Sequence record: MT799840.1
Reading direction: 5' to 3' (one strand)
DNA length: 64,000 bases
Part shown: piece after piece, positions 1 to 64,000 of the stretch
Layout of the letters: each line of letters opens with the position of its first letter
Numbering within the stretch: the first letter of the stretch is position 1
Program-made: the position numbers and the translations under genes
The notes under the pieces: model-generated
Told to the model about the DNA's origin: nothing
Databases searched by the model: none
What the model saw: the letters and a program-made list of their open reading frames with translations, nothing else

Positions 1-351
1 TATTAAGATCTTAAAACGCGTGCGGGCGCGCGCGTGATCCTTATTAAGAGATCGTGATCGGACGGAAGACCGAGATCGGGTACCCTGTGTATTTTTTACG
101 TGGTTTCCCTATCGTGTGTTCAGACCACCACTCGATGTCCAAAAACCCATAGCTTCGGTGGTCGCCTCCCTGGTCGGTAGACTCTGACAAGTCGACCCAC
201 AACACCAACCCGTCCGGGGACGGATTTTTATTCCAACGACAAGCTCCACGAAAATCCCCGCAGAGGGACTCACTGCTGTGTGACTCACCGGCTCCTGGAC
301 GCCTACGCCTCGAGCCGGTAATTTTTTGATTACGTGAGTTTGTTGTTATAT

Positions 352-935
352 GCGAATAGCGATTGACCGCGCCAATGGTCCAATCACTTTTAAACCCTGC
401 ACGCTAGGGCTCCAAGTCCTGGGATTGTTACCCAGGACGCTTTTTCGAAAATACCTGCCGTGGTGTCTTCGACAAAGCGCAATCTAACACTGCGTGATTT
501 ATTATGTTCTGGAAAACTTTCGCCGTGGAACAGAACCGGTGAGCGTCGGCGGGGAATCCGACAATCACCACCCATTCAGGTACTCGGTAGATAACCGACC
601 TGCCGACGGTGCTACGTCGGGCGTAGTTCGGTTTGCGAGAGTGTCGAGAAAGTCGACTGCGCACCCATGACAAAATCCGAGTTGACCGTGGCAGCGCCAG
701 AGGACTGGGCAGCGGAGAGACGTCGTTGAACTTACCTCCGATAGTTATCGCTGATTCCGCTCTGGCGTCGGGCCAAAACTGATTCGAATTCGGCGTTGCG
801 TCGAAAAGGGGTCTGCGTGTAGAACCGCAGACTTGGGGGATAACTCCAAAGTGGGGTGATCGGATCTTGACGGCTCGGAACAGACGAGAGGGGTGGGTAC
901 TCCCGTTGTGAAACGCCAGTACCTGGCTGATTAAA
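352..935 (+). ncRNA. Candidate large structured non-coding RNA (block A)
   Basis: No convincing ORF. At least 8 stems read by eye (416-423/431-438, 506-511/531-536, 538-542/565-569, 577-581/598-602, 695-702/760-767, 811-817/826-832, long-range 468-483/795-805). Preceded by TATG at 349-352. Confidence 0.45.
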
Positions 936-984
936 ATTTACAGATTCTGCGTGAGGTATGATAAACCAAACGGAGAATTAAATC

Positions 985-1560
985 ATGAACTTGTATCGCA
1001 TCGGGTTTTACCGGAACGAGGTACCAGAATCGGTTTTGGTTGTCTTAGCCGAAAACGAGGAGCATGCCAAATCCTTCTGGCCGGTTAGCGCAGAGCGTCC
1101 AGCGGTTGCGTGCTGCTACGACGGTCCAGTTGCCGCAACGGATGTCGCTGCAGGCGTAGTCCTGAAGATGGGCCGATGGGAAGATTACTCCCATCCCGGT
1201 TTGGAGTTTGTTTCCGAACCTGCCAGACATTCCTGGGAATTTCCCTCAGGCAACACCGAGACGTATTTCGGATTTCAGGTTAAACAACCTTCGACGCTCA
1301 AACTGTACCTGGTGTACAGCGACGCCGCTACCGAAGACTACGTCGATTCCGGAATCATCGTCGGGGCAACAACCCCTGCTGCGGCATTCGCACATTGGGA
1401 CGGTGATAAACCCGGAATCGTTTCGGTCTGTGAGCTACCACTTGAAGCCGGTTTGGTTACGAACATCAAGTGTGAGCAAGGCCAGGAGCTGACTTGGATC
1501 CGCCAGGATTACCTGACGGAAACGACATTCGAGTACACACCGAGGAAGGTGACCCAATGA
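985..1560 (+). CDS. Hypothetical protein with two tandem copies of a small phage domain
   Basis: 191-aa ORF with GGAG RBS. Halves begin MNLYRIGF..VLVVLAENEEHA and LKLYLVYS..SGIIVGATTPAAA. Confidence 0.75.
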   Translation: MNLYRIGFYRNEVPESVLVVLAENEEHAKSFWPVSAERPAVACCYDGPVAATDVAAGVVLKMGRWEDYSHPGLEFVSEPARHSWEFPSGNTETYFGFQVKQPSTLKLYLVYSDAATEDYVDSGIIVGATTPAAAFAHWDGDKPGIVSVCELPLEAGLVTNIKCEQGQELTWIRQDYLTETTFEYTPRKVTQ

Positions 1561-2048
1561 CGACGATAGCGTTCGACGGAAAAGTCTTAGCTGCTGACGG
1601 CCAGTTAACCCGTGGGTCGAATATCTGCAACCTGAATACCCAGAAGTTATTCGTCTGTCCTCCTGACGAGGAATGGTGGATTACTGGTGAACGGATTGTG
1701 GCGTTCGGAGTAAGTGGTGATATCACAGGACAGTTGGCCCTGCTGGAAACTGTCCGCTTGAGACCCGGCTACAAGGGGTTAACGCAAAGCTCGCAGTTAC
1801 CTGCGAAGATGGATTTTACTTTCCTGATGCTTCTGGCCTCAGGGAAAGCGATAGTCGGTGGGAAGCGTGAAGACGACGTGTCGTTGTGGTGGAGTGAAGC
1901 CACACCACCTCTGGCAACCGGAAGCGGTTACGAGTACGCGTTGGGTGCGATGAAGATGGGCGCGAATGCGGTTCGTGCTGTTGAGATTGCGTCCGAATGC
2001 GATATCTACACCGGTGGTGAGATTAGCACTTACGAACTACGGAGGTGA
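1557..2048 (+). CDS. HslV/proteasome-beta-like Ntn hydrolase
   Basis: True start is ATG 1557 (ATGA overlap, GAGGAAGG RBS), giving MTTIAFDGKVLAAD. Also TGSGYEYALGAM and DIYTGG motifs typical of the N-terminal Thr protease fold. Confidence 0.75.
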   Translation: MTTIAFDGKVLAADGQLTRGSNICNLNTQKLFVCPPDEEWWITGERIVAFGVSGDITGQLALLETVRLRPGYKGLTQSSQLPAKMDFTFLMLLASGKAIVGGKREDDVSLWWSEATPPLATGSGYEYALGAMKMGANAVRAVEIASECDIYTGGEISTYELRR

Positions 2049-2051
2049 ATC

Positions 2052-2102
2052 ATGCGGGAGTCAGAAGCACGCAAGCTTGACCCCATCAATCGCCTGCGAT
2101 AA
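2052..2102 (+). CDS. Possible 16-aa micropeptide MRESEARKLDPINRLR
   Basis: Strong SD GGAGGTG at 2041-2047, ATG 2052, TAA 2100-2102. Alternatively the segment is a structured RNA leader. Confidence 0.3.
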   Translation: MRESEARKLDPINRLR

Positions 2103-2141
2103 CGGGGTAGCGCATCCGTATAAACACGTTTAAAGAATTCT

Positions 2142-2217
2142 GGGGGTATGGCGCAATTGGTAGCGCACCGGTCTCCAAAACCGAAGGTTCGAGGTTCGAA
2201 ACCTCGTGCCCCCGCCA
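2142..2217 (+). tRNA. trnW: tRNA-Trp (CCA)
   Basis: Full cloverleaf: acceptor GGGGGTA/TGCCCCC, anticodon loop CTCCAAA, GGTTCGAAACC T-arm, encoded 3' CCA. Confidence 0.95.
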
Positions 2218-2281
2218 CATTTAGCCAACGAATTCAGGTTCAACACAGAAGACACAGATTTGTCAACTGTTGGAGAACAAC

Positions 2282-2524
2282 ATGAATTTGTACTTGCTAG
2301 AACGAACTGACGATATCGGGTATGATGAATTTGATTCCATAATCGTGGCGGCTCCTACGGAGCAAGCCGCGTGTGCAATTCCTCCCGACCGTGGTCATTG
2401 GATGGACTGCCGCTGGTTACCGAAAGAGCGCTGGGATGAAGGGCTTACCCTGACCGTTACTCTTATCGGTACTACGCACTATCCTGCTGGGACCGTCGTT
2501 CATGAATCGTTCAATGCTGGCTAA
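2282..2524 (+). CDS. Small hypothetical protein, same domain family as 985-1560
   Basis: GGAG RBS at 2272-2275. Sequence MNLYLLERTDDIGYDEFDSIIVAAPTEQAA. Confidence 0.75.
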   Translation: MNLYLLERTDDIGYDEFDSIIVAAPTEQAACAIPPDRGHWMDCRWLPKERWDEGLTLTVTLIGTTHYPAGTVVHESFNAG

Positions 2525-2526
2525 AC

Positions 2527-2544
2527 AGTGGGCTTCGGCCCACT
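2527..2544 (+). terminator. UUCG stem-loop after CDS (no U-tract)
   Basis: AGTGGGC-TTCG-GCCCACT. Confidence 0.45.
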
Positions 2545-2731
2545 AACCCTATTCGAGCCGTGATACTTACTCAGATTGTGCGGGTTGATGTCCCGCATGA
2601 GCCGGTAGTAGCTTAGACCTACGGTAGACCAATAAATCCGTAGCAGCCAGGTACACAAAGCACCAGGTCGCTTGTACAGGATGCTGGGTATCTGACCGGT
2701 CATAACCTCATTCGATACGAGACACGTTTAT

Positions 2732-3299
2732 GCATGAAATACTCCAGTACATCAGGATGTTGATTTCCAACATCCGGTTCTGGGTATTCAGTCATGTTTG
2801 GTTTACAGGCGATGGGTTTTCCCGCAAGGGCCCCACTTACAGACTGGCGTCTCCACGACAACCGTCCCTAGGGGACAGGCAAGCACCGGCCCATTAAGCC
2901 GCTACGCTACGCCTGTAAATCCACAATTTGATAACCGAATGGGATTGAGTTCCCAGTGTTAGGGTGACTGTGTGTCACCGTAGGCGCGGTACCTCATACG
3001 GCCGGTACGCCACGAATGTACGTGATAGCGGGTGGTGCTTGGAGGCGCTAAGACCTGACCTTGCGGCCAGGCTCAGAAGAAGAAGTCCATCACCTGCATT
3101 CAGGAATGAATTTAGGTTAATTATTGGAAGTGGCGAAATCACTTACGTGATAACTTAGTAGTATGCAACGAACAATACCAGAGTGACTTTACGAGGTTAC
3201 TGTGGTATATGTCGGTGCGCCGGGCAACGTGTTGCCGCAGATAGGCCCGAGGGAGCTGAGTGCATTAACACACGCCGGGATGCACCGGCACCTTACAAT
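2732..3299 (+). ncRNA. Candidate structured non-coding RNA(s) (block B)
   Basis: Stems 2755-2762/2768-2775, 2802-2811/2910-2919, 2864-2868/2872-2876, 2940-2944/2951-2955, 2963-2968/2974-2979, 3028-3037/3088-3097. GNRA loops (GCAA, GGAA). TATG at 2729-2732. Confidence 0.45.
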
Positions 3300-3300
3300 G

Positions 3301-3367
3301 GCTTTGTAGCTCAGGTAGGTAGAGCAGCCTCTTTGAGGAAGGTCGCCGGTTCGAGACCGGTCAAAGC
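3301..3367 (+). pseudogene. tRNA-like element with collapsed anticodon arm
   Basis: Canonical D-arm (GCTC..GAGC), T-arm (GCCGG TTCGAGA CCGGT) and a 6-bp acceptor. The anticodon arm is 13 nt with a 3-nt TTT loop, and no CCA is encoded. Confidence 0.7.
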
Positions 3368-3369
3368 AA

Positions 3370-3444
3370 GAGCAGCGAAGTTAGAGGAATTAACACCCGA
3401 CTCATAATCGGATATTTCGACGGTTCGAATCCGTCCGTTTGCTC
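3370..3444 (+). tRNA. Degenerate tRNA with CAT anticodon (Met or Ile2)
   Basis: Anticodon arm CCGA-CTCATAA-TCGG and T-arm GACGG-TTCGAAT-CCGTC. Acceptor stem has a bulge, position 8 is A, and no CCA follows directly. Confidence 0.6.
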
Positions 3445-3451
3445 GTCCCAT

Positions 3452-3785
3452 TTGTGTTATCCTTATCCCGAAGGCATTCGAAATAAGACGCGTATCCACA
3501 CACGGGTCAAGGGTAACACGAACCACTTCCGCGGTCACCGTGTCCATTGCCGCCTACCTGCATGGGCTGTCCTCCGACACGGTGACTTCGGGCCAACTTA
3601 CAGGCCAGGGCCGTTTGGGTTTTTCTTACGCATCCATCCAGAGCCACCTCGCGCCCTAGTCTGTATACCCCTTTTCTGTTCCTGGTTTGCCAACTAAATC
3701 AATTAAGCCTGGTGCGTTGCCCTGGGAACAGAAAAACTTATTCGGTTACACGCCGAACCCACCCACGAGGGATATGTCGTGGACT
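3452..3785 (+). ncRNA. Candidate structured non-coding RNA (block C)
   Basis: Stems 3454-3462/3511-3519, perfect 11-bp 3534-3544/3576-3586, perfect 11-bp 3672-3682/3725-3735, and 3763-3768/3777-3782. Confidence 0.4.
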
Positions 3786-3824
3786 ACCAATAGAAGCAGC
3801 AATAGTAGTAAGAAGGAAAGCAAC

Positions 3825-4646
3825 ATGTTTACAGTTAAACGTGTGATTGATGGTGACCGTATCATTACCGAACATGAAAAGGTTCGTATCGGTGACCGTA
3901 AGTCTCGTGTATTCCGCGAGGCATTAAAAATGCTCGAGAACGAGCGATTCGACATTGTTGTCGATGATGAAAAGTTAGCCCTTAATCCGGGGTTAAAACG
4001 CGTTGCCCCTGATGTGCCTGATCCGATTACAAAGCACCCGTCCGATTATTACAGTTGGGTGACTCGAATGCAAGAAGATCAAAAATCGGGTCATCTGTAT
4101 CTGAAACAGCTTTTCCCTAATCTTGTTATTCCCGACTTGGACGACATTGAGCTGTTTAACTGCAATGTGCGTGACTTTATCAGCTATGTGCTGGATGATA
4201 AAGGTAATGCTGTTCTGATACTGGAGACGGGTTCACGTATACCCGATGCTGTGGATAACATTTGTGGTGAAATCGTTGGTTACGGTACACCCCCAGAGAA
4301 ATTAGGTTGGTACAAACCGTCGCCTGATAGCGATATGGCGATTATTGTCTACACTCAGGAAGAACTGCAACAAGTCGAATTAGAGCCTGGTCCATCTATC
4401 GAGTTCACTGATGTCCAGGAACACTCACAATGGGTTAATGGTGAATGCGTTGTTACTGTTTTAAAAGGCGCTCGCCCTGGCGACCGGTCAGTCGATGAAC
4501 TGATTGGCGCAATGTGCATCGAAGAAGAATCTGGATACGATCCTGATAACCAGATCAGTGCCGGTGCGTTGTACGAACTGTTTTATAAAGGCGACGAAGT
4601 CTACGTGGTTAACTCTCACGGTAAGACTACCGACGCCCTTCGCTGA
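3825..4646 (+). CDS. Hypothetical protein
   Basis: Start reassigned to ATG 3825 (AAGGAAAG RBS; MFTVKRVIDG). The upstream in-frame extension overlaps the structured block. Confidence 0.8.
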   Translation: MFTVKRVIDGDRIITEHEKVRIGDRKSRVFREALKMLENERFDIVVDDEKLALNPGLKRVAPDVPDPITKHPSDYYSWVTRMQEDQKSGHLYLKQLFPNLVIPDLDDIELFNCNVRDFISYVLDDKGNAVLILETGSRIPDAVDNICGEIVGYGTPPEKLGWYKPSPDSDMAIIVYTQEELQQVELEPGPSIEFTDVQEHSQWVNGECVVTVLKGARPGDRSVDELIGAMCIEEESGYDPDNQISAGALYELFYKGDEVYVVNSHGKTTDALR

Positions 4647-4736
4647 ATTAGCTAACGCCCAGTAGCTATGTTCCTGACGATTAGCCCTCGTCTGACCTTG
4701 TAAGACCTTGTAGATTTACATGCCAACACCAGGGAA

Positions 4737-4778
4737 GTCCTCACTCTTCGGAGTGAGGACAACTCTTTTATTTTTTTT
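4737..4778 (+). terminator. Rho-independent terminator
   Basis: GTCCTCACTC-TTCG-GAGTGAGGAC followed by a T-rich tract. Confidence 0.8.
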
Positions 4779-4794
4779 GTATTCCAAATATACA

Positions 4795-4810
4795 CAGATA
4801 GATATTACCT
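4795..4810 (+). promoter_or_regulatory. Putative early (virion RNAP) promoter
   Basis: CAGATAGATATTACCT. The motif recurs 8 times in the window and resembles the phiKZ early promoter core TATATTAC. Confidence 0.65.
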
Positions 4811-4869
4811 AAGTGAGATGAGAAAGCCTCATCTGAATTCTCCCAACTCGACTATAAAAGGTATGCATC

Positions 4870-5817
4870 ATGTACAGACCAAGTAATCCTAGCGCTATTG
4901 AAGGATTAAACCAGGATGGCTTCAGCCTCGCAGAAGCAACCCGCATTCGACCTTTCTTACCTCGCAGATTCTTCCCTTTCGGTTCGTTATACAGAACGAA
5001 CTTCGACGCTTGGGAAGCGATACGTGCTGTAAAAGATGCACTACAGTACAAGAACTTCGAATTCCGATTTGTGTTCAAATGGGGCAACGGCGAATTGCTC
5101 CATCATTTTGGATTCCAACAGAATGAGTTCATTGAGTACACCTCACCTACGTACCACACCAAGTTCCTAAGCATTGAGTTTGTTCGCCACTTCGGCGATG
5201 CACTTTTTACGGAACGTGCGGCAGATGAAAACCATGGACGTAGGCTGGTGTTAACGAACGGTGCATTACGCATCAAGATGAATCGTTTACGGGAAGCGTA
5301 TAACCAGCTCATCAATCCTGAACCGGTAATGTTTCCAACAGTCGCAGATTTGAACGTTACACCACTCCAGCTACCTGTGGATATAGACAAACCAATCCTG
5401 GCAATCAGAGCACTGCAGGCAGGTTACGCAAACTGGTATAAAGGGCACAGTCTCCCGAACACCAGATTGAACATCGAACCGTATGAGTTGTGTTTATTCT
5501 TAACTCTACGCAAGCGGTTTGAGCCGAATAACTTAGACTTGCGTTATTTAGCGACTCCTGATGTTGGAACCTATTATCCTGCGAATTGGATGGTTGCGGC
5601 AGTCCTACCGGACGGCGAGATGGTCGGTAGCATCGTTTATGGGACTCAACAGTTACCTTCTCCGTTAGCACCACCGAAGGATTCTATATATCCGTACGCT
5701 TCCTGGTACGTTGGCAGTAACGGAGCTAGATGGTTGGTACTCCACGTCCCTGCGGAAGTTTATAATTTGTTTCCACGTGAGCAATGGCTTAGCGTGTACG
5801 ATTTTCAGTTTGGTTAG
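4870..5817 (+). CDS. Hypothetical protein (early)
   Basis: 315-aa ORF between an early promoter motif and a terminator. Confidence 0.8.
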   Translation: MYRPSNPSAIEGLNQDGFSLAEATRIRPFLPRRFFPFGSLYRTNFDAWEAIRAVKDALQYKNFEFRFVFKWGNGELLHHFGFQQNEFIEYTSPTYHTKFLSIEFVRHFGDALFTERAADENHGRRLVLTNGALRIKMNRLREAYNQLINPEPVMFPTVADLNVTPLQLPVDIDKPILAIRALQAGYANWYKGHSLPNTRLNIEPYELCLFLTLRKRFEPNNLDLRYLATPDVGTYYPANWMVAAVLPDGEMVGSIVYGTQQLPSPLAPPKDSIYPYASWYVGSNGARWLVLHVPAEVYNLFPREQWLSVYDFQFG

Positions 5818-5831
5818 TAGTCGATGCTTTT

Positions 5832-5860
5832 GAGGGAACTTCGGTTCCCTCTTTTTTTTT
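5832..5860 (+). terminator. Rho-independent terminator
   Basis: GAGGGAAC-TTCG-GTTCCCTC + T9. Confidence 0.85.
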
Positions 5861-5903
5861 CTTTTTTCACGACTGCCTCAGAATCTTATAGGAGGAAGTT
5901 ACC

Positions 5904-6320
5904 ATGATTACGCAGTGCTACTACCAGACGAAAGATTTATTTAAAGCATTGGAAGAAAATAAGCTACCCACGACTTTAAGACCGCAGTGCAGTTATTCAA
6001 GAATGCTTGCAAGTGAGGTCTTTCCAGTGCTAATGCAGTTGCCCCAATTCCAGCCGTGGCTCGACTCGCTAGATGTGGTAGAGGCTGTGGCTATCTACAC
6101 TGGGTCAGACACACCAACAATAAACACAAGCGAGTGTTTATCCCGTAGCGAATCGTCGGCGTTAAATGAAATGCCGCAATTAATGCCTTCTTTATTCGAT
6201 TCGTTGTGTGCTGCAGTTATGCAGAAACGACTACCTTATGAGGAAGTATTCGCCATTGTGTTAGACAGCATCCACGCAATGAATTATAAACACTATAAAA
6301 CCCTCGGAACCTTACACTGA
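5904..6320 (+). CDS. Hypothetical protein
   Basis: 138-aa ORF with AGGAGG RBS. Confidence 0.8.
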   Translation: MITQCYYQTKDLFKALEENKLPTTLRPQCSYSRMLASEVFPVLMQLPQFQPWLDSLDVVEAVAIYTGSDTPTINTSECLSRSESSALNEMPQLMPSLFDSLCAAVMQKRLPYEEVFAIVLDSIHAMNYKHYKTLGTLH

Positions 6321-6387
6321 CTTTTTTACGGCAGGCACCTATCTTGTAGGGAGTCTGTGCTGTAATAGATTCCAAAGGAGATGCTCG

Positions 6388-6777
6388 ATGAAAAACAAAC
6401 TGCGTCCGCTGGACGTGATTATGGCGCATCCGGATACCCTCAAGAAAATTAAAGTGGTCAACGAACTTGACCGTGGTCTCCTGGATACAATTCAATGGGG
6501 TTTTACTTTCCACCCCGATGAAGAGAACAACACGCGTCAATTAGATGTCTGCGACGGTGTAGAAATTGATTGGTCTTCTAACGAAGGCTTCAACGATGTC
6601 GTCGATTATGTCAAACAAGCCACCGTTCCACCTGTGTTTCCCGTAGCTGGTTTAGCAGAACACACAATTTCTCTCCGCCGACTGGTTAACGCTCAACCGG
6701 AAATTGTGCGTGAAGGTGAAGCGTGGACGTCAGGTATTACTCATCATCTTAAGGATGTGCTGGGTGTTGCCGGTTAA
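6388..6777 (+). CDS. Hypothetical protein
   Basis: 129-aa ORF with AAGGAG RBS. Confidence 0.8.
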   Translation: MKNKLRPLDVIMAHPDTLKKIKVVNELDRGLLDTIQWGFTFHPDEENNTRQLDVCDGVEIDWSSNEGFNDVVDYVKQATVPPVFPVAGLAEHTISLRRLVNAQPEIVREGEAWTSGITHHLKDVLGVAG

Positions 6778-6827
6778 AAAAGAAGAAGTACCTCTACGCA
6801 AGTAGAGGTACGGAATCTTTCTTTTTT
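6776..6827. terminator. Bidirectional terminator between convergent genes
   Basis: GTACCTCTAC-GCAA-GTAGAGGTAC flanked by A-rich and T-rich tracts. Confidence 0.8.
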
Positions 6828-6828
6828 G

Positions 6829-7641
6829 TTACGACTTGAAGCGTCCACCGTTCATGTAGTTCCAACGGTTTCCGATGTTGTCGTTGTGGACCAGACAACG
6901 TTGCATTTTCGGCAAGGTGTCTTCGAACATTTGACCTGCGTCCGAGTAACCTTCAATAACGTTTCTGAAGGCACCGAACTCCATACCATTTTCCAGTTTA
7001 CCAGAATCCATGTCGAAGATCATGGTGTTGTAGATATATTGCTTAACAGCCATAACTGCCAGCTCACCTACAACCGGATAGAAGGCCGGCTTGATTTCGT
7101 TCATCTCCTGGGACAGTTCGTACTTCACCACGAGTTTGGTAGAGTAAACGAACATGCCTGGGTCTTTGATACGGATGGTATTCGGGCCGAGCACTTCGAC
7201 CTCTGGAGAGGCGATACGCGGCATCGCCGACTGACTATCAACCACTTGTTGGGTGGATGCTAATACGCCAGAGGTGGCACCGTCCAGATATGAACCTGCG
7301 GGAGGCATGGTGTACGCCTGTCCGGCAACGGGTGTTACAGAAATGTGGGCATCCAGAATAGGTCTACCGCCTGTTTTGATGTCGTCGAGGTAATAGACAC
7401 GACTGAAATAATCTTGCGTGTCGTTATCCCAAGGGACACCTTGCAAATCTACTTCTTGATATTGCCCCATTCTGGAGATTTCAGGGACCAGAATCTCACG
7501 AATAACACGTTGTTGGATTTCGTTATCTACAGAGCTTGCGATTCCCAGTAACTTGAGGTTTTCTGGAACAAAAGCCGCCTGTAGAATCGGGGCAGGGATA
7601 TGCTGTCTGATTTTACGCAGACAGTAGTCGATAACATTCAT
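6829..7641 (-). CDS. Conserved phiKZ-like protein, probably virion structural
   Basis: Start at MNVIDYCL (AGGAG RBS; TATG late-type motif upstream on the minus strand). Position matches recalled SPN3US gp8. Confidence 0.7.
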   Translation of the reverse strand: MNVIDYCLRKIRQHIPAPILQAAFVPENLKLLGIASSVDNEIQQRVIREILVPEISRMGQYQEVDLQGVPWDNDTQDYFSRVYYLDDIKTGGRPILDAHISVTPVAGQAYTMPPAGSYLDGATSGVLASTQQVVDSQSAMPRIASPEVEVLGPNTIRIKDPGMFVYSTKLVVKYELSQEMNEIKPAFYPVVGELAVMAVKQYIYNTMIFDMDSGKLENGMEFGAFRNVIEGYSDAGQMFEDTLPKMQRCLVHNDNIGNRWNYMNGGRFKS

Positions 7642-7762
7642 TCTAAGGCTCCTATGAAGCTCGTAGGACAACTCATACCATCGGGTAATGCTATCCCATT
7701 ACCTGACATTAAAATACGTTTTACGACCTTTATGTGCGCACCATACTCGAAGAAATTTTGCA

Positions 7763-7774
7763 TAGATATTATCT
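7763..7774 (+). promoter_or_regulatory. Putative early promoter
   Basis: TAGATATTATCT upstream of the 7805-11823 gene cluster. Confidence 0.55.
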
Positions 7775-7804
7775 TCGTGAATTATCCTTAAGGAGCATTT
7801 CTCG

Positions 7805-8125
7805 ATGACGCGCATGTTCTTTAATTTCTCTCCAGGGACAAATGAACAGATTGTGCCTGCGGACATGTTACTGTGCGCGATACAAGAAGTCATTTATCCC
7901 GGCACGCATGAGTTTCCACGTGAGTGGACACGCATTGCCGAAAGTTATTTTGGCACGGAAGCGTGGTTTGTTATTTCGGCGTTGGGCCGAAACCATAGCT
8001 ATCCCTTTCATTACAAAAATGGAGTTGTGCAAACGTGGTCAGAATATACCTCGAACCAGCTGCGGTTCATTCTAGCTTCTGGGGGCCTGTCGATGCTTCC
8101 CAGTACGCTACCGCTCTGCGGATGA
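7805..8125 (+). CDS. Hypothetical protein
   Basis: 106-aa ORF with AAGGAG RBS. Confidence 0.75.
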   Translation: MTRMFFNFSPGTNEQIVPADMLLCAIQEVIYPGTHEFPREWTRIAESYFGTEAWFVISALGRNHSYPFHYKNGVVQTWSEYTSNQLRFILASGGLSMLPSTLPLCG

Positions 8126-8685
8126 GCCAAAAAGAACGCGAGATGTTAACTGTACAACTGTTACACACTGCGCTCGAAGATATCTTTTACTCCGTTCCGG
8201 AAATGCCTAATGCACGTATGGAACCTTTGCTGGAACCTTATACTGACGCTTTTAATCTTACGATGATGTTGGTGGCTGACCAGATCATACTCCCACCGAA
8301 AACAGTTCCTGTGGAACGTACATATGTTTCCAGTGGCGGTTTGGGTGCCCCGGTTAATAAGACGAAAGAGACCGTAGCGATTTTACGTTCTACCGAATAT
8401 CTTATCGGATTGGCATTCGAAGACTGTTACAACAGTTTCCTGGACAGTATCCATGCACTTGTGGAGAATGCTGTGAAGGCCACCAACCAGCCGTTTAATC
8501 GTTATGCGACGATTAAACTGGAACCACACATAACCCATCGTGGGCAGGTGCAATCTCTGGAGTTGCAAATTGGAGAAGACATCAGATTCATCCACTACCG
8601 CCAATGCTTCCCAAACAAACGATATCGTCCGTCTGGTACTGATCGATCACATCGCCTCGACGGCATACGTCAGGATATTGAATGA
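8122..8685 (+). CDS. Hypothetical protein
   Basis: Start reassigned to ATG 8122 (ATGA overlap with the previous stop). Confidence 0.7.
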   Translation: MSQKEREMLTVQLLHTALEDIFYSVPEMPNARMEPLLEPYTDAFNLTMMLVADQIILPPKTVPVERTYVSSGGLGAPVNKTKETVAILRSTEYLIGLAFEDCYNSFLDSIHALVENAVKATNQPFNRYATIKLEPHITHRGQVQSLELQIGEDIRFIHYRQCFPNKRYRPSGTDRSHRLDGIRQDIE

Positions 8686-8698
8686 CCCCAGCGACATC

Positions 8699-9007
8699 AT
8701 GTTCAGCATGTATGATGTTAATACGGGGTTGAAGCATATCATTCTCTGTATGCTCGAATACATGATTCCGACATTTACAGAACACGGTACGTGGGACGTA
8801 GAAACAGTCTCACTGATTGTTAGGTGCTATCGTCCCAGAAGTAATTCGCGGGAAATCCACACCATCGCGTCTCACGTTCATCGTGCTATCTGTGAGGAAA
8901 TGGGCATTCCTCCGAAAGGGTATCGGTATCATTATAATCAAGCAGACAGAATTCTCCGTTTCATTCCACGTAAGGTAACAGATGTCTATGATGACGGTTT
9001 ATACTGA
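8699..9007 (+). CDS. Hypothetical protein (start uncertain; ORF track extends the frame to 8540)
   Basis: Protein-like sequence begins before the first ATG. No clear RBS. Confidence 0.55.
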   Translation: MFSMYDVNTGLKHIILCMLEYMIPTFTEHGTWDVETVSLIVRCYRPRSNSREIHTIASHVHRAICEEMGIPPKGYRYHYNQADRILRFIPRKVTDVYDDGLY

Positions 9008-9389
9008 GTTCGTGCGTTTGACTTGCCGACTCACCGCACTCGTCAAAGAGAATCTCGGCATCGATTACCAGGATGCTGCGGTAGAGCTTGACGACTATAT
9101 CGAGCAAATTGTTCGGTTGCATGTTCTGCGGAAAAAATATGGCGTTATCGATAGCATGATACGCCAGTTCTTTATGGAGTATGTTCACGATAACCCAATC
9201 ATTACACCAACCACGTCGGCAAAATACTGGGCTCTTTGTCGATTTGAGTTGTTGATACGGGACACCGATTGCATCTGGCAAGCAATCGACGAGGACATGA
9301 CTTATTTACCACAATCCGACTTCCTCCTTTGGCATGTAGGAGATGGTGTCTGGAAAATGTTAACTACAGGGGTTACTTACAATGATTGA
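8982..9389 (+). CDS. Hypothetical protein
   Basis: 135-aa ORF in a tightly coupled operon. Confidence 0.7.
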   Translation: MSMMTVYTEFVRLTCRLTALVKENLGIDYQDAAVELDDYIEQIVRLHVLRKKYGVIDSMIRQFFMEYVHDNPIITPTTSAKYWALCRFELLIRDTDCIWQAIDEDMTYLPQSDFLLWHVGDGVWKMLTTGVTYND

Positions 9390-9891
9390 GCGATCTCATT
9401 TTTATATCCCCGGCTATCAGTTATTGGCTGGGCCGTTAACGGAGTTTTCGCCAAACGATGTGCTCCGCGAAGTGAATGACGATTTGAACTCGATAATCAA
9501 TACCGCCATGAGCTTCGTGGAACGTGGAACCATTGGTAGTGAGTTAAAGTTTATGATGAACAATACCTTTGGGTTTGTTTCTCGTACGCTGAATGCACAC
9601 GGCGTTGTGCTGGAAAATGAGCAAGTAATCACCTACGGCACTGCAATTCAAAACATCGGCCGAGCGTATATGACTGCTGTGTCACAGTCTCCTTATTGGT
9701 TTACTCACTACGGTCGTTGGGTCGGTGCGCAATACACAACGCGCAATCCATCGGATGTCGAATTCTTACTGGATTATAACGGTGGTGATAAGTTCCCACA
9801 GTTTGCCAGCCAAGAAGCGTACGAGCGCATCACTCCACAACTTCTGCCGGTTATCGATTTGCTTATCGGTAATCTCGGAGGTCGTGTATGA
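9382..9891 (+). CDS. Hypothetical protein
   Basis: 169-aa ORF with overlapping start/stop. Confidence 0.75.
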   Translation: MIERSHFYIPGYQLLAGPLTEFSPNDVLREVNDDLNSIINTAMSFVERGTIGSELKFMMNNTFGFVSRTLNAHGVVLENEQVITYGTAIQNIGRAYMTAVSQSPYWFTHYGRWVGAQYTTRNPSDVEFLLDYNGGDKFPQFASQEAYERITPQLLPVIDLLIGNLGGRV

Positions 9892-10376
9892 GCGTTCTGT
9901 TTGATGTGGCTGATATTGCGAACCAATATAGCGCGACTCGGTTTTACGAGCATGTTCGTGAAGCGGCATTGCGTGTACTGGAAGCCAGTAACCTGGAGAT
10001 TGATGAAACACAGATACGTGATTTTTATCAACGTTTTGCGTTTGCGTATATCATCGGTGTGAAAACTCGTGACCCTTCGACGATGGTTGATTTGTTACAG
10101 GAAGACACGCTTGAACCTCTGGGCAATTGGGAGCTGGTGACCGATGGCCTGTCCGTTGACCAGTTCGCTAAGGAAACGTCCGTCGATACGACGTTTCTGG
10201 CAGCACAAGGTTCGCCCGAACAACATCAAGCAGCCTTCGGCGCTGCGGTAAGTTTGCTGGTCGAAGAGTTAACAAACTTAACTGGTTTTGCTGGACTGAT
10301 AGAGTCGCTGTATCCGGGGCGATATCAAACGTATGTAGGTGATAGTTTTAACGATGTGGTGTTAATCTGCGAATGA
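9888..10376 (+). CDS. Hypothetical protein
   Basis: 162-aa ORF, GGAGG RBS, ATGA overlap. Confidence 0.75.
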   Translation: MSVLFDVADIANQYSATRFYEHVREAALRVLEASNLEIDETQIRDFYQRFAFAYIIGVKTRDPSTMVDLLQEDTLEPLGNWELVTDGLSVDQFAKETSVDTTFLAAQGSPEQHQAAFGAAVSLLVEELTNLTGFAGLIESLYPGRYQTYVGDSFNDVVLICE

Positions 10377-10804
10377 AACTGTACATGACCATAGGCGAAG
10401 TCTTCAAATATGAGTCGTTGTTGGCACGGGCCGAGATTGCTGATACTAGCGAGATCGAGCCCGCTGTCGCTTATTTGTTTCTGGCCAGTTACGCTGAATT
10501 AACGGTACGTTCTATTGTTAATGGGCTAGGTAAGGGTGAGAACTTTCTTACTTTTATTCCCCCAGACCCTGCGTTGATACTGGAACAGTTGCGCGGGATG
10601 TGGGGTACTGAAAAGGTACTGCCTCTAAACTGCTACAACATGAGCAGTGGGATTAAGGATGATGTTCGGTTCTATGAAATCCTTTCCGTGATAGAACGTG
10701 TGTGGGGCATGGCTGGCTTGACTCCAGAAGACGGAGCAAAAAAGACAAAGGTTTCACTCCTTATGAATGAAATTGGCAACGCACTCATCTGTGTTGAATG
10801 TTAA
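10373..10804 (+). CDS. Hypothetical protein
   Basis: 143-aa ORF, ATGA overlap. Confidence 0.75.
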   Translation: MKLYMTIGEVFKYESLLARAEIADTSEIEPAVAYLFLASYAELTVRSIVNGLGKGENFLTFIPPDPALILEQLRGMWGTEKVLPLNCYNMSSGIKDDVRFYEILSVIERVWGMAGLTPEDGAKKTKVSLLMNEIGNALICVEC

Positions 10805-10813
10805 GGAGTACGA

Positions 10814-11413
10814 ATGATCTACAAGGTGATCGCCAACCACTTGATTAATGTGGACTTGGGGGTCGTGGGGTATCTTCCGGACGGTATGCGGTTTTTGGAT
10901 TTGGTGGTTGACACCGTAGTCCGCCTACCGCGTATCACCGTGGAGATACCCGTAAAAGAATTGGACCAGGACGAGATGCACGAACTTATACGTGAAACGC
11001 TGACCAGCTACACGTACGAGTTTCGTTGCATGTTACCTCGCACCGACCTTACGTTCTTGCACGACTTCTTTACGTTACTGACTGACGAGTACCGTCGGTG
11101 GAAGTTTAATGTTGCAATGGAAGCCAGCACTGAATCACATTTTAACGGGCTGACACCATTGTTAGATTTAGCGTTGATGTACAAAGAGCAAGACAGTTCA
11201 CACTGGGCTACGCTCAAGCACTACACGCTGGATCTAATGGCGACCGCCGTAACGGAGGCAGTTATGGCGCATTATGTTGAGCCGGTGAAGATGTTCTTAG
11301 AGGCGCATAATGGCGCTATCCGTACGTTGGTTCTCAAGGTGGACTTCCCGAAAACACCAGTGACCAATGCTTTGGATATGAGGCTGCTTATTGATGTTCC
11401 TGAGGAGGAATAA
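10814..11413 (+). CDS. Hypothetical protein
   Basis: 199-aa ORF with AAGGAG RBS. Confidence 0.8.
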   Translation: MIYKVIANHLINVDLGVVGYLPDGMRFLDLVVDTVVRLPRITVEIPVKELDQDEMHELIRETLTSYTYEFRCMLPRTDLTFLHDFFTLLTDEYRRWKFNVAMEASTESHFNGLTPLLDLALMYKEQDSSHWATLKHYTLDLMATAVTEAVMAHYVEPVKMFLEAHNGAIRTLVLKVDFPKTPVTNALDMRLLIDVPEEE

Positions 11414-11823
11414 TGTTCGATTTACGCACACTGGTCGCTGGGCAAAAAGTTAACATTGTTTACGACACCCCTTTGAAAGGGCAAGAGACGCGTGTAATTA
11501 TTCTGGCAACCGGCGTTGGCTATGAAATGGCCAAAAGCTATATGGATGTGATGGCGGAACAGAAGAATATCTACTCATCCATCGTCTCTCAGCCAGAAGA
11601 TAACGTGAACAAATACACGTATCTGATTTTCAAAGGTGTTGACGGCAAACCCAAAGTCGCTGCCGATGCCTGGATTCGTGATGTTCAGATTATCGAAAAC
11701 ACGAAGGTGCGTTTCACCGTCACTCTGGATAACAAACAGGAGATTGACGACCTTAAACGCGCCCTGGCTGCCAATGGTTTCAATGATGTCGATTTTGAAA
11801 TCGTTGAGAGCATTGCCGGTTAA
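11413..11823 (+). CDS. Conserved phiKZ gp49-like (SH3-fold-like) protein
   Basis: 136 aa, GAGGAGG RBS, beta-rich. Sits directly upstream of DNA polymerase, as in phiKZ-like core synteny (recalled). Confidence 0.6.
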   Translation: MFDLRTLVAGQKVNIVYDTPLKGQETRVIILATGVGYEMAKSYMDVMAEQKNIYSSIVSQPEDNVNKYTYLIFKGVDGKPKVAADAWIRDVQIIENTKVRFTVTLDNKQEIDDLKRALAANGFNDVDFEIVESIAG

Positions 11824-11826
11824 AGT

Positions 11827-11859
11827 AATCCCACTCTTCGGAGTGGGTTATTTTTTTTT
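11827..11859 (+). terminator. Rho-independent terminator
   Basis: AATCCCACTC-TTCG-GAGTGGGTT + T-tract. Confidence 0.85.
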
Positions 11860-11914
11860 CTTTTTTCACGTATCCCGCAAGTCTTATAGCTGAGTAAAAA
11901 CCAAGGGGCCAGAC

Positions 11915-14194
11915 GTGGACTACAATTCACCATTTCGTCTTAGTCAAGACGAGTATCATCGCGACATTGACGTTATCGATGCGTACTACGAACAACTGGC
12001 GCTCTACATTCATACCGTCACCAACGGGAAATATTCTTTGGAGTTCTGTCGACAGCAGGTCGAAGAAATGTTCCAACCTGGTGGTGAGTTAGTACACGAA
12101 TTCCCCGTGTGTAAGATGTGGGTGCGCAATCAAAAGACCGGCGATCGCGAAGAAAAATACACCACGGTAGATAAACTGTTCCGTACAGTGATTGATAAGC
12201 AGATCATTTCTGCACCGTCGTTGACTTTCTATTTGCCGGAACACGTAAAGCGTTCTAAGCTTGCCGAATTTACCGCAGAGAACGTGCGTAAGCGTGCGGT
12301 GGTTAAGAAAGAGATGTATGCAGCCGGTGCTGCAGGCAACGAAGTTTTACGTATTAACAAAAAGAACGAACAGAATGCTGTTAAAACGCTGAACAACGGG
12401 ATGTCTGGTGCTTTCTCATCACCGTACACGGTAATCTTTAACCAGTCTTCGCACTCTGTATTGACGTCAACCTGCCGTACGGCTACATCGTTCGGTAACG
12501 CTGGCAACGAACGTCTACTGGGTGGTAATCGTCACTACGATACACCGTCCCGTGTTATCGATCACTTACTGTCTATTGGTACACTGACTAACTTTGCGGA
12601 GTTCAAGAAGTGTATGGAACTCTATAACCTCCACTACCCAACTGTGGACGAGGTTATGGAAGTGGTTACGTACTCTGCAGACTTCTATTTCCGCAATGAT
12701 GAAGGACTGGAGTTTATCCGCCACTACGTAGGTAACTGTAGCCCATTAGTGCGTGCTGCGTTTGTCTACATGGGCGACTTCTATCACTTGGCAAAATACA
12801 ACGATGAATTCATGCGTGGGTTTATCGGTGCGCTGATTGCTGAGGAGATGGAAGACGAGATCACAGATTGGGACGCCGCCGAGCGCTCCATCGACGGCGA
12901 TATGCAGATTATTATCTCGCAGTTCCGTACTGATATCGTACCGTTAGGTAAGTCTTTCTCTGACGTTAAACTCAAAGACGAAAATACGAATAAAGCGGAA
13001 CCGTGGGATAAGCAGGAAAAATACAAAGAGCTGATTCGCTCAGCTGTGTATCTGCAGAAAACCATCGGTAAGTACGCGTGCTTGATTCGTAACATCCTGA
13101 CCACCAAAAACCTGCCAATCAACATTGCCAGGATGCCCGACGTAGTTCGTCGTGTTGGTGTGGTATCTGATACCGACTCCACGATGATGACTGCACAGTG
13201 GTGGGCACAGTGGTATACCGGTCAACATTACGGTCGTGAAGCTACGCGCGTATCGGATGCGATGATTTATATCGCAACCCAACACTTACGTCATCTGATG
13301 GCGAGTATGTCGGCGAACATCGGTGTGGCGAAAGAGCGTCTGTTCTTGTACGCAATGAAGAACGAATTTAAGTTCGACTCCTTTGCGTTAACCACGAAAG
13401 CAAAACACTATTTCTCCATCATCACTGGCCAGGAAGGGCAGTTGAAGTCTGACCCTGAGTTAGAAGTTAAAGGTGTGTCTTTACGTACGTCGAACATACC
13501 GCCGGTGGTCATGAAAGAGTTCAAACGCACGATTAAAGAACTCTGTGAGATCGTGGCACGTGGTGACAAGATTAAGATTCTGCCTCTGCTGGAAAAGGTT
13601 GCTGCAATTGAGCACGTTGTGGTGGATTCTATTCGCGCTGGTAAAGCAGGCTACCTGAAAACAACCAACGTCAAAGACCGTAGTGCGTACTCTGAAGATG
13701 ATGAAAAGAGTTACCACTACCATCGCATGTACAACGCTATCTTTGGACCGAAGTACGGCTACCTGGACGAACCGCCTTATGACGCCGTGAAGCTTCCGGT
13801 AAACCTGGAGAACAAAACAGCCGTTAAAGAGTGGCTGGAAAACATTAAAGACCCGATGATTAAGACCACCGCAACACGGTGGTTCGAAGAAAACAACTAT
13901 CGTACCTATCGTACTCTGATACTGCCAGAGTTCCTGGTGGAAAACTTCGGTATTCCGCCGGAGCTGATTGATGCTGCAGACACACGTCGAAGCGCATTCT
14001 CCACAGTAGAACCTTACTATCACATTCTGGAATGTCTGGGTGTGTTCATGATGGACAAGAATAGAACTCGTCTGCTTTCGGATTACTACGGTGAGTCTGT
14101 AGATTCCGTCAAGGAAGAATTAGGTAGTGGTGAGTACGTTAAGAAATCTGAACGTGATGGAGAGGAAGAAGATGGGGAAGAAGCGGAGGAGTAA
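11915..14194 (+). CDS. Family B DNA polymerase, C-terminal catalytic subunit (phiKZ gp50-like)
   Basis: Motif B QNAVKTLNNGMSG, motif C VVSDTDST, FALTTKAKHY and LEVKGV. Lacks the exonuclease domain and motif A. Confidence 0.85.
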   Translation: MDYNSPFRLSQDEYHRDIDVIDAYYEQLALYIHTVTNGKYSLEFCRQQVEEMFQPGGELVHEFPVCKMWVRNQKTGDREEKYTTVDKLFRTVIDKQIISAPSLTFYLPEHVKRSKLAEFTAENVRKRAVVKKEMYAAGAAGNEVLRINKKNEQNAVKTLNNGMSGAFSSPYTVIFNQSSHSVLTSTCRTATSFGNAGNERLLGGNRHYDTPSRVIDHLLSIGTLTNFAEFKKCMELYNLHYPTVDEVMEVVTYSADFYFRNDEGLEFIRHYVGNCSPLVRAAFVYMGDFYHLAKYNDEFMRGFIGALIAEEMEDEITDWDAAERSIDGDMQIIISQFRTDIVPLGKSFSDVKLKDENTNKAEPWDKQEKYKELIRSAVYLQKTIGKYACLIRNILTTKNLPINIARMPDVVRRVGVVSDTDSTMMTAQWWAQWYTGQHYGREATRVSDAMIYIATQHLRHLMASMSANIGVAKERLFLYAMKNEFKFDSFALTTKAKHYFSIITGQEGQLKSDPELEVKGVSLRTSNIPPVVMKEFKRTIKELCEIVARGDKIKILPLLEKVAAIEHVVVDSIRAGKAGYLKTTNVKDRSAYSEDDEKSYHYHRMYNAIFGPKYGYLDEPPYDAVKLPVNLENKTAVKEWLENIKDPMIKTTATRWFEENNYRTYRTLILPEFLVENFGIPPELIDAADTRRSAFSTVEPYYHILECLGVFMMDKNRTRLLSDYYGESVDSVKEELGSGEYVKKSERDGEEEDGEEAEE

Positions 14195-14327
14195 GAATAA
14201 GTCACGATCGTGTGTACCACAAACAATAACCGTTACGTGGGTGGACCCAGCACCGGTACCGACGGCGCTACTCAATCTTTGGTTATCTTATCTAAAGGAT
14301 GAACATTGTGTCGAAACGAAACAGTAA
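14172..14327 (+). CDS. Possible small basic protein
   Basis: GAGGA RBS then MGKKRRSKNKSRS... Bridges the gap between the polymerase and the next ORF. Confidence 0.35.
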   Translation: MGKKRRSKNKSRSCVPQTITVTWVDPAPVPTALLNLWLSYLKDEHCVETKQ

Positions 14328-14580
14328 AGCAAATAACTGGGGCTGGCGACAGCTCTATTTGCACAGCCAGCCTAACCTGGTACGGCAGCATGTGTTGTCT
14401 TTGCCAACGCAGTTTCAAACACTGGCATCGTGTGAAGGTTCAGTATCGCCACGCGATGATCGTTGGAAAACCGTGAAACCGGTTGTGTCTATTGACAAGC
14501 AATTTGACAATCCTCTCGACGGTTGGTTTGCAGCAATAGGCGGTTTAAACGTACGGGTGGAAGGGTATGTATCGAAATAG
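14299..14580 (+). CDS. Hypothetical protein
   Basis: 93-aa ORF with AAGG RBS. Confidence 0.55.
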   Translation: MNIVSKRNSKANNWGWRQLYLHSQPNLVRQHVLSLPTQFQTLASCEGSVSPRDDRWKTVKPVVSIDKQFDNPLDGWFAAIGGLNVRVEGYVSK

Positions 14581-14764
14581 TGGGAAGTCCACAGAGATGA
14601 TAACCGCAATCCGTCGCGACCTCGAAGAACGAGGTTGTGTGGATATTGAGTTGCATCAGGCAGGCGAAACGGTGCATATCACGGCATTGGATGCCAAACG
14701 GAAACGTAGCATCACTGTGTGGGGTAAACCGTACGCAAGTGATCTCACGGAGACGATAAAATAG
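14567..14764 (+). CDS. Hypothetical protein
   Basis: 65-aa ORF ending before a bidirectional terminator. Confidence 0.6.
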   Translation: MYRNSGKSTEMITAIRRDLEERGCVDIELHQAGETVHITALDAKRKRSITVWGKPYASDLTETIK

Positions 14765-14773
14765 TAGACAGAC

Positions 14774-14818
14774 AAAAAAATAAAAAAAAAGAACTACACA
14801 CCGAAGTGTGTAGTTTTT
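14774..14818. terminator. Bidirectional terminator
   Basis: AACTACACAC-CGAA-GTGTGTAGTT (TTCG loop on the minus strand) with a long A-tract 5' and a T-tract 3'. Confidence 0.8.
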
Positions 14819-14867
14819 GTATATAGTATGAATACTCGAAAGAGTGTTCGCGAGGAGAGAGTAAGTC

Positions 14868-15935
14868 TTATTTTTCTTCTAGCTCTGTCGTCAACGGGAT
14901 AATCAAATCGCGTTGGATGAAGTTATAGAAGGATTTGGTCAAACGTGTGAGGACTTTAGAGTCCACATAACGCGCCAAATCAACCAACATCGTACGTTTG
15001 TGTTTCTCCATATTCCCCTGGTTGTATTGAAGACAAAACAGTGCCCAGTACCAGTTCACCATGTTCTGGTGCCAGGTGTTCTGCAGTGTTTGACCTGGTT
15101 CTCGAAAGACAATCAGTTCCAGTGCAGTGTGGCCTTCTTCATCAGGGTGTTGGAAGAACAATGGGATGTTGTTTAAGACTTGTCCCGGTAACGGGTTGGT
15201 AGCCAGTAGTTTACTACGGATGCCTTTTGCGTGCTTCACAGCTAAAGCTTGAAGCGGCGGAACAGGAATGACACGTAATGTTTCATCCGGTTCAATCTCT
15301 TTCCCGAAGGCTATCGCACGATGTATATTTACAAAGGCGATATCCATGTAGCTCGGCAACATGCGAGAGATCACATGTCGTTGGAGATACACAGGTGTGG
15401 CAATAGGTTCGGTGCCGCGACTGTAGTGCTGCTGACCTTTGACATATTGCCAAAGCAAAGCAACCAGGTTGATTTCGATCACCGTAACACCTCGGGGCCG
15501 TCCGTCACCGAACTTCCAATTGAGGTTGGTATACTCATGGTAGAGGTAACGGGCGGGGGTGTAGTCGCGGAACGAAAGGTCTGGATTTACTGGGCGGGCT
15601 ACGAGAGAGATTACCTCATCTTGGCCCTGGATAAACTTGCTATTAAAGATTTGACCGTACTCACCAACAGACGTCAAGCGTAAGGCGTTACCGATCTGAA
15701 CAAGCTTGCGACGGCAAGCCCATTCGATGTCTTCGTACTCTGGTTCACCGGCATAGCCGATGGCAGACAACACCTGTTGCAACAAATGGCCATTACCAGC
15801 ACTGCGATTAAGCTGTTCGTAGTAGTTGCGTATACGCTGGCTGTTGTTTTTTACGTGAGCCGCTAATGTTATAGCGGAGGGGTCCGTGCTGTGACCCTTT
15901 ATGGCCACTTGGTTTAACTCGGCTTGGCTGAACAT
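14868..15935 (-). CDS. Conserved phiKZ-like protein between polymerase and chmA, probably virion
   Basis: Start reassigned to MFSQAELN (TAAGGAG RBS). TATG late-type motif at 15956-15959 on the minus strand. Synteny with recalled SPN3US gp21/phiKZ gp52. Confidence 0.7.
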   Translation of the reverse strand: MFSQAELNQVAIKGHSTDPSAITLAAHVKNNSQRIRNYYEQLNRSAGNGHLLQQVLSAIGYAGEPEYEDIEWACRRKLVQIGNALRLTSVGEYGQIFNSKFIQGQDEVISLVARPVNPDLSFRDYTPARYLYHEYTNLNWKFGDGRPRGVTVIEINLVALLWQYVKGQQHYSRGTEPIATPVYLQRHVISRMLPSYMDIAFVNIHRAIAFGKEIEPDETLRVIPVPPLQALAVKHAKGIRSKLLATNPLPGQVLNNIPLFFQHPDEEGHTALELIVFREPGQTLQNTWHQNMVNWYWALFCLQYNQGNMEKHKRTMLVDLARYVDSKVLTRLTKSFYNFIQRDLIIPLTTELEEK

Positions 15936-15986
15936 GGCAGACTCCTTAGATTCCACATAGGAAGTCAGTCACAGTCAAAAATATCT

Positions 15987-16002
15987 CAGATTGATATTAT
16001 CT
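15987..16002 (+). promoter_or_regulatory. Putative early promoter 1 of chmA
   Basis: CAGATTGATATTATCT. Confidence 0.6.
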
Positions 16003-16079
16003 ATGTGACAGTTCCTGAGAAATGTCTGGACTATGTGCCTTGTAAGTAAGCGACGGCATACTTGCATTCCATGAAATTA

Positions 16080-16095
16080 CAGGCAGATATTATCT
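16080..16095 (+). promoter_or_regulatory. Putative early promoter 2 of chmA
   Basis: CAGGCAGATATTATCT. Confidence 0.6.
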
Positions 16096-16141
16096 CTGCG
16101 AACCGAACTATGATTGCAATCACTATTAAGGAATATTTAAA

Positions 16142-17995
16142 ATGGTAAAAATCGTTGACTCTAACAACAACGCTCAGCAGAACAACACTCAGACTCAAGA
16201 CACCGCACCACTGGGCGGTCTGGGCAACGAGACTGTAAAAGTGCAAACTGCTGTGCCGGGTACTTCTACTGTCAGCCAATTCGATAACGCATTTGGCATC
16301 CGCAACATCAGCACTTATGCAATGCACTTCACCAACCTCCTGGATGAGCTGAAGAAAAGCAACGAATACCTCAACGCATTCCGCTGGGGCACCATCGTCG
16401 GCGTGGGTAACGAAATGGGTTCCGCGGCGTACGTCGCAGGCCAATGGCAGGGCCACTGGCTGTACGGTATCATCTTCTTTGAACGCGGTCAGTCTCTGCG
16501 TCTGAAAGAAACTACCAACAACGGCCAGGAAGACTACTACACCATCACTGAACTGTTCAACAAAGACGTGCTGGCAGTAGTACAGAAAAACATCATGGAA
16601 GCGCATGGTCTGACCAATGCGAACTTCATGATCATCAACTCCGTACCAGACCTGGGTAAAGTTCTGGATGCTGAGTGGGCACGTACCCTGATGGGTCAGA
16701 TGATGATGGGTATCTTCGGTCGTATCGCAGGCTACCTGGGTACACTGAACCTGCGTAAGCATGACCGTTATCAGGCCTCAGTAATGCCGCTGGAAGATGG
16801 CGCGGTTGTGGATGCTAACGGCCACGCACAGCGTGCTGATTTCGCAATCACCGTTGAGCACAGCCCAAGCAACGTAACCGACGCCACTCCGACTCTGCTG
16901 GACACCAATCAGGTACAGGTGTATCCGCGTGTATCCGGTACTGGTTTCGTCAATATGCGTTTCACCGGTCAGAAGCCTGTCGTTAACGGCGTCTACGACC
17001 TGAAACAGCTGCAGGCTGAAATCGTAGTAAGTCTGATCGATTCTCAAACTGAAGGTGCAATGGCACCGTATGAACGTCAACTGCTGCTGCTGGCTGCATT
17101 TGCAGAAATCGCGGCAATCGGTGGCTGGCGTGACCTGTTTGTGAAACGTCTGAACAAACAAGATCGCAAGTTCTCCCGTGTGGCAGAATACCTGTCCTGG
17201 GGCGCTGACGCTCGTCCTGACGTATCCAAAATCGACGGTAGCCGTGAAGCTATCGAAGGTTGCCTGGATATGTTCGCACCGCGTGAAGCAGCACTGGTAG
17301 TTAGCCATCGTGCCGGTAACGGCCTGGGTGGTCTGTCTACTTTGCTGTCTGAAATTGCGGTCGGTTACGACAACTCTCTGAAACAGCTGCTCGCTATTCT
17401 GAATTCCATGTCCCCGCGTGATCAGAACGGCGAAGTTGTTGCAGCGACCAGCTTCACTGCAGTATTTGCTTCTGCACTGAAAGCACAGCTGGGCGATGCC
17501 TTCAATGGTACCATCCATTGCAGCCACATCGTGAAAGCAGCCGTACCGACTGTTTCCGGTGTTTACACCGGTACTGCACAGAAACGTAGCTTCCAGGATA
17601 TGGACCTGATTTCCGTTGTTACCAAACTGGGTGATAACGCGAACGACGTCTATAGCTACCTGAACGCACAGTCCTACAGCCACCGTGAACTGAACGAGCG
17701 TCAACAGCGTATCTACATGCTGAAACTGGCCGCTTCTCTGTTCGCATCCAAAGCACCGCAAGCTACCGGTGAATCTCTGGATATGGCTATCAACCCGATC
17801 TTCGGTAAATGCCTGCTGGACTTCGTCCGTAACAACTGCACCTGGTCTATGACTGGTGTAAATGCCTACAACACGATGGCGACCTCTCTGTTCTTCAACA
17901 ACGGTGGGGAAGACTTCACGCTGTCTGGCAACGGCCTGTCTGCAAGCGGTTCCGATTTCGGTCTGGGCGTGACTCTGAGCAACTTCAAACTGTAA
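16142..17995 (+). CDS. chmA: Chimallin / phage nuclear shell protein
   Basis: 617 aa with very strong high-expression codon bias, tandem early promoters, its own terminator and a low-complexity N-terminus. Sits immediately upstream of the nvRNAP beta-prime N gene, the conserved chmA locus. Assigned by size and synteny. Confidence 0.8.
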   Translation: MVKIVDSNNNAQQNNTQTQDTAPLGGLGNETVKVQTAVPGTSTVSQFDNAFGIRNISTYAMHFTNLLDELKKSNEYLNAFRWGTIVGVGNEMGSAAYVAGQWQGHWLYGIIFFERGQSLRLKETTNNGQEDYYTITELFNKDVLAVVQKNIMEAHGLTNANFMIINSVPDLGKVLDAEWARTLMGQMMMGIFGRIAGYLGTLNLRKHDRYQASVMPLEDGAVVDANGHAQRADFAITVEHSPSNVTDATPTLLDTNQVQVYPRVSGTGFVNMRFTGQKPVVNGVYDLKQLQAEIVVSLIDSQTEGAMAPYERQLLLLAAFAEIAAIGGWRDLFVKRLNKQDRKFSRVAEYLSWGADARPDVSKIDGSREAIEGCLDMFAPREAALVVSHRAGNGLGGLSTLLSEIAVGYDNSLKQLLAILNSMSPRDQNGEVVAATSFTAVFASALKAQLGDAFNGTIHCSHIVKAAVPTVSGVYTGTAQKRSFQDMDLISVVTKLGDNANDVYSYLNAQSYSHRELNERQQRIYMLKLAASLFASKAPQATGESLDMAINPIFGKCLLDFVRNNCTWSMTGVNAYNTMATSLFFNNGGEDFTLSGNGLSASGSDFGLGVTLSNFKL

Positions 17996-18024
17996 TCGAA
18001 TCGGTTACTGAGTAGTTAGGAAAC

Positions 18025-18062
18025 GGACGGGGGCTAACGCCTCCGTCCTTCCCTCTTTTTTT
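18025..18062 (+). terminator. Rho-independent terminator after chmA
   Basis: GGACGGGGGC-TAAC-GCCTCCGTCC + pyrimidine/T tract. Confidence 0.8.
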
Positions 18063-18077
18063 GTTGAGGTTGACAGA

Positions 18078-20029
18078 GTGAGAAAGGTACCAAAATTCTA
18101 CGGAATATCCGGCCGGTTGGTTAGTCAGGATAACTATTTGTCCGATTTGCAAATAGAAGCTGCTGCCAAAGGTATTAAACCACCCACTATTATTAACGAT
18201 GTCGCCGTTAACGGGGATGCGATCGAGGTTGCTGAACTTATCGATCGCATGGTACAGAACAGAATCGTTGACGAAGAACTGAACTCTGCACCGATTTGTA
18301 GTTTGGATTGTCCGGCACCGATCGCGCATCGTTACAATCTCGGTTGTAAGTGTCCGACGTGTGGCTATGTTGTAACTGAACATCGAATTGAATCCGATGT
18401 CTGGTTACGTGCACCCGATGAAATGGGTAACTTCGTCAACCCACGATTCTGGGCAATGTTCAATGCTTTCTTTAATAGCAAGTTGAAGAAGTTTGAACGT
18501 AACAAGGTCACTATCGAACGCGGTAATGACTTGATGATGTGGATGATTGACCCGTATTACCGTATAGAAGAACCAGACGGTAAACGCGCACATGCTGTGA
18601 AACGTGTATTGGAAGAACATGGTTTCGTTCGTGGCTTGCGCAATCTGGTTGATAACCACGTTAGTATCTTTAACATCCTTACCACGCCAGAAGCCTGGAA
18701 GGAAATCTTCGCACCTAATCGGCATAACGCCGCTGAAGGTGAACGCTTACGTTTACAATGGAAGGAGCTATTCGAAACGCAACGTCACGCATTCTTCCCA
18801 AGACACTTACCGCTAATCTCCTCTAAACTTATCGTTACTGAGGAAGGTCGTCGTGGTGTCATGGTAGACCCAGTGTTCACGGGTGCTATTGACGCGGTGA
18901 AAAATATCGCGTTGCTCTATACGCGGCGTAAAGCGATCGAACCACGTTTTCTGATTAGTCGTGCTTTGAAAGCGAACCGTCAGTTAACGTACTTCCACAT
19001 GGACTTCCGTCGTGAGTCTATGGAAGGTAAACCGGGTGACTATCGCGCGAAATTGGGTTCCACCCATATTCCGTTCGGTGGTCGTGCAACCATCTCACCT
19101 ATCTCAGAACCACACGATGCCTGGAAGTTAAAAGCACCATGGCGTTGGATGGTTGGGTTGATGTCGACCCACATCGAGAACAAACTGCTACGACGGGGTT
19201 ATTCGTCACGGCAGTGTGAACGTATCGTTGCAAAAGCGGCAATGCAGTATGACCCGCTTGTAGATGAAATCTTTAAAGAGCTAATTCGTGAATCCCCAGG
19301 CGGTCTTGGGATCATGGTCATACCGCTACGTAACCCAACGCTGGTACAGTTGTCTATTCAGACGCTGTTCATCGACGAAGTTGTTACCGATGTTAACCAG
19401 TGTTCGCTGCGTATCTCTGACCGTGTGATCAAGATGGCTAACGGTTCGAAAAGAGCCCCATCGGACGGGAAACCTCTGATGCGTATTCTCCTGAAATGCT
19501 GGGAAACCCTAAAGCGTGTCTACCAGAAATGGGGACGAAAGTCTGAAACAACAGATACGATGGCCTACGCTAAACAATACTGCTAACGGTTGTGATAATG
19601 GGTAATCAGCAGCGAAGCCTCGTGAGAGGAACGTTCAACGACTATCGCTGAAATGCGAGTAGGGGTCCCAGTGGACTTCGAAGTGGGAGAACACCTAAGG
19701 CGATAGCTATGGTGAAGATATAGTCTGTGCCTTATCGAGAGATAAGGAGGGTGTCTTAGCACACCTGCTGTATACGGAAACGGTATACGGTGGACAAACA
19801 GGATTTCGATGGCGACCAGTTCCAGGTACGTTTGCCAGTCGATGAAACTGAGATGAAGTTGGCGCTCCAATTCCGTCCAGATAACGGCTTTATGTCTTCT
19901 ACTGATGTGGACCGCGTAGAACACGGCATGGTTTTACATAACGAGCTAATCAGTATGCAGAACCAGTTCCTTATTGAAGCAGATGAGGATGATGAAGAAG
20001 GCATTCCGTTGGAAGCGGTGATGGGCTAA
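18078..20029 (+). CDS. Non-virion RNAP beta-prime N-terminal subunit (phiKZ gp55-like), two exons 18078-19445 + 19802-20029, ~531 aa
   Basis: Zn-ribbon CSLDC..CKCPTC, MEGKPGDYRAKLG, GGRATISP and LRNPTL motifs. Splicing restores the catalytic NGDFDGD. Confidence 0.9.
19446..19801 (+). mobile_element. Group I self-splicing intron, ORF-less (356 nt)
   Basis: P AAATGCTGGGAAA 19494, Q AATCAGCAG 19604, R GTTCAACGACTA 19633, S AAGATATAGTC 19715. P1 hairpin has the U.G pair at the 5' splice site (U19445.G19455). Terminal G19801. Confidence 0.93.
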
Positions 20030-20042
20030 TAGGAGTATTGTA

Positions 20043-20624
20043 ATGTGGCTACAAGGTAGCACGGTGTGGACGAAACAGACCGAAGGTAGCGGGGCACTCA
20101 GCGTATTCAAAGAATCGTTTTCGCTGTCTAGCCTGGCACCCGATCTCGTTGACCGTGTAAAAGAACATTGTCAGGACTTAATCTCACTGGAGCGTTTCCG
20201 TGAAACATTCAGTACCGCACGTAAATTACGTTATAGCGATGCGGTAGAGATGGTAAGACAGATCGAAGAGTTGGGTGAATTCCAGTTCGCCAATGCTGCT
20301 TTACAGCCATTCCTCGTTGCCATGCCGGAATATCGTAAGTTGTATAATGACGGTATGGCGACTGGTTATGAGAATGGCTTTTCGCGGTTGGATGTGTTCA
20401 AAGGGAATGCGTATATGCGTACTGATGACCACTTCCGCGAAGCAACATCGGGCATTTCGACGAAGTACGACGAAGATAAGATTTGGCAATGGGCTACCAA
20501 TGAAGATCGTGCAGTACGACTGAGTCGAATCGATAAAGTGGATATTCAACTTAACTGGGCACGCATGTCAGCTTTCGACTGGGAAGATGGTGATCCCTGT
20601 TCGGAACTTGGCGCGACGTGTTAA
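20043..20624 (+). CDS. Conserved phiKZ gp59-like core protein
   Basis: 193-aa ORF, AGGAG RBS, core synteny after nvRNAP beta-prime N. Confidence 0.7.
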   Translation: MWLQGSTVWTKQTEGSGALSVFKESFSLSSLAPDLVDRVKEHCQDLISLERFRETFSTARKLRYSDAVEMVRQIEELGEFQFANAALQPFLVAMPEYRKLYNDGMATGYENGFSRLDVFKGNAYMRTDDHFREATSGISTKYDEDKIWQWATNEDRAVRLSRIDKVDIQLNWARMSAFDWEDGDPCSELGATC

Positions 20625-20631
20625 AAAAGAT

Positions 20632-20654
20632 GGGGCTTCGGCCCCTCTTTTTTT
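20632..20654 (+). terminator. Rho-independent terminator
   Basis: GGGGC-TTCG-GCCCC + T-tract. Confidence 0.8.
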
Positions 20655-20706
20655 CTTCACTGGGGGCTGTATGCAGCATCCTACCTTGAATTTGACAGGA
20701 GCTAAC

Positions 20707-21093
20707 ATGATTGCGGTAGGAACCTTATCCACACGTGGCTGGGCACGTACACCCCAGGAAAAGGCGCGTGAGTTGATGAACCATTACACCGAGTCTGGCT
20801 ATAGCCAATCGGTGGTTTATCGTGGGAACATTAAATCACTTGCGTATACGCAAGCTGTGTTTGCACAAGATCCCGATGGGATGGTTGCCCAGATTAAAAT
20901 GGATTTGGAGAACCTCTACGGGAACGTATTTCCTGCTGGCGTTGAAGTTGAAACCAGCTGGGAGTTTTTAAAAGATTCAGATGTGCGTTACCGCATCTTC
21001 ATTAGTGTCCGTGTGCAAGAAGTTGTAGACGGTGAATGGTACGATGTTGAGCGGTACGTGGATACCGAGTCGAGTGCGATTGAGGATATGTAA
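20707..21093 (+). CDS. Conserved hypothetical protein (possibly T4 gp25-like fold)
   Basis: Start reassigned to MIAVGTL (AGGA RBS; TATG motif at 20670). The fold is a guess from the C-terminal helix + two strands. Confidence 0.65.
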   Translation: MIAVGTLSTRGWARTPQEKARELMNHYTESGYSQSVVYRGNIKSLAYTQAVFAQDPDGMVAQIKMDLENLYGNVFPAGVEVETSWEFLKDSDVRYRIFISVRVQEVVDGEWYDVERYVDTESSAIEDM

Positions 21094-21767
21094 TGAGCCA
21101 GGAACCTACATTTAACGGTGTACCGTTAAGTCAGATGAATGAGCAGATGCGCTTTGAGTATAACAAACTCAAAGAGATTGAAAACGATTTGGCGGAAAGC
21201 CAGAACGTCTGTAGTGTCTTCACCGAAGCACAGTTCCGTCGTCAGGGCTTACCACTGTTGTCCGGGATGCTTGATGGTACTTTTAACGAAGAGACCTGGA
21301 CAGCTTACGTAGGAAGTCCATTTGTACCCCTGCAGATTGTGGACGATGCTGATAATAGCAAACTGCTATTTACCATCCCTGCTCTGCTGAACACCGGCCG
21401 CTCGTTAATTACCGTTGACGGCGAACCTTCACTCTCCGATGAGACTGAGTACATCCGTCGTCAGGTTGATGTGATTGCAACCGTCGGTGAAACCCAGATG
21501 TACAAGATGATCGATTACACCCTAACCGGGATCGAAAATATGTCTCTGGCTGAAAATTCAGTTCGTGCGAAGTACATTATTGACTTGCTGAACTGGATTT
21601 TCCGACGCTACGGTGTGGGTGGTCAATTGCCATATCCGGAAGGGTTGGTTGAATACGTCGATAAAATTACCGGCGGTAAAAACACGGCGACAGCTGCAGA
21701 GACTTCGGTGCAAGCCCCAGCTCAAACGCAGCCAATCGTAGGGATCGGTGATGGAGAAGATTACTAA
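21093..21767 (+). CDS. Conserved hypothetical protein
   Basis: 224-aa ORF, TAATG overlap. Confidence 0.75.
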   Translation: MSQEPTFNGVPLSQMNEQMRFEYNKLKEIENDLAESQNVCSVFTEAQFRRQGLPLLSGMLDGTFNEETWTAYVGSPFVPLQIVDDADNSKLLFTIPALLNTGRSLITVDGEPSLSDETEYIRRQVDVIATVGETQMYKMIDYTLTGIENMSLAENSVRAKYIIDLLNWIFRRYGVGGQLPYPEGLVEYVDKITGGKNTATAAETSVQAPAQTQPIVGIGDGEDY

Positions 21768-22899
21768 ACCTCCTAAGAAACCAGAAGGCGTTAAGCGCCT
21801 TTTGAACACTAACGATATCCATTTGTTGCATAAACGTGTGCCCACGTGGCACATCGTGGATGTGATACGTGAGATACTCATTAGCTGCGAAAATACGCTT
21901 GACGCCTTTTATATAGCAGGGGATTTATTTGATGATTCCCGACATCTTCGCCAGGAAGATTCTCAAGAAGCTGTGGGCTTCTTGACGTGGTTGCTCCAGT
22001 GGTCTAAGGCCACTAATACCGCAGTTCGCATCGTTGAGGGAACACCGTCCCATGACCACGGCCAGTCCAAAATAGTTGAGTCGCTGAACATCAGTATAGG
22101 CGCAGACTGTTTGTATTTGGCAGGGATCGGGATATTTTACGATCCGGCTCTCGATGCGATGGTAGGTTGGGTGCAGGACGAATATAAAGCTGCTGGCGTC
22201 GATGAAATTAATGCCGCTGCCACTGAGGCAGAAATGGCAGAACTGATGGCGACACGAGGCTTGGAGAAGTTAGACTTTATCTTCATGCACGGCTGCTTCC
22301 AGTTTCAACTCCCTGTCGAGTCCCCTCGTTCTTTCCACGAGGAGTTCTGGTTGCCGAGAGTCAAGCACCTGATATTTATCGGGCACGACCATCGACCTAA
22401 AGAATTAGACAAGATAAGAGTTGTAGGTAGTCCTGAGCGACTATCTCAAGGTGAAGAGGAGGACAAAGGCGTAGCTCTTGTCGATTTCACCGATACGGTT
22501 GCCAGGGATTATTTCCTGGTTAACCCACGCGCGTGCCCGCAGAAAAAGATTCGGGCACAGGAAGACTTTGATGCGCAGTTAGCAGCTTGTCTTTCTGCAT
22601 TAGAATACATCGACAATCATCCTTCGTCCGCTATTGGACGATTTGAAGTCGAGTATTACGCAGGTTCACCGATGGCCGAATACGTCAGTCGGTGGAAAAA
22701 AGAATACACGTTCCATATTTCTGGAGAGCGTGTGCGCTCCTCTGAAGAAGAGGAGTTGTTAGTGAAGAGTTTTTCGAACGAAGCCCCAGTGTACGAAAAA
22801 CCTACTCCTGAGAACTTCGAACGGTTGGTTCTCGAAGAGCTAACATCAGTGAAGTACGACCCTGATGTTGTTACTGCAATCATTAGGAAAATAGAATGA
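21748..22899 (+). CDS. sbcD: SbcD/Mre11-like metallophosphoesterase nuclease
   Basis: Motifs NDIH, AGDLFD, GTPSHD, FMHG and IGHDH. Confidence 0.85.
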   Translation: MMEKITKPPKKPEGVKRLLNTNDIHLLHKRVPTWHIVDVIREILISCENTLDAFYIAGDLFDDSRHLRQEDSQEAVGFLTWLLQWSKATNTAVRIVEGTPSHDHGQSKIVESLNISIGADCLYLAGIGIFYDPALDAMVGWVQDEYKAAGVDEINAAATEAEMAELMATRGLEKLDFIFMHGCFQFQLPVESPRSFHEEFWLPRVKHLIFIGHDHRPKELDKIRVVGSPERLSQGEEEDKGVALVDFTDTVARDYFLVNPRACPQKKIRAQEDFDAQLAACLSALEYIDNHPSSAIGRFEVEYYAGSPMAEYVSRWKKEYTFHISGERVRSSEEEELLVKSFSNEAPVYEKPTPENFERLVLEELTSVKYDPDVVTAIIRKIE

Positions 22900-23732
22900 A
22901 TCCAATCAGTGTTGATCGCACTTTCGGGTTCTATTCAGTGTCAATCGCCAGTTCGCTGGCGTTTGAAGGTCTGCTGCATACCGGCGAATACGCCGACTGG
23001 AAAGGCGAATTGCCTATCCATTCCTATCAGGAAATATACCTGAATCTCCGGACATTGTTCCGTAACGCCTTCTATGCGTTTGAAGAGAATAGAGAACGGT
23101 TAACACCCGACGTGATGCTAACATCGATTGAAGAAGATATTAATAATCTTACGGCTACCGCGAGAGCGGTAGCCCCTTCGGTGTTATGCGTTCCGTACCT
23201 TTGTAGCTATCGTAGCGCTAACAAAGTGTTTCCCGAAGCCTCGTTCAAAAACATTGCAGGCGGTCAGGATAAGATGACGCCAAACCAGCTGCACTATAAT
23301 GCACTGGAACACGACACCTTAAAAATGTACGGTGAGAAACACGAAAATGACTTCCGTCAATTCGATGTTTTCCCAGAGGGTAGCCGCGACACACTGTTAC
23401 TGACCCACATGCCAGCTGATCTCCTGGCACGTAAAGATTTCCCTAAACTAGGTTTGTTGGAATCGCACACCGGTAAAGTGAAAACACAACTGGAGTGGTA
23501 CACCAAACTTAACGGGAAACCCCAACATATTCCGTTTAACAAAGCGTTCCTGACGTTGTTTGGCGACGGGATAATGTTTTCACCCCTCGATCGCAAAACG
23601 CGTGGAGTGGTGTTAAAAACCGCAGAGAAGTACAGCTGGAAACAGGATACCACAATGGACCGTATTTATAACTGTCTAAAACTGGTGAATGAGCCATTTG
23701 TAATTGAACTGCTCCGCAGGCTTATGAAGTAA
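22896..23732 (+). CDS. Conserved protein, possibly divergent 5'-3' exonuclease/flap nuclease fold
   Basis: IYLNLRTLFRNAF, LLLTHMPADLL and FLTLFGD loosely echo PolI 5'-nuclease blocks. Follows sbcD. Confidence 0.5.
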   Translation: MNPISVDRTFGFYSVSIASSLAFEGLLHTGEYADWKGELPIHSYQEIYLNLRTLFRNAFYAFEENRERLTPDVMLTSIEEDINNLTATARAVAPSVLCVPYLCSYRSANKVFPEASFKNIAGGQDKMTPNQLHYNALEHDTLKMYGEKHENDFRQFDVFPEGSRDTLLLTHMPADLLARKDFPKLGLLESHTGKVKTQLEWYTKLNGKPQHIPFNKAFLTLFGDGIMFSPLDRKTRGVVLKTAEKYSWKQDTTMDRIYNCLKLVNEPFVIELLRRLMK

Positions 23733-23797
23733 GTTAAAATTTACGTTAGTGGGACATCATGTGTGAACCACTAGACTGCTTTTCCGAAAAGGATGAA

Positions 23798-24457
23798 ATG
23801 ATGATTAACCAAGAAATTTTCAAAGACAAATGGCTTTACCCGCAGACCGAACCGGATCAGCAAAACCGTACGCGTAAACTCAACATCGAACCGAATGATT
23901 TCAACGGTGACGTTGAAACTTTGAAGTTTAGCTACTCCTTTGGTAAGGGCGAAGGTCTCTATTTCTCTGCGCCGATTACGGTTTGCCGTACCATTATCGA
24001 AGCTCTGCAGGATTGTCTGCGTAAGAGCGAAAAGAGTATGCTGAAGTTTACTAACGAAAACGGCAACAAACCGCCCGTTAGTCTGATTGTTGGCCGTGAA
24101 GACAACCTGGTACCGTTCATCGCTATTGCCGGTGAAATCCAGGGCGTTGGTGCCCGCCAGAAGAAGTTCTACTTCTCCTATCCGAAAGGTTTCCGTATTT
24201 TCCGCGACGGCCAGCAGGTTTCTGATTTAGAACTTGCCGAGCGCTGCGCACGTGCGTTTATCACTAACTTCGAGAAGTTCTTACAGAACCTGGAAGAGAA
24301 ATATAAGCCGCGTGAATTCCAGCAAGGTGGTGGTAGCTTCGGTCGTGGTGGATACGGCGGTGGCCAGGGTGGTGGTCAGCGTAGCGGCGGCGGTTATCAA
24401 CAGCAGCAACAATCTGCACCTCCAGCAACCACTGATTCTTACGACGAATTCCTCTAA
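23798..24457 (+). CDS. chmC: ChmC-like nucleic-acid-binding protein
   Basis: Lies two genes upstream of the picA-like gene, as recalled for nucleus-forming phages. Has a Gly/Gln/Tyr-rich tail and acidic end SYDEFL. Assigned by synteny. Confidence 0.6.
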   Translation: MMINQEIFKDKWLYPQTEPDQQNRTRKLNIEPNDFNGDVETLKFSYSFGKGEGLYFSAPITVCRTIIEALQDCLRKSEKSMLKFTNENGNKPPVSLIVGREDNLVPFIAIAGEIQGVGARQKKFYFSYPKGFRIFRDGQQVSDLELAERCARAFITNFEKFLQNLEEKYKPREFQQGGGSFGRGGYGGGQGGGQRSGGGYQQQQQSAPPATTDSYDEFL

Positions 24458-24477
24458 GAAACAAAATAAAAAAATAC

Positions 24478-24497
24478 GCCCAAGGGAAACCTTGGGC
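24478..24497. terminator. Stem-loop, terminator-like
   Basis: GCCCAAGG-GAAA-CCTTGGGC preceded by an A-tract. Confidence 0.55.
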
Positions 24498-24543
24498 TAT
24501 TAACGCTTATGCGTGGTCCTGCAACACACACTGTAAGAAGATT

Positions 24544-24559
24544 GAGATAGATATTATCT
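24544..24559 (+). promoter_or_regulatory. Putative early promoter
   Basis: GAGATAGATATTATCT upstream of the sigma-like subunit. Confidence 0.65.
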
Positions 24560-24593
24560 CAGTGCAATCGACTATTCGCGGAGTTCAACTATA

Positions 24594-26228
24594 ATGAAAA
24601 TTATGAAGATTAAAGACCGGATGACAATCGAGCATCGTGGTCAAGAGGTCTCATTTATTGGCTTACGTTATCGGAAGGATAACAACGCACCCGACTACAT
24701 CACTGTTAAAGGTAAACAGATTGCACGCGACAACATTCTCTTCATGGAATTACAACGCGTGTGGGATTATTTAACGCCTGACGAACAAGATGAACTGTTC
24801 ATGGCGTATCTGATGCTGGACGAGCTGGCAAACGAATCGACGGAAACGCAGCGTAAGCACATGCCGAAGATTGTGCAGACGATTGCGAAGTTCCACAAGG
24901 CCGAAGTGTATCGTAAGCTGTATCCCATCGATAAGCTGTGGATTCCGCAGAACATGGAAGATACGCACGATGAAATGAACAGTAATTATCCGGAAGCGAT
25001 GACGTACATTCGTCCAGACTATTACGAGTTGTTGATACTGGTCCTGATGATTAAACCGTATATTCCGGTGTTCCTTACCATGGGGACGTTCCCGATAGGT
25101 AAAAACTTGCCAATCGAAACACATCGGAAAATGGTGTACAATCTGACATACTGTCTGGAGATGCTTCAAGACACAGAAGTCATGTCTTTACCTGCTATTC
25201 CGAAACTGCGTGGGTTCCTACAGACAGTGATGGAAAAGGTAGAAAAAGAACTGGCAAACAAAGGTACGAACAGCACCAGTTTGTCGGTACTGGCTACGGT
25301 GCGGGGCTATGGCACGGATATGATGGAAGATTATATCCTGGCGTATGCTATTATTAAATTGTTGGCTGTCCGTGAAGTCGGTGGTGAATTACCGGTTGAA
25401 ATCATGGTTAACAACAATATCGTCACCGGCATGTATTTTCTGGTTAAACAAGAGATTGAAACAGGTTTTGCAAACAAAATCTCTAACCAGCCGGTGCTGT
25501 TAAAAGCGCATCCGGAAAGTGTGGTATTCAATGGCGAAAAGGGTAAGATAAACGCCATGGATTTGGTGCAGGCACGTTCTCCTGCACAGATGAAAGAATA
25601 CGTCCGTACCGAGTACGTATTTAAAGAATACCGCTCTTTCTTGAAAACAATGCGTCTGGATAATGCCGCTCCAGCAGATGTTAAATTATTGATTGATTCG
25701 CAACTGGCAACACACGACGGTCCTGTCTATACGTTGCACGAATGGTTAGTCGCGTTAGCACTCCATCGTAGCGTGCATTATAAGACGTATACTGAATGTG
25801 GACCAGAAGCGTTTCGCTACGGTATGGCATTGGCACAGGCAACTTATCTCAATTATGGAATGTATGACGTTGCGCAACTGTTAAGTTGCAATATGGTGCG
25901 TTCTGAGATGTCTGCCGGTTATGCAGCCGACCCAATTCGATCTGAACTCAAAGCAGATTTAGATAGATATTATCTTCAGGAGTATCGCAACCCGCGTAAT
26001 CTCGAACCGCAATCTACACCACGGGAATCACTGACCTTGTTACACAAGGATCACATCAACCCGTATCTGTTCCATCTCAGGGCTACACCAGAAGCAGCTG
26101 CGCTGCTGAAGTGTGAGACGGATCAGCCAAACTATATACCTCACTTGTCACTGCACAATAGCCTGGCGGAGTTTATGGTGTTGAATGCACGTCGCAAGTT
26201 AGAAGAAGTTGAATGGTTTAATTCTTAA
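24594..26228 (+). CDS. nvRNAP promoter-specificity (sigma-like) subunit, phiKZ gp68-like
   Basis: 544 aa, all-helical character, early promoter. Occupies the gp68 position before gp69, gp70 and beta. Confidence 0.65.
   Translation: MKIMKIKDRMTIEHRGQEVSFIGLRYRKDNNAPDYITVKGKQIARDNILFMELQRVWDYLTPDEQDELFMAYLMLDELANESTETQRKHMPKIVQTIAKFHKAEVYRKLYPIDKLWIPQNMEDTHDEMNSNYPEAMTYIRPDYYELLILVLMIKPYIPVFLTMGTFPIGKNLPIETHRKMVYNLTYCLEMLQDTEVMSLPAIPKLRGFLQTVMEKVEKELANKGTNSTSLSVLATVRGYGTDMMEDYILAYAIIKLLAVREVGGELPVEIMVNNNIVTGMYFLVKQEIETGFANKISNQPVLLKAHPESVVFNGEKGKINAMDLVQARSPAQMKEYVRTEYVFKEYRSFLKTMRLDNAAPADVKLLIDSQLATHDGPVYTLHEWLVALALHRSVHYKTYTECGPEAFRYGMALAQATYLNYGMYDVAQLLSCNMVRSEMSAGYAADPIRSELKADLDRYYLQEYRNPRNLEPQSTPRESLTLLHKDHINPYLFHLRATPEAAALLKCETDQPNYIPHLSLHNSLAEFMVLNARRKLEEVEWFNS
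25960..25975 (+). promoter_or_regulatory. Intragenic copy of the early promoter motif
   Basis: TAGATAGATATTATCT, ~265 nt upstream of the picA-like start. Confidence 0.45.
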
Positions 26229-26240
26229 GGAGTATTTAAA

Positions 26241-27941
26241 ATGCAGCTTGTAAATCTACTGATGTATCCGGTCTACGATGTTCCAGAGCAAGTTCGTCGC
26301 CGCATCGGCTTTAACGCATCGACGGGTGCACTGGATGACTTAGCAGCAGCGGTTGAACTGGGCGGGGAAAAAGCTGTGGGAACACAGCAGTATCAAGAAG
26401 CATTATCTGCCATCGTGGGCTTCGATGGCACCCAGAATGGTTTTGAGCGTCCATTCATCAACGTGTCCGATGATGACAATCGTCCTGTACAGTTCCAATG
26501 GGAATCACGTGATACCGGTATCTTTAACTTCGTGGCGGTGTTTATTGCTAAACCTCTGAATGCAACACGCACTCAGGAAACGCAATACATCGTCTCCGGT
26601 TATACCAGTCAGGCAGAAACCAGCCTGGGTAGCCTGCTGCCGGACGATATGGTGTTGTACATTAACGACATCTACGGCTTACAGGCAACGTATACACACG
26701 ATGCCCTGGGTGGCAAAACATTGAACCCAGACTCATTCCGTCTACTGGATAACTACGTTTTATCGAAAGCGCTGTCTGTTGAAGGTCAAACAGAAAGTAC
26801 GGTAGATATCATTTCGATCGCGAAAGCAGCGGATATGGTAAAACGTATTGAAATGAATAGCGGTGAGAAGTTCGTTCCAACGAGCGACTCTGTGCTATCC
26901 GCAACCAGTAGCTCTGCACCACAGTTGATGGTATCCCAACTCCAGCGTCCAGAAAACTACGTATCTGCCATCAGTAATGCGTATCTGGCAAGCTCTGGGG
27001 TAGATACCGAACTCGGTAGCGTGGAAAGCTTCTTTGCAGGTAATAACTCCATCGGCGTTGAATCTGAATTGAAGCAGCGTGGTGTTATCCGTAACTACAG
27101 CAACCACGAACTGATTGCTGCGATGCGTCAAGCACTCCAGAACGGAATGTCTGATGTATCTGGCGGTTGGAAAGCAACCAGTAAGGCGACGTTCCGTTTG
27201 GCTGATTTGCGTAATGCGATTGTCAACCCAATGCGGTTGGATGAATGTATCCGTGAATCGCTGGCGCTGGCAAGTCGCCGTGGGTTGGGTGCAGGGCTGG
27301 TTAACCAAACCGACCACTGGATTGGACGTAACGGCTTTTCTACTCAGGGTAGTCTAGTTGCGTATGATCTGGCTATGTCTATCGGGCCGATTATGTCACG
27401 TAACCTGATTGGTGAAGTGAGCTTTGTCTTTGATAACCGCAACACGGATATCATGATAGAGCCTACGCTGGAAGTTATTCCTAACTCAGTCAGCAGCATC
27501 ACACACCATCAGTTACCTGCTGCATTAGGTCGTCGTTTCTTGCAGAACATGAAAGAAGCGATGGTTCAGGTTACTAAACATAACCATATTCGCTGTCACA
27601 TGCTGGTCACCGCATTGTTGGGGACCGTTACTCGTATTGAAATCCGTGTCGACGACGAACCGCTGGAATATTACACCTACGCGTCGTTTATGCAATTCCG
27701 TCTCCATACCGGCAACACCACCGATCTCAAATACGTTGGTGAGCTGGCACAGAACACCGCAACGCTGTTGAAAGCCGTGGAAGAAGGTTATACAGAATTC
27801 GAGAAAGGCCAAGGCCGGGGTCGAATGCTATCTAACATTCCAACTAACACAGGTGGCTTAGATCCTCTTGGAGGTCTTGACCTGGGTGGTGGCTTAGGCG
27901 GTATAGGCGGAAACGGACTCGGCAACGGTCTCATTGATTAA
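26241..27941 (+). CDS. picA: PicA/Imp1-like nuclear-shell protein import factor (phiKZ gp69-like)
   Basis: 566 aa, AAGGAG RBS, directly follows the gp68-like gene. Assigned by synteny and size. Confidence 0.65.
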   Translation: MQLVNLLMYPVYDVPEQVRRRIGFNASTGALDDLAAAVELGGEKAVGTQQYQEALSAIVGFDGTQNGFERPFINVSDDDNRPVQFQWESRDTGIFNFVAVFIAKPLNATRTQETQYIVSGYTSQAETSLGSLLPDDMVLYINDIYGLQATYTHDALGGKTLNPDSFRLLDNYVLSKALSVEGQTESTVDIISIAKAADMVKRIEMNSGEKFVPTSDSVLSATSSSAPQLMVSQLQRPENYVSAISNAYLASSGVDTELGSVESFFAGNNSIGVESELKQRGVIRNYSNHELIAAMRQALQNGMSDVSGGWKATSKATFRLADLRNAIVNPMRLDECIRESLALASRRGLGAGLVNQTDHWIGRNGFSTQGSLVAYDLAMSIGPIMSRNLIGEVSFVFDNRNTDIMIEPTLEVIPNSVSSITHHQLPAALGRRFLQNMKEAMVQVTKHNHIRCHMLVTALLGTVTRIEIRVDDEPLEYYTYASFMQFRLHTGNTTDLKYVGELAQNTATLLKAVEEGYTEFEKGQGRGRMLSNIPTNTGGLDPLGGLDLGGGLGGIGGNGLGNGLID

Positions 27942-27953
27942 GGATTATTAACC

Positions 27954-29321
27954 ATGAAATTGATTGAATTCTACCGTTCGTTTCTGACCTCGCTCGGATA
28001 CGGATTCGAAGGTGACATGCTGACCATCGATGATGGTCATCCGGCAATGTTCACCTACAACAAAGTGAAGCGCCGCTTGGTGCTTCCAACTGCAGCGATG
28101 ATTAAGCGTGGGTTGGAAGATGACGAAGGTAGTGAATGTCATGCGTTCCACCCACTGTGTGAGTCGGTACTGGCTGGCGAATCTGGAACGATTCGTTTCC
28201 TGAAGAAAGCCATCAGCGCGAACCTCTTCCTGAAAAGCTTCGAGTTAATCGATGCGATTTTGGAAACAGCAGCCGAAGGAAAAAATATCCGTCTGGCATC
28301 GTACAAGAAGTTTTTAAGCGATGTGGTTTGCGCTGACCTGAAAGATCCAACGATGGATAAGAAACTGGTTCAGAGCTGGCACGCGGTGAAGAACTACGTT
28401 TACGGTTTGCTGGAAGAAGATAAAAAGACAAAGATCACCAGTATCTTCATCTCCAGCGATATGACCATTGAAGGTATCAAATATATCCGTGTGGCGAACT
28501 ACAAACACATGTTTGAAGAAGAGTCACTGGATGGTACAGCAACATTCTTCGGTGCCAAGCTCCAGCGTAAGCAGGATAAGGTCATTATCTTTAACCTGCT
28601 AACCGCAGTGTTTGGTTGGTATCCTTCGGTTACGGGTTCTAACGATCCGCGTCCGTACTTCGGTTCTTTGGCACGCGGTTGGGCACAATACGTGACCAAC
28701 TACAATCAAGTGGTTCGTGGTCTGCGTGACCACACTCCACTGCGTCCGTTAGAAGAAGAATGGATTGGCCAACTGGATAACATGAGCGTTTATGATAACG
28801 TTATCCAAACTCTGCCGTATAATACCGGCCCACGTAACGATCAGGCAACAGACACCACCGCAACGGATTTCCGTATCGGGCGTACACCTGCCGGTACAAA
28901 GCCGGTCGTTGCTTTAGCTTCTCAACAAGCTCCGCAGGAAAATCTTGATCTCAACGATCCGGTAAACTATTTCCGTGCGAAGAAAGCGCAACAGGCGTCT
29001 TCGGCTAATAGCTTCAATGCGTTAGCACCGAAGATTCAGGAAGCGCTGCGTGAGAACAACGGCCATTTACCGAAAGGGACAATTAAAGAACTGTCTCTCG
29101 GTGAAGCGCTGCGTGGTAATGCGGTGACGAAAGAAAGTGGTCTGGGTTCTGGTTTGCTGGGAAGTAGTAATAATCTCTTGGGGGGTAGCACGCAGTTGGG
29201 CGGCGGTAGCACCAACCTCTTAGGAGGGAGCAGTGACGTGTTAGGTGGTCTGGGTGGTTTAGGTGGCGGAAGTAGCAGCATTTTAGGCAACCTACCATTC
29301 TCATCAGCTAATTTACGTTAA
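27954..29321 (+). CDS. Conserved core protein (phiKZ gp70-like) with Leu-Gly-rich tail
   Basis: 455 aa. Contains FHPLCESVLAGES and a C-terminal LGG repeat region. Confidence 0.75.
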   Translation: MKLIEFYRSFLTSLGYGFEGDMLTIDDGHPAMFTYNKVKRRLVLPTAAMIKRGLEDDEGSECHAFHPLCESVLAGESGTIRFLKKAISANLFLKSFELIDAILETAAEGKNIRLASYKKFLSDVVCADLKDPTMDKKLVQSWHAVKNYVYGLLEEDKKTKITSIFISSDMTIEGIKYIRVANYKHMFEEESLDGTATFFGAKLQRKQDKVIIFNLLTAVFGWYPSVTGSNDPRPYFGSLARGWAQYVTNYNQVVRGLRDHTPLRPLEEEWIGQLDNMSVYDNVIQTLPYNTGPRNDQATDTTATDFRIGRTPAGTKPVVALASQQAPQENLDLNDPVNYFRAKKAQQASSANSFNALAPKIQEALRENNGHLPKGTIKELSLGEALRGNAVTKESGLGSGLLGSSNNLLGGSTQLGGGSTNLLGGSSDVLGGLGGLGGGSSSILGNLPFSSANLR

Positions 29322-29330
29322 GCGTTAGAA

Positions 29331-29360
29331 AGAAGGGACTGGGCGTCCCTTCTTTTTTTT
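29331..29360. terminator. Terminator between convergent genes
   Basis: AGAAGGGAC-TGGGC-GTCCCTTCT + T-tract. Confidence 0.8.
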
Positions 29361-29683
29361 CAAGATTCTACGATAGTCGATAAGATGTTACTTACCACAC
29401 CGACACTAGGAACCAATAAGGTTCTTATCTCTGGCGTGAAATCAAACGGAGTAGAAATTCCGTTCATTAACATCATCGGATAAATAATACTATTATCGTA
29501 CTGTTTGAGACGACAGTACGCGTAGAAACTGTGTACCTCTGGGTAGGCATATTTTGGGTCAACAACTTCTTCTGTAGTATCTGGGTGTTTGCGAAGGAAG
29601 TCTGTATAGTCATGCAACACCTTATACTTGGTCGAATCAGGCGAAGGTATTATTTCGGATAAGGTAGCAAATTTATCTAGCAT
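29360..29683 (-). CDS. Small protein, possibly LysM/gpX/T4 gp53-like baseplate component
   Basis: 107 aa, AAGGAG RBS. The segment MMLMNGISTPFDF..RTLLVP resembles tail-X/gp53 signatures. Confidence 0.55.
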   Translation of the reverse strand: MLDKFATLSEIIPSPDSTKYKVLHDYTDFLRKHPDTTEEVVDPKYAYPEVHSFYAYCRLKQYDNSIIYPMMLMNGISTPFDFTPEIRTLLVPSVGVVSNILSTIVES

Positions 29684-29703
29684 CGTCTCTCCTTAAAATA
29701 AAA

Positions 29704-29719
29704 CAGATAGATATTATCT
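29704..29719 (+). promoter_or_regulatory. Putative early promoter
   Basis: CAGATAGATATTATCT upstream of nvRNAP beta. Confidence 0.65.
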
Positions 29720-29749
29720 TACCGAGGTAACCAAAAGGAGCATTTACGA

Positions 29750-31987
29750 ATGAAAACACCAGTCGAACTCATGTCAAGCGTTGCTGACCGTGAGGTGAAT
29801 ATCACTGGCGTATCTGGGGCACGTGCCTCAATGGTGGGTGGACATATGAAGTCGGCGGTACCACTGGACAATCCAGACCCGACTATCCATTTTACCGGCG
29901 CTGATGTGAACTACCACGATTATTGTTTTAACGATATCGTGGAAGATAGTGGTACTGTGTGCAGTTACACAACCAAAGAAGGTGTTACTCGTGCAGCTGT
30001 TTTTGCACGCTATGGTCGTGAAGGGGATCACGAACCGCTCCAGCATGTTATCTTCTTCACGCGCGCAGATTTAACCAACCAGCGCAAAGTGATGATTGAT
30101 GTAATCGATATTAAGTATTACACCAACCACGATAACATTTTCTCGTCTAAGAAAGAGGCTACTGGGAAACTTCAGGCGTTGCTGCGCGGGCAGACGCAGC
30201 ACCTGGAAAAAGATGAAATGCTTACCGTACTGCCGGCACAGAAAGACGGTGAGTTTGTCGATGGGGTCAACCTGCACACCGTGACAATGTCGCACCCGGA
30301 CATTATCGAGGACTCGTACACCATCTCCGAAACTGCAGCGAAGGCGATGCACGCTTATGGTTTGCGTGCAATTGACTTTACCTTGCGCGACGACGAGTAC
30401 CTGCTTGACACGTATGGGACAACGGGTATTGATGGCGTTCGTCGACCACAGTACCTGCCCAATAAAGGACAGGCAATTCGTGATGATGGGTTGGTTATTG
30501 CCGCGCGCCGTTTCGATAAGCTATGGGCAGCCATTGACTCGCACGTAGGTGAAACACAACATATCTCTCCGCACTTCGACCGTTGTGAGTATGTTGACGC
30601 TGACCCTGAGCATTACAAAGCGCGTCAGGCCGGCGACTTTGAAAAGATGGAACGTACCGGTTCTCGTGTCGTTGATATTCAGGTATGGCGGGACGAAACC
30701 AAATGCGATCGTGGTGTTAACAATATCGCATGTACCGAAGAGAACAAACGCGAGTTAGATCACTACGCGAACGCTTTGAAACGTTTTTACAATGATATCG
30801 TGCGATTCTATTTTGCGATGTCCAAGGACAAGAATATTGTCTGGTCACCGAAAGCGTTTGAGATTCTTGACAAGGCGTTCTGTTCTGAGACGTATGAAGT
30901 CTATAACGACTTCCGTGAAGAGATTGGTCGTGAATATGATGAAGCCATGCGCAAAGGCGAGTATAACCGTTCTGCTGATAAGAACGTGTTAAACAAACTG
31001 GCGCAGCCGGTTCAGCGTGGTCTCTGGGACCCAATTGGTAGTTACACGATACGCATCGTGGTACGTTATCCAATCCCAGTTACCGTCTCATCGAAAATCA
31101 CCGACCGTTCAGGTACAAAAGGTATCGTGGGTGCAGTGCGGCCTGATGAAGAAATGCCGATTAACGAGTTCGGAGAACGTGTGCATGTCATTCGTTCCAT
31201 GAACGCCGTAATTCGTCGTTCGACTTATGCTGCGCTGTTCCACATGTATTGGTCTGCTGCATCCGAGCAGTTGAAGATGCGGTTGAAACCATTACTTGCC
31301 GCCAACCAGGTTAATGAAGCCTGGGAAATCCTGATGGACTATATCGATCGCTATAACCCACGCTGGACATTCTATCTCAATGCCAGTCACCCGGATACTG
31401 GGTCACGTCTGGAACTCTTTAAAGAGATTTACGACTTCACGATTCGTATCTGGCTTCCCCACGAATTGAATGCTACCCAGGTAGAAATCTGCCGTGCTCT
31501 AGGCGAGTATGCACCACGCAAGTCTAAGCTACTGATTACTAACTATCAGGGTGAGAAAGAGTGGACGAAGAACCAGTTCTACGTCGGCATGGTAGAGACT
31601 CTGCGCCTGGATAAAACCGGTCGTGAGTTCTCCAGTATCTCGTCGATGTACACGAACTATTTGGGTTGTATTGATGCATCCAACCAAGGACGTGGTTCAT
31701 ATCCGATTAACCTGAAAGGGTTGAAGTGGGGTGGTCCTTCCGAGCAGCGTCTTACCGACGGCTTTGGTCCGGGCAACTTCCCCGAAACTCATGACCGCGC
31801 TAATAACCCTGCGGTACACCGTGCGATCGTAACGGGGCTGTATAACTCACCAACACCAACCAATCCAGGGGTGCTGGTCGATCGTAAGAAACTGCCAATG
31901 GGAGATTCGCAGATTGACAGGATGATACGTAACATCCATCGCTGTGAAGGTTTTGAATTAGTGCGTCCAATTCGGGAGGATAAATAA
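29750..31987 (+). CDS. Non-virion RNAP beta C-terminal subunit (phiKZ gp71-73-like), uninterrupted
   Basis: RASMVGGHMKSAVP, IEDSYTISE, SKITDRSGTKGIVG and GLKWGGPSEQR correspond to RpoB conserved blocks. Confidence 0.9.
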   Translation: MKTPVELMSSVADREVNITGVSGARASMVGGHMKSAVPLDNPDPTIHFTGADVNYHDYCFNDIVEDSGTVCSYTTKEGVTRAAVFARYGREGDHEPLQHVIFFTRADLTNQRKVMIDVIDIKYYTNHDNIFSSKKEATGKLQALLRGQTQHLEKDEMLTVLPAQKDGEFVDGVNLHTVTMSHPDIIEDSYTISETAAKAMHAYGLRAIDFTLRDDEYLLDTYGTTGIDGVRRPQYLPNKGQAIRDDGLVIAARRFDKLWAAIDSHVGETQHISPHFDRCEYVDADPEHYKARQAGDFEKMERTGSRVVDIQVWRDETKCDRGVNNIACTEENKRELDHYANALKRFYNDIVRFYFAMSKDKNIVWSPKAFEILDKAFCSETYEVYNDFREEIGREYDEAMRKGEYNRSADKNVLNKLAQPVQRGLWDPIGSYTIRIVVRYPIPVTVSSKITDRSGTKGIVGAVRPDEEMPINEFGERVHVIRSMNAVIRRSTYAALFHMYWSAASEQLKMRLKPLLAANQVNEAWEILMDYIDRYNPRWTFYLNASHPDTGSRLELFKEIYDFTIRIWLPHELNATQVEICRALGEYAPRKSKLLITNYQGEKEWTKNQFYVGMVETLRLDKTGREFSSISSMYTNYLGCIDASNQGRGSYPINLKGLKWGGPSEQRLTDGFGPGNFPETHDRANNPAVHRAIVTGLYNSPTPTNPGVLVDRKKLPMGDSQIDRMIRNIHRCEGFELVRPIREDK

Positions 31988-34092
31988 TGGCGGGCCGTTC
32001 TGTACACGTACGTGATTTGCGTATGCTTAACTCTGATCAGGTGTGGAAACTACGCGGGCGTTATTACGTGACGTTTGACGATGGTAAGTCGTTGGAAATG
32101 TCTAGTCGCCACATCAAACTCAGCTGGCCGTATTGGGGTGTGTCGCGTCTGTATCCGCAGGTGCCCACTCCATCGACCATGGCGTATCGTCCAGGTCAGG
32201 TAGCAACAGATGACCTGCATCTGGACTTTATGTCGGAAGCAGCGGTACTGGCCCGTAAAGCAGGTGTCGACCTTGCTGAAACGCGTTATATCTTGAGTCA
32301 ACATGTCTACGCCGATGCGTTCAACATGACAGTGAAGAACCTGCTGTCCTATTGCACGACAATCGACTTTGATACGATGATGGAGATCTACGACCATCCG
32401 AACTTCGAACTCATCCGTCAGTGGGAAGTGCAATACCCTACTGGCTACGATGAAGATGGTCGGGATATGGTTGAAGAAGCGTACAAGCTTATCGAGAAAA
32501 TCTTCAAAGACCCTGCGCTACGGTATAACCCGGTCGTGATGTCGGTACTGGACGGTACTGTGAAGATGAACCAGGTACTGCAAGCCTTCGTGCGTGGTAA
32601 AACGTCAGAAATTGACTCACGTGTATACACCAATCAGGTGTGGGAAGGCTTCTTTACCGGAATGCATTCGGTTATTTCGCGTTTGAAAGAATCTGGTGCA
32701 ACTTCACGTTCCCACTTGTACAACACTGACAAGATTGCCGAAGCAGAATACGCCTCACGTAAACTGCAGCTGGCAGCAAACGTACTGATGTATTTCACGT
32801 ACGACGACTGCGGTACAACTCACGCACACCGCTACACGTTTAAGGATACGCAGCTGGATGAGCGTGCCTATAAAGCGATGGTGGGGATGCGTTATCGTTT
32901 AGAAGGCGATAATGGTCCGTGGTTGAGATTTGAGAAAGGCGGATACGCAGACCTGGTTGGTAAACCGCTGGTCTTCCGTAGTGCCATGACTTGTAAAGAG
33001 ATGGCGAATCAGTCCATCTGTGCGACCTGTATGGGGGATTTGATTTATAATCTCTCCGAAGGTACGTCGCCGGGTCATCTGGCATCCACGTCCATCTCGG
33101 AAAAGGGTACACAGGGAATTCTCTCTACCAAGCACCTTGACTTCTTGCGTTATCTGCTCAACCTGGTACTCACCCCACGTATGCGTGAGTATATGACCGA
33201 ATACAAACATAACTCTCTGAAAGGGTTGTGCTTGCTGCCAAAACCACAGCGTGGGAATTGGTCAGAATACGAGTTGGTTGTTACCGACAAAGTTTATTCG
33301 GAGCTGAGCCAGATTGCGTACCATGAAGATCTCGATGCAATTGATGAAACGGCATTGCCGGAAATCACCGACTTGACATTCCAGCGTCGTTTAGAAGATG
33401 GGCAGATAATCGCTGCGGATTCTATCGATGTGCGAATGGGTGTTTGTGGGAACTTCTCTAAACCGTTCCTGCACTACTTCTTGAAACAACGAGCGAACAT
33501 TCGTATCGAGAAGAAGACGGTAGAAATCCCCTTAAAAGGATGGAACCCGAAACACCCGGTCCTGGTCTACACCAACCGTTCTGAATCGATGGCGGAGTTC
33601 GTAGCCGGCTTAGAAACCAAGCTCCGTTCGATTGCTGCCGATAAGAACGAAGACATTGTGGAAATCATCAACACAGCCTCGACTGTGAAGCTGAACAAGA
33701 AACAAGGTCGTGTGAAACCGGTGACGTTGGTTGAAATGGGTGGTGCTACAGAGAAACAGTGTACTTATGCGTTGATGGACACGTTTAAGTATATCCAGCG
33801 TAAGCTGAGTGGTATACCGATGACGCACATTGCGATTATGTTGGCGATATCTCGTGTAGAGTCGCCAACCAATCCGTTCCCGGCAGTAGGATTTGACAGT
33901 GAGGATTCTACTAATGCCACCGGGAAACGGTTTGTCGATCACAACACGCTCATTAGTTTGCGCTCGGCAATTCCGATGTTGTTGTTTGAAGGACAGCAGG
34001 GGAATATCGATCGCGTTGGTTTTTATACCGAGTACAAAATCCCGGCATCGTTGTACGATGACCTAGGAGCCGCTGTGGTAATTGAGTTGTAA
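31987..34092 (+). CDS. Non-virion RNAP beta-prime C-terminal subunit (phiKZ gp74-like)
   Basis: DDCGT, RSAMTC..SICATCMG (Zn site) and STSISEKGTQGILSTKH (trigger-loop region). Confidence 0.9.
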   Translation: MAGRSVHVRDLRMLNSDQVWKLRGRYYVTFDDGKSLEMSSRHIKLSWPYWGVSRLYPQVPTPSTMAYRPGQVATDDLHLDFMSEAAVLARKAGVDLAETRYILSQHVYADAFNMTVKNLLSYCTTIDFDTMMEIYDHPNFELIRQWEVQYPTGYDEDGRDMVEEAYKLIEKIFKDPALRYNPVVMSVLDGTVKMNQVLQAFVRGKTSEIDSRVYTNQVWEGFFTGMHSVISRLKESGATSRSHLYNTDKIAEAEYASRKLQLAANVLMYFTYDDCGTTHAHRYTFKDTQLDERAYKAMVGMRYRLEGDNGPWLRFEKGGYADLVGKPLVFRSAMTCKEMANQSICATCMGDLIYNLSEGTSPGHLASTSISEKGTQGILSTKHLDFLRYLLNLVLTPRMREYMTEYKHNSLKGLCLLPKPQRGNWSEYELVVTDKVYSELSQIAYHEDLDAIDETALPEITDLTFQRRLEDGQIIAADSIDVRMGVCGNFSKPFLHYFLKQRANIRIEKKTVEIPLKGWNPKHPVLVYTNRSESMAEFVAGLETKLRSIAADKNEDIVEIINTASTVKLNKKQGRVKPVTLVEMGGATEKQCTYALMDTFKYIQRKLSGIPMTHIAIMLAISRVESPTNPFPAVGFDSEDSTNATGKRFVDHNTLISLRSAIPMLLFEGQQGNIDRVGFYTEYKIPASLYDDLGAAVVIEL

Positions 34093-34095
34093 ACC

Positions 34096-34121
34096 GAGGG
34101 GCCTTGCGCCCCTCTTTTTTT
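34096..34121 (+). terminator. Rho-independent terminator
   Basis: GAGGGGC-CTTGC-GCCCCTC + T7. Confidence 0.8.
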
Positions 34122-34138
34122 GTGCGAAGAGGGGCAGC

Positions 34139-36883
34139 ATGGTAGAAATTCAAATGACTTACACGAGTATGGGGGTACGGGTTGAAGTCCCTATCCGCCA
34201 GGCTGAAAGGGCCATACTCGCGTGGGCCGAAGAGAATATGCACGCCCCAAAGATGGGCAAGCAACATGGACGAATAACTACGGAACGCGGTGACGCGTAC
34301 TACGCCCACATTCCGTCTTTAAGGACATTCATTTTCCATAAAGTGTTCGCTGAGAAGATTAAACATATCCTCCAACGCGCAGCAATTGAATATGCTTTTC
34401 AGTACAAGCTTACAGAGCACCATCCCGAACGTGCAGAACCTTATAAGTGCACGTTTGATAATTACGGATTCAAGATGGAAGAGACAGACCCAGAGTCGCG
34501 TTTCTATTATCAGAATGAAGTCGTAGCCGCCGCAACAGATCCATCGCGTTCACAAACGGTTTTCGCGATACAAACAGGAAGAGGAAAAGCTCTCGCGCAG
34601 GGTACGCGTGTGCGTGTACCGGGTGGTTGGAAGAACATTGAGGATATACAGCTAGGTGATTACGTTACGGGGCGTGACGGAAAACCAGCAATGGTCTCTG
34701 GAGTGTTCCCACAGGGTGTGGTTGACCTGTATCAGGTGACGTTTTGGGATGGTAGGAGTGTTGACGTATGTGGCGAGCACTTGTGGCAATCTTTTTACGT
34801 CAACACCACCGAAAAACGCCGTTGGGGTGTTCGTGATACTCTGGAAATGAAGCGTTTAATTTCGATGCCTAATCCACGGGTATACATCCCATTACCAGAA
34901 CCAGAGGAAATGCCAGCTAAGGATTTTGTCATTCATCCGTATTTGCTCGGTATCCTCTTGGGTGATGGCTCCCTATCGATGCCGGGCGTTTTATACACCA
35001 AAGGCGATGTGGAGATTCGTGACCGTGTTGCTGAGGTCATGCCCGCTGGACATGCAATCCATGATTCATCGTACAGCGATGGGATAACGAAGTGCATCTC
35101 TTGTCCCGGTGGTGTTAACCTTGTCCGCAGAGAGCTTGAGCGGTTAGGGTTAATCGGCTGCAGGTCTTGGGAAAAGTTCATACCTGGAGATTACTTCGAA
35201 ACGTCCATCGAACAACGGTGGGAATTGTTGCGCGGATTGATGGATACTGACGGTACTGTGGATAAGGATGGTGGTACGCCTTCTTTCTGTTCCACCAGTA
35301 AAGAATTGGCTTTAGGTGTTCAGGAACTTGTGCGGTCTTTAGGAGGGATTGCAACACTACGCGAGAAACGTCCGTTCTTCACACACAACGGCGAACGTCG
35401 TGAAGGTCGTTTGGCTTATAACGTCTTCATCCGTCACAAAACACCATCGAAACTGTTCCATCTTCCAAGGAAGAAAGAACTGTGTCGTGATAACGGACAA
35501 TACACCGATATACTGAAACTCCGTGTTAAGTCTATCGAACCCATTGGTCGTGATCTTGCCACGTGTATTCGTGTCGAGAACGACGATGCGTTGTTTGTGG
35601 TGGACAAGTGGATTGTTACGCACAACACCAAGACCTGTATGAAGTCGATGGTTAAACGGGGAACCCGTACCGCATTGATTCACCGTCCGTCGTACGTTCC
35701 CAAATGGCTGTTTGACGTCTGTGATGATGAAACAGGACTTCGTATACTTCGTGACGAGGTGTTAGTTTGTACAGGCGTACAGGCGATTTACGACGCACTG
35801 GAGATGGGTAAGTCGGGAGAGCTAGATAGTCGTGGTATTAAGGTAATAATCCTCCCCACGGTCTCTCTACAGCGTTTCCTGAAGGAGTACATTAACACTG
35901 CTGCGACTAACCCTGTGGACCTGGATACGTTTTATGATGTTCTGGGTGTGGGTCTGGTGGCGATGGATGAGGTGCACGAGCATTTTCACCTCGTTTACAT
36001 GGCTGGTATAATGTTGAACCCGCCTGCATCGATAGAAATGTCTGCAACTCTTAAACCGGGTAGCAGCAAAGCGTTTATCGCGGAGCGGTATTTAGAACGG
36101 TTCCCAATGGAGTACCGAATCAGTATTCCAATCATTCCGGTGGTTGACGTGAAAGCGTTGTACTATCGACTGGATGATAAGAAGTTTGCGTGGTGGGCAT
36201 CGAAGATGACGCCGTATAACCACAAACTCTTCGAAGGGAAGCTGATTAAAGAGAACTTGCATTTAGAATACGCAAACATGATCTGGGATGTGGTTGAGAA
36301 ATCGTTCCTTAAACGGTATCAACCTGGCCAAAAATGTTTGATACTCTTTGCTACGGTAGCGATGTGTGAGTTCTTTACCGAGTATGTGAAAGATAAGTTA
36401 TCGCGTGACCCTGTATTCCATCCACTGATGGTGGCGAAATATAATGCAGGCGATTCGTATGACGACTTTATCCAAGCAGACTTCTCTATCTCCACACCGG
36501 GGAAAGCGGGGACTGCGGTCGATAAACCTGGGTTGGTACACATGTACATTTCAACCCCGGTAGAAGACCAGCAACTGAACGAACAGATGGCCGGTCGTCC
36601 ACGTAAGATTCTCCACAACGAGTGGGGTGAAATAGACCCAACGGTGTGGTTATTCCATGCGTATAACGTACCGAAGCATTGCAATTACCTGAATGCCCGC
36701 CAGAAATCACTCAAGGATGTCGTATTGTCGTTCCGTATCGCGACATCCCCCTACGTTGTAAGGAAATCACATGCTCACTCCGCCGCGTCCAGCAGAGCCA
36801 CTGCCACCCTACATCGGAATGACTTTAGCAAGTTTTCTCGAAAACGTTCTAAAGGCGTATCCCGGCGTAGAAGACGTCGCTAA
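34139..36883 (+). CDS. SF2 (DExH) helicase with intein (phiKZ gp75-like)
   Basis: Walker A QTGRGK|T is split by the intein. Also DEVH Walker B, MSAT motif III and QMAGRPR motif VI. Start at ATG 34139. Confidence 0.9.
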   Translation: MVEIQMTYTSMGVRVEVPIRQAERAILAWAEENMHAPKMGKQHGRITTERGDAYYAHIPSLRTFIFHKVFAEKIKHILQRAAIEYAFQYKLTEHHPERAEPYKCTFDNYGFKMEETDPESRFYYQNEVVAAATDPSRSQTVFAIQTGRGKALAQGTRVRVPGGWKNIEDIQLGDYVTGRDGKPAMVSGVFPQGVVDLYQVTFWDGRSVDVCGEHLWQSFYVNTTEKRRWGVRDTLEMKRLISMPNPRVYIPLPEPEEMPAKDFVIHPYLLGILLGDGSLSMPGVLYTKGDVEIRDRVAEVMPAGHAIHDSSYSDGITKCISCPGGVNLVRRELERLGLIGCRSWEKFIPGDYFETSIEQRWELLRGLMDTDGTVDKDGGTPSFCSTSKELALGVQELVRSLGGIATLREKRPFFTHNGERREGRLAYNVFIRHKTPSKLFHLPRKKELCRDNGQYTDILKLRVKSIEPIGRDLATCIRVENDDALFVVDKWIVTHNTKTCMKSMVKRGTRTALIHRPSYVPKWLFDVCDDETGLRILRDEVLVCTGVQAIYDALEMGKSGELDSRGIKVIILPTVSLQRFLKEYINTAATNPVDLDTFYDVLGVGLVAMDEVHEHFHLVYMAGIMLNPPASIEMSATLKPGSSKAFIAERYLERFPMEYRISIPIIPVVDVKALYYRLDDKKFAWWASKMTPYNHKLFEGKLIKENLHLEYANMIWDVVEKSFLKRYQPGQKCLILFATVAMCEFFTEYVKDKLSRDPVFHPLMVAKYNAGDSYDDFIQADFSISTPGKAGTAVDKPGLVHMYISTPVEDQQLNEQMAGRPRKILHNEWGEIDPTVWLFHAYNVPKHCNYLNARQKSLKDVVLSFRIATSPYVVRKSHAHSAASSRATATLHRNDFSKFSRKRSKGVSRRRRRR
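34589..35626 (+). mobile_element. Class 3 intein with LAGLIDADG homing endonuclease (346 aa)
   Basis: Begins ALAQGTRV and ends WIVTHN|T. Block B CGEHLW, block F ATCIRV, and LLGILLGDGS / LLRGLMDTDG endonuclease motifs. Confidence 0.92.
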
Positions 36884-37154
36884 GAAACTCTGCACCGACG
36901 CCACTATCAACCAGGCGTTTCACTACTACATGGTCACTGAACATTACAGCGGCCTGTTCCTTAACCAACGCGGGTTGACGTATTACGTCACCCGCACGTC
37001 AAGTATCCGTAACACTTCGTCGTACGAGTTATATACGTACGTGTTGTGGAATGAGAACCCGGCCGGTAGTGTCGATCAGAATCCAAAGATGGCTTATCGT
37101 CTTTACTCTGAAAAATGGCATGATTGGGTGACTGTTCCACACGATGCAAGTTAA
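36771..37154 (+). CDS. Hypothetical protein overlapping the helicase 3' end
   Basis: AAGGA RBS, 127 aa, 113-nt overlap. Confidence 0.7.
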   Translation: MLTPPRPAEPLPPYIGMTLASFLENVLKAYPGVEDVAKKLCTDATINQAFHYYMVTEHYSGLFLNQRGLTYYVTRTSSIRNTSSYELYTYVLWNENPAGSVDQNPKMAYRLYSEKWHDWVTVPHDAS

Positions 37155-37214
37155 TCACGTTTTGGGTGTATATTGTGTATACACCCAACCCCTAATTTCA
37201 AAAGGATTATTACG

Positions 37215-37835
37215 ATGAGTCGTCGCAAAAAGAAACCCGCTTATAACCCACGTAAAGACGCCCGCGATTTCGTCAAGGCGATGATGCAGTCTGTGTTGAA
37301 AAAACAAGCTGTGTTTATCGAAAGTACCGAATTCCTGTCAGGCAGAATTGATCGGGAGCGTGAAGTAACTGAAGCCATTACGCACGAAGAGCTGAAAGCC
37401 TTTACGTTGAAAGCGCTGGATGAAGCACAGGCGGCTTTCCTTGGCATGTGTCAGCAAGGCAAAGAGCTGTTCGGTAAACTGATTGTTGAGGCAGATGCTA
37501 AGGCTGTGCCGGTGTTTGACATGCTGAACGATAACAGCAAAACGTGGAAAGAAATCAAAGACCAGTTCCACGTCGACCACACCGAACTGTCTTTGATTGA
37601 CCAGCGGGCGAATATGCTCGCGATGGATATCCAGGGCACCAGTATCGAAATCTTCTCTACGTATAACGCGAAAGTGAAGTTCGTGAAGCAGGCGCTGAAT
37701 AACGGGCATACCGTGGAACAAGCCGAAGTTCTGTTGGCCGAAGCTCTGGCTAATAATTCGAAAGAACTCCCTAAAAATGCCATCGTCGATCACAACGACG
37801 TTGTAGTAGAAACCGAGGAAGCGGCACATGTCTGA
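37215..37835 (+). CDS. Conserved helical hypothetical protein
   Basis: Start at MSRRKKKP (AAGGA RBS). Confidence 0.75.
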   Translation: MSRRKKKPAYNPRKDARDFVKAMMQSVLKKQAVFIESTEFLSGRIDREREVTEAITHEELKAFTLKALDEAQAAFLGMCQQGKELFGKLIVEADAKAVPVFDMLNDNSKTWKEIKDQFHVDHTELSLIDQRANMLAMDIQGTSIEIFSTYNAKVKFVKQALNNGHTVEQAEVLLAEALANNSKELPKNAIVDHNDVVVETEEAAHV

Positions 37836-39798
37836 GATCCAAGATCAGCGCCCGGGTAATGCCCGTCGCCCTAATCCCGACCAGCCAGCCCCTGTGGCGG
37901 CTGCTACCCAACAAGAGATGATTCTTCCGACCGTGTCCGATGACGCGAATCCGGATGCAATCATCATGGCTATTAAACAAGCCAACCCCGATTTTTCTTT
38001 TGCCCGTGCAGAGGAAGTTTATCACCAACACTATCATCGTCCGGAGCCTAAGCTTGAGCGTCCGACGTTTGTAGAAGAGGCGTTGCCTGAACCTGCTGCG
38101 CCTGTACCACCGGCACCTCAGACTTTTGCTGAACAGGTGCAGGAGCACCTACATCGTGCCCCGGAACCGGTGGTAGAGAAAGCGCCTGCGGTAGAACCTG
38201 CTCCGCAGCCAAAAGCTCCGGAAGCGGTTGCACCGGCACAGCCGGCTGTAAAAGAAATGGAAGACGCAGCACCGAAGGTTCCGGAACAACAACAGATGCG
38301 TGAGATTGACTTCGGTAATACCCATTTAGCTGAAACCGCCGAAATGGGTGAAGATGAAGCCGATCGAATTCTGACACAGTCGAAGATGTTGATTGGTCTG
38401 AAACAAGACCCTAACATCATTGCAGACTCCCTGCAAAAGTTCCTCGGTAATATTAAACGTTCACCGAAAGACGGCCGGCTGCTATTCGAAAGCCCTGAAC
38501 AGCAACAGGTTTACGACGACATCTATCGTGCTTTGAACATGACCCCGCCACGTCTACAGGACGGCGTACCGGCATTCGCGGGTGCACTGGACCGTGGTGA
38601 TACCGCTTGGGAACAGCGCGTGATGTTGCCGGACGGCAAGGCATCTGGTGCTATTGCACCGCGTGACAATATGCACACTGGCGCGCTGGCTGCTTTGCGT
38701 CGTGTACGTAAGTCGGGTATTCCGAACATGGTTTGGTTGCCGGCCACAGGTATCTACGTGGGCTTCCGCGCACCGCATGAACGTGACCTTTGTGACTTCG
38801 ACATGCGTCTAACGCTGGAAACTGCGACCATCGGTATGCAGACCTACGGATTGATGCTGTCGTCGTCTTCTGGCGTGTACATGCGCCACATGGTTGAATT
38901 CGCACTTCAGTTTGTTACCGAAGCAACCATCGATTGTGCGGGTAACGATCTGCGTACGGTGCTGTTGGATACCATTGATCTGGCTGACTACTGGCTGGTT
39001 ATTCTGGGTCCGTTGCAGGCGAAGTGGCCGTCTGGTATTCCATGGACGCTGATGTGTGGCGAAGACGGCTGCAACCAGCAGGAAGATGTGAAGCTGAATA
39101 TCGCACGCTGTATCCGTTTCGGTTCCGGTCTGTTTAGCGACCTGCAGAAACAACTGTGGGCACGTCAACGCGGTACTGAGCGTCCAGTGATTTCTATTGC
39201 AGAACAGCGCGAATATATCGCGGCGCATCAGGTTGACCCATCCTCGGTATTTGAATACCACGACGTGCGTGTTGAATTTGGCCGTTCTACCCTGGGTAGC
39301 TTCTTTGACTCCACTGAGAAGTGGATTGAAGACGTTAACGCGTCAACTACGGCAGCGCTGTCTGAATTTGCTACCGAGCGTGAACGTGAATCCCATATGC
39401 GTTTAACTGCAGAAGCCCGTCGCTTAACGCGCTACGCTCACATGGTGAAATCTATCACCGTTAATGAGCAACGTGAAGTAAACGGTGAAATGCAGGTTAT
39501 CCCACAAACTGAAACCGACACAGCGAAAATCGTTGAGATGCTGGAAGAGCTGTCTTCCGACCGCATCTACGTTGGTCAGTTTGAAAACGCGATTGCTGAA
39601 TACAACGAACGTACACGTTTAGCGGTATTCGGTTACATGGGTAAACGCTGCCCGGCGTGTGGTAAAACACACGGCGAGAAAGACGGTCTGTATCGCGGTA
39701 TTGTTACCATCAGTCCGGACAGGGTTTTTTTCGTGCTCTCTCGAGTGGTGTCCGAGATTCAGAAATTCTTGCTGGATCAATACGCCGATATTGGCTAG
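37828..39798 (+). CDS. Zn-finger protein, candidate tail/baseplate assembly chaperone
   Basis: Pro/Ala/Glu-rich N-terminus, then WLPATGIYVGFRAP, LMCGEDGC and KRCPACG, resembling T4 gp26/gp51-type chaperones. Ends just after a T7 run. Confidence 0.7.
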   Translation: MSEIQDQRPGNARRPNPDQPAPVAAATQQEMILPTVSDDANPDAIIMAIKQANPDFSFARAEEVYHQHYHRPEPKLERPTFVEEALPEPAAPVPPAPQTFAEQVQEHLHRAPEPVVEKAPAVEPAPQPKAPEAVAPAQPAVKEMEDAAPKVPEQQQMREIDFGNTHLAETAEMGEDEADRILTQSKMLIGLKQDPNIIADSLQKFLGNIKRSPKDGRLLFESPEQQQVYDDIYRALNMTPPRLQDGVPAFAGALDRGDTAWEQRVMLPDGKASGAIAPRDNMHTGALAALRRVRKSGIPNMVWLPATGIYVGFRAPHERDLCDFDMRLTLETATIGMQTYGLMLSSSSGVYMRHMVEFALQFVTEATIDCAGNDLRTVLLDTIDLADYWLVILGPLQAKWPSGIPWTLMCGEDGCNQQEDVKLNIARCIRFGSGLFSDLQKQLWARQRGTERPVISIAEQREYIAAHQVDPSSVFEYHDVRVEFGRSTLGSFFDSTEKWIEDVNASTTAALSEFATERERESHMRLTAEARRLTRYAHMVKSITVNEQREVNGEMQVIPQTETDTAKIVEMLEELSSDRIYVGQFENAIAEYNERTRLAVFGYMGKRCPACGKTHGEKDGLYRGIVTISPDRVFFVLSRVVSEIQKFLLDQYADIG

Positions 39799-39842
39799 AC
39801 CAGGAAGACGTTCCGTCCGAGCAAATCATTACAACGCTCAAG

Positions 39843-40214
39843 ATGGATACCACCTCTCTCTTCAAGCAGCGTAGCACACGTCCTATTACGTATCAGGAAG
39901 CCCATAACGAGCTTCTGGAAGCGTATGACCGTACACTGGCTCTTAATACCGGCGATCATCAGGTAGGGTTGTCGGATTTTGAAAACCCGGTATACGGTAG
40001 TCTTTACGATATCTGGTACGCCACTTACTTACGTGAAGAGGTCGGTGAAAACTACCGGATGTCGATAGACGAGTTCCTCGACCGCCCCCGCTGGCAGATA
40101 CTGCTGATGCTCGACAATATCCGTCGTCGCAAAGCGATTATCGCCAAAGCCGGCGAGCAGGTGGCAGGTGAACGTGCGTTAAAGGAGCTGGAGAAAGATC
40201 TGACGGGACATTAA
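39843..40214 (+). CDS. Small protein or -1 frameshift extension of the upstream ORF
   Basis: Frame is open from 39666, with no SD before ATG 39843. YRMSIDEFLDRPRWQ resembles the GT/gp51-type C-terminal chaperone motif. Confidence 0.7.
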   Translation: MDTTSLFKQRSTRPITYQEAHNELLEAYDRTLALNTGDHQVGLSDFENPVYGSLYDIWYATYLREEVGENYRMSIDEFLDRPRWQILLMLDNIRRRKAIIAKAGEQVAGERALKELEKDLTGH

Positions 40215-40222
40215 TAGAAATT

Positions 40223-40251
40223 CGGGGCTTCGGCCCCGTTTTCTTTTTTTT
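40223..40251 (+). terminator. Rho-independent terminator
   Basis: CGGGGC-TTCG-GCCCCG + T-tract. Confidence 0.85.
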
Positions 40252-40294
40252 ATTCGCCTTGGTATGAATGCCCTTTTCACTATGGAACAGAGCC

Positions 40295-41152
40295 ATGATT
40301 GATATTTATACCGACTATGCGGCTGTATTGACAGTCAACCGTCACGAAGGTCGTGCAGCACCGATGCTAGATTTAGTGACGCTCGGTATGGATTACGGTT
40401 ACGATGTGGCGTTATCCGATGTTTATAGCAACCCGTTGTCTGACCCCGCGGACGAAACTGTCCGTTTGGAATCCATTATCGTGAAGGTAGCGGTTGGATT
40501 AGGCAACCGCCTCGGTATCGGACTTAATCCACAAATCGTCTTCCAGAAACCGAAAGAAACCGTACGTATCCTTCACGGTGTGTTGGAAGCCTTCGAAGAG
40601 TTCGAAGACAGTGATGCCCTTTACGGGATTGTCTCCTCTGGTGAGACACCAGAGTATATCCTGGAGAACATGTGTCGTTATGTTTACGGTGACGAAAACC
40701 TGCACTTCGAAGACCTGATTACTGTTGTCAGCCCACGCGTGCTTACCGTGATGGAAAACTTCTTAGCGGCAGAGTCGTTGGAAAGCCAGAAACGAAACGG
40801 CGACGACGAGCGTCAACAGCGTATCGTCGCTTACTTGCGGTTGTTCCCTGAGAACCCGTCAGCGTTTGTCTTTATGAATCTGCCTGCTGAGCCAGACTTA
40901 ACGGTGGTGCAACAATCGTTAGAATTTCGCGTAGAGGACATTAGCGAAATTGATTTGCTGACGATGTATGCGGTAGGTTTATCGATTATTCCTCATGCGG
41001 AGTTTGACGGGGCTTACGGTGACTTAGAAAAGAACCTTGCCTTGTTGAATGTCGACAACGTCCCGCCTGGAGAAATCTTGCGGAAAGGATTGGAAGCGTT
41101 GAAAGTCATATACGCTAGTGGGGACGCGGAGGTAGATGATGAACAAGATTGA
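40295..41152 (+). CDS. Conserved protein preceding the virion RNAP subunit (probably virion)
   Basis: Start likely MIDIYTD. TATG motif at 40263. Confidence 0.7.
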   Translation: MIDIYTDYAAVLTVNRHEGRAAPMLDLVTLGMDYGYDVALSDVYSNPLSDPADETVRLESIIVKVAVGLGNRLGIGLNPQIVFQKPKETVRILHGVLEAFEEFEDSDALYGIVSSGETPEYILENMCRYVYGDENLHFEDLITVVSPRVLTVMENFLAAESLESQKRNGDDERQQRIVAYLRLFPENPSAFVFMNLPAEPDLTVVQQSLEFRVEDISEIDLLTMYAVGLSIIPHAEFDGAYGDLEKNLALLNVDNVPPGEILRKGLEALKVIYASGDAEVDDEQD

Positions 41153-42434
41153 TTATCTGGTTGCTGCGTGTAAAGCAGAAGCTTGGCGTAGACTGGTGTG
41201 GCGTATTGCGGTTTTCAACGTGGCCATCTTTAATGAAAAAGGTGAGCCACCTGAGCAATATGACCTGAACTATATTGACGGCTTGGCCCACTATTGGGAA
41301 AACGAAGAAACCAAGTGGGTGCCGATTGAAGGGTGCAAAAAAGATGAAGAGCTGTTCGTGCCGGAAGAGCAGTTTGAATTGCGTCCTGAGATGTACCCAG
41401 GTTTAGCTGGTCCCATTCCGACTACCGTGGGTCGCTATGTCTTTAACTGGATTGCCATCTATTACGCTTTCGGTACCCGTCTCCCGTATCTGGCAGAGTC
41501 TCGTGACCCACTAGCCTACCGTAAAGAGATGTATGAGCGTTGTGTGGAATATGATGACAGCGATCCAGACAACGAAGACGCGATTCGACCGTACATGATA
41601 GGACGCTTTGTAGGGGGTCTACACGAGCTTGCTCCGTTGTGTCGTGGGATTGCCCCAACAGGAACTATTAGAAGCCTTACAACGCATCCTGATGCGTATA
41701 AGGTGCGTGATGCGTTGCTGTTGAAGCACAAAGACGAACTGGATAATCCTGCGGTTATCGTTATGATTGAAAAAGCTCTCGACGAACTTGATAAAGAGTG
41801 GTTGAGTGGCGACCAGTCCGTTGAGTTCTACAGCTCTCCTAAAGCGCGTATGCGTCGCCGTAAGCTGATGCTGATGTATGGTATTCAGACCGCTTTTAAA
41901 GAAGGTGCAGATTTTACCTTAATCCCAACGAGCCTGATGGAAGTTGATCAGACCGGGATGAAGTATCTGGTAGAGAAATTCAATGATACGCGAGAAGGTT
42001 CCTTCATGCGTGGTGCAGAAACTGCCAAGGGCGGGGAGCAAGTACGTATCATCCAGATGATCTTCCAGAACCACAAAATCGTGCCTGGTGATTGCGGGAC
42101 AAAACTGACACATGCAGTTGTAATTAACCAGTATAACTACAAGCGTTATGTTGGCATGAACGCGATGGTTAACGGTAAAGTTACCCAACTCACCGAAGAG
42201 TATTTGAAAACACAATTTGGTAAAGTTGTTCGACTCCGCCGACCCATCTTATGTCAGCAAGGTCACGTAGACTGTTGTGCGGCGTGCTCCTCTGCACACA
42301 AAGCAGAAGAGCCACGGGCAATCGCTGCGGATATCTCTTCCGGCTTCTCGAACGTTATGACCACTGCAATGGGTGCGATGCACGGTCGTGAAACCGTGGT
42401 TAAAGAGTACATCCCTAAATTCCACATCACCTAA
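41136..42434 (+). CDS. Virion RNAP beta-prime middle subunit (phiKZ gp80-like)
   Basis: TREGSFMRGAETAKGG (bridge-helix region), GDCGT, and LRRPILC..DCCAAC Zn site. Confidence 0.85.
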   Translation: MMNKIDYLVAACKAEAWRRLVWRIAVFNVAIFNEKGEPPEQYDLNYIDGLAHYWENEETKWVPIEGCKKDEELFVPEEQFELRPEMYPGLAGPIPTTVGRYVFNWIAIYYAFGTRLPYLAESRDPLAYRKEMYERCVEYDDSDPDNEDAIRPYMIGRFVGGLHELAPLCRGIAPTGTIRSLTTHPDAYKVRDALLLKHKDELDNPAVIVMIEKALDELDKEWLSGDQSVEFYSSPKARMRRRKLMLMYGIQTAFKEGADFTLIPTSLMEVDQTGMKYLVEKFNDTREGSFMRGAETAKGGEQVRIIQMIFQNHKIVPGDCGTKLTHAVVINQYNYKRYVGMNAMVNGKVTQLTEEYLKTQFGKVVRLRRPILCQQGHVDCCAACSSAHKAEEPRAIAADISSGFSNVMTTAMGAMHGRETVVKEYIPKFHIT

Positions 42435-42447
42435 GGATTGTTTCCTC

Positions 42448-42948
42448 ATGACTAAGAAAGACACTACTACCCTTGACCCGCGTACAGAAGGCGTGGTCCG
42501 TGATAGCGCTTCTTACAGCAACGACGACCAATATCGTGTTAAACTGATCACCACGATGCTCGATGAAGCAGGTAACAATGCCGGTCCACGCAAAGCATCT
42601 GGTACCCAGGCTGAGAAAGATGCGTATAATAAGCTGCATCACTCTTTCCGTGAGCTGTTTAAACTGCGCGGTCAGGCCTTCCTGGACGGTTTCTACGCCT
42701 TCGTAGAAGCGGCTAATAAGCATCGTAACGGTATTTTCTACGCACCGGCTGCTAATAACCGTATCAGTGAGAACTTCCCGAATCGTGACGAGCGTGAAGT
42801 CTTCGTTATCTTTATTAACATGCTGATTCGTTACGCACGTTGCGCCGATAAAGGCCGTTTCCGTGATACCAACGATGTTGACCGTCTGGCTCGTCGCCTG
42901 AACGACCCGGACCTGCGTTCGCTGGTTATGCACGCCTTTGGCGGTTAA
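42448..42948 (+). CDS. Conserved hypothetical protein
   Basis: Start at MTKKDTT (AAGGA RBS); strong codon bias. Confidence 0.75.
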   Translation: MTKKDTTTLDPRTEGVVRDSASYSNDDQYRVKLITTMLDEAGNNAGPRKASGTQAEKDAYNKLHHSFRELFKLRGQAFLDGFYAFVEAANKHRNGIFYAPAANNRISENFPNRDEREVFVIFINMLIRYARCADKGRFRDTNDVDRLARRLNDPDLRSLVMHAFGG

Positions 42949-42957
42949 ATAAAAGTA

Positions 42958-42996
42958 CCTCTCTACCCTAGGGTAGAGAGGCCTTTCTTTTTTTTT
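42958..42996. terminator. Terminator between convergent genes
   Basis: CCTCTCTACCC-TA-GGGTAGAGAGG + T-tract. Confidence 0.8.
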
Positions 42997-42999
42997 GTT

Positions 43000-44784
43000 T
43001 TAGAACCCGCAGATGTACTCCATAGGCTCTGTCACTACTTCCCCTTGCTTACGTAAGAACGTAGACAGGACAGTGTCTTTGTCCGGTAAGCAGAAGAAGT
43101 CTGTCGCTATTTCCATGGCATTAACTCGCCCAGCAGTTAAGTTGACGCCCGTGCGACGTCGAATCTCTTCACTAACCCCATTGATGGACAGCAGTTCAAT
43201 GAGTGTGGTCTCACGAGACTGGTTCATCATGTTTGTGGCCGAAGGGTAGGCCTGGGTTAAGTCCGCATCCGCAGTTTGACCACGGAACGCAGAGTAATAT
43301 TCGTCAATCTCCTCCAGAATGTTATTCAGACCGTTCTCAGCATTCATACATGCTGTCAGGGTAACAATCCAACCGTCAGTACCGATAACTTCTTCATCGT
43401 AATCGTTACGCATTGCAGACCCTACGGAACCGATGACGTATCCTTTGTCATACAGATAATAGGTAAAGGCCACGCAGATACGTTTTGGTAGCGACGGGAA
43501 GATATCGTACATCGAGAAACCTGCCAGTATGGATATTGCCGAAGACAAATCGTTCGTCTTCTTATCCAACAACACGATTAACAAGTTATCCATCATGTTG
43601 TATACGGCATATTCGGCAGGGTAGTCCCGTTGCGCTTTTATGTGCCATTGCAGGTTATCTTCATACGGCAGTCCAGGAATGTCGAGTTTGTGTAAACCGA
43701 GTTCGGTGTACAGTATGGCAGATAACTTGTACGAAGGACGTTGGCCTTCGTGGACACGCAACGAACGGAATAACACCATGGCATCCACACAGTAGAAAGA
43801 CGCAGTACAGTAGAGTACGTGCCACTGTTGTGACGGTGCTTTGGTGAGTGACTTGGATTCTGTCTTTTTGTTCGCCTGGTCTTCTTTAAACCACAGACGA
43901 CGGTATTTCTCCGGCACATCCGGATGGTTAAAGACGCCCAGTGGATCGATGCCTTCTTTCTGCAAGGTTTCTAACATGCGTGAAATATCGAACTGGTGGT
44001 TCCATGCGACCAGTAAATCAGGAAGACGCGGATGTATTTCTTCGAACATCCTGACGATGCACTGCCCTGCTGTAGCGCAGGTATAGGTGAAGATTTTATA
44101 ACCACTGATAATGTCTTTGGTCTTTGTCACCTTTTCGCCAGTCTTTTTGTCTTTCTCATCGAATTCGATTTTGCTTAAGAGTTCCTGCGCTTTTTTGAGA
44201 ATGACTTCTTCCGCGTTTTTACCGATGCGGTCCATGTAGTTCTTAGCACCAAAGAAATGGATTTCGTCGTCTAAGATAAATGACACGATCCACGGTTCCT
44301 TCGTGCCGTCCATTTCGTTGGTCTCTACGTCGTATACACAAAGACGGTTAGGACTGATGTTGTTTGGCCAACGCTTTAAGTATTTCTGTTTAATCCAGCT
44401 GGTAATCGGTAAGTCGGCCCAATAAACGTACGGGCTAGTACAAACACGCCTCAGGTTCTTTTTCGGGTCAGGGAAACGTGCACCTAAACCCATCTGCAAC
44501 GTCTTCGCCATCTGCGCATCAGTAGTCCAGAGTTCTTGACATTTTCCTTTTTCTTCGAACTCTTTTTTCTCCTGGTGGTTACGATATTCTTCACGGGTAA
44601 CGTACACCGGACGCTTTAAATTCTCACGCATTACCAAGCGCGGGATAAGCCTGCCATCCTTAGTATGGATGACCTCTTTGATGAGGACAAAGTCATTTTC
44701 TTTTTCTTCGTCCGTCGCATAAGCGACGTGCTTGCACTCTTTAGCGATGACATCCTCGGGTGCGTAATAGGTATTGATTTCCAT
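43000..44784 (-). CDS. Family B DNA polymerase, N-terminal subunit (3'-5' exonuclease + motif A; phiKZ gp82-like)
   Basis: ExoI VYDVET, ExoII AWNHQFD, ExoIII YNMMD, and motif A DADLTQAYPS. Confidence 0.85.
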   Translation of the reverse strand: MEINTYYAPEDVIAKECKHVAYATDEEKENDFVLIKEVIHTKDGRLIPRLVMRENLKRPVYVTREEYRNHQEKKEFEEKGKCQELWTTDAQMAKTLQMGLGARFPDPKKNLRRVCTSPYVYWADLPITSWIKQKYLKRWPNNISPNRLCVYDVETNEMDGTKEPWIVSFILDDEIHFFGAKNYMDRIGKNAEEVILKKAQELLSKIEFDEKDKKTGEKVTKTKDIISGYKIFTYTCATAGQCIVRMFEEIHPRLPDLLVAWNHQFDISRMLETLQKEGIDPLGVFNHPDVPEKYRRLWFKEDQANKKTESKSLTKAPSQQWHVLYCTASFYCVDAMVLFRSLRVHEGQRPSYKLSAILYTELGLHKLDIPGLPYEDNLQWHIKAQRDYPAEYAVYNMMDNLLIVLLDKKTNDLSSAISILAGFSMYDIFPSLPKRICVAFTYYLYDKGYVIGSVGSAMRNDYDEEVIGTDGWIVTLTACMNAENGLNNILEEIDEYYSAFRGQTADADLTQAYPSATNMMNQSRETTLIELLSINGVSEEIRRRTGVNLTAGRVNAMEIATDFFCLPDKDTVLSTFLRKQGEVVTEPMEYICGF

Positions 44785-44854
44785 GGTCTACTCTCAAATA
44801 TGGTGTCTGCTATACTGATTTGTGGGTAACGTATTTTCTAAAAGGAACGTCTAA

Positions 44855-46207
44855 ATGGGACACTGGCAAAAGCACATAACCTCGTTGGCCGACGCGAAAG
44901 CCGTGGCCTCGGAGTCCATCGGATTCCAAGATAAAAAGAAACTCGCCTCTTTGGCGGAAGTGGTACGTAAGTTCCGTGATGCGGGCGACTTCTCGCCAGC
45001 GGGTTATCAGAGTTCTGGTATTGCTGCCTGGGTCTTTGACAACAACGGTATTACAGTCCTGCCTCGTAACGGGTCCGACTTAGGTGTGGCGGACGTTGTG
45101 TTTGCGGGTGTGGAGCCACCGAAGCTCGACGCGAACAACCCAATCATCTCCGACCTGCAACGCAAGATGGTGCAGGGTAACACCGACCTGGATGCCTACA
45201 GTAAGTTCTTAAAAGAGAACGAGCTGAACGGCGAGTTCGACGATAAAAATGCGAAGCTTTCAGGCGAACTCAGCAAGGTGCCGTCCCCACTTTGGCTGAC
45301 CCCGAAACTACTGACCGGTATCGAGTTAACGGATTTAGAAGTTGCGGCGATTATTCTACATGAAGTCGGCCACGTCTATTACTATTTCCGTACCTTGATG
45401 CGTACGGTGGTAACGAACCTGATTGCGGATGCTGCAGCGAACCGCATGATGCAAACAGAAGACCCGACAGTGCGTTTAAAAGTCGTAAAAGACGTTGAAC
45501 GTATGCTGAACACCAAAGTGAATCAGCCGGAAACTATCTGCAAAGAGATGTCTAAAGAGAACATCTACATGCATCTGGTGACAGACATTCTGCTTGAGCG
45601 TCCGTTTGTTACCGGTTCGGAAGGGTTCGCTAACCGTACCTGGGAACGTGCTGCAGATGACTTCGCAGCTCGCTTTGGTGCAGCCCCGTACCTGGCGTCA
45701 GCCTTGTACAAAATCGAAACGTCCCAATTCTATCTCTGCCGGAACGCGTCGTACATGAACTACGGTGTGCATCTGATGCTGGAGATGCTTAACGTCTCGC
45801 TGCTGATTGTGGCTTCGACTAACCCAATTGGTCTGTTCTTCACGACTATCTCCGTGGCGTTCGGTCTGATTGTGAACGACCCACGCAACACCATATACGA
45901 TCCGCCGCAGGAACGTTTTGAGACGATGCGTCGTAACTTAGTGGAGGAGCTGAACACCTTAAAAGGCAGTACCACGAAAGAAGCGAACGAACATCGTAAA
46001 CGTATTCTGCAGGGCATTGCGTCTATCGACGAATTGCTGAAAACCGTGAAAGACAAAGACAATGTCTTTAGCTTCATCATGAAAACGCTGACCCCTGGTG
46101 GTCGCCGTGAGCGTGCTGGGGTGGATTATCAGCGTACGATGGAGCGCTATCTTTCTAATGACCTGCGTGTGGCTTCTGCGAAGCTTAGTCAGGCGACTTC
46201 TTCCTAA
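44855..46207 (+). CDS. Virion (head) protein with HExxH zincin motif
   Basis: ILHEVGH, ERAADDFA, a hydrophobic hairpin and an ASE prohead-protease-type site. Matches the recalled SPN3US gp45 position. Confidence 0.75.
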   Translation: MGHWQKHITSLADAKAVASESIGFQDKKKLASLAEVVRKFRDAGDFSPAGYQSSGIAAWVFDNNGITVLPRNGSDLGVADVVFAGVEPPKLDANNPIISDLQRKMVQGNTDLDAYSKFLKENELNGEFDDKNAKLSGELSKVPSPLWLTPKLLTGIELTDLEVAAIILHEVGHVYYYFRTLMRTVVTNLIADAAANRMMQTEDPTVRLKVVKDVERMLNTKVNQPETICKEMSKENIYMHLVTDILLERPFVTGSEGFANRTWERAADDFAARFGAAPYLASALYKIETSQFYLCRNASYMNYGVHLMLEMLNVSLLIVASTNPIGLFFTTISVAFGLIVNDPRNTIYDPPQERFETMRRNLVEELNTLKGSTTKEANEHRKRILQGIASIDELLKTVKDKDNVFSFIMKTLTPGGRRERAGVDYQRTMERYLSNDLRVASAKLSQATSS

Positions 46208-46222
46208 GTAAGGGTACTTAAC

Positions 46223-46666
46223 ATGACGCATAAAGTTTCTTTAAATAACCTGGTACTGGATTTCAAACGTACCAACGAAGGGAAAGGTGTACACGCCCAG
46301 CGTGCTTTGACCGGCCTGGTTGCTTTCTCACTGGCGTATAACGCGGTACTGGCTGATAATGGTCAATATGGCGCTGCAGAGGCCGCTGGGACGTTTTTAC
46401 GTCCGGTAATGCGTAATATCGTCTCTGACGTTAACGAGCTGTACTGTGTTGATTTGGGCGTGATTGAGGACATGACCGTGGGTCTGTACTGCAATCGTTA
46501 CTGCAACGTGTATGGCGGCGCTAAAGCCCTGGAAAGTTTCTCAGTTCGTGAGATTTTCAACCAGGCGCTCGGGGAAGATATCTGGGAAACCGTCGGTCTG
46601 TGGATTAGCCGCTTTATGGAAGTGGTTGGTTTCTACATGGCAGAACTGAAAGGGCAGATTTCATGA
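46223..46666 (+). CDS. Probable virion protein
   Basis: 147-aa ORF in the head-protein operon. Confidence 0.7.
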   Translation: MTHKVSLNNLVLDFKRTNEGKGVHAQRALTGLVAFSLAYNAVLADNGQYGAAEAAGTFLRPVMRNIVSDVNELYCVDLGVIEDMTVGLYCNRYCNVYGGAKALESFSVREIFNQALGEDIWETVGLWISRFMEVVGFYMAELKGQIS

Positions 46667-48396
46667 GCATGGAAATGACAGGTAACGCCACCCACCCCAA
46701 ATGGCGTTTGGGGGAGATCGGTGAAGTCCTGCGTTCACGTATGGCCGAGCGTATTGATTCTGTCAACCAGCTCAATCTGTACATGCAACGCAACGAAGCC
46801 GACTTAATCTACGGCTCTCGACTGATTCTGCAAATTGACGCGATTCTTGATGAGGTGCGACGCGCTGGCCTGTCGAAAGATGTCGCTGTCGCTGTTGAAT
46901 CTTCTCGCCCAGGCACAATTCCCGAAGCTGTCCGCAAAATCCTGACTTCGAACTATACCCGCACGCACCAGAAAGAGACTATTGTTGCGCTCGAATCCTG
47001 GGCAAATGCAGGTAAAGTGGGATTGGTTGTGCTGATCATGACCGCGATTATCAAAATCATCGGTTGGATTATCAGCAACGGTAACGGGTTTGCTGGTAAT
47101 GGCGAATTCGATGGCGAAGGTTACGCTGAGAAAGTCGGCGAAAAAGCAGAGAGTTTCTCCCAGACCGAAAATACTATCATCGGTCAGCTGAAAATCAGCG
47201 CAGTGAAAGATGCATACATCGAAGCCTCTAAGGGTCTGAAAGGTCGTGACCTGGAAAACCTGAACTTGGCTATCGCGATGGCCGACGAAGTGTTTACGAA
47301 CATGAACGCGGAAGAGTATCTGAACGACTTGAGCAGCGCGTTGGGTCGTTCGCCATTCACTGAGTTGTTCAAAGGTTACACTAAGAAACGTCAGTCAAGC
47401 CAGCAGGTTATTCATGACCTGTTAGATACCCTGTTACAACACAACGTAACTTACGGTATCTATCCGATTGAGGTGGGCAAAAAAGCCTGGCAGGCGTTAC
47501 CGAAGTCTGCTCGCGAAGCCGGTGTACGTATCCCGAACCTGTTGAACTTCCATCAGATGTCGAATGTTGCCAGCGAACTTATCGGCTACTTTGGCTCCCT
47601 CCAAAGTGCCTTTAAAGCAATGATTGACCCAAGCGTTGCCGAAGGTTTTAAGAATCAGCAAGGTTCAACCACCACCCATAACGGTAAGCAGGTTAACAAA
47701 GCAGCACACGACACCGCGCTTATTTTCGGTCAGGCGTTAGCGCAGCTGAACACCACGATGAACTTCATCATCAGTGACGTTTCCCGCAAAGGATTCGAAT
47801 ACGCTACCGCACCTTTGGTCGTTATCCCAGAAAACAAAGTTCGTGGTTTAGTGGGTCATGACGATGGTGTAGATTTCTTACCTGGTAAAGTGTTGGTTAA
47901 TGCACAAGCATCTGCGTTCTTGGGACGCGAGTGCTTAGAGCAAATGCGCCAAGCGGGCACGTTATCAGTTGGTGACGAACGTGAGTTGCTGGCTGTAGTG
48001 GTAACGTTAGGTAAACAAGGCTTTACCAACGACACCGCTGCGACTAACCTGAATCGTTACAGTGCGCTGGATAAGGCGGTTAACAACACGATTAAAGTGT
48101 TGGAGCAGTTCCAGAAAGCAACCAAGGATAACGTTGAATACGTTAACCTGATTAGCGAAGTCATCATGAATGAGCTTAATCAGCCTTCTGGCCTGCGTAC
48201 CGATGGTCGTGAACTCTCGATGGTGTTATTCTCCCCAGACGGTGACGAAGACCTCTTCGTCGGCTTGCGTCGTAACCTGTCGTTGGTGCGTCGTTGTTGC
48301 AGTGCTGCCGCTACATTGCAGACGATACTGAACCTGGCCAAACGTAACCCGTTGGTGAAAGGCAATAACCGCAAAAACATGCTTGACGGCGAATAA
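46663..48396 (+). CDS. Probable head (ejection/inner) protein with a hydrophobic segment
   Basis: AVE-S and ALE-S sites followed by VGLVVLIMTAIIKIIGWII. Confidence 0.75.
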   Translation: MSMEMTGNATHPKWRLGEIGEVLRSRMAERIDSVNQLNLYMQRNEADLIYGSRLILQIDAILDEVRRAGLSKDVAVAVESSRPGTIPEAVRKILTSNYTRTHQKETIVALESWANAGKVGLVVLIMTAIIKIIGWIISNGNGFAGNGEFDGEGYAEKVGEKAESFSQTENTIIGQLKISAVKDAYIEASKGLKGRDLENLNLAIAMADEVFTNMNAEEYLNDLSSALGRSPFTELFKGYTKKRQSSQQVIHDLLDTLLQHNVTYGIYPIEVGKKAWQALPKSAREAGVRIPNLLNFHQMSNVASELIGYFGSLQSAFKAMIDPSVAEGFKNQQGSTTTHNGKQVNKAAHDTALIFGQALAQLNTTMNFIISDVSRKGFEYATAPLVVIPENKVRGLVGHDDGVDFLPGKVLVNAQASAFLGRECLEQMRQAGTLSVGDERELLAVVVTLGKQGFTNDTAATNLNRYSALDKAVNNTIKVLEQFQKATKDNVEYVNLISEVIMNELNQPSGLRTDGRELSMVLFSPDGDEDLFVGLRRNLSLVRRCCSAAATLQTILNLAKRNPLVKGNNRKNMLDGE

Positions 48397-48405
48397 AATA
48401 AAAGG

Positions 48406-48440
48406 CTACCCTCTCCTTCGGGAGAGGGTAGTGCTTTTTT
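48406..48440. terminator. Bidirectional terminator
   Basis: CTACCCTCTCC-TTCG-GGAGAGGGTAG flanked by A and T tracts. Confidence 0.85.
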
Positions 48441-51399
48441 ATTCTTTTTCGGTATCGTGACGGTTGTACGACAGTACGATGTCATCTTTCAAACCGATGT
48501 CGCCATTGGCTTCGATATCGAGCTTCTTACCAATCGTGGCACGCGCCGCTTCGGTAATGACAGTGAACAATCGCAGGTCTTTATCTGGCCCCATGTCGTC
48601 GAGTTCAACACCGATAATGGCATCGTTAAGCGTAGTGCGTAACGCATTACCAATCTCGGTTGCTGAAACGGTCAGATGTGTTGACAGATAATCGTTAATG
48701 ACTTGCGAAGTCCGTTTCCGGATTTGTGCCAGAAGCTCGCTGTTTGCGCGGTTCGCTGCCGTGAGGTAATATTTGACAGTGAACTGGTTTTCAGCAGGCA
48801 GTGGTGACACAACCCCGTCTTCGGTACGTACGTCGATATAACCCATCGTGGTGATAGGAACAAAGAAGCCTTCAGTTTGCTCCAACAGCAGTGGTTTCAA
48901 ATTAGGCAGTACCACCGTAACGTAGTTGATGATATTGTCAATTACGCTATTAAGGTACGTCTTAACCGCTTTCGAGGTTGCGAACTTATAACGGGCATCA
49001 AAGACAGCCATTTCACTACGGAACTTAATACTGCGCGGTTTCGCAATAATAGGCTGACCGTTCCCGTCGAAGATTTGCTCCCCAACGTGGTGTGCGATTT
49101 CTTGCTCACCGGTGACCGGGTCTATTTTCGGATCGCCTTTACGATGCAGGTACGTGATTTGCAACGGTGGAACAGCATTAGGGTCGTACGTATACTCAGG
49201 CGTTACACCGTCGTCTTTGGTTTTAATAACATCCTTTTCCCAATACGCCAGAACGTCCTTCTGGTAGTATTCGTAGTTGATGCTGTCCGTTACTGCACGT
49301 GCTTTTCGCCAGTAATAGGACATGGCTTTACCCAGCTCGATTTTGAAAATCTCATGAGTAATCCCAATACCATCGCGCGCAGGCGGTACAATCATTGTAT
49401 CCATTTCAGCACGTTCGTAATTACCGGGGTAGTAACCCGTACAGCCGTAGAACACGTTATACTCGGTTAACAACGGTACCGGAGTATCCACGTCCACTTC
49501 GGTGGTGATTCTCGTGTTGTTGATAATCAATTCATCATTGCGGTCAACGTCGAGGTTGGTTTTCAACAAGAATTCCCATACACGCTCCGAACCTTGACGA
49601 CCCACTAAGGTGCCGTTGATGTACGCCAACTTACCGTCTGCGTTGCGTGGCGAGAAGGAAATCTGTGCAAAGACTTGGTCATCACTTAACGCCTGGTATG
49701 GCGGTTCTGACTTAGTCACAGTGCGCAGGATATAACCTTCGCTCGTTTTCTCAATCTGATAATCTGCAGTGACAACACTCAGCTCCGTTGACACGTTGGT
49801 GCTAACGAAACGTTTTGAGTTCAACTGCGGTTTATCGAGTTGGTAAATACGAACATCGCAAGATTTGTTGTTAATGTCCACCACGTAATGGAACGGCGTG
49901 AACAGGTAACGGTTGGTGTTACCCGCGTTAACCAAATCTTCTTTACGCATGGTCTTCGCAAGGATGGTCATCTCCGCATCGATTTGCAGACTGGTATCCG
50001 TGAAGCGATACAGCGTATCCGGCTCAATCGTCAAACGGTTGCCGTTAATACGGACCGTCGGCAGTTTCACCAGTTCATCCCAGCTAAAGTACAGCGGGGC
50101 GGTGATGGTCCCGATAGGGGAACTCACTTTAGATAACGTGGACTCCGGCATCGGCGCAGTCAGGAAGTAAGTACGCCCAGTTACGTAATCGTTCGGCTTG
50201 GACAAGGTCAGGCCGTAATCCGATACTGTGGCTTCTAACTGTTTCTCTGTTACTGGCAGTTTGCGAATCCCCACTGCATTGTTTACCACACGGTCACGCA
50301 ACTCATCAAATGAAAGTTGTGTACGCCCCCCGGTGGCGTAACTGCCTTCTTCCGCAACCAACATTTTGATGGAGAATGATTTCAACGGGTTGATGTATCC
50401 CGCATCGTATTCACCGTTCAAGTCGCGCAATGAGAAGGTGTACTCGTCCGCCGGGAATGCAGAAACGTCGAGGTCGAGTGGCCCGATGGTCGTATATACG
50501 TCCATGCGGATTTCACCACTTACCAGGTTCTTCGCCATGTAGATAGACGGTATCGTACAACGAATGGACTGGTTAACGACTTGAATCAGCGCCGTAGGCG
50601 TGTTTGGATCGTAAACGTCACGACTGTGCGTGTGGTGGATTTCTGTCCAGGTGTTTGAATTGGACGGTTTATTCCACACCCGTGCGTAGAAGAACTTGTT
50701 GGTGAACGTGCGCGTCATCACAAACGTGTTCTGCCCCAACAACGTATCGTTCTCGTCCTTTACACTGTACTGCATCACCGGAATACGGATAGCCAGTATC
50801 TGCGACGGTGTGCTAGGAACACTTGTCAGTTCCCAGTCCAACGCGTTAGTGGTTACGGGCGATATCGGTGACTGGGTTTCGGTAATCCACAAGACCTGGA
50901 AGGCTGGATTATCAACAGTACCATACGGCAGCACTCGAATTTCGATGGGATACTGAATGGCAAAGTTGTAACCCGAAACAGTAAAGACGGTATCCCGCGG
51001 AATCACTACTTTACGAATACCTGCCACGTTTAACGGCATCGCCTTCGCTAATAGAGAGTCGACATCTAGAAGCAGCAGTAAGGTCGCTTGTGATGGCTGG
51101 GCAAAAACATCGACATAATCCACGTCAGACATGTGGCGGAACAGATCATCGTGAGTTTGTGCCATAGAGGGGAACATTTTCGGAATGGTGTCCCGATCGC
51201 CCTGGATAATCGTGTGGCCCATCGTAATTCCGACCTCGGTCATGTAGACCACCGGGTCGGTCGGGTCACGTAGCAGGATTTGCCCGTCGGCGTCCTGCAC
51301 GTCTTGGAGCTGGTTCAGCATTAATGACTGCATTGCTGATGGGTTATGTGCCATCAGTAGCAAGTCTTTCGATAATGCGTCGTACGTTTTCGTAGTCAT
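48439..51399 (-). CDS. Baseplate wedge protein (T4 gp6/baseplate J-like; phiKZ gp87-like)
   Basis: 986 aa. ATGGRTQLSFDELRDRV matches the baseplate-J GG.D.E..E.LR.R signature. Confidence 0.7.
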   Translation of the reverse strand: MTTKTYDALSKDLLLMAHNPSAMQSLMLNQLQDVQDADGQILLRDPTDPVVYMTEVGITMGHTIIQGDRDTIPKMFPSMAQTHDDLFRHMSDVDYVDVFAQPSQATLLLLLDVDSLLAKAMPLNVAGIRKVVIPRDTVFTVSGYNFAIQYPIEIRVLPYGTVDNPAFQVLWITETQSPISPVTTNALDWELTSVPSTPSQILAIRIPVMQYSVKDENDTLLGQNTFVMTRTFTNKFFYARVWNKPSNSNTWTEIHHTHSRDVYDPNTPTALIQVVNQSIRCTIPSIYMAKNLVSGEIRMDVYTTIGPLDLDVSAFPADEYTFSLRDLNGEYDAGYINPLKSFSIKMLVAEEGSYATGGRTQLSFDELRDRVVNNAVGIRKLPVTEKQLEATVSDYGLTLSKPNDYVTGRTYFLTAPMPESTLSKVSSPIGTITAPLYFSWDELVKLPTVRINGNRLTIEPDTLYRFTDTSLQIDAEMTILAKTMRKEDLVNAGNTNRYLFTPFHYVVDINNKSCDVRIYQLDKPQLNSKRFVSTNVSTELSVVTADYQIEKTSEGYILRTVTKSEPPYQALSDDQVFAQISFSPRNADGKLAYINGTLVGRQGSERVWEFLLKTNLDVDRNDELIINNTRITTEVDVDTPVPLLTEYNVFYGCTGYYPGNYERAEMDTMIVPPARDGIGITHEIFKIELGKAMSYYWRKARAVTDSINYEYYQKDVLAYWEKDVIKTKDDGVTPEYTYDPNAVPPLQITYLHRKGDPKIDPVTGEQEIAHHVGEQIFDGNGQPIIAKPRSIKFRSEMAVFDARYKFATSKAVKTYLNSVIDNIINYVTVVLPNLKPLLLEQTEGFFVPITTMGYIDVRTEDGVVSPLPAENQFTVKYYLTAANRANSELLAQIRKRTSQVINDYLSTHLTVSATEIGNALRTTLNDAIIGVELDDMGPDKDLRLFTVITEAARATIGKKLDIEANGDIGLKDDIVLSYNRHDTEKE

Positions 51400-52661
51400 T
51401 ACAGTAAGCCCGCTCGTTTAAGGATGAATTGGTAATCTGCCTGATAAACATACCAGGTCAGTTTACGACGCAGGGAGTCGATGTGCGGATAGCCGTAGTA
51501 GTTGAACAGCGGTAGTAGCTGTGGTGCAATCGGCACAAGCTGGTCTTCAGCAATCGGGATAAAGTTACCCGCTGCAACACTCCCTGGTTGCGGCATCATA
51601 TCCGGGTTAAACATAGACACCGTCAAGTTGAACATCTCCATGTACAATGGGTCATCGAAGCGCGCCCCGATGCATTGCCAGTTGAGGTTAATTGTGGTGT
51701 CGTCATTTAATTGAGGCTTGGTGTTATCGACATTCGCCATTTGACCGGCGTTATCGTTCATCGGCCAACAAACACACGCTGTCCAGAAACGAGTGATGTT
51801 TCCGAGCGCGTCGTATTTAAACCCGTACATCCTCGACTGGTAGTCAATGCGACGCTGGATGGAATTACGCATCTTCGGTTTGAACTTACCCATCTTAATG
51901 CCGGACATATATTCCAGCCACACGCCCATCATTCGCATGATAGGGTTGCCGTATGGGTTGTTCAGCGACATTGACATGCTGTACTGGTTATTGATTTCAT
52001 GTGTGGAGTCAACCATACCCCACTGTTCGCGCATTAAACCTTCTTCAGACATCCAGTTATCGACAGACTGGTCAGGCATCCCCGAGAGGCTCAGCATCTG
52101 CGTACTCAGCAATGGTATGAATGCCTGAAGATTGTCAAACATAATGTCCTTCATGAATGGCGTGCCCAAACGGTTCTTTCTTCGCCCGTCTTCCATCGGT
52201 GAATCAGAGAACCCCAATTCAAAATCTGGGTCTAACGCTGCCAGAATGGAATAGTCGAGTGACGATTTCGGCTGAGAAGCCATGTTCGACATCTTGCGCG
52301 AGTTGGCAATGTTGTCAAAGCACAAGTTGAAGTCAGGGCGGGTAATGAAGGTTAGGCCACCGTACTCACGGTTAACAGGCGTCGGGTTCGACGCCATCAT
52401 ATGGTTGAACCCCATGTAGGGGTTGGTCACACGCTGCGCAGCCAGACCCAAACCTAACGTAAGACGGATACGGTCATTCCAACCCGATAACTCATCATTA
52501 ACGTTGTACGCCGTGGTGGGTTTCGCATCGGACAGTCGACGGTCAAAGTAGTCGGCGACCGATGGTACTGCATCGATATTATTCGGGTTTTGATACGAAT
52601 TGTCGTAGTCGGTATTCGGGTCATACCCCGGATCGTTCTTATCGGTCTCGTTACTCATCAT
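51399..52661 (-). CDS. Tail-tube-fold baseplate hub protein (phiKZ gp88-like)
   Basis: 420 aa. WLEYMSGI..P and RFWTACVCWP blocks resemble T4 gp19/gp48/gp54-type proteins. Coupled to the wedge gene. Confidence 0.55.
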   Translation of the reverse strand: MMSNETDKNDPGYDPNTDYDNSYQNPNNIDAVPSVADYFDRRLSDAKPTTAYNVNDELSGWNDRIRLTLGLGLAAQRVTNPYMGFNHMMASNPTPVNREYGGLTFITRPDFNLCFDNIANSRKMSNMASQPKSSLDYSILAALDPDFELGFSDSPMEDGRRKNRLGTPFMKDIMFDNLQAFIPLLSTQMLSLSGMPDQSVDNWMSEEGLMREQWGMVDSTHEINNQYSMSMSLNNPYGNPIMRMMGVWLEYMSGIKMGKFKPKMRNSIQRRIDYQSRMYGFKYDALGNITRFWTACVCWPMNDNAGQMANVDNTKPQLNDDTTINLNWQCIGARFDDPLYMEMFNLTVSMFNPDMMPQPGSVAAGNFIPIAEDQLVPIAPQLLPLFNYYGYPHIDSLRRKLTWYVYQADYQFILKRAGLL

Positions 52662-52683
52662 TAACTCCGGAGTTTAGTTAAAA

Positions 52684-53802
52684 ATGGCAGAAAAAACATT
52701 TGAGACATCGCTCGTCTCCTTTCTTTCTAAGTTTCCCATGCTGCTTCGCCAGCGGGCGGAATCGACGGAAGAATTCAACTCTGTGCTGTACAACGAGCAC
52801 ACCACGCTGGTTGAACAAAGTCTGTTGGGCTTAGATTACCTGCCAGGTATTCTGGAGAAAATCCAAATCCTGCTCGCGGGCAACCAACTTACCGCCATCT
52901 CAATTCTGGTAGGTGTTCCTGAGGTTGATATCCTTGGTACGCTTGACCAGGTTAGCACCCGTCGTAATGCCCTCGATGCGGCTGCACGTTCGGGTTCTCG
53001 CTTAGCGTCTTTCGCAATCGGCGAGTCCTCCCGTCACACGCTGCCGTCATACGATAAAATCGGGCTTGCGGTCGGTGAATCCCGTCGCCAGAAATCCGAT
53101 AACAAAGTAGCGACTGAATCATCCGCAGGTTCTGTGCTGCCGAACAACACGCTGAAGCTCCTGCACGATCAGGAAGGTCTGTCCAACGGTAAAGTGTTCT
53201 CTGTTACCTTCGAACGCGACGGTAATAAAGTCGAGCTGCCGATGCGTCTGCGTCTTGATGTGAAGTCTCTGCCAACCGATGAAATGAAGACGCTGATTGC
53301 GTTCAGCGATCAAACCAAAACCTTCTGGGAACGTGTGCTGCGGGCGAAGGTCGGTTCTCTCAGCTACGCGAAAGATATCGCGCTGTGTAATGACCTCATT
53401 GAAGAATACCGTAAGAACCGCTTCCGTGATAAGTCCGGTTATTACCGTAAGATGATGGAAAAGAAAAACGCCAACTGGCTGTCTGGCCTGCTGACGCTGA
53501 GCCCATCCATCAACAACGCGTCTTCGGTTATGGTGGTTTCTCAAGAAACTATCGACGATCTGACTGCTCAGCTGGGCGGTGACTTCGATGATTATAATAT
53601 CCGCCAGCGTGTGTTCAAAGACACCCTGACTGTTTACTACGTGGTTGTCGACCAGACCTGGAACCGTGTAACCATTTATACGCGTGGTCAGACCGGGTCT
53701 CAAGAACTCGACAAATCAGACTTTAGCAAGGCGAAGTCCGGTAGCGGCGATGTAAACAAAATCATCGATGCCTATCGCGCTGGCGCGAATCCGGTACTGT
53801 AA
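52684..53802 (+). CDS. Probable head/inner-body protein
   Basis: 372 aa with IGE-S, VGE-S and ATE-S processing-type sites. Confidence 0.7.
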   Translation: MAEKTFETSLVSFLSKFPMLLRQRAESTEEFNSVLYNEHTTLVEQSLLGLDYLPGILEKIQILLAGNQLTAISILVGVPEVDILGTLDQVSTRRNALDAAARSGSRLASFAIGESSRHTLPSYDKIGLAVGESRRQKSDNKVATESSAGSVLPNNTLKLLHDQEGLSNGKVFSVTFERDGNKVELPMRLRLDVKSLPTDEMKTLIAFSDQTKTFWERVLRAKVGSLSYAKDIALCNDLIEEYRKNRFRDKSGYYRKMMEKKNANWLSGLLTLSPSINNASSVMVVSQETIDDLTAQLGGDFDDYNIRQRVFKDTLTVYYVVVDQTWNRVTIYTRGQTGSQELDKSDFSKAKSGSGDVNKIIDAYRAGANPVL

Positions 53803-53812
53803 GGGGAAAAGA

Positions 53813-54745
53813 ATGCCGATTCCGAATATGTTGGCGATGTTGCTGCCGAGCTTCGAAGCCACCAACTTAAAAAACCAACTGTCATCTAACTGCGACTCGA
53901 TTGCTGCATTAGAGCCACAGTTCCAGAACCTCCAGGAACTGGTGGGAAGTGTCCAGGGTAAGCCATTTAAAGCGAAGCCTGTTGCTGACCTTTCTACTGA
54001 AATCGTTAAGTACCTGCATAGCTCCGGTTTGGAAGTTAAAGGGTTACGTAACGCAAGTATGCTGGAGTACGTCATCGCGTCTATGCAGAACGTACAGGCG
54101 CTGCGACCTTTCCTGGAGCAGTGTATCGACCGCGACATCGGGAAGACGTTGGTGACATCATCTCTAACGTTCAACAAACAAACCGTGTTGCAGTTGCTGG
54201 ATATGATCGAATTCTTCGTCGGTTACGCTAGCACCCTGATTAACTACATCACGGCCGAAGAGATTGCCGCTGTACAAGACTCGAACATTGCAGTGAAGGG
54301 AATCGGTCCGAAAGACCTTCAGTATCTGCAAACCCGTAAGACGTCTTTCTGTATTGCGGTGCGCGTCCTGGCAACCCCCATTACCAAACTGAAAGCAGAC
54401 TACGCTGAGATACCTGAAGCGGTGTTTGACGAAGAGACATATAGCCAATTGGTTCAGCAGTTCGGTTCGAACACCACTGACCCGCTGGGTATGTCCTCCG
54501 TCCCGTTCCCGCTGTCGATCGTCTACCGCGTGCGTCTGAATATTGCAGAATGGCAAATGGATCGTTATGACGAGTGCGTGGAAGCCGCGAAAGCGACTGA
54601 GCTGCGTATTCTGTTGTACAAGAAACAACAGGCTGCCGGTGAAGGGGACGTGCACATTGAGAAACTCATCGAAGCACACGAAAAGCGCTTGATGGAACTC
54701 AAGTACAAACGTGAACGTCTGGAGAAAAAATACGGTCTGGTCTAA
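53813..54745 (+). CDS. Probable head/inner-body protein
   Basis: Start at MPIPNML (AAGGGG RBS). Confidence 0.7.
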   Translation: MPIPNMLAMLLPSFEATNLKNQLSSNCDSIAALEPQFQNLQELVGSVQGKPFKAKPVADLSTEIVKYLHSSGLEVKGLRNASMLEYVIASMQNVQALRPFLEQCIDRDIGKTLVTSSLTFNKQTVLQLLDMIEFFVGYASTLINYITAEEIAAVQDSNIAVKGIGPKDLQYLQTRKTSFCIAVRVLATPITKLKADYAEIPEAVFDEETYSQLVQQFGSNTTDPLGMSSVPFPLSIVYRVRLNIAEWQMDRYDECVEAAKATELRILLYKKQQAAGEGDVHIEKLIEAHEKRLMELKYKRERLEKKYGLV

Positions 54746-54768
54746 GACCGTATTATCAGGAGAGTCTC

Positions 54769-55326
54769 ATGTTTGACAATGACCAGAATTTTAACCTCGC
54801 CGAGAAGTTGATTAAAAACTACATGGCGAAACTGACCCAAAACCCCGTGCTGGTTCATGACGACGAACTGATACATGAAACCCTGGAAGCTGCAGCCGTC
54901 GTGCTGCCGTATTTCCGCATGATGGGCGCTGACTCTGTCCAACAAGTATTATATGACGAATATCCGCAGGTCGGTTTTACGTTTAATACGTTCTATAACG
55001 AAACTGCATCGTTCATACTTGACGGTAAACGCCGTACAGTGTCAACAGGACAGTGGTCCGTTCTTCTGGTATCGTACATGAACGATATCCACTCTACTAA
55101 GCAAGTAGAGCGAACCGGTTCCCTGGGCTCGAGACTTCTTGCTGCGGCTTACGGTCGTAGTGGGCAGGTTCGCCGTATGGGAGCTGCGCATCAGACATAC
55201 ACGCCTGACCGGCGTCTATTATCTTATGCAGACCACGAACTGCTGGCACGTTGGTTGACACGTCCGAACGGGTTATCCGATATGATCTCGTCGTTAGCAG
55301 TGTTTTTAAAAATCGCACGTCCCTAA
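54769..55326 (+). CDS. Probable virion protein
   Basis: 185 aa, AGGAG RBS. Confidence 0.7.
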   Translation: MFDNDQNFNLAEKLIKNYMAKLTQNPVLVHDDELIHETLEAAAVVLPYFRMMGADSVQQVLYDEYPQVGFTFNTFYNETASFILDGKRRTVSTGQWSVLLVSYMNDIHSTKQVERTGSLGSRLLAAAYGRSGQVRRMGAAHQTYTPDRRLLSYADHELLARWLTRPNGLSDMISSLAVFLKIARP

Positions 55327-55382
55327 GGGGGCCCCTTATCTAGGGGCGTGTAATTGGGTTATAACCAAAGGAACCGAAACAA

Positions 55383-56660
55383 ATGGCAAACTTTGTAAAA
55401 AGTAAACTCGCCCGCGAGTCCGTTGAAGCTACCGGCGATGTAATCGACGGTCTGAGCAACGTTGAACCGGCAGAAGAGAACATCGACGTTCAGCTGGCAG
55501 AAGTTGCGTCTATCGACGGTCAGCTGGAACAGCTCGATGGTGACCAGGAAACCCTGGCTGCTGATACCGAGCGTACCGAAGCTGCTATCGACGCTGCTGA
55601 CGAAAAAATCGAAAACGGTGAAGAGATGCCTGAAGAAGCCATCGCTCACACCGAAGTGGCGCAGGAATCTATCCGTAAACGTTGGGCTATCGATCGTACC
55701 AAACTGGCACGCGAATCTTATCGCCGTGGCCGTGGCATGACCAAAGCAGCTCAGGAAGGCTGGAAAGAAACCCTGAAAGATCTGTTCAAGCGCTTCGTTG
55801 AACTGTGTAAAGCAGTTATCGCGAAAGCGAAAGAGCTGAAGCTGAAATACATCAACGTTGGTAAGTCTGCACAGAAACGTGCGAAAGCTTACCAAGAGAT
55901 GCTGCGTAAGCTCGGTAAGCAGAAGAAAGAAAACATCTCTGGCGGCTTTATTAGCAAACTGTCTATCGAAGGCGACTTCGATGTGGCCAACTCCATCGCT
56001 ATCGCGAAAGAGCTGACCGGCGGTAAAGCGAAAGACGCTATCAACAAGCTGTCCTCTCAGGCGGCTGACTCTGCCGTAGCGATCACCAAAACTGCAGAAG
56101 GTACTGCAACGGCTGCTAAAGGCGCTGTTGATGTTGCCCTGTTCGGTACCGCTGCTAAGAAACTGCGCACCCTGCCGCAGTTCGAAGATGGCGAAGGCGG
56201 TCAGAAAGTTCTGGCACTGCCAGGCAACGCCTATGTGCAGATCGGTAGCAAAACTCTGGCCGGCGGCCAGGAGTACACTGCGGTGGCGTTCCTGTCAACT
56301 GGCGACTCTACCGACACGAAAGAGATTGCTACCCCGGCAATTACCGCACTGGCGTCTGCAGCAACCGCTCTTGATGCGATCGGTAAAGGTTTCGAGAAAG
56401 TGCTGCAGGACTTCCGCTCCTATGACGCCGAAGTTGAGAAACTGGAGCAGGCTGCTAGCAAAGCTGCTGCTGCCCTGGATAAATCCAACGACGAAGGCGA
56501 GTGGGAAGCACTGCGTAATGCACGTACTGCAGCCGACCAGGCTGTGCGTAACTACCAGACTCTGAACCGTGCCGTGGCGCATGTTGGTAACACTGTTATC
56601 AGCGGCCTGAACGGTTACATCGGTGCTGGTATCGGCGCGTACGAAAAGTCTAAAGCTTAA
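55383..56660 (+). CDS. Abundant head protein, paralog 1 (SPN3US gp53/phiKZ gp93-like)
   Basis: Acidic propeptide with ARE/AQE sites; extreme codon bias. Confidence 0.8.
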   Translation: MANFVKSKLARESVEATGDVIDGLSNVEPAEENIDVQLAEVASIDGQLEQLDGDQETLAADTERTEAAIDAADEKIENGEEMPEEAIAHTEVAQESIRKRWAIDRTKLARESYRRGRGMTKAAQEGWKETLKDLFKRFVELCKAVIAKAKELKLKYINVGKSAQKRAKAYQEMLRKLGKQKKENISGGFISKLSIEGDFDVANSIAIAKELTGGKAKDAINKLSSQAADSAVAITKTAEGTATAAKGAVDVALFGTAAKKLRTLPQFEDGEGGQKVLALPGNAYVQIGSKTLAGGQEYTAVAFLSTGDSTDTKEIATPAITALASAATALDAIGKGFEKVLQDFRSYDAEVEKLEQAASKAAAALDKSNDEGEWEALRNARTAADQAVRNYQTLNRAVAHVGNTVISGLNGYIGAGIGAYEKSKA

Positions 56661-57078
56661 TCCGCTTTACGTACCAAACGTCGGTTGACAAATCATTAAT
56701 GGCGGTACACGGCGTACCGCCTAGAGGATAGAAAAAGATGGCTAACTTTGTAAAAAGTAAACTCGCGCGTGAATCTGTCGAAGGTACAGGTACTGTCGTT
56801 CCGGACGGTATCGAGCTGCCGGCTGAGTCCGTAGAAGGTACTCTGGCTGACATCGAGCACGACACCAAACCGATCGACCAGCTGGATGCTGAAGCAGATG
56901 TGCTGGCAGAAGACGGCGACGAAACCGACGCGCAGCTGGAAGCAGTCGATGCTGCTGAAGCTGCCGCTGACGGTGAAGGCGAAGATGGCGAAGAGCCAAT
57001 GGAAGTGGAAGAAGATATGCCTGACGATGCTGCTGAGCAGCTGGACGTTGCGCAGGAATCTATCCGTAAACGTTGGGC
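55659..57078 (+). repeat. Identical nucleotide patches shared by two paralogs
   Basis: 29-nt GCGCAGGAATCTATCCGTAAACGTTGGGC at 55659-55687 and 57050-57078. 23-nt AACTTTGTAAAAAGTAAACTCGC at 55389 and 56744. Confidence 0.9.
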
Positions 57079-57997
57079 ATTCGACCACCGCGTAAGCGTC
57101 GCGCAGGAATCTTACGGTGCGCGTAAGCGCCGCCAGGTTGCTCGTGAAAGCCTGTGGGACGACATCAAAGCGTTCCTGCAGCGCATCTACGACTGGCTGA
57201 AAGAACAAGGCCGTAAGGTTAAAGACCGTTGGCTGAAGTTCAGCAACCAGGGTAAATCCATTCAGGCGCGTGCTAAGAAATATGACGCTGCTCTGCGTGG
57301 CCTGGGCAAGCAGAAGAAAGACACCGTTAGCGGTGGGTTCATTAAGAACCTGACCACCGGTGGTAAGTTCGTCGGTGACGACATCAACACCCTGAAAGGC
57401 GTTATGTCTTCTATCGGCAGCATTTACGCTGAGCAGGATGCAGTTGTTGCAGCCGCTACCGCTATGGTTGGCGCAGTTGAAGGCGGCAAACTGGGCTCTG
57501 GCTTTGCAGCAGCGGTTAACAAAGCAACCGCAGGTAAAGCGGGCGAAGTTCAGCTGCTGGGCAACCAGATCGGTAAAGCCGAAGTGAAAGTGAATGGGGA
57601 TGACCTGGAAGCTTCCTTCACTGTTATCGACGCCGAAGGTAGCGTAGAGCAGTCTGTTTCTACTCCGTCTGCTCAGACTCTGTCTTCCCTGGTTGCGTTC
57701 TTCAACCAGCTGGGTAAAGCAGTCGAAGAGAACGTGAAAGCATACCACAAAAATAACCAGGCTCAAGAGCGTTACGAGCAGGCTATTGAGAAACTGCTGA
57801 AACGTATCGACGGCGTGAAGATCGACGATAACGCTGAACTGACTTCCAACGTCCGTGTTGCACGTCGTGCAATCACCGTTGCGAACCAGTACATCTCCTG
57901 GACCGAACGTTGCGTTGCAACTGGCCAGAAAAACCTGATCGCCGGCGTTAACGGCTACATCAGCGCTGGTATCGGTGCGTATGAAAAGTCTAAGTAA
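56738..57997 (+). CDS. Abundant head protein, paralog 2 (SPN3US gp54-like)
   Basis: Same MANFVKSKLARES start and GIGAYEKSK end as paralog 1. Confidence 0.8.
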   Translation: MANFVKSKLARESVEGTGTVVPDGIELPAESVEGTLADIEHDTKPIDQLDAEADVLAEDGDETDAQLEAVDAAEAAADGEGEDGEEPMEVEEDMPDDAAEQLDVAQESIRKRWAFDHRVSVAQESYGARKRRQVARESLWDDIKAFLQRIYDWLKEQGRKVKDRWLKFSNQGKSIQARAKKYDAALRGLGKQKKDTVSGGFIKNLTTGGKFVGDDINTLKGVMSSIGSIYAEQDAVVAAATAMVGAVEGGKLGSGFAAAVNKATAGKAGEVQLLGNQIGKAEVKVNGDDLEASFTVIDAEGSVEQSVSTPSAQTLSSLVAFFNQLGKAVEENVKAYHKNNQAQERYEQAIEKLLKRIDGVKIDDNAELTSNVRVARRAITVANQYISWTERCVATGQKNLIAGVNGYISAGIGAYEKSK

Positions 57998-58008
57998 TTA
58001 GACTGGCG

Positions 58009-58048
58009 AATCCCCCACTTCGGTGGGGGATTTACCCTTTCTTTTTTT
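58009..58048 (+). terminator. Rho-independent terminator
   Basis: AATCCCCCAC-TTCG-GTGGGGGATT + T-tract. Confidence 0.85.
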
Positions 58049-58069
58049 GTCTCGGATTAGAAAAGATTT

Positions 58070-58085
58070 CAGATATATATTACCT
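58070..58085 (+). promoter_or_regulatory. Putative early promoter
   Basis: CAGATATATATTACCT; contains the phiKZ-type TATATTAC core. Confidence 0.7.
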
Positions 58086-58133
58086 AGGTGAGATTGCATT
58101 GGTAATCTTTTAACCGACTATCACTTAAGGAAT

Positions 58134-58895
58134 ATGAAAATGAAAACTATCAATCTGCTCACTCTGGCTAATGGCTCTATCGAACGTAACGAAGACGACG
58201 GTGCTATCCTGCAAGCAACCAACGGCTTTAAAATTATACTGTCCCCAATTCAATTCACAGGCTTACAAGTCTGGCTGCGCGAAATCAACAAACGCAAACT
58301 GCCGCGTCGTATGGCGGTTGGCGACCTGCTCTTTACACTGGATAACGTTGACGGTGTTAAACCGGAACTGTACGAAGTTCAGTACAAAGCCGCAGTCGAT
58401 ACACTGCGACTGAAGAAAGGGGAAGAAATCAAATTCATTCCGGTGACCTATAATGGTAACACTTACCTGCAGATGGAAGACACCCCGTTCGCTGTGCACG
58501 TCACTGACACTGTTGTTGAACTGGTCATTGCCATTGGTCTGGTTGCGACTCCGGCGGTACTGGAAGTCAGCGAAGATCCACTGCAGGATTTCGGTACGCT
58601 GTTCGAAACCGTGCTGGGTGGCATGAAGCTCGGGAACATCACCAAGGTCATCCGCCGTATTCCGATTCGGAATGCGCAGCCGAAAGTGATGACGCTGGCA
58701 GAAAGCATGACGGAACACCCGGAGCTGACTGCTGAAGAAATTCAGGCGCAAGAAGTCGCAGCTGAAGAAGAACGTCAGAACGCCCAGCGTGAAGCCATGA
58801 AGCCGTTCCGTGGTTTCCTGGATGCTATCTTCGACTGTGCGAACTCGCTGATGAAACCGGTTGAAGTGAAAACCGCTGAAGAACCAGCAGCGTAA
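58134..58895 (+). CDS. Hypothetical protein (early)
   Basis: 253 aa, AAGGA RBS, strong codon bias. Confidence 0.8.
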   Translation: MKMKTINLLTLANGSIERNEDDGAILQATNGFKIILSPIQFTGLQVWLREINKRKLPRRMAVGDLLFTLDNVDGVKPELYEVQYKAAVDTLRLKKGEEIKFIPVTYNGNTYLQMEDTPFAVHVTDTVVELVIAIGLVATPAVLEVSEDPLQDFGTLFETVLGGMKLGNITKVIRRIPIRNAQPKVMTLAESMTEHPELTAEEIQAQEVAAEEERQNAQREAMKPFRGFLDAIFDCANSLMKPVEVKTAEEPAA

Positions 58896-58952
58896 ATATT
58901 ACGTTAGCCCGAAACCGTATGTAATCGACCATTAATCTTAAGGAGTATTATC

Positions 58953-59522
58953 GTGAAACGTATCAACCTGCTGAATGTTAAAGAAGTAAAGTGCCAAGCA
59001 TCCTCTCCGCTGTGGGCACCCATCAGTACACTCATCACCTCTACCGACATGGTGACGGTACCGCGTCCAGTTATGATAGGCTTGGCGGTATTCGTCCTTT
59101 GTGCTGACAAACATGTGGCTAAGAAGAAGTCACTGGTCTACGGTAATTGCGAGTTCTACATCAACGCAGAATTTAACAAGAACGATCACCCGCAGTTGGA
59201 AGGGTTGTGGAAGTACCTGCTTGATGCAGGACTGGAACCGATGAGTAAGGTTTGTAGCCACGATTATACCAAAGTGGAGCACTTCGCCCGTCGGAAGAAT
59301 GAACGCTTACCGATGGAAATCGAAGGGTTCCAATCGAAGGTGGTGGTCGACCCTGGCGCGATTGGTGAACTGAAATCCTCTTTGTGGATACGTCAGACAT
59401 TGGTGCGTGAAGACCTTATGTTTATTGCAGAGAACAATCCTGCGGGCGATGTAGTGAATCTGAATGCGCCTAACTGGGTAATGCCGACTGAAAGCGTTCC
59501 TGGCAAGCGCATGGTGATTTGA
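58953..59522 (+). CDS. Hypothetical protein
   Basis: 189 aa, AAGGAG RBS, GTG start. Confidence 0.75.
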   Translation: MKRINLLNVKEVKCQASSPLWAPISTLITSTDMVTVPRPVMIGLAVFVLCADKHVAKKKSLVYGNCEFYINAEFNKNDHPQLEGLWKYLLDAGLEPMSKVCSHDYTKVEHFARRKNERLPMEIEGFQSKVVVDPGAIGELKSSLWIRQTLVREDLMFIAENNPAGDVVNLNAPNWVMPTESVPGKRMVI

Positions 59523-59529
59523 AATAAAT

Positions 59530-59558
59530 AGGTAGCCTCCGGGCTACCTTTATTTTTT
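59530..59558 (+). terminator. Rho-independent terminator
   Basis: AGGTAGCC-TCCG-GGCTACCT + T-tract. Confidence 0.8.
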
Positions 59559-59568
59559 GGAGAGGGTT

Positions 59569-59949
59569 ATGCCTGAAGAATTAAAGTTCCAGTTTAAAAT
59601 GGAAGCGGCTGTTTCTGTACAACCGATTCTACGTATTAAAACCGCTGCCGGTGCTGAACACACGCTTGCTGTGGTGGAGGAAGACATTGCGGGTGCGCTG
59701 CTGCAGCTTGGTGACCGTGAGTACCTCGGTCCTATCACCATGCGTTTACGTCAACCCGTTTTCGGTCAAGGCAAAATCTCTTCCTGGCGGATGGATTCAC
59801 TCCTTCTCGAAGCTGAACCACGAACGGTGTCACTGATGTTTATCGGTGAAGAACCACTGACAATTACGCTGGACCGGCAGAAGCTATGCCGTTACTTGCG
59901 TGAAACCATGAAAGAGATTGCACGAATTAAAGAGAAGGGAATTAAATGA
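59569..59949 (+). CDS. Hypothetical protein
   Basis: Start at MPEELKF (GGAGAGG RBS). Confidence 0.75.
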   Translation: MPEELKFQFKMEAAVSVQPILRIKTAAGAEHTLAVVEEDIAGALLQLGDREYLGPITMRLRQPVFGQGKISSWRMDSLLLEAEPRTVSLMFIGEEPLTITLDRQKLCRYLRETMKEIARIKEKGIK

Positions 59950-60467
59950 TATCTTCAGTGTTGACAGGTGTGCGATTAGCATACGCGGGCCGTTATCCTG
60001 GCCGTGCCCTTGAGATGATCAATAGGCTGGGGTACGTAAAAGAAGAACACGGTAACGGGGAGTGGACAAGGACCACGATGGATGACACCGGAATCTGCTT
60101 CGGCATCGCAATGATGGTTAAAGATGTTTTGAAGAATAACTTTAACACCCCGTGTGAAATTGTCTATATTTATCGTCGATATAACGCGGAAGAAGGAGAT
60201 GGTTTCGAGGACATTCTTGTCCACGCCGTGTTGTGGTACGATGGTAAGTTTTACGACAGTGATGATTTTACTGGCGTCAATAAGTTTGAGGACCTTTCCT
60301 ATATTCGTGGGTTTGAAGGGTTGGGAGCGCGGATGCACTATCCATCCTATCCTGAGAGAGGGGACACCGGCTCCCGTGATACGATACCTAACAAAATCAC
60401 TCCAGAGCTACATGAGATTATCGAAAAAACAATAGGCTTTAGAATACCCAGAAGGAATGTATTTTGA
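59946..60467 (+). CDS. Hypothetical protein with papain/transglutaminase-like Cys-His-Asp signature
   Basis: GICFGIA ... LVHAVLWYDGKFYD. Confidence 0.6.
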   Translation: MISSVLTGVRLAYAGRYPGRALEMINRLGYVKEEHGNGEWTRTTMDDTGICFGIAMMVKDVLKNNFNTPCEIVYIYRRYNAEEGDGFEDILVHAVLWYDGKFYDSDDFTGVNKFEDLSYIRGFEGLGARMHYPSYPERGDTGSRDTIPNKITPELHEIIEKTIGFRIPRRNVF

Positions 60468-61015
60468 AACTCTCTATCATCGTCGCGATGGACCGTAACA
60501 ATGCCATCGGTAAGGATAACATGCTCCCGTGGCGTTTACCCGCCGACCTGGCCAACTTTAAGGCAATCACCACGGGGAAGAATGTTATCATGGGCAGTAA
60601 GACCTGGGAATCGTTAGGCTGTCGTCCTTTGCCTAATCGCGGTAACTTAATTGTTACTCGTAACCCAGAAGGGTATATCAGTGGCCGGGAAGAACACACG
60701 GACATGCGTCTGGTGACGTACCACACGAGTATTGATTTAGCCATCGAAGCTCTGGAACGTATCGAGAAAGATACCGGAAAAGAGCAAGAGGTGATGATTA
60801 TTGGTGGCGCATCAGTTTATCAACAAACCCTCGCTCGTGCGGATCGTATTTATCTATCGCGTATTGACATTGGTGTTGAAGGTGCAGATGCTTTCTTCCC
60901 AGAAATCGACAGAGATGTTTTTCAAGTCGACTACACCATGACCCATTTACCCGACGGCCAGAAACACACGCACCGTTGGACGTATCAAATTTTAAATCGT
61001 ATCGCTGGAGTTTAA
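60464..61015 (+). CDS. folA: Dihydrofolate reductase
   Basis: IIVAMDRNNAIGKDNMLPWRLPADLANFK, VIMGSKTWESL, PLPNR, IIGGASVY and DAFFP. Confidence 0.95.
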   Translation: MKLSIIVAMDRNNAIGKDNMLPWRLPADLANFKAITTGKNVIMGSKTWESLGCRPLPNRGNLIVTRNPEGYISGREEHTDMRLVTYHTSIDLAIEALERIEKDTGKEQEVMIIGGASVYQQTLARADRIYLSRIDIGVEGADAFFPEIDRDVFQVDYTMTHLPDGQKHTHRWTYQILNRIAGV

Positions 61016-61016
61016 A

Positions 61017-61346
61017 GTGGAAAAGAAATCTGTTAAGGGTTACGTGATGGAAGTAACCCCAAAAGCGGCTGAACTGGCGAGAGAATATACCGGATGTATC
61101 GTGCCACTGACCTCAATCGTGGTGTGTGAGGGTTCCTTCTATCTCATCTTCGGCAGTAATGAGCCGGTCTATGCGTACATCGATGACCCTGATCGGGTTA
61201 CAGCCCTCTCTATTGCGATGGGTAAAATGGTATCAGACAAGATGATTGAATTCGTTGTCGGGAAAACGATGGACATTATCCGCAATCCGGTTGGACACAG
61301 CGGAATAAAATGTAAGAAGTGGCAGCTAGCTTGGCTGGCACACTAA
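61017..61346 (+). CDS. Hypothetical protein
   Basis: 109 aa, GGAG RBS, GTG start. Confidence 0.7.
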   Translation: MEKKSVKGYVMEVTPKAAELAREYTGCIVPLTSIVVCEGSFYLIFGSNEPVYAYIDDPDRVTALSIAMGKMVSDKMIEFVVGKTMDIIRNPVGHSGIKCKKWQLAWLAH

Positions 61347-61373
61347 ACGGTTATCTTCTTAAGGAGTATTAAA

Positions 61374-61964
61374 ATGCTTAGTGAACGTGCGCCCCGTTTA
61401 GAAGCGGCGGTATTGAAAATTGAACGTGTGAATATCAAATTGTTATCGAACGATGTTGGTCGGGCATCGTACAGTGACTTATGGAGTATCCCCGCACCAC
61501 CGCGTACGTTGGTGGTGAACTGGTTAACGAATCGTTTGGGCTCATGCGATGTTAAAGCCAAGGATGTCGTACTAACGCTACCTGACGGCAAAACAACTAC
61601 CGGCGATGTGTTGATTGCCAGTGGTTCTAAATTGCGTATGGGTGATATTCGTTTGGGTGAGTCCTATCGTCCGGACGGTATGCGACCTATGCCGATTGGC
61701 GAGGTAGAAAACCGAATTCTGGAAAAAGAAAGAGTGCTGGCGTTCATACGCCGCCCGCCGGATAGCACGGTGTCGTTTAAGCAACGTAAACCGGCTGCAG
61801 ACAACACACCCGTTGTCGAGTGGCTCGAAAAGTATTTTGGCGAATATGGCATCAGTCCTGATGAGGTCATTCTCATCAACGGCCACGCCATGATGCCGTT
61901 TAAGCCCAGCCCGTATTACACGATGGGACAACTGCGCGCTTCCTTCAAAGGGAAAGCACGCTAA
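61374..61964 (+). CDS. Hypothetical protein
   Basis: 196 aa, AAGGAG RBS. Confidence 0.75.
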   Translation: MLSERAPRLEAAVLKIERVNIKLLSNDVGRASYSDLWSIPAPPRTLVVNWLTNRLGSCDVKAKDVVLTLPDGKTTTGDVLIASGSKLRMGDIRLGESYRPDGMRPMPIGEVENRILEKERVLAFIRRPPDSTVSFKQRKPAADNTPVVEWLEKYFGEYGISPDEVILINGHAMMPFKPSPYYTMGQLRASFKGKAR

Positions 61965-61970
61965 AGTGTG

Positions 61971-61999
61971 GGGGACTTCGGTCCCCTTTCTTTTTTTTT
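61971..61999 (+). terminator. Rho-independent terminator
   Basis: GGGGAC-TTCG-GTCCCC + T-tract. Confidence 0.85.
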
Positions 62000-62040
62000 G
62001 CGTTTTAGGCCAGTGATATGACTACAACGAGGGACAGCTA

Positions 62041-63543
62041 ATGCAACAGTATTTTGAAATTCCATCGTTGGACAAGACCATGCGCAAAGCTGTGGTCGAC
62101 GGCGTCGTAGAACGTGTGCTAAACGAATCTGGTATTGAACGTGCCAGTGTTGTTTTCACGGATAGCTTCAACACCGCCCATCAGCCAGGCTCTACGCTCG
62201 GCGATGAGACACCGGTGGACTATTCAGCACCGAACCGTGTCTACGTCGAAGTGGAAGAAGAACGTGATGAACGCGCACGCATTAACCGTCAAGTTGGGTT
62301 AGCGGCAGAGATTCCATTCTTCCATAACCCCGAAGACCAAGTACGCGCCGCTCCTGTCCGCGTAATGTATAACGTGACTATCACGCTCCGGCGTGTCGGC
62401 CCATCACGCGACGAATTGTTACGTTGGGCGAACCGCCTGGATTCACTTATCGACATGGGTCGCTATTCAACCATGACGGAATCCGAAGCGTACTACTTGA
62501 TTCCAAAACCTGCGCTTAAGCTATTGAACGAATGCTATATCGCCGCAGGGACCCGTGTGCCGAAATACGATGACTTTAAAGATTATCTAAAGGCGCACTT
62601 CACACCCGACGTTTTCACCACAGGTAATGTTGCCGGTGGTCAGAATGTCTTAGCGGTACGCTACGCACCAACCCGTATCGAGACGGTTTACGATGTTATC
62701 TCTCCTACCTGGGATAACGACGAAAACCATTACGAGACCAGCTTCGTTATACGCTTCTCATATCAGCGACCCGAAGAGGTGGTGATTACCTACCCGTACA
62801 TCATCAACCAGACACCGTTGCCTGATGAATGGTGGCCTGAGATAGACCCACCGTTTGTGAGTAATGAAGAGGGCGTGCAACGTCACCAACAGCAAAAGAA
62901 CCTTGACGGCACTTGGTGGATTAATGAATCTCGCCAGTTCTTACGCCTACCGTATCTGCTGTCACCGACAGAACAGTTCGAACGTACACACTCGCCGCTA
63001 AAAGCAAAGCTTCTGCATGTGTTCGGCACCGATGTAGCCTTCGGTGAAGAAAACATGATCGACCCTGAGGTTTGTAGTATCGATGATTTACCGTATGTCT
63101 GGAATGCCGACGTGGTTCCTTATATCGAACACTGTCGCACGATAGACCCGACAGGTCAGACTGGCATTATCCGTATGGAATTGTTCGAGAATGGTCAAAT
63201 CATTGAACCACGTTTCTACCATTGGGAAAACGGCGTCTTCTCGCTACGTAACCGTGAAGTTCATGTCGAGAAAGCGTACTACTTAACAGAGTCGGCAATA
63301 CACGACTGGCGTAATCTGGACTTATGGCCACTGCATCTTTATCCAAAAGCGGCAAAAGTGCTTATTGAGTGGTTATTCCCAGATTGGGATTGCCCGGATT
63401 GGTGGTGGGATAAACCTGTGTTACCACCAAGTGTGATTGATGAAATCACGAAGTTCTATCGCCGTGTCCTGTTGACGCAATTTAATACCACGATTATAGC
63501 CATCAGAGGAGCCGATAATGCTCAAGGCGAACAAGAGGGGTGA
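62041..63543 (+). CDS. Virion structural protein, possibly tail-completion/neck (T4 gp15-like)
   Basis: 500 aa. VMYNVTITLRRVGPSRDELLRWANRL resembles the gp15-type block. TATG upstream. Confidence 0.6.
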   Translation: MQQYFEIPSLDKTMRKAVVDGVVERVLNESGIERASVVFTDSFNTAHQPGSTLGDETPVDYSAPNRVYVEVEEERDERARINRQVGLAAEIPFFHNPEDQVRAAPVRVMYNVTITLRRVGPSRDELLRWANRLDSLIDMGRYSTMTESEAYYLIPKPALKLLNECYIAAGTRVPKYDDFKDYLKAHFTPDVFTTGNVAGGQNVLAVRYAPTRIETVYDVISPTWDNDENHYETSFVIRFSYQRPEEVVITYPYIINQTPLPDEWWPEIDPPFVSNEEGVQRHQQQKNLDGTWWINESRQFLRLPYLLSPTEQFERTHSPLKAKLLHVFGTDVAFGEENMIDPEVCSIDDLPYVWNADVVPYIEHCRTIDPTGQTGIIRMELFENGQIIEPRFYHWENGVFSLRNREVHVEKAYYLTESAIHDWRNLDLWPLHLYPKAAKVLIEWLFPDWDCPDWWWDKPVLPPSVIDEITKFYRRVLLTQFNTTIIAIRGADNAQGEQEG

Positions 63544-64000
63544 TACTAAATTCGTTCCTGTTGAACCTGAGATTCCGATTATCAATAAACCGCAGGACGG
63601 GGTAAAAGAAGCCAGCAACTTGGTAACGATTCCAACCCGCACCACGGTAACGGACTTCGACAGGATTCCGAAACAGTATCTCCTGCAATACAACGAAGGT
63701 TCTGAATGGCCGGTTGATTTTTATCACGCGTTGTCGGGTCGCAACGATCCGAAGACGATGTTCGATACTCAGAATGACAGCCCTACGCAACAGCTGCTTA
63801 AGATTGTTAATTTGTCGCTGCGTGTTAATGCGCCGCTTGACCGTACGCAGGACGAGCAACGTAAGACTTTCGAACTGACCGGGACGTCGACCCTGGTAGC
63901 ATCGATTACACCGAACGAAGGCGACTTCTTCGTTGCCCCAATAGGTGATCATCGACACGGTCTGTTTAACATCACCGCCGTTACCCGAATGTCGAACAAC
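63518..64000 (+). CDS. Virion protein, 3'-truncated by the window (possibly T4 gp14-like neck protein)
   Basis: Not in the ORF track. AGAGGA RBS, ATG 63518, open to the window end. Contains TPNEGDFFVAPIGD..GLFNITAV. Confidence 0.7.
   Translation, partial: MLKANKRGDTKFVPVEPEIPIINKPQDGVKEASNLVTIPTRTTVTDFDRIPKQYLLQYNEGSEWPVDFYHALSGRNDPKTMFDTQNDSPTQQLLKIVNLSLRVNAPLDRTQDEQRKTFELTGTSTLVASITPNEGDFFVAPIGDHRHGLFNITAVTRMSNN

Follow-up and report, generated by a model that had tools for sequence, protein, structure and literature searches.

Do two adjacent reading frames in the genome of a jumbo phage represent two genes, or one gene that is decoded in two frames? The question arises in Salmonella phage JN03, an SPN3US-like Seoulvirus. 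The analysed stretch of DNA, 64,000 nucleotides of sequence record MT799840.1, is referred to as the window. A 656-aa ORF is followed by a small ORF that is annotated separately (Table 1). Close to where the first ORF ends, the codons GTT TTT TTC at 39724-39732 create an X_XXY_YYZ heptamer within a run of seven T. A sequence-only reading of the window had proposed a programmed -1 ribosomal frameshift at this heptamer that fuses both ORFs. Its positional claims were verified. T_TTT_TTC lies in the frame of the 656-aa ORF, and the final 21 residues of this ORF are encoded downstream of it. The -1 frame has its nearest upstream stop at 39663-39665, is free of stops from 39666 to 40211, terminates at 40212-40214 and is the frame of the small ORF. 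The codon count agrees with the predicted products of 656 and ~795 aa. As had also been claimed, the ATG of the small ORF is not preceded by a purine run resembling a Shine-Dalgarno sequence.

Table 1. Features of the cg18 locus in the JN03 window (positions are those of the window).
Feature	Position	Strand	Remark
Upstream gene, 206 aa	37215..37835	+	PHROG 8045; position of phiKZ gp78
0-frame ORF, 656 aa	37828..39798	+	Homolog of SPN3US gp39 / phiKZ gp77 / cg18
CCGGAC (two codons, invariant at their synonymous positions)	39715..39720	+	Just upstream of the slip site
T7 run plus C, with in-frame T_TTT_TTC (39726-39732) on the conserved Phe-Phe	39725..39732	+	Proposed recoding site
-1-frame reading beyond the slip (160 codons and the stop)	39732..40214	+	Would yield the 795-aa trans-frame product
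Dual-coding overlap	39733..39798	+	0-frame tail and beginning of the -1 extension
Proposed hairpin TCTCG/CGAGA (39739-39743/39753-39757) with 9-nt loop GTGGTGTC	39739..39757	+	6 nt past the heptamer
Stretch annotated as intergenic	39799..39842	+	-1-frame coding periodicity; without start codon
Annotated ORF, 123 aa	39843..40214	+	SPN3US gp40 homolog; read as distal -1 extension
GATACCAC, proposed pseudoknot partner of the hairpin loop	39846..39853	+	Complementarity -10.5 kcal/mol
Terminator-like GC hairpin and T tract	40223..40248	+	Immediately 3' of the -1-frame stop

This arrangement of frames is far beyond chance. The window ORFs of at least 150 aa contain 33 in-frame canonical heptamers, which served as comparison. 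The open -1 stretch at these heptamers has a median length of 7 codons and the next longest has 50 codons; at 39726-39732 it comprises 162 codons. Only this heptamer of the 33 has a -1 frame that continues for at least 50 codons beyond the 0-frame stop. Further T7 runs occur in the genome, an in-frame one among them at 20649. The terminator-like element behind the -1-frame stop is likely the end of the transcription unit.

Sequence comparison identifies the 656-aa ORF as the JN03 copy of the Chimalliviridae core gene cg18, the phiKZ gp77 family of PHROG 4585/8054. The ORF was related to PHIKZ077 by tblastn (E 4e-16, 87% of the domain), to PHROG 8054 at E 0 and to PHROG 4585 at E 5e-66. Core gene cg18 comprises phiKZ gp077 and RAY gp267 (supplement, PMC10299810). 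It was detected by tblastn in 237 phage records. The protein has a Pro/Ala-rich N-terminal third and then a conserved domain of ~400 aa with four near-invariant cysteines. The gene is located among a helicase gene, two small hypothetical genes, a virion RNA polymerase subunit gene and a DNA polymerase gene. Synteny with the gp78-like, gp79-like and gp80-like (virion RNA polymerase) genes is kept, likewise in phiKZ, RAY and pVa-21. The last 8 nt of the gene directly upstream are shared with the beginning of the 656-aa ORF; this synteny is also kept family-wide.

The slip site was followed through relatives sampled genus by genus, which provided 43 distinct junctions and included phages of Vibrio, Aeromonas, Burkholderia and Stenotrophomonas. 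All 43 have 5-8 consecutive T on the conserved Phe-Phe, and the canonical T_TTT_TTY occurs in 38. After the T run, the -1 frame is open for 153-177 codons into a homologous extension, without any stop in any of the 43. Hence, both conservation checks suggested by the sequence-only reading, on the heptamer and on the open -1 bridge, came out in its favour. Upstream of the T run, -1-frame stops are found 2-17 nt away in many genomes, and the -1 frame often opens no more than 12 nt before the run. Although the residue before Phe-Phe is variable (V, L, T, G, S, N or A), 38 of 43 relatives have T at the third position of its codon. For comparison, T makes up 27% of the third positions in the window, and TTT 37% of the Phe codons. 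The synonymous sites of the heptamer are invariant. Five junctions are non-canonical for tandem slippage and speak against the ribosomal version: G_TTT_TTY in four relatives and no more than CTT_TTT_A in pVa-21. RAY, its relative L057 and FLC8 have a T8 run, and the second Phe codon is TTC in about half of the relatives.

A close set of 16 SPN3US-like relatives comprised Seoulvirus, Erskinevirus, Machinavirus, Wellingtonvirus and metagenome contigs, with amino acid identities down to 41%. In these, the heptamer is identical and its distance to the 0-frame stop is always 23 codons, with a -1 frame that stays open throughout. Apart from the first codon, which is GTT or CTT, the slip-site codons are the same in 17 of 17 close relatives. 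The same arrangement extends to distant phages: phiKZ, three 201phi2-1-like contigs, RAY, Moabite, PhiEaH1, VP4B, phiKT1019 and AhC3_1, and further to Aeromonas D3, BUCTxx100, FLC8, FLC9, Noxifer, pVa-21 and EarlPhillipIV.

The -1 extension is homologous family-wide, and its C-terminal ~100 codons form a module that can be aligned across the whole family. The T run, and no start codon, marks the beginning of coding periodicity and protein-level conservation. In the overlap of both frames, nucleotide conservation is very high and codon periodicity is absent. Behind the 0-frame stop, the stretch 39799-39842 has entropies of 0.79/0.45/1.53 at codon positions 1/2/3 of the -1 frame. This periodicity equals that of the annotated small ORF, and the bridge thus appears to be coding in the -1 frame. 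A start codon for it was not found: neither ATG, GTG nor TTG is present in the -1 frame of the window between 39666 and 39843. The ATG at 39843 is present in JN03 and its closest relatives and is replaced by CTA, TTG, CTT, CTC or CTG in most relatives, where the first -1-frame ATG occurs 35-126 codons past the T run. In Wellington, Kwan, L016 and L034, it is located 125-126 codons into the extension of ~160 codons. Initiation at 39843, which had been named as an observation that would speak against the frameshift, is therefore disfavoured by the lack of conservation of this ATG. In phiKZ, alignments of the 87 -1-frame codons upstream of the annotated start of PHIKZ076.4 begin at the first residue, both to a 201phi2-1-like contig (E 4e-10) and to Noxifer (E 4e-23).

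The short form looks real. Its 0-frame tail is conserved as a protein, and the AF2 model predicts a confident C-terminal helix. The position of the 0-frame stop is also conserved. The homologs retrieved from the protein databases, 31 in one set and the best 150 of a 1,175-member family in another, have lengths of 389-706 aa, so none of them represents a long single-ORF form.

The conserved T run with the open -1 frame, the non-conserved ATG 39843 and the periodicity of the bridge together provide strong support for a -1 shift. A programmed shift of some kind at the T run is very likely. Comparative evidence hence strongly favours the core idea, in which slippage on the T-rich heptamer joins the 656-aa ORF with the downstream ORF, and the two ORFs are probably one recoded gene. 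The evidence for the shift is wholly comparative. No mention of a trans-frame protein was found in the SPN3US proteome paper or in the supplements searched.

The mechanism may be envisaged as follows. Most ribosomes would pass the heptamer 39726-39732 and terminate 21 codons later. The resulting 656-aa protein would have its final residues arranged as a helix packed on the conserved domain. Some ribosomes would slip by -1 with two tRNA-Phe on TTT TTC, re-pair on TTT TTT and translate 160 more codons in the -1 frame. The 795-aa protein would have its first 635 residues in common with the short form, followed by a different linker and a helical C-terminal module of ~100 aa. Predicted masses of the two species are ~73 and ~89 kDa. 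This ribosomal version at 39726-39732 with its 656- and 795-aa products is favoured with moderate confidence. We infer the ribosome, and not transcription, as the step of the shift, and likewise the efficiency of the shift and a need for both products.

Ribosomal frameshifting is often associated with a stimulatory RNA element, and a hairpin with a pseudoknot-type partner of its loop had been proposed downstream of the heptamer. The arms, the 6-nt spacer, the loop and the partner positions exist as described. A role as stimulator was not supported: the elements are weak, at the level of chance and without covariation. The hairpin has 5 bp and -3.9 kcal/mol and is located outside the predicted minimum-energy fold. 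It is broken in 3 of 16 close relatives and absent from distant clades. Neither RNAalifold on the 16 relatives nor pair counts for the hairpin and the pseudoknot revealed covariation. An equally good loop partner is present at 40018, and 18.5% of the shuffles of the downstream region yield one according to duplex energies. In single-sequence folds, the local fold has a z-score of -0.12. In none of 27 diverse relatives was the stretch of 60 nt past the T run unusually stable in comparison to upstream windows. Rfam gave no match, and there is no clear internal Shine-Dalgarno sequence at a dnaX-type spacing. Not all known frameshift sites require a stimulator. The CCGGAC upstream of the slip site is complementary to GTCCG at 39750-39754.

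The same two products, with the same purpose, could be made one step earlier. A phage multisubunit RNA polymerase may stutter on the T7 run and add one U to some mRNAs, which would then encode the 795-aa protein. All genes of these phages are transcribed by non-canonical phage RNA polymerases; we know of no characterisation of slippage by these enzymes. The family-wide conserved element is a T homopolymer (5-8 T) without conserved downstream structure, which is the expected trace of transcriptional slippage. The T6 runs of four relatives, G_TTT_TTT or G_TTT_TTC, are out of the heptamer phase, and the T8 runs of RAY, L057 and FLC8 also suit a polymerase. Programmed transcriptional slippage has reportedly been described for several systems. 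Like Thermus dnaX, Shigella mxiE and IS elements, cg18 has a conserved A/T homopolymer at a junction of overlapping frames where RNA structure is not needed. However, known bacterial runs usually have 8-9 nt or more, and bacterial and phage cases such as Thermus dnaX and Shigella mxiE have ~8-9 nt. The runs in cg18 have 5-8 nt, those of 5-7 T being shorter than in these cases, and are mostly in the exact X_XXY_YYZ phase. In about half of the relatives, the second Phe is encoded by TTC, whereas the synonymous TTT would have made the run longer. A T in front of the first Phe codon is retained even where it contributes a single base, and it exactly completes X_XXY_YYZ in 38 of 43. Slippage of tRNAs accounts better than slippage of the polymerase for the canonical phase of the heptamer and for runs down to T6, and transcriptional slippage is considered rather unlikely.

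Explanations without any recoding fare worse. Two separate genes are annotated in the GenBank records with the exception of SEGD1, JN03 and its closest relatives do offer the ATG 39843, and the Moabite annotation assigns a ribosome-binding site to the downstream ORF. The small ORF would then start independently, at 39843 in JN03 and at other or non-canonical starts elsewhere, the T run would reflect codon choice for Phe-Phe and the upstream opening of the -1 frame would be incidental. This is difficult to reconcile with an ATG that is neither conserved nor preceded by a Shine-Dalgarno sequence, and with the late first ATG of Wellington, Kwan, L016 and L034. Periodicity and protein conservation that begin at the T run rather than at a start codon, the absence of -1 stops past the T run in all junctions with frequent stops just before it, and the invariant synonymous sites of the heptamer also argue against two genes. 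Independent initiation at 39843 was rejected on its non-conserved start, and the two-gene explanation is highly improbable. It is conceivable that a single 795-aa gene was misread at the homopolymer, or that a gene was broken recently, in so far as the shift falls on a homopolymer, the classic place of miscalls, and as the SEGD1 record has one more base and shows just one ORF of 795 aa. The T7 run is unchanged in SEGD1, however. The two-frame layout recurs in 43 distinct junctions from many laboratories, platforms and metagenomes, at protein identities down to ~20%. The 0-frame tail and its stop are conserved, and a long single-ORF form was not found among the 31 homologs or the best 150 of the 1,175-member family. 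Sequencing error and pseudogene were rejected on this common layout and have a negligible probability. The ribosomal -1 shift at the T-rich heptamer remains the preferred explanation.

Lambda G/GT and P2 E/E' reportedly produce their tail assembly chaperones by frameshifting, and the sequence-only reading had assigned the JN03 pair to this type. Several features are similar. In lambda and P2, as proposed for cg18, a -1 slip takes place on a heptamer close to where the upstream ORF ends, and the arrangement is conserved across a whole phage group despite sequence divergence. Short and C-terminally extended forms have a common N-terminal part, which for cg18 is deduced from comparison. The lambda site is also without an obligatory strong downstream structure. 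In contrast, the cg18 protein is unrelated, its short form has 656 aa in comparison to ~100-150 aa, the heptamer is T_TTT_TTC and the gene is located among helicase, RNA polymerase and DNA polymerase genes and not beside tail tube and tape measure genes. The assignment to this type did not hold, given the missing Pfam and PDB matches, the size of the short form and the non-tail neighbours. Neither sequence nor fold, size or gene context agrees with a tail assembly chaperone, and this identity was rejected; the best Foldseek match with this label in BFVD had an E value of 0.45. The likeness to G/GT is one of expression logic only. E. coli dnaX, with tau and gamma, is similar in that a -1 ribosomal shift in the gene of a large protein sets the ratio of two forms that have their N-terminal body in common. 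There, shifting leads to the shorter product, and a strong upstream Shine-Dalgarno sequence and a downstream hairpin act as stimulators; in cg18, the shifted product would be longer and no stimulator is evident.

The function of the protein was approached by sequence and structure searches. Pfam had no match for either ORF, the neighbours, 51 family members (E up to 1) and 24 extensions. The PHROG families matched by the cg18 proteins were all of unknown function. Neither single proteins nor profiles had a significant sequence match in the PDB, the best being an uncharacterised protein (E 0.005) and the ribosomal protein uS19 (E 0.24). The AF2 model is confident for residues 240-656 (pLDDT 92.7), whereas that of the extension, with a pLDDT of 57, was of insufficient quality for a fold search. 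A PDB fold search with the conserved domain found nothing (best E 0.22). Foldseek against BFVD retrieved about eight targets labelled as T4 gp26-like baseplate hub proteins with a probability of 1.0 and E values of 1.9e-5 to 1.4e-3. These targets are themselves predicted models, and the TM scores were 0.3-0.6 (target-normalised 0.47-0.59) at an rmsd of 8-12 A. The same label is used for the cg18 gene by two GenBank annotators. The models hint at a distant resemblance in fold between the conserved domain and T4 gp26-like baseplate-hub assembly proteins, the sole lead on function from these searches. The resemblance is without a sequence-level match, and the targets have ~250 aa in comparison to a ~400-aa domain with a long N-terminal extension. 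T4 gene 26 makes a second product by internal initiation; we know of no frameshift in this gene. On the basis of the fold likeness, two forms of a virion-assembly factor in a fixed ratio serve as a working guess. A wider proposal is that all nucleus-forming jumbo phages, phiKZ among them, make two cg18 proteins in a fixed ratio by structure-free recoding and that the pair is a T4-gp26-like baseplate-hub or tail assembly factor. In this form, the shift might be made by the non-canonical RNA polymerase of the phage stuttering on a short U run. The wider proposal is speculative and, taken as a whole, unlikely.

The phiKZ-like phages (Chimalliviridae) are among today's most intensively studied phages, and ~70 core genes define the family. 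Among these, cg18 is a core gene of unassigned function, and its recoding arrangement is neither annotated nor described in the literature searched. The searches found no frameshift at the cg18 locus and nothing on phiKZ gp77 or SPN3US gp39/gp40; matches to "gp77" concerned gp77 of other phages. This agrees with the earlier statement that such recoding is unreported in nucleus-forming phages. In the 30 GenBank records inspected, the small ORF is truncated or oddly started, drawn as an overlapping ORF or missing, and SEGD1 alone draws a single ORF over both frames. If the recoding is true, the cg18 locus is mis-annotated in all 30. The core proteome of the family would gain a protein of ~700-800 aa that has so far been unsought in proteomic, structural and localisation work. 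Conservation of both forms over a great distance would argue that their ratio matters and would provide a handle on the function of the core gene. The locus would be one more deeply conserved recoding site without an obvious stimulator, and the part played by phage-encoded multisubunit RNA polymerases would be raised. If the two forms are indeed a baseplate or tail factor, giant myoviruses would follow the lambda G/GT principle with a protein family that is unrelated.

The 2,387 bases spanning both ORFs are 100% identical to phage JN03 (MT799840) at the same coordinates and share 99% identity with SPN3US; both belong to Seoulvirus, nucleus-forming jumbo phages. The large ORF is a member of the Chimalliviridae core gene cg18, that is, phiKZ gp077 and RAY gp267, a hypothetical protein (core-genome supplement, PMC10299810). 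The conserved domain matched 237 phage records in tblastn, PHIKZ077 among them, and an exhaustive profile search yielded 1,175 representatives. The best 150 of these have 279–705 aa, all below the fused 795 aa, and among the matches listed full-length members terminate near the profile C-terminus. The first ~240 residues are Pro/Ala/Glu-rich and of low complexity, and relatives differ in how long this part is; more remote members of the family (about 450–560 aa) mostly have no such part.

The large ORF reads AGG GTT TTT TTC GTG, with T_TTT_TTC as a canonical in-frame heptamer within a T7 run. Translated alone, the −1 frame is stop-free from the last upstream stop through the ATG of the small ORF to its stop (40212–40214), and no ATG, GTG or TTG occurs in this frame between the upstream stop and that ATG. 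The long ORFs of the window contain 33 in-frame X_XXY_YYZ heptamers; this site has 162 open −1 codons, against a median of 7 and a runner-up of 50, and it alone has a −1 frame that extends at least 50 codons past the 0-frame stop. The sequence-only reading had proposed a −1 frameshift here with products of 656 and 795 aa; codon counts gave the same lengths, and the heptamer, open frame, hairpin arms, spacer and distal complement were all found where it placed them. The only other in-frame TTTTTTC in the window is no recoding candidate because a stop ends the −1 frame there after 18 codons. A GGCCCC...T-run motif resembling the terminator-like hairpin of the window lies downstream of the locus in several relatives.

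Features of the locus and of selected relatives (coordinates of relatives refer to the L-numbered sequences)
Feature	Coordinates	Strand	Remark
Second TTTTTTC	20649	+	in ORF 20587–21093
Helicase gene	34139–36883	+	914 aa
SPN3US_0039, large ORF	37828–39798	+	annotated hypothetical protein
Low-complexity N-terminal part	37828–38550	+	residues ~1–240
Last upstream −1 stop	39663–39665	+	
CCG GAC	39715–39720	+	just 5′ of slip site
Heptamer T_TTT_TTC	39726–39732	+	
Proposed hairpin	39739–39757	+	
GTCCG	39750–39754	+	complementary to CCG GAC
"Intergenic" bases	39799–39842	+	44 nt
SPN3US_0040, small ORF	39843–40214	+	annotated hypothetical protein
Loop complement	39846–39853	+	
Second loop partner	40018	+	
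Terminator-like GC-rich hairpin and T tract	40223–40248	+	directly 3′ of −1-frame stop
SEGD1 (L004, KU726251)	1029–3416		one base longer; single 795-aa ORF annotated; same T7 run
PhiEaH1 (L042, KF623294)	198–1400		large gene unannotated
Wellington (L009)	1731–2174		downstream ORF drawn overlapping large ORF
RAY (L023)	3017–3565		downstream ORF drawn overlapping large ORF
phiKZ (L020)	3790–4032		PHIKZ076.4; annotated start 87 codons after T run

Nine further GenBank phages (Seoulvirus, Erskinevirus, Machinavirus, Wellingtonvirus) and eight metagenome contigs (large protein 41–59% identical) served as close relatives. All have the identical in-phase heptamer, constantly 23 codons ahead of the 0-frame stop, and a −1 frame open from 6–47 codons upstream to 153–165 codons downstream of it. 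In the 0 frame, third positions of the three heptamer codons show zero entropy, against a mean of 1.31 bits over 110 upstream codons. Before the T run, codon periodicity follows the 0 frame. The overlap region has no such periodicity and varies little overall, which is what dual coding would produce. The "intergenic" bases have −1-frame entropies of 0.79/0.45/1.53 at codon positions 1/2/3, and the annotated small ORF 0.61/0.35/1.26.

The comparison was extended to phiKZ, three 201phi2-1-like contigs, RAY and one RAY relative, Moabite, PhiEaH1, VP4B, phiKT1019, AhC3_1, Aeromonas D3, BUCTxx100, FLC8, FLC9, Noxifer, pVa-21, EarlPhillipIV and Kwan, giving 43 distinct junctions in total. In these, a run of 5–8 T coincides with an almost invariant Phe-Phe. 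The −1 frame opens just 5′ of the run (12 nt in phiKZ, Moabite, VP4B, AhC3_1 and BUCTxx100; 2 nt in the RAY relative) and stays open for 153–177 codons after it. The phase is T_TTT_TTY in 38 of 43 and G_TTT_TTY in four; pVa-21 has CTT_TTT_A. The residue preceding Phe-Phe is variable (V, L, T, G, S, N, A), and its third base is T in 38 of the 43; for comparison, third positions in genes of the window are T in 27% of cases, and Phe is encoded by TTT in 37%. The −1 translations can be aligned family-wide and share a C-terminal module of ~100 residues (window versus pVa-21, E 2e-12; versus RAY, E 7e-5). In phiKZ, the 87 −1-frame codons 5′ of the annotated PHIKZ076.4 start match a 201phi2-1-like contig from the first residue (E 4e-10), and over the full extension the alignment with Noxifer begins at residue 2 (E 4e-23). 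These alignments indicate that −1-frame coding starts at the T run even in clades ~20% identical to the window's protein.

The 0-frame tail and its stop are conserved and the layout recurs at 43 independent junctions, which rules out a homopolymer miscall or recent break. Independent initiation is likewise ruled out by a coding bridge without conserved start that begins exactly at the T run: the ATG of the small ORF is replaced by CTA, TTG, CTT, CTC or CTG in most close relatives, and the first −1-frame ATG lies as far as 125–126 codons 3′ of the run in some. Programmed −1 shifting at the T run is judged very probable.

The hairpin and pseudoknot put forward as stimulator were not supported. 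The hairpin has −3.9 kcal/mol, lies outside the minimum-energy fold of 39733–39800 (z = −0.12) and is disrupted in Wellington, Caitlin and one contig. The complementarity of its loop to 39846–39853 is real, but both partners are coding, the 16 sequences contain only one double-sided change, and shuffled sequences pair equally well. An equal second partner exists, and 18.5% of shuffled downstream regions supply one. Across 27 diverse relatives, stability of the 60 nt 3′ of the T run did not exceed that of upstream windows, and Rfam had no match at the locus. The sole RNAalifold result was an invariant CGGAC/GTCCG pairing around the slip site. The synonymous sites of CCG GAC are invariant in 17 of 17 close relatives; this pairing encloses the heptamer, offers no covariation to judge by and is absent from phiKZ-like clades. 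With no stimulator upheld, the shift would be unstimulated, aided by an unseen element, or made during transcription. Slippage by the phage RNA polymerases is a live rival, if an unlikely one. tRNA slippage is favoured because 38 of 43 junctions preserve the exact phase and because TTC is retained in about half of the relatives where TTT would extend the run; a ribosomal shift is moderately probable.

AlphaFold2 modelled residues 240–656 with pLDDT 92.7 and pTM 0.91 (144-sequence alignment). Phe-Phe starts the last helix (model residues 391–414, pLDDT about 90–95), which would give the 0-frame tail a structural role in the short form. The extension model is poor (pLDDT 57, all-helical). Both products look real. 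Four Cys that hardly vary across the family suggest a metal site. No match for the protein came from Pfam, from sequence searches of the PDB or from Foldseek run on PDB structures. A chaperone of the lambda G/GT type, as suggested earlier, is rejected on the missing Pfam/PDB match, the 656-aa short form and the helicase, RNA polymerase and DNA polymerase neighbours. Foldseek against predicted viral structures returned the family itself and about eight models annotated as T4-like baseplate hub assembly protein, hub subunit or gp26 (E 1.9e-5 to 1.4e-3, TM 0.3–0.6), a label also given to the gene by two annotators. Since it has no sequence support, the gp26-like identity is kept as a lead only. 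A PDB sequence search found no relative in any phiKZ or other virion structure, and neither gp39 nor gp40 is named in the SPN3US virion proteome paper or in the supplements searched.

The JN03 helicase is longer than its SPN3US homolog (568 aa) and carries Hint and LAGLIDADG homing-endonuclease domains (Pfam LAGLIDADG_3, E 4e-10; Hom_end_hint, E 4e-6), found also on helicases of the metagenome relatives L015 and L019. The insert looks like an intein limited to some members of the group.

GenBank annotation of the locus is inconsistent between records. SEGD1 is the one Seoulvirus record with an extra base here, which may reflect true variation or faulty assembly. About a dozen Salmonella phage SPFM records (LR5359xx) match in 15–36 short pieces at ~97–98% identity, and their protein predictions (P0025, P0028, P0030, P0031) are fragmented; the assemblies seem to be rich in errors and are unfit for judging frame integrity.

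The papers accessible to full-text search describe no frameshift at this locus, nor in any phage that is jumbo or encodes chimallin; the sequence-only reading likewise knew of none in nucleus-forming phages. They contain no study of phiKZ gp77 either, and the same holds for a 2025 Annual Review on nucleus-forming phages. As a kind of mechanism, −1 recoding is already known. What appears to be new is the instance, in which a core gene of this much-studied phage family carries a probable recoding site throughout the family.
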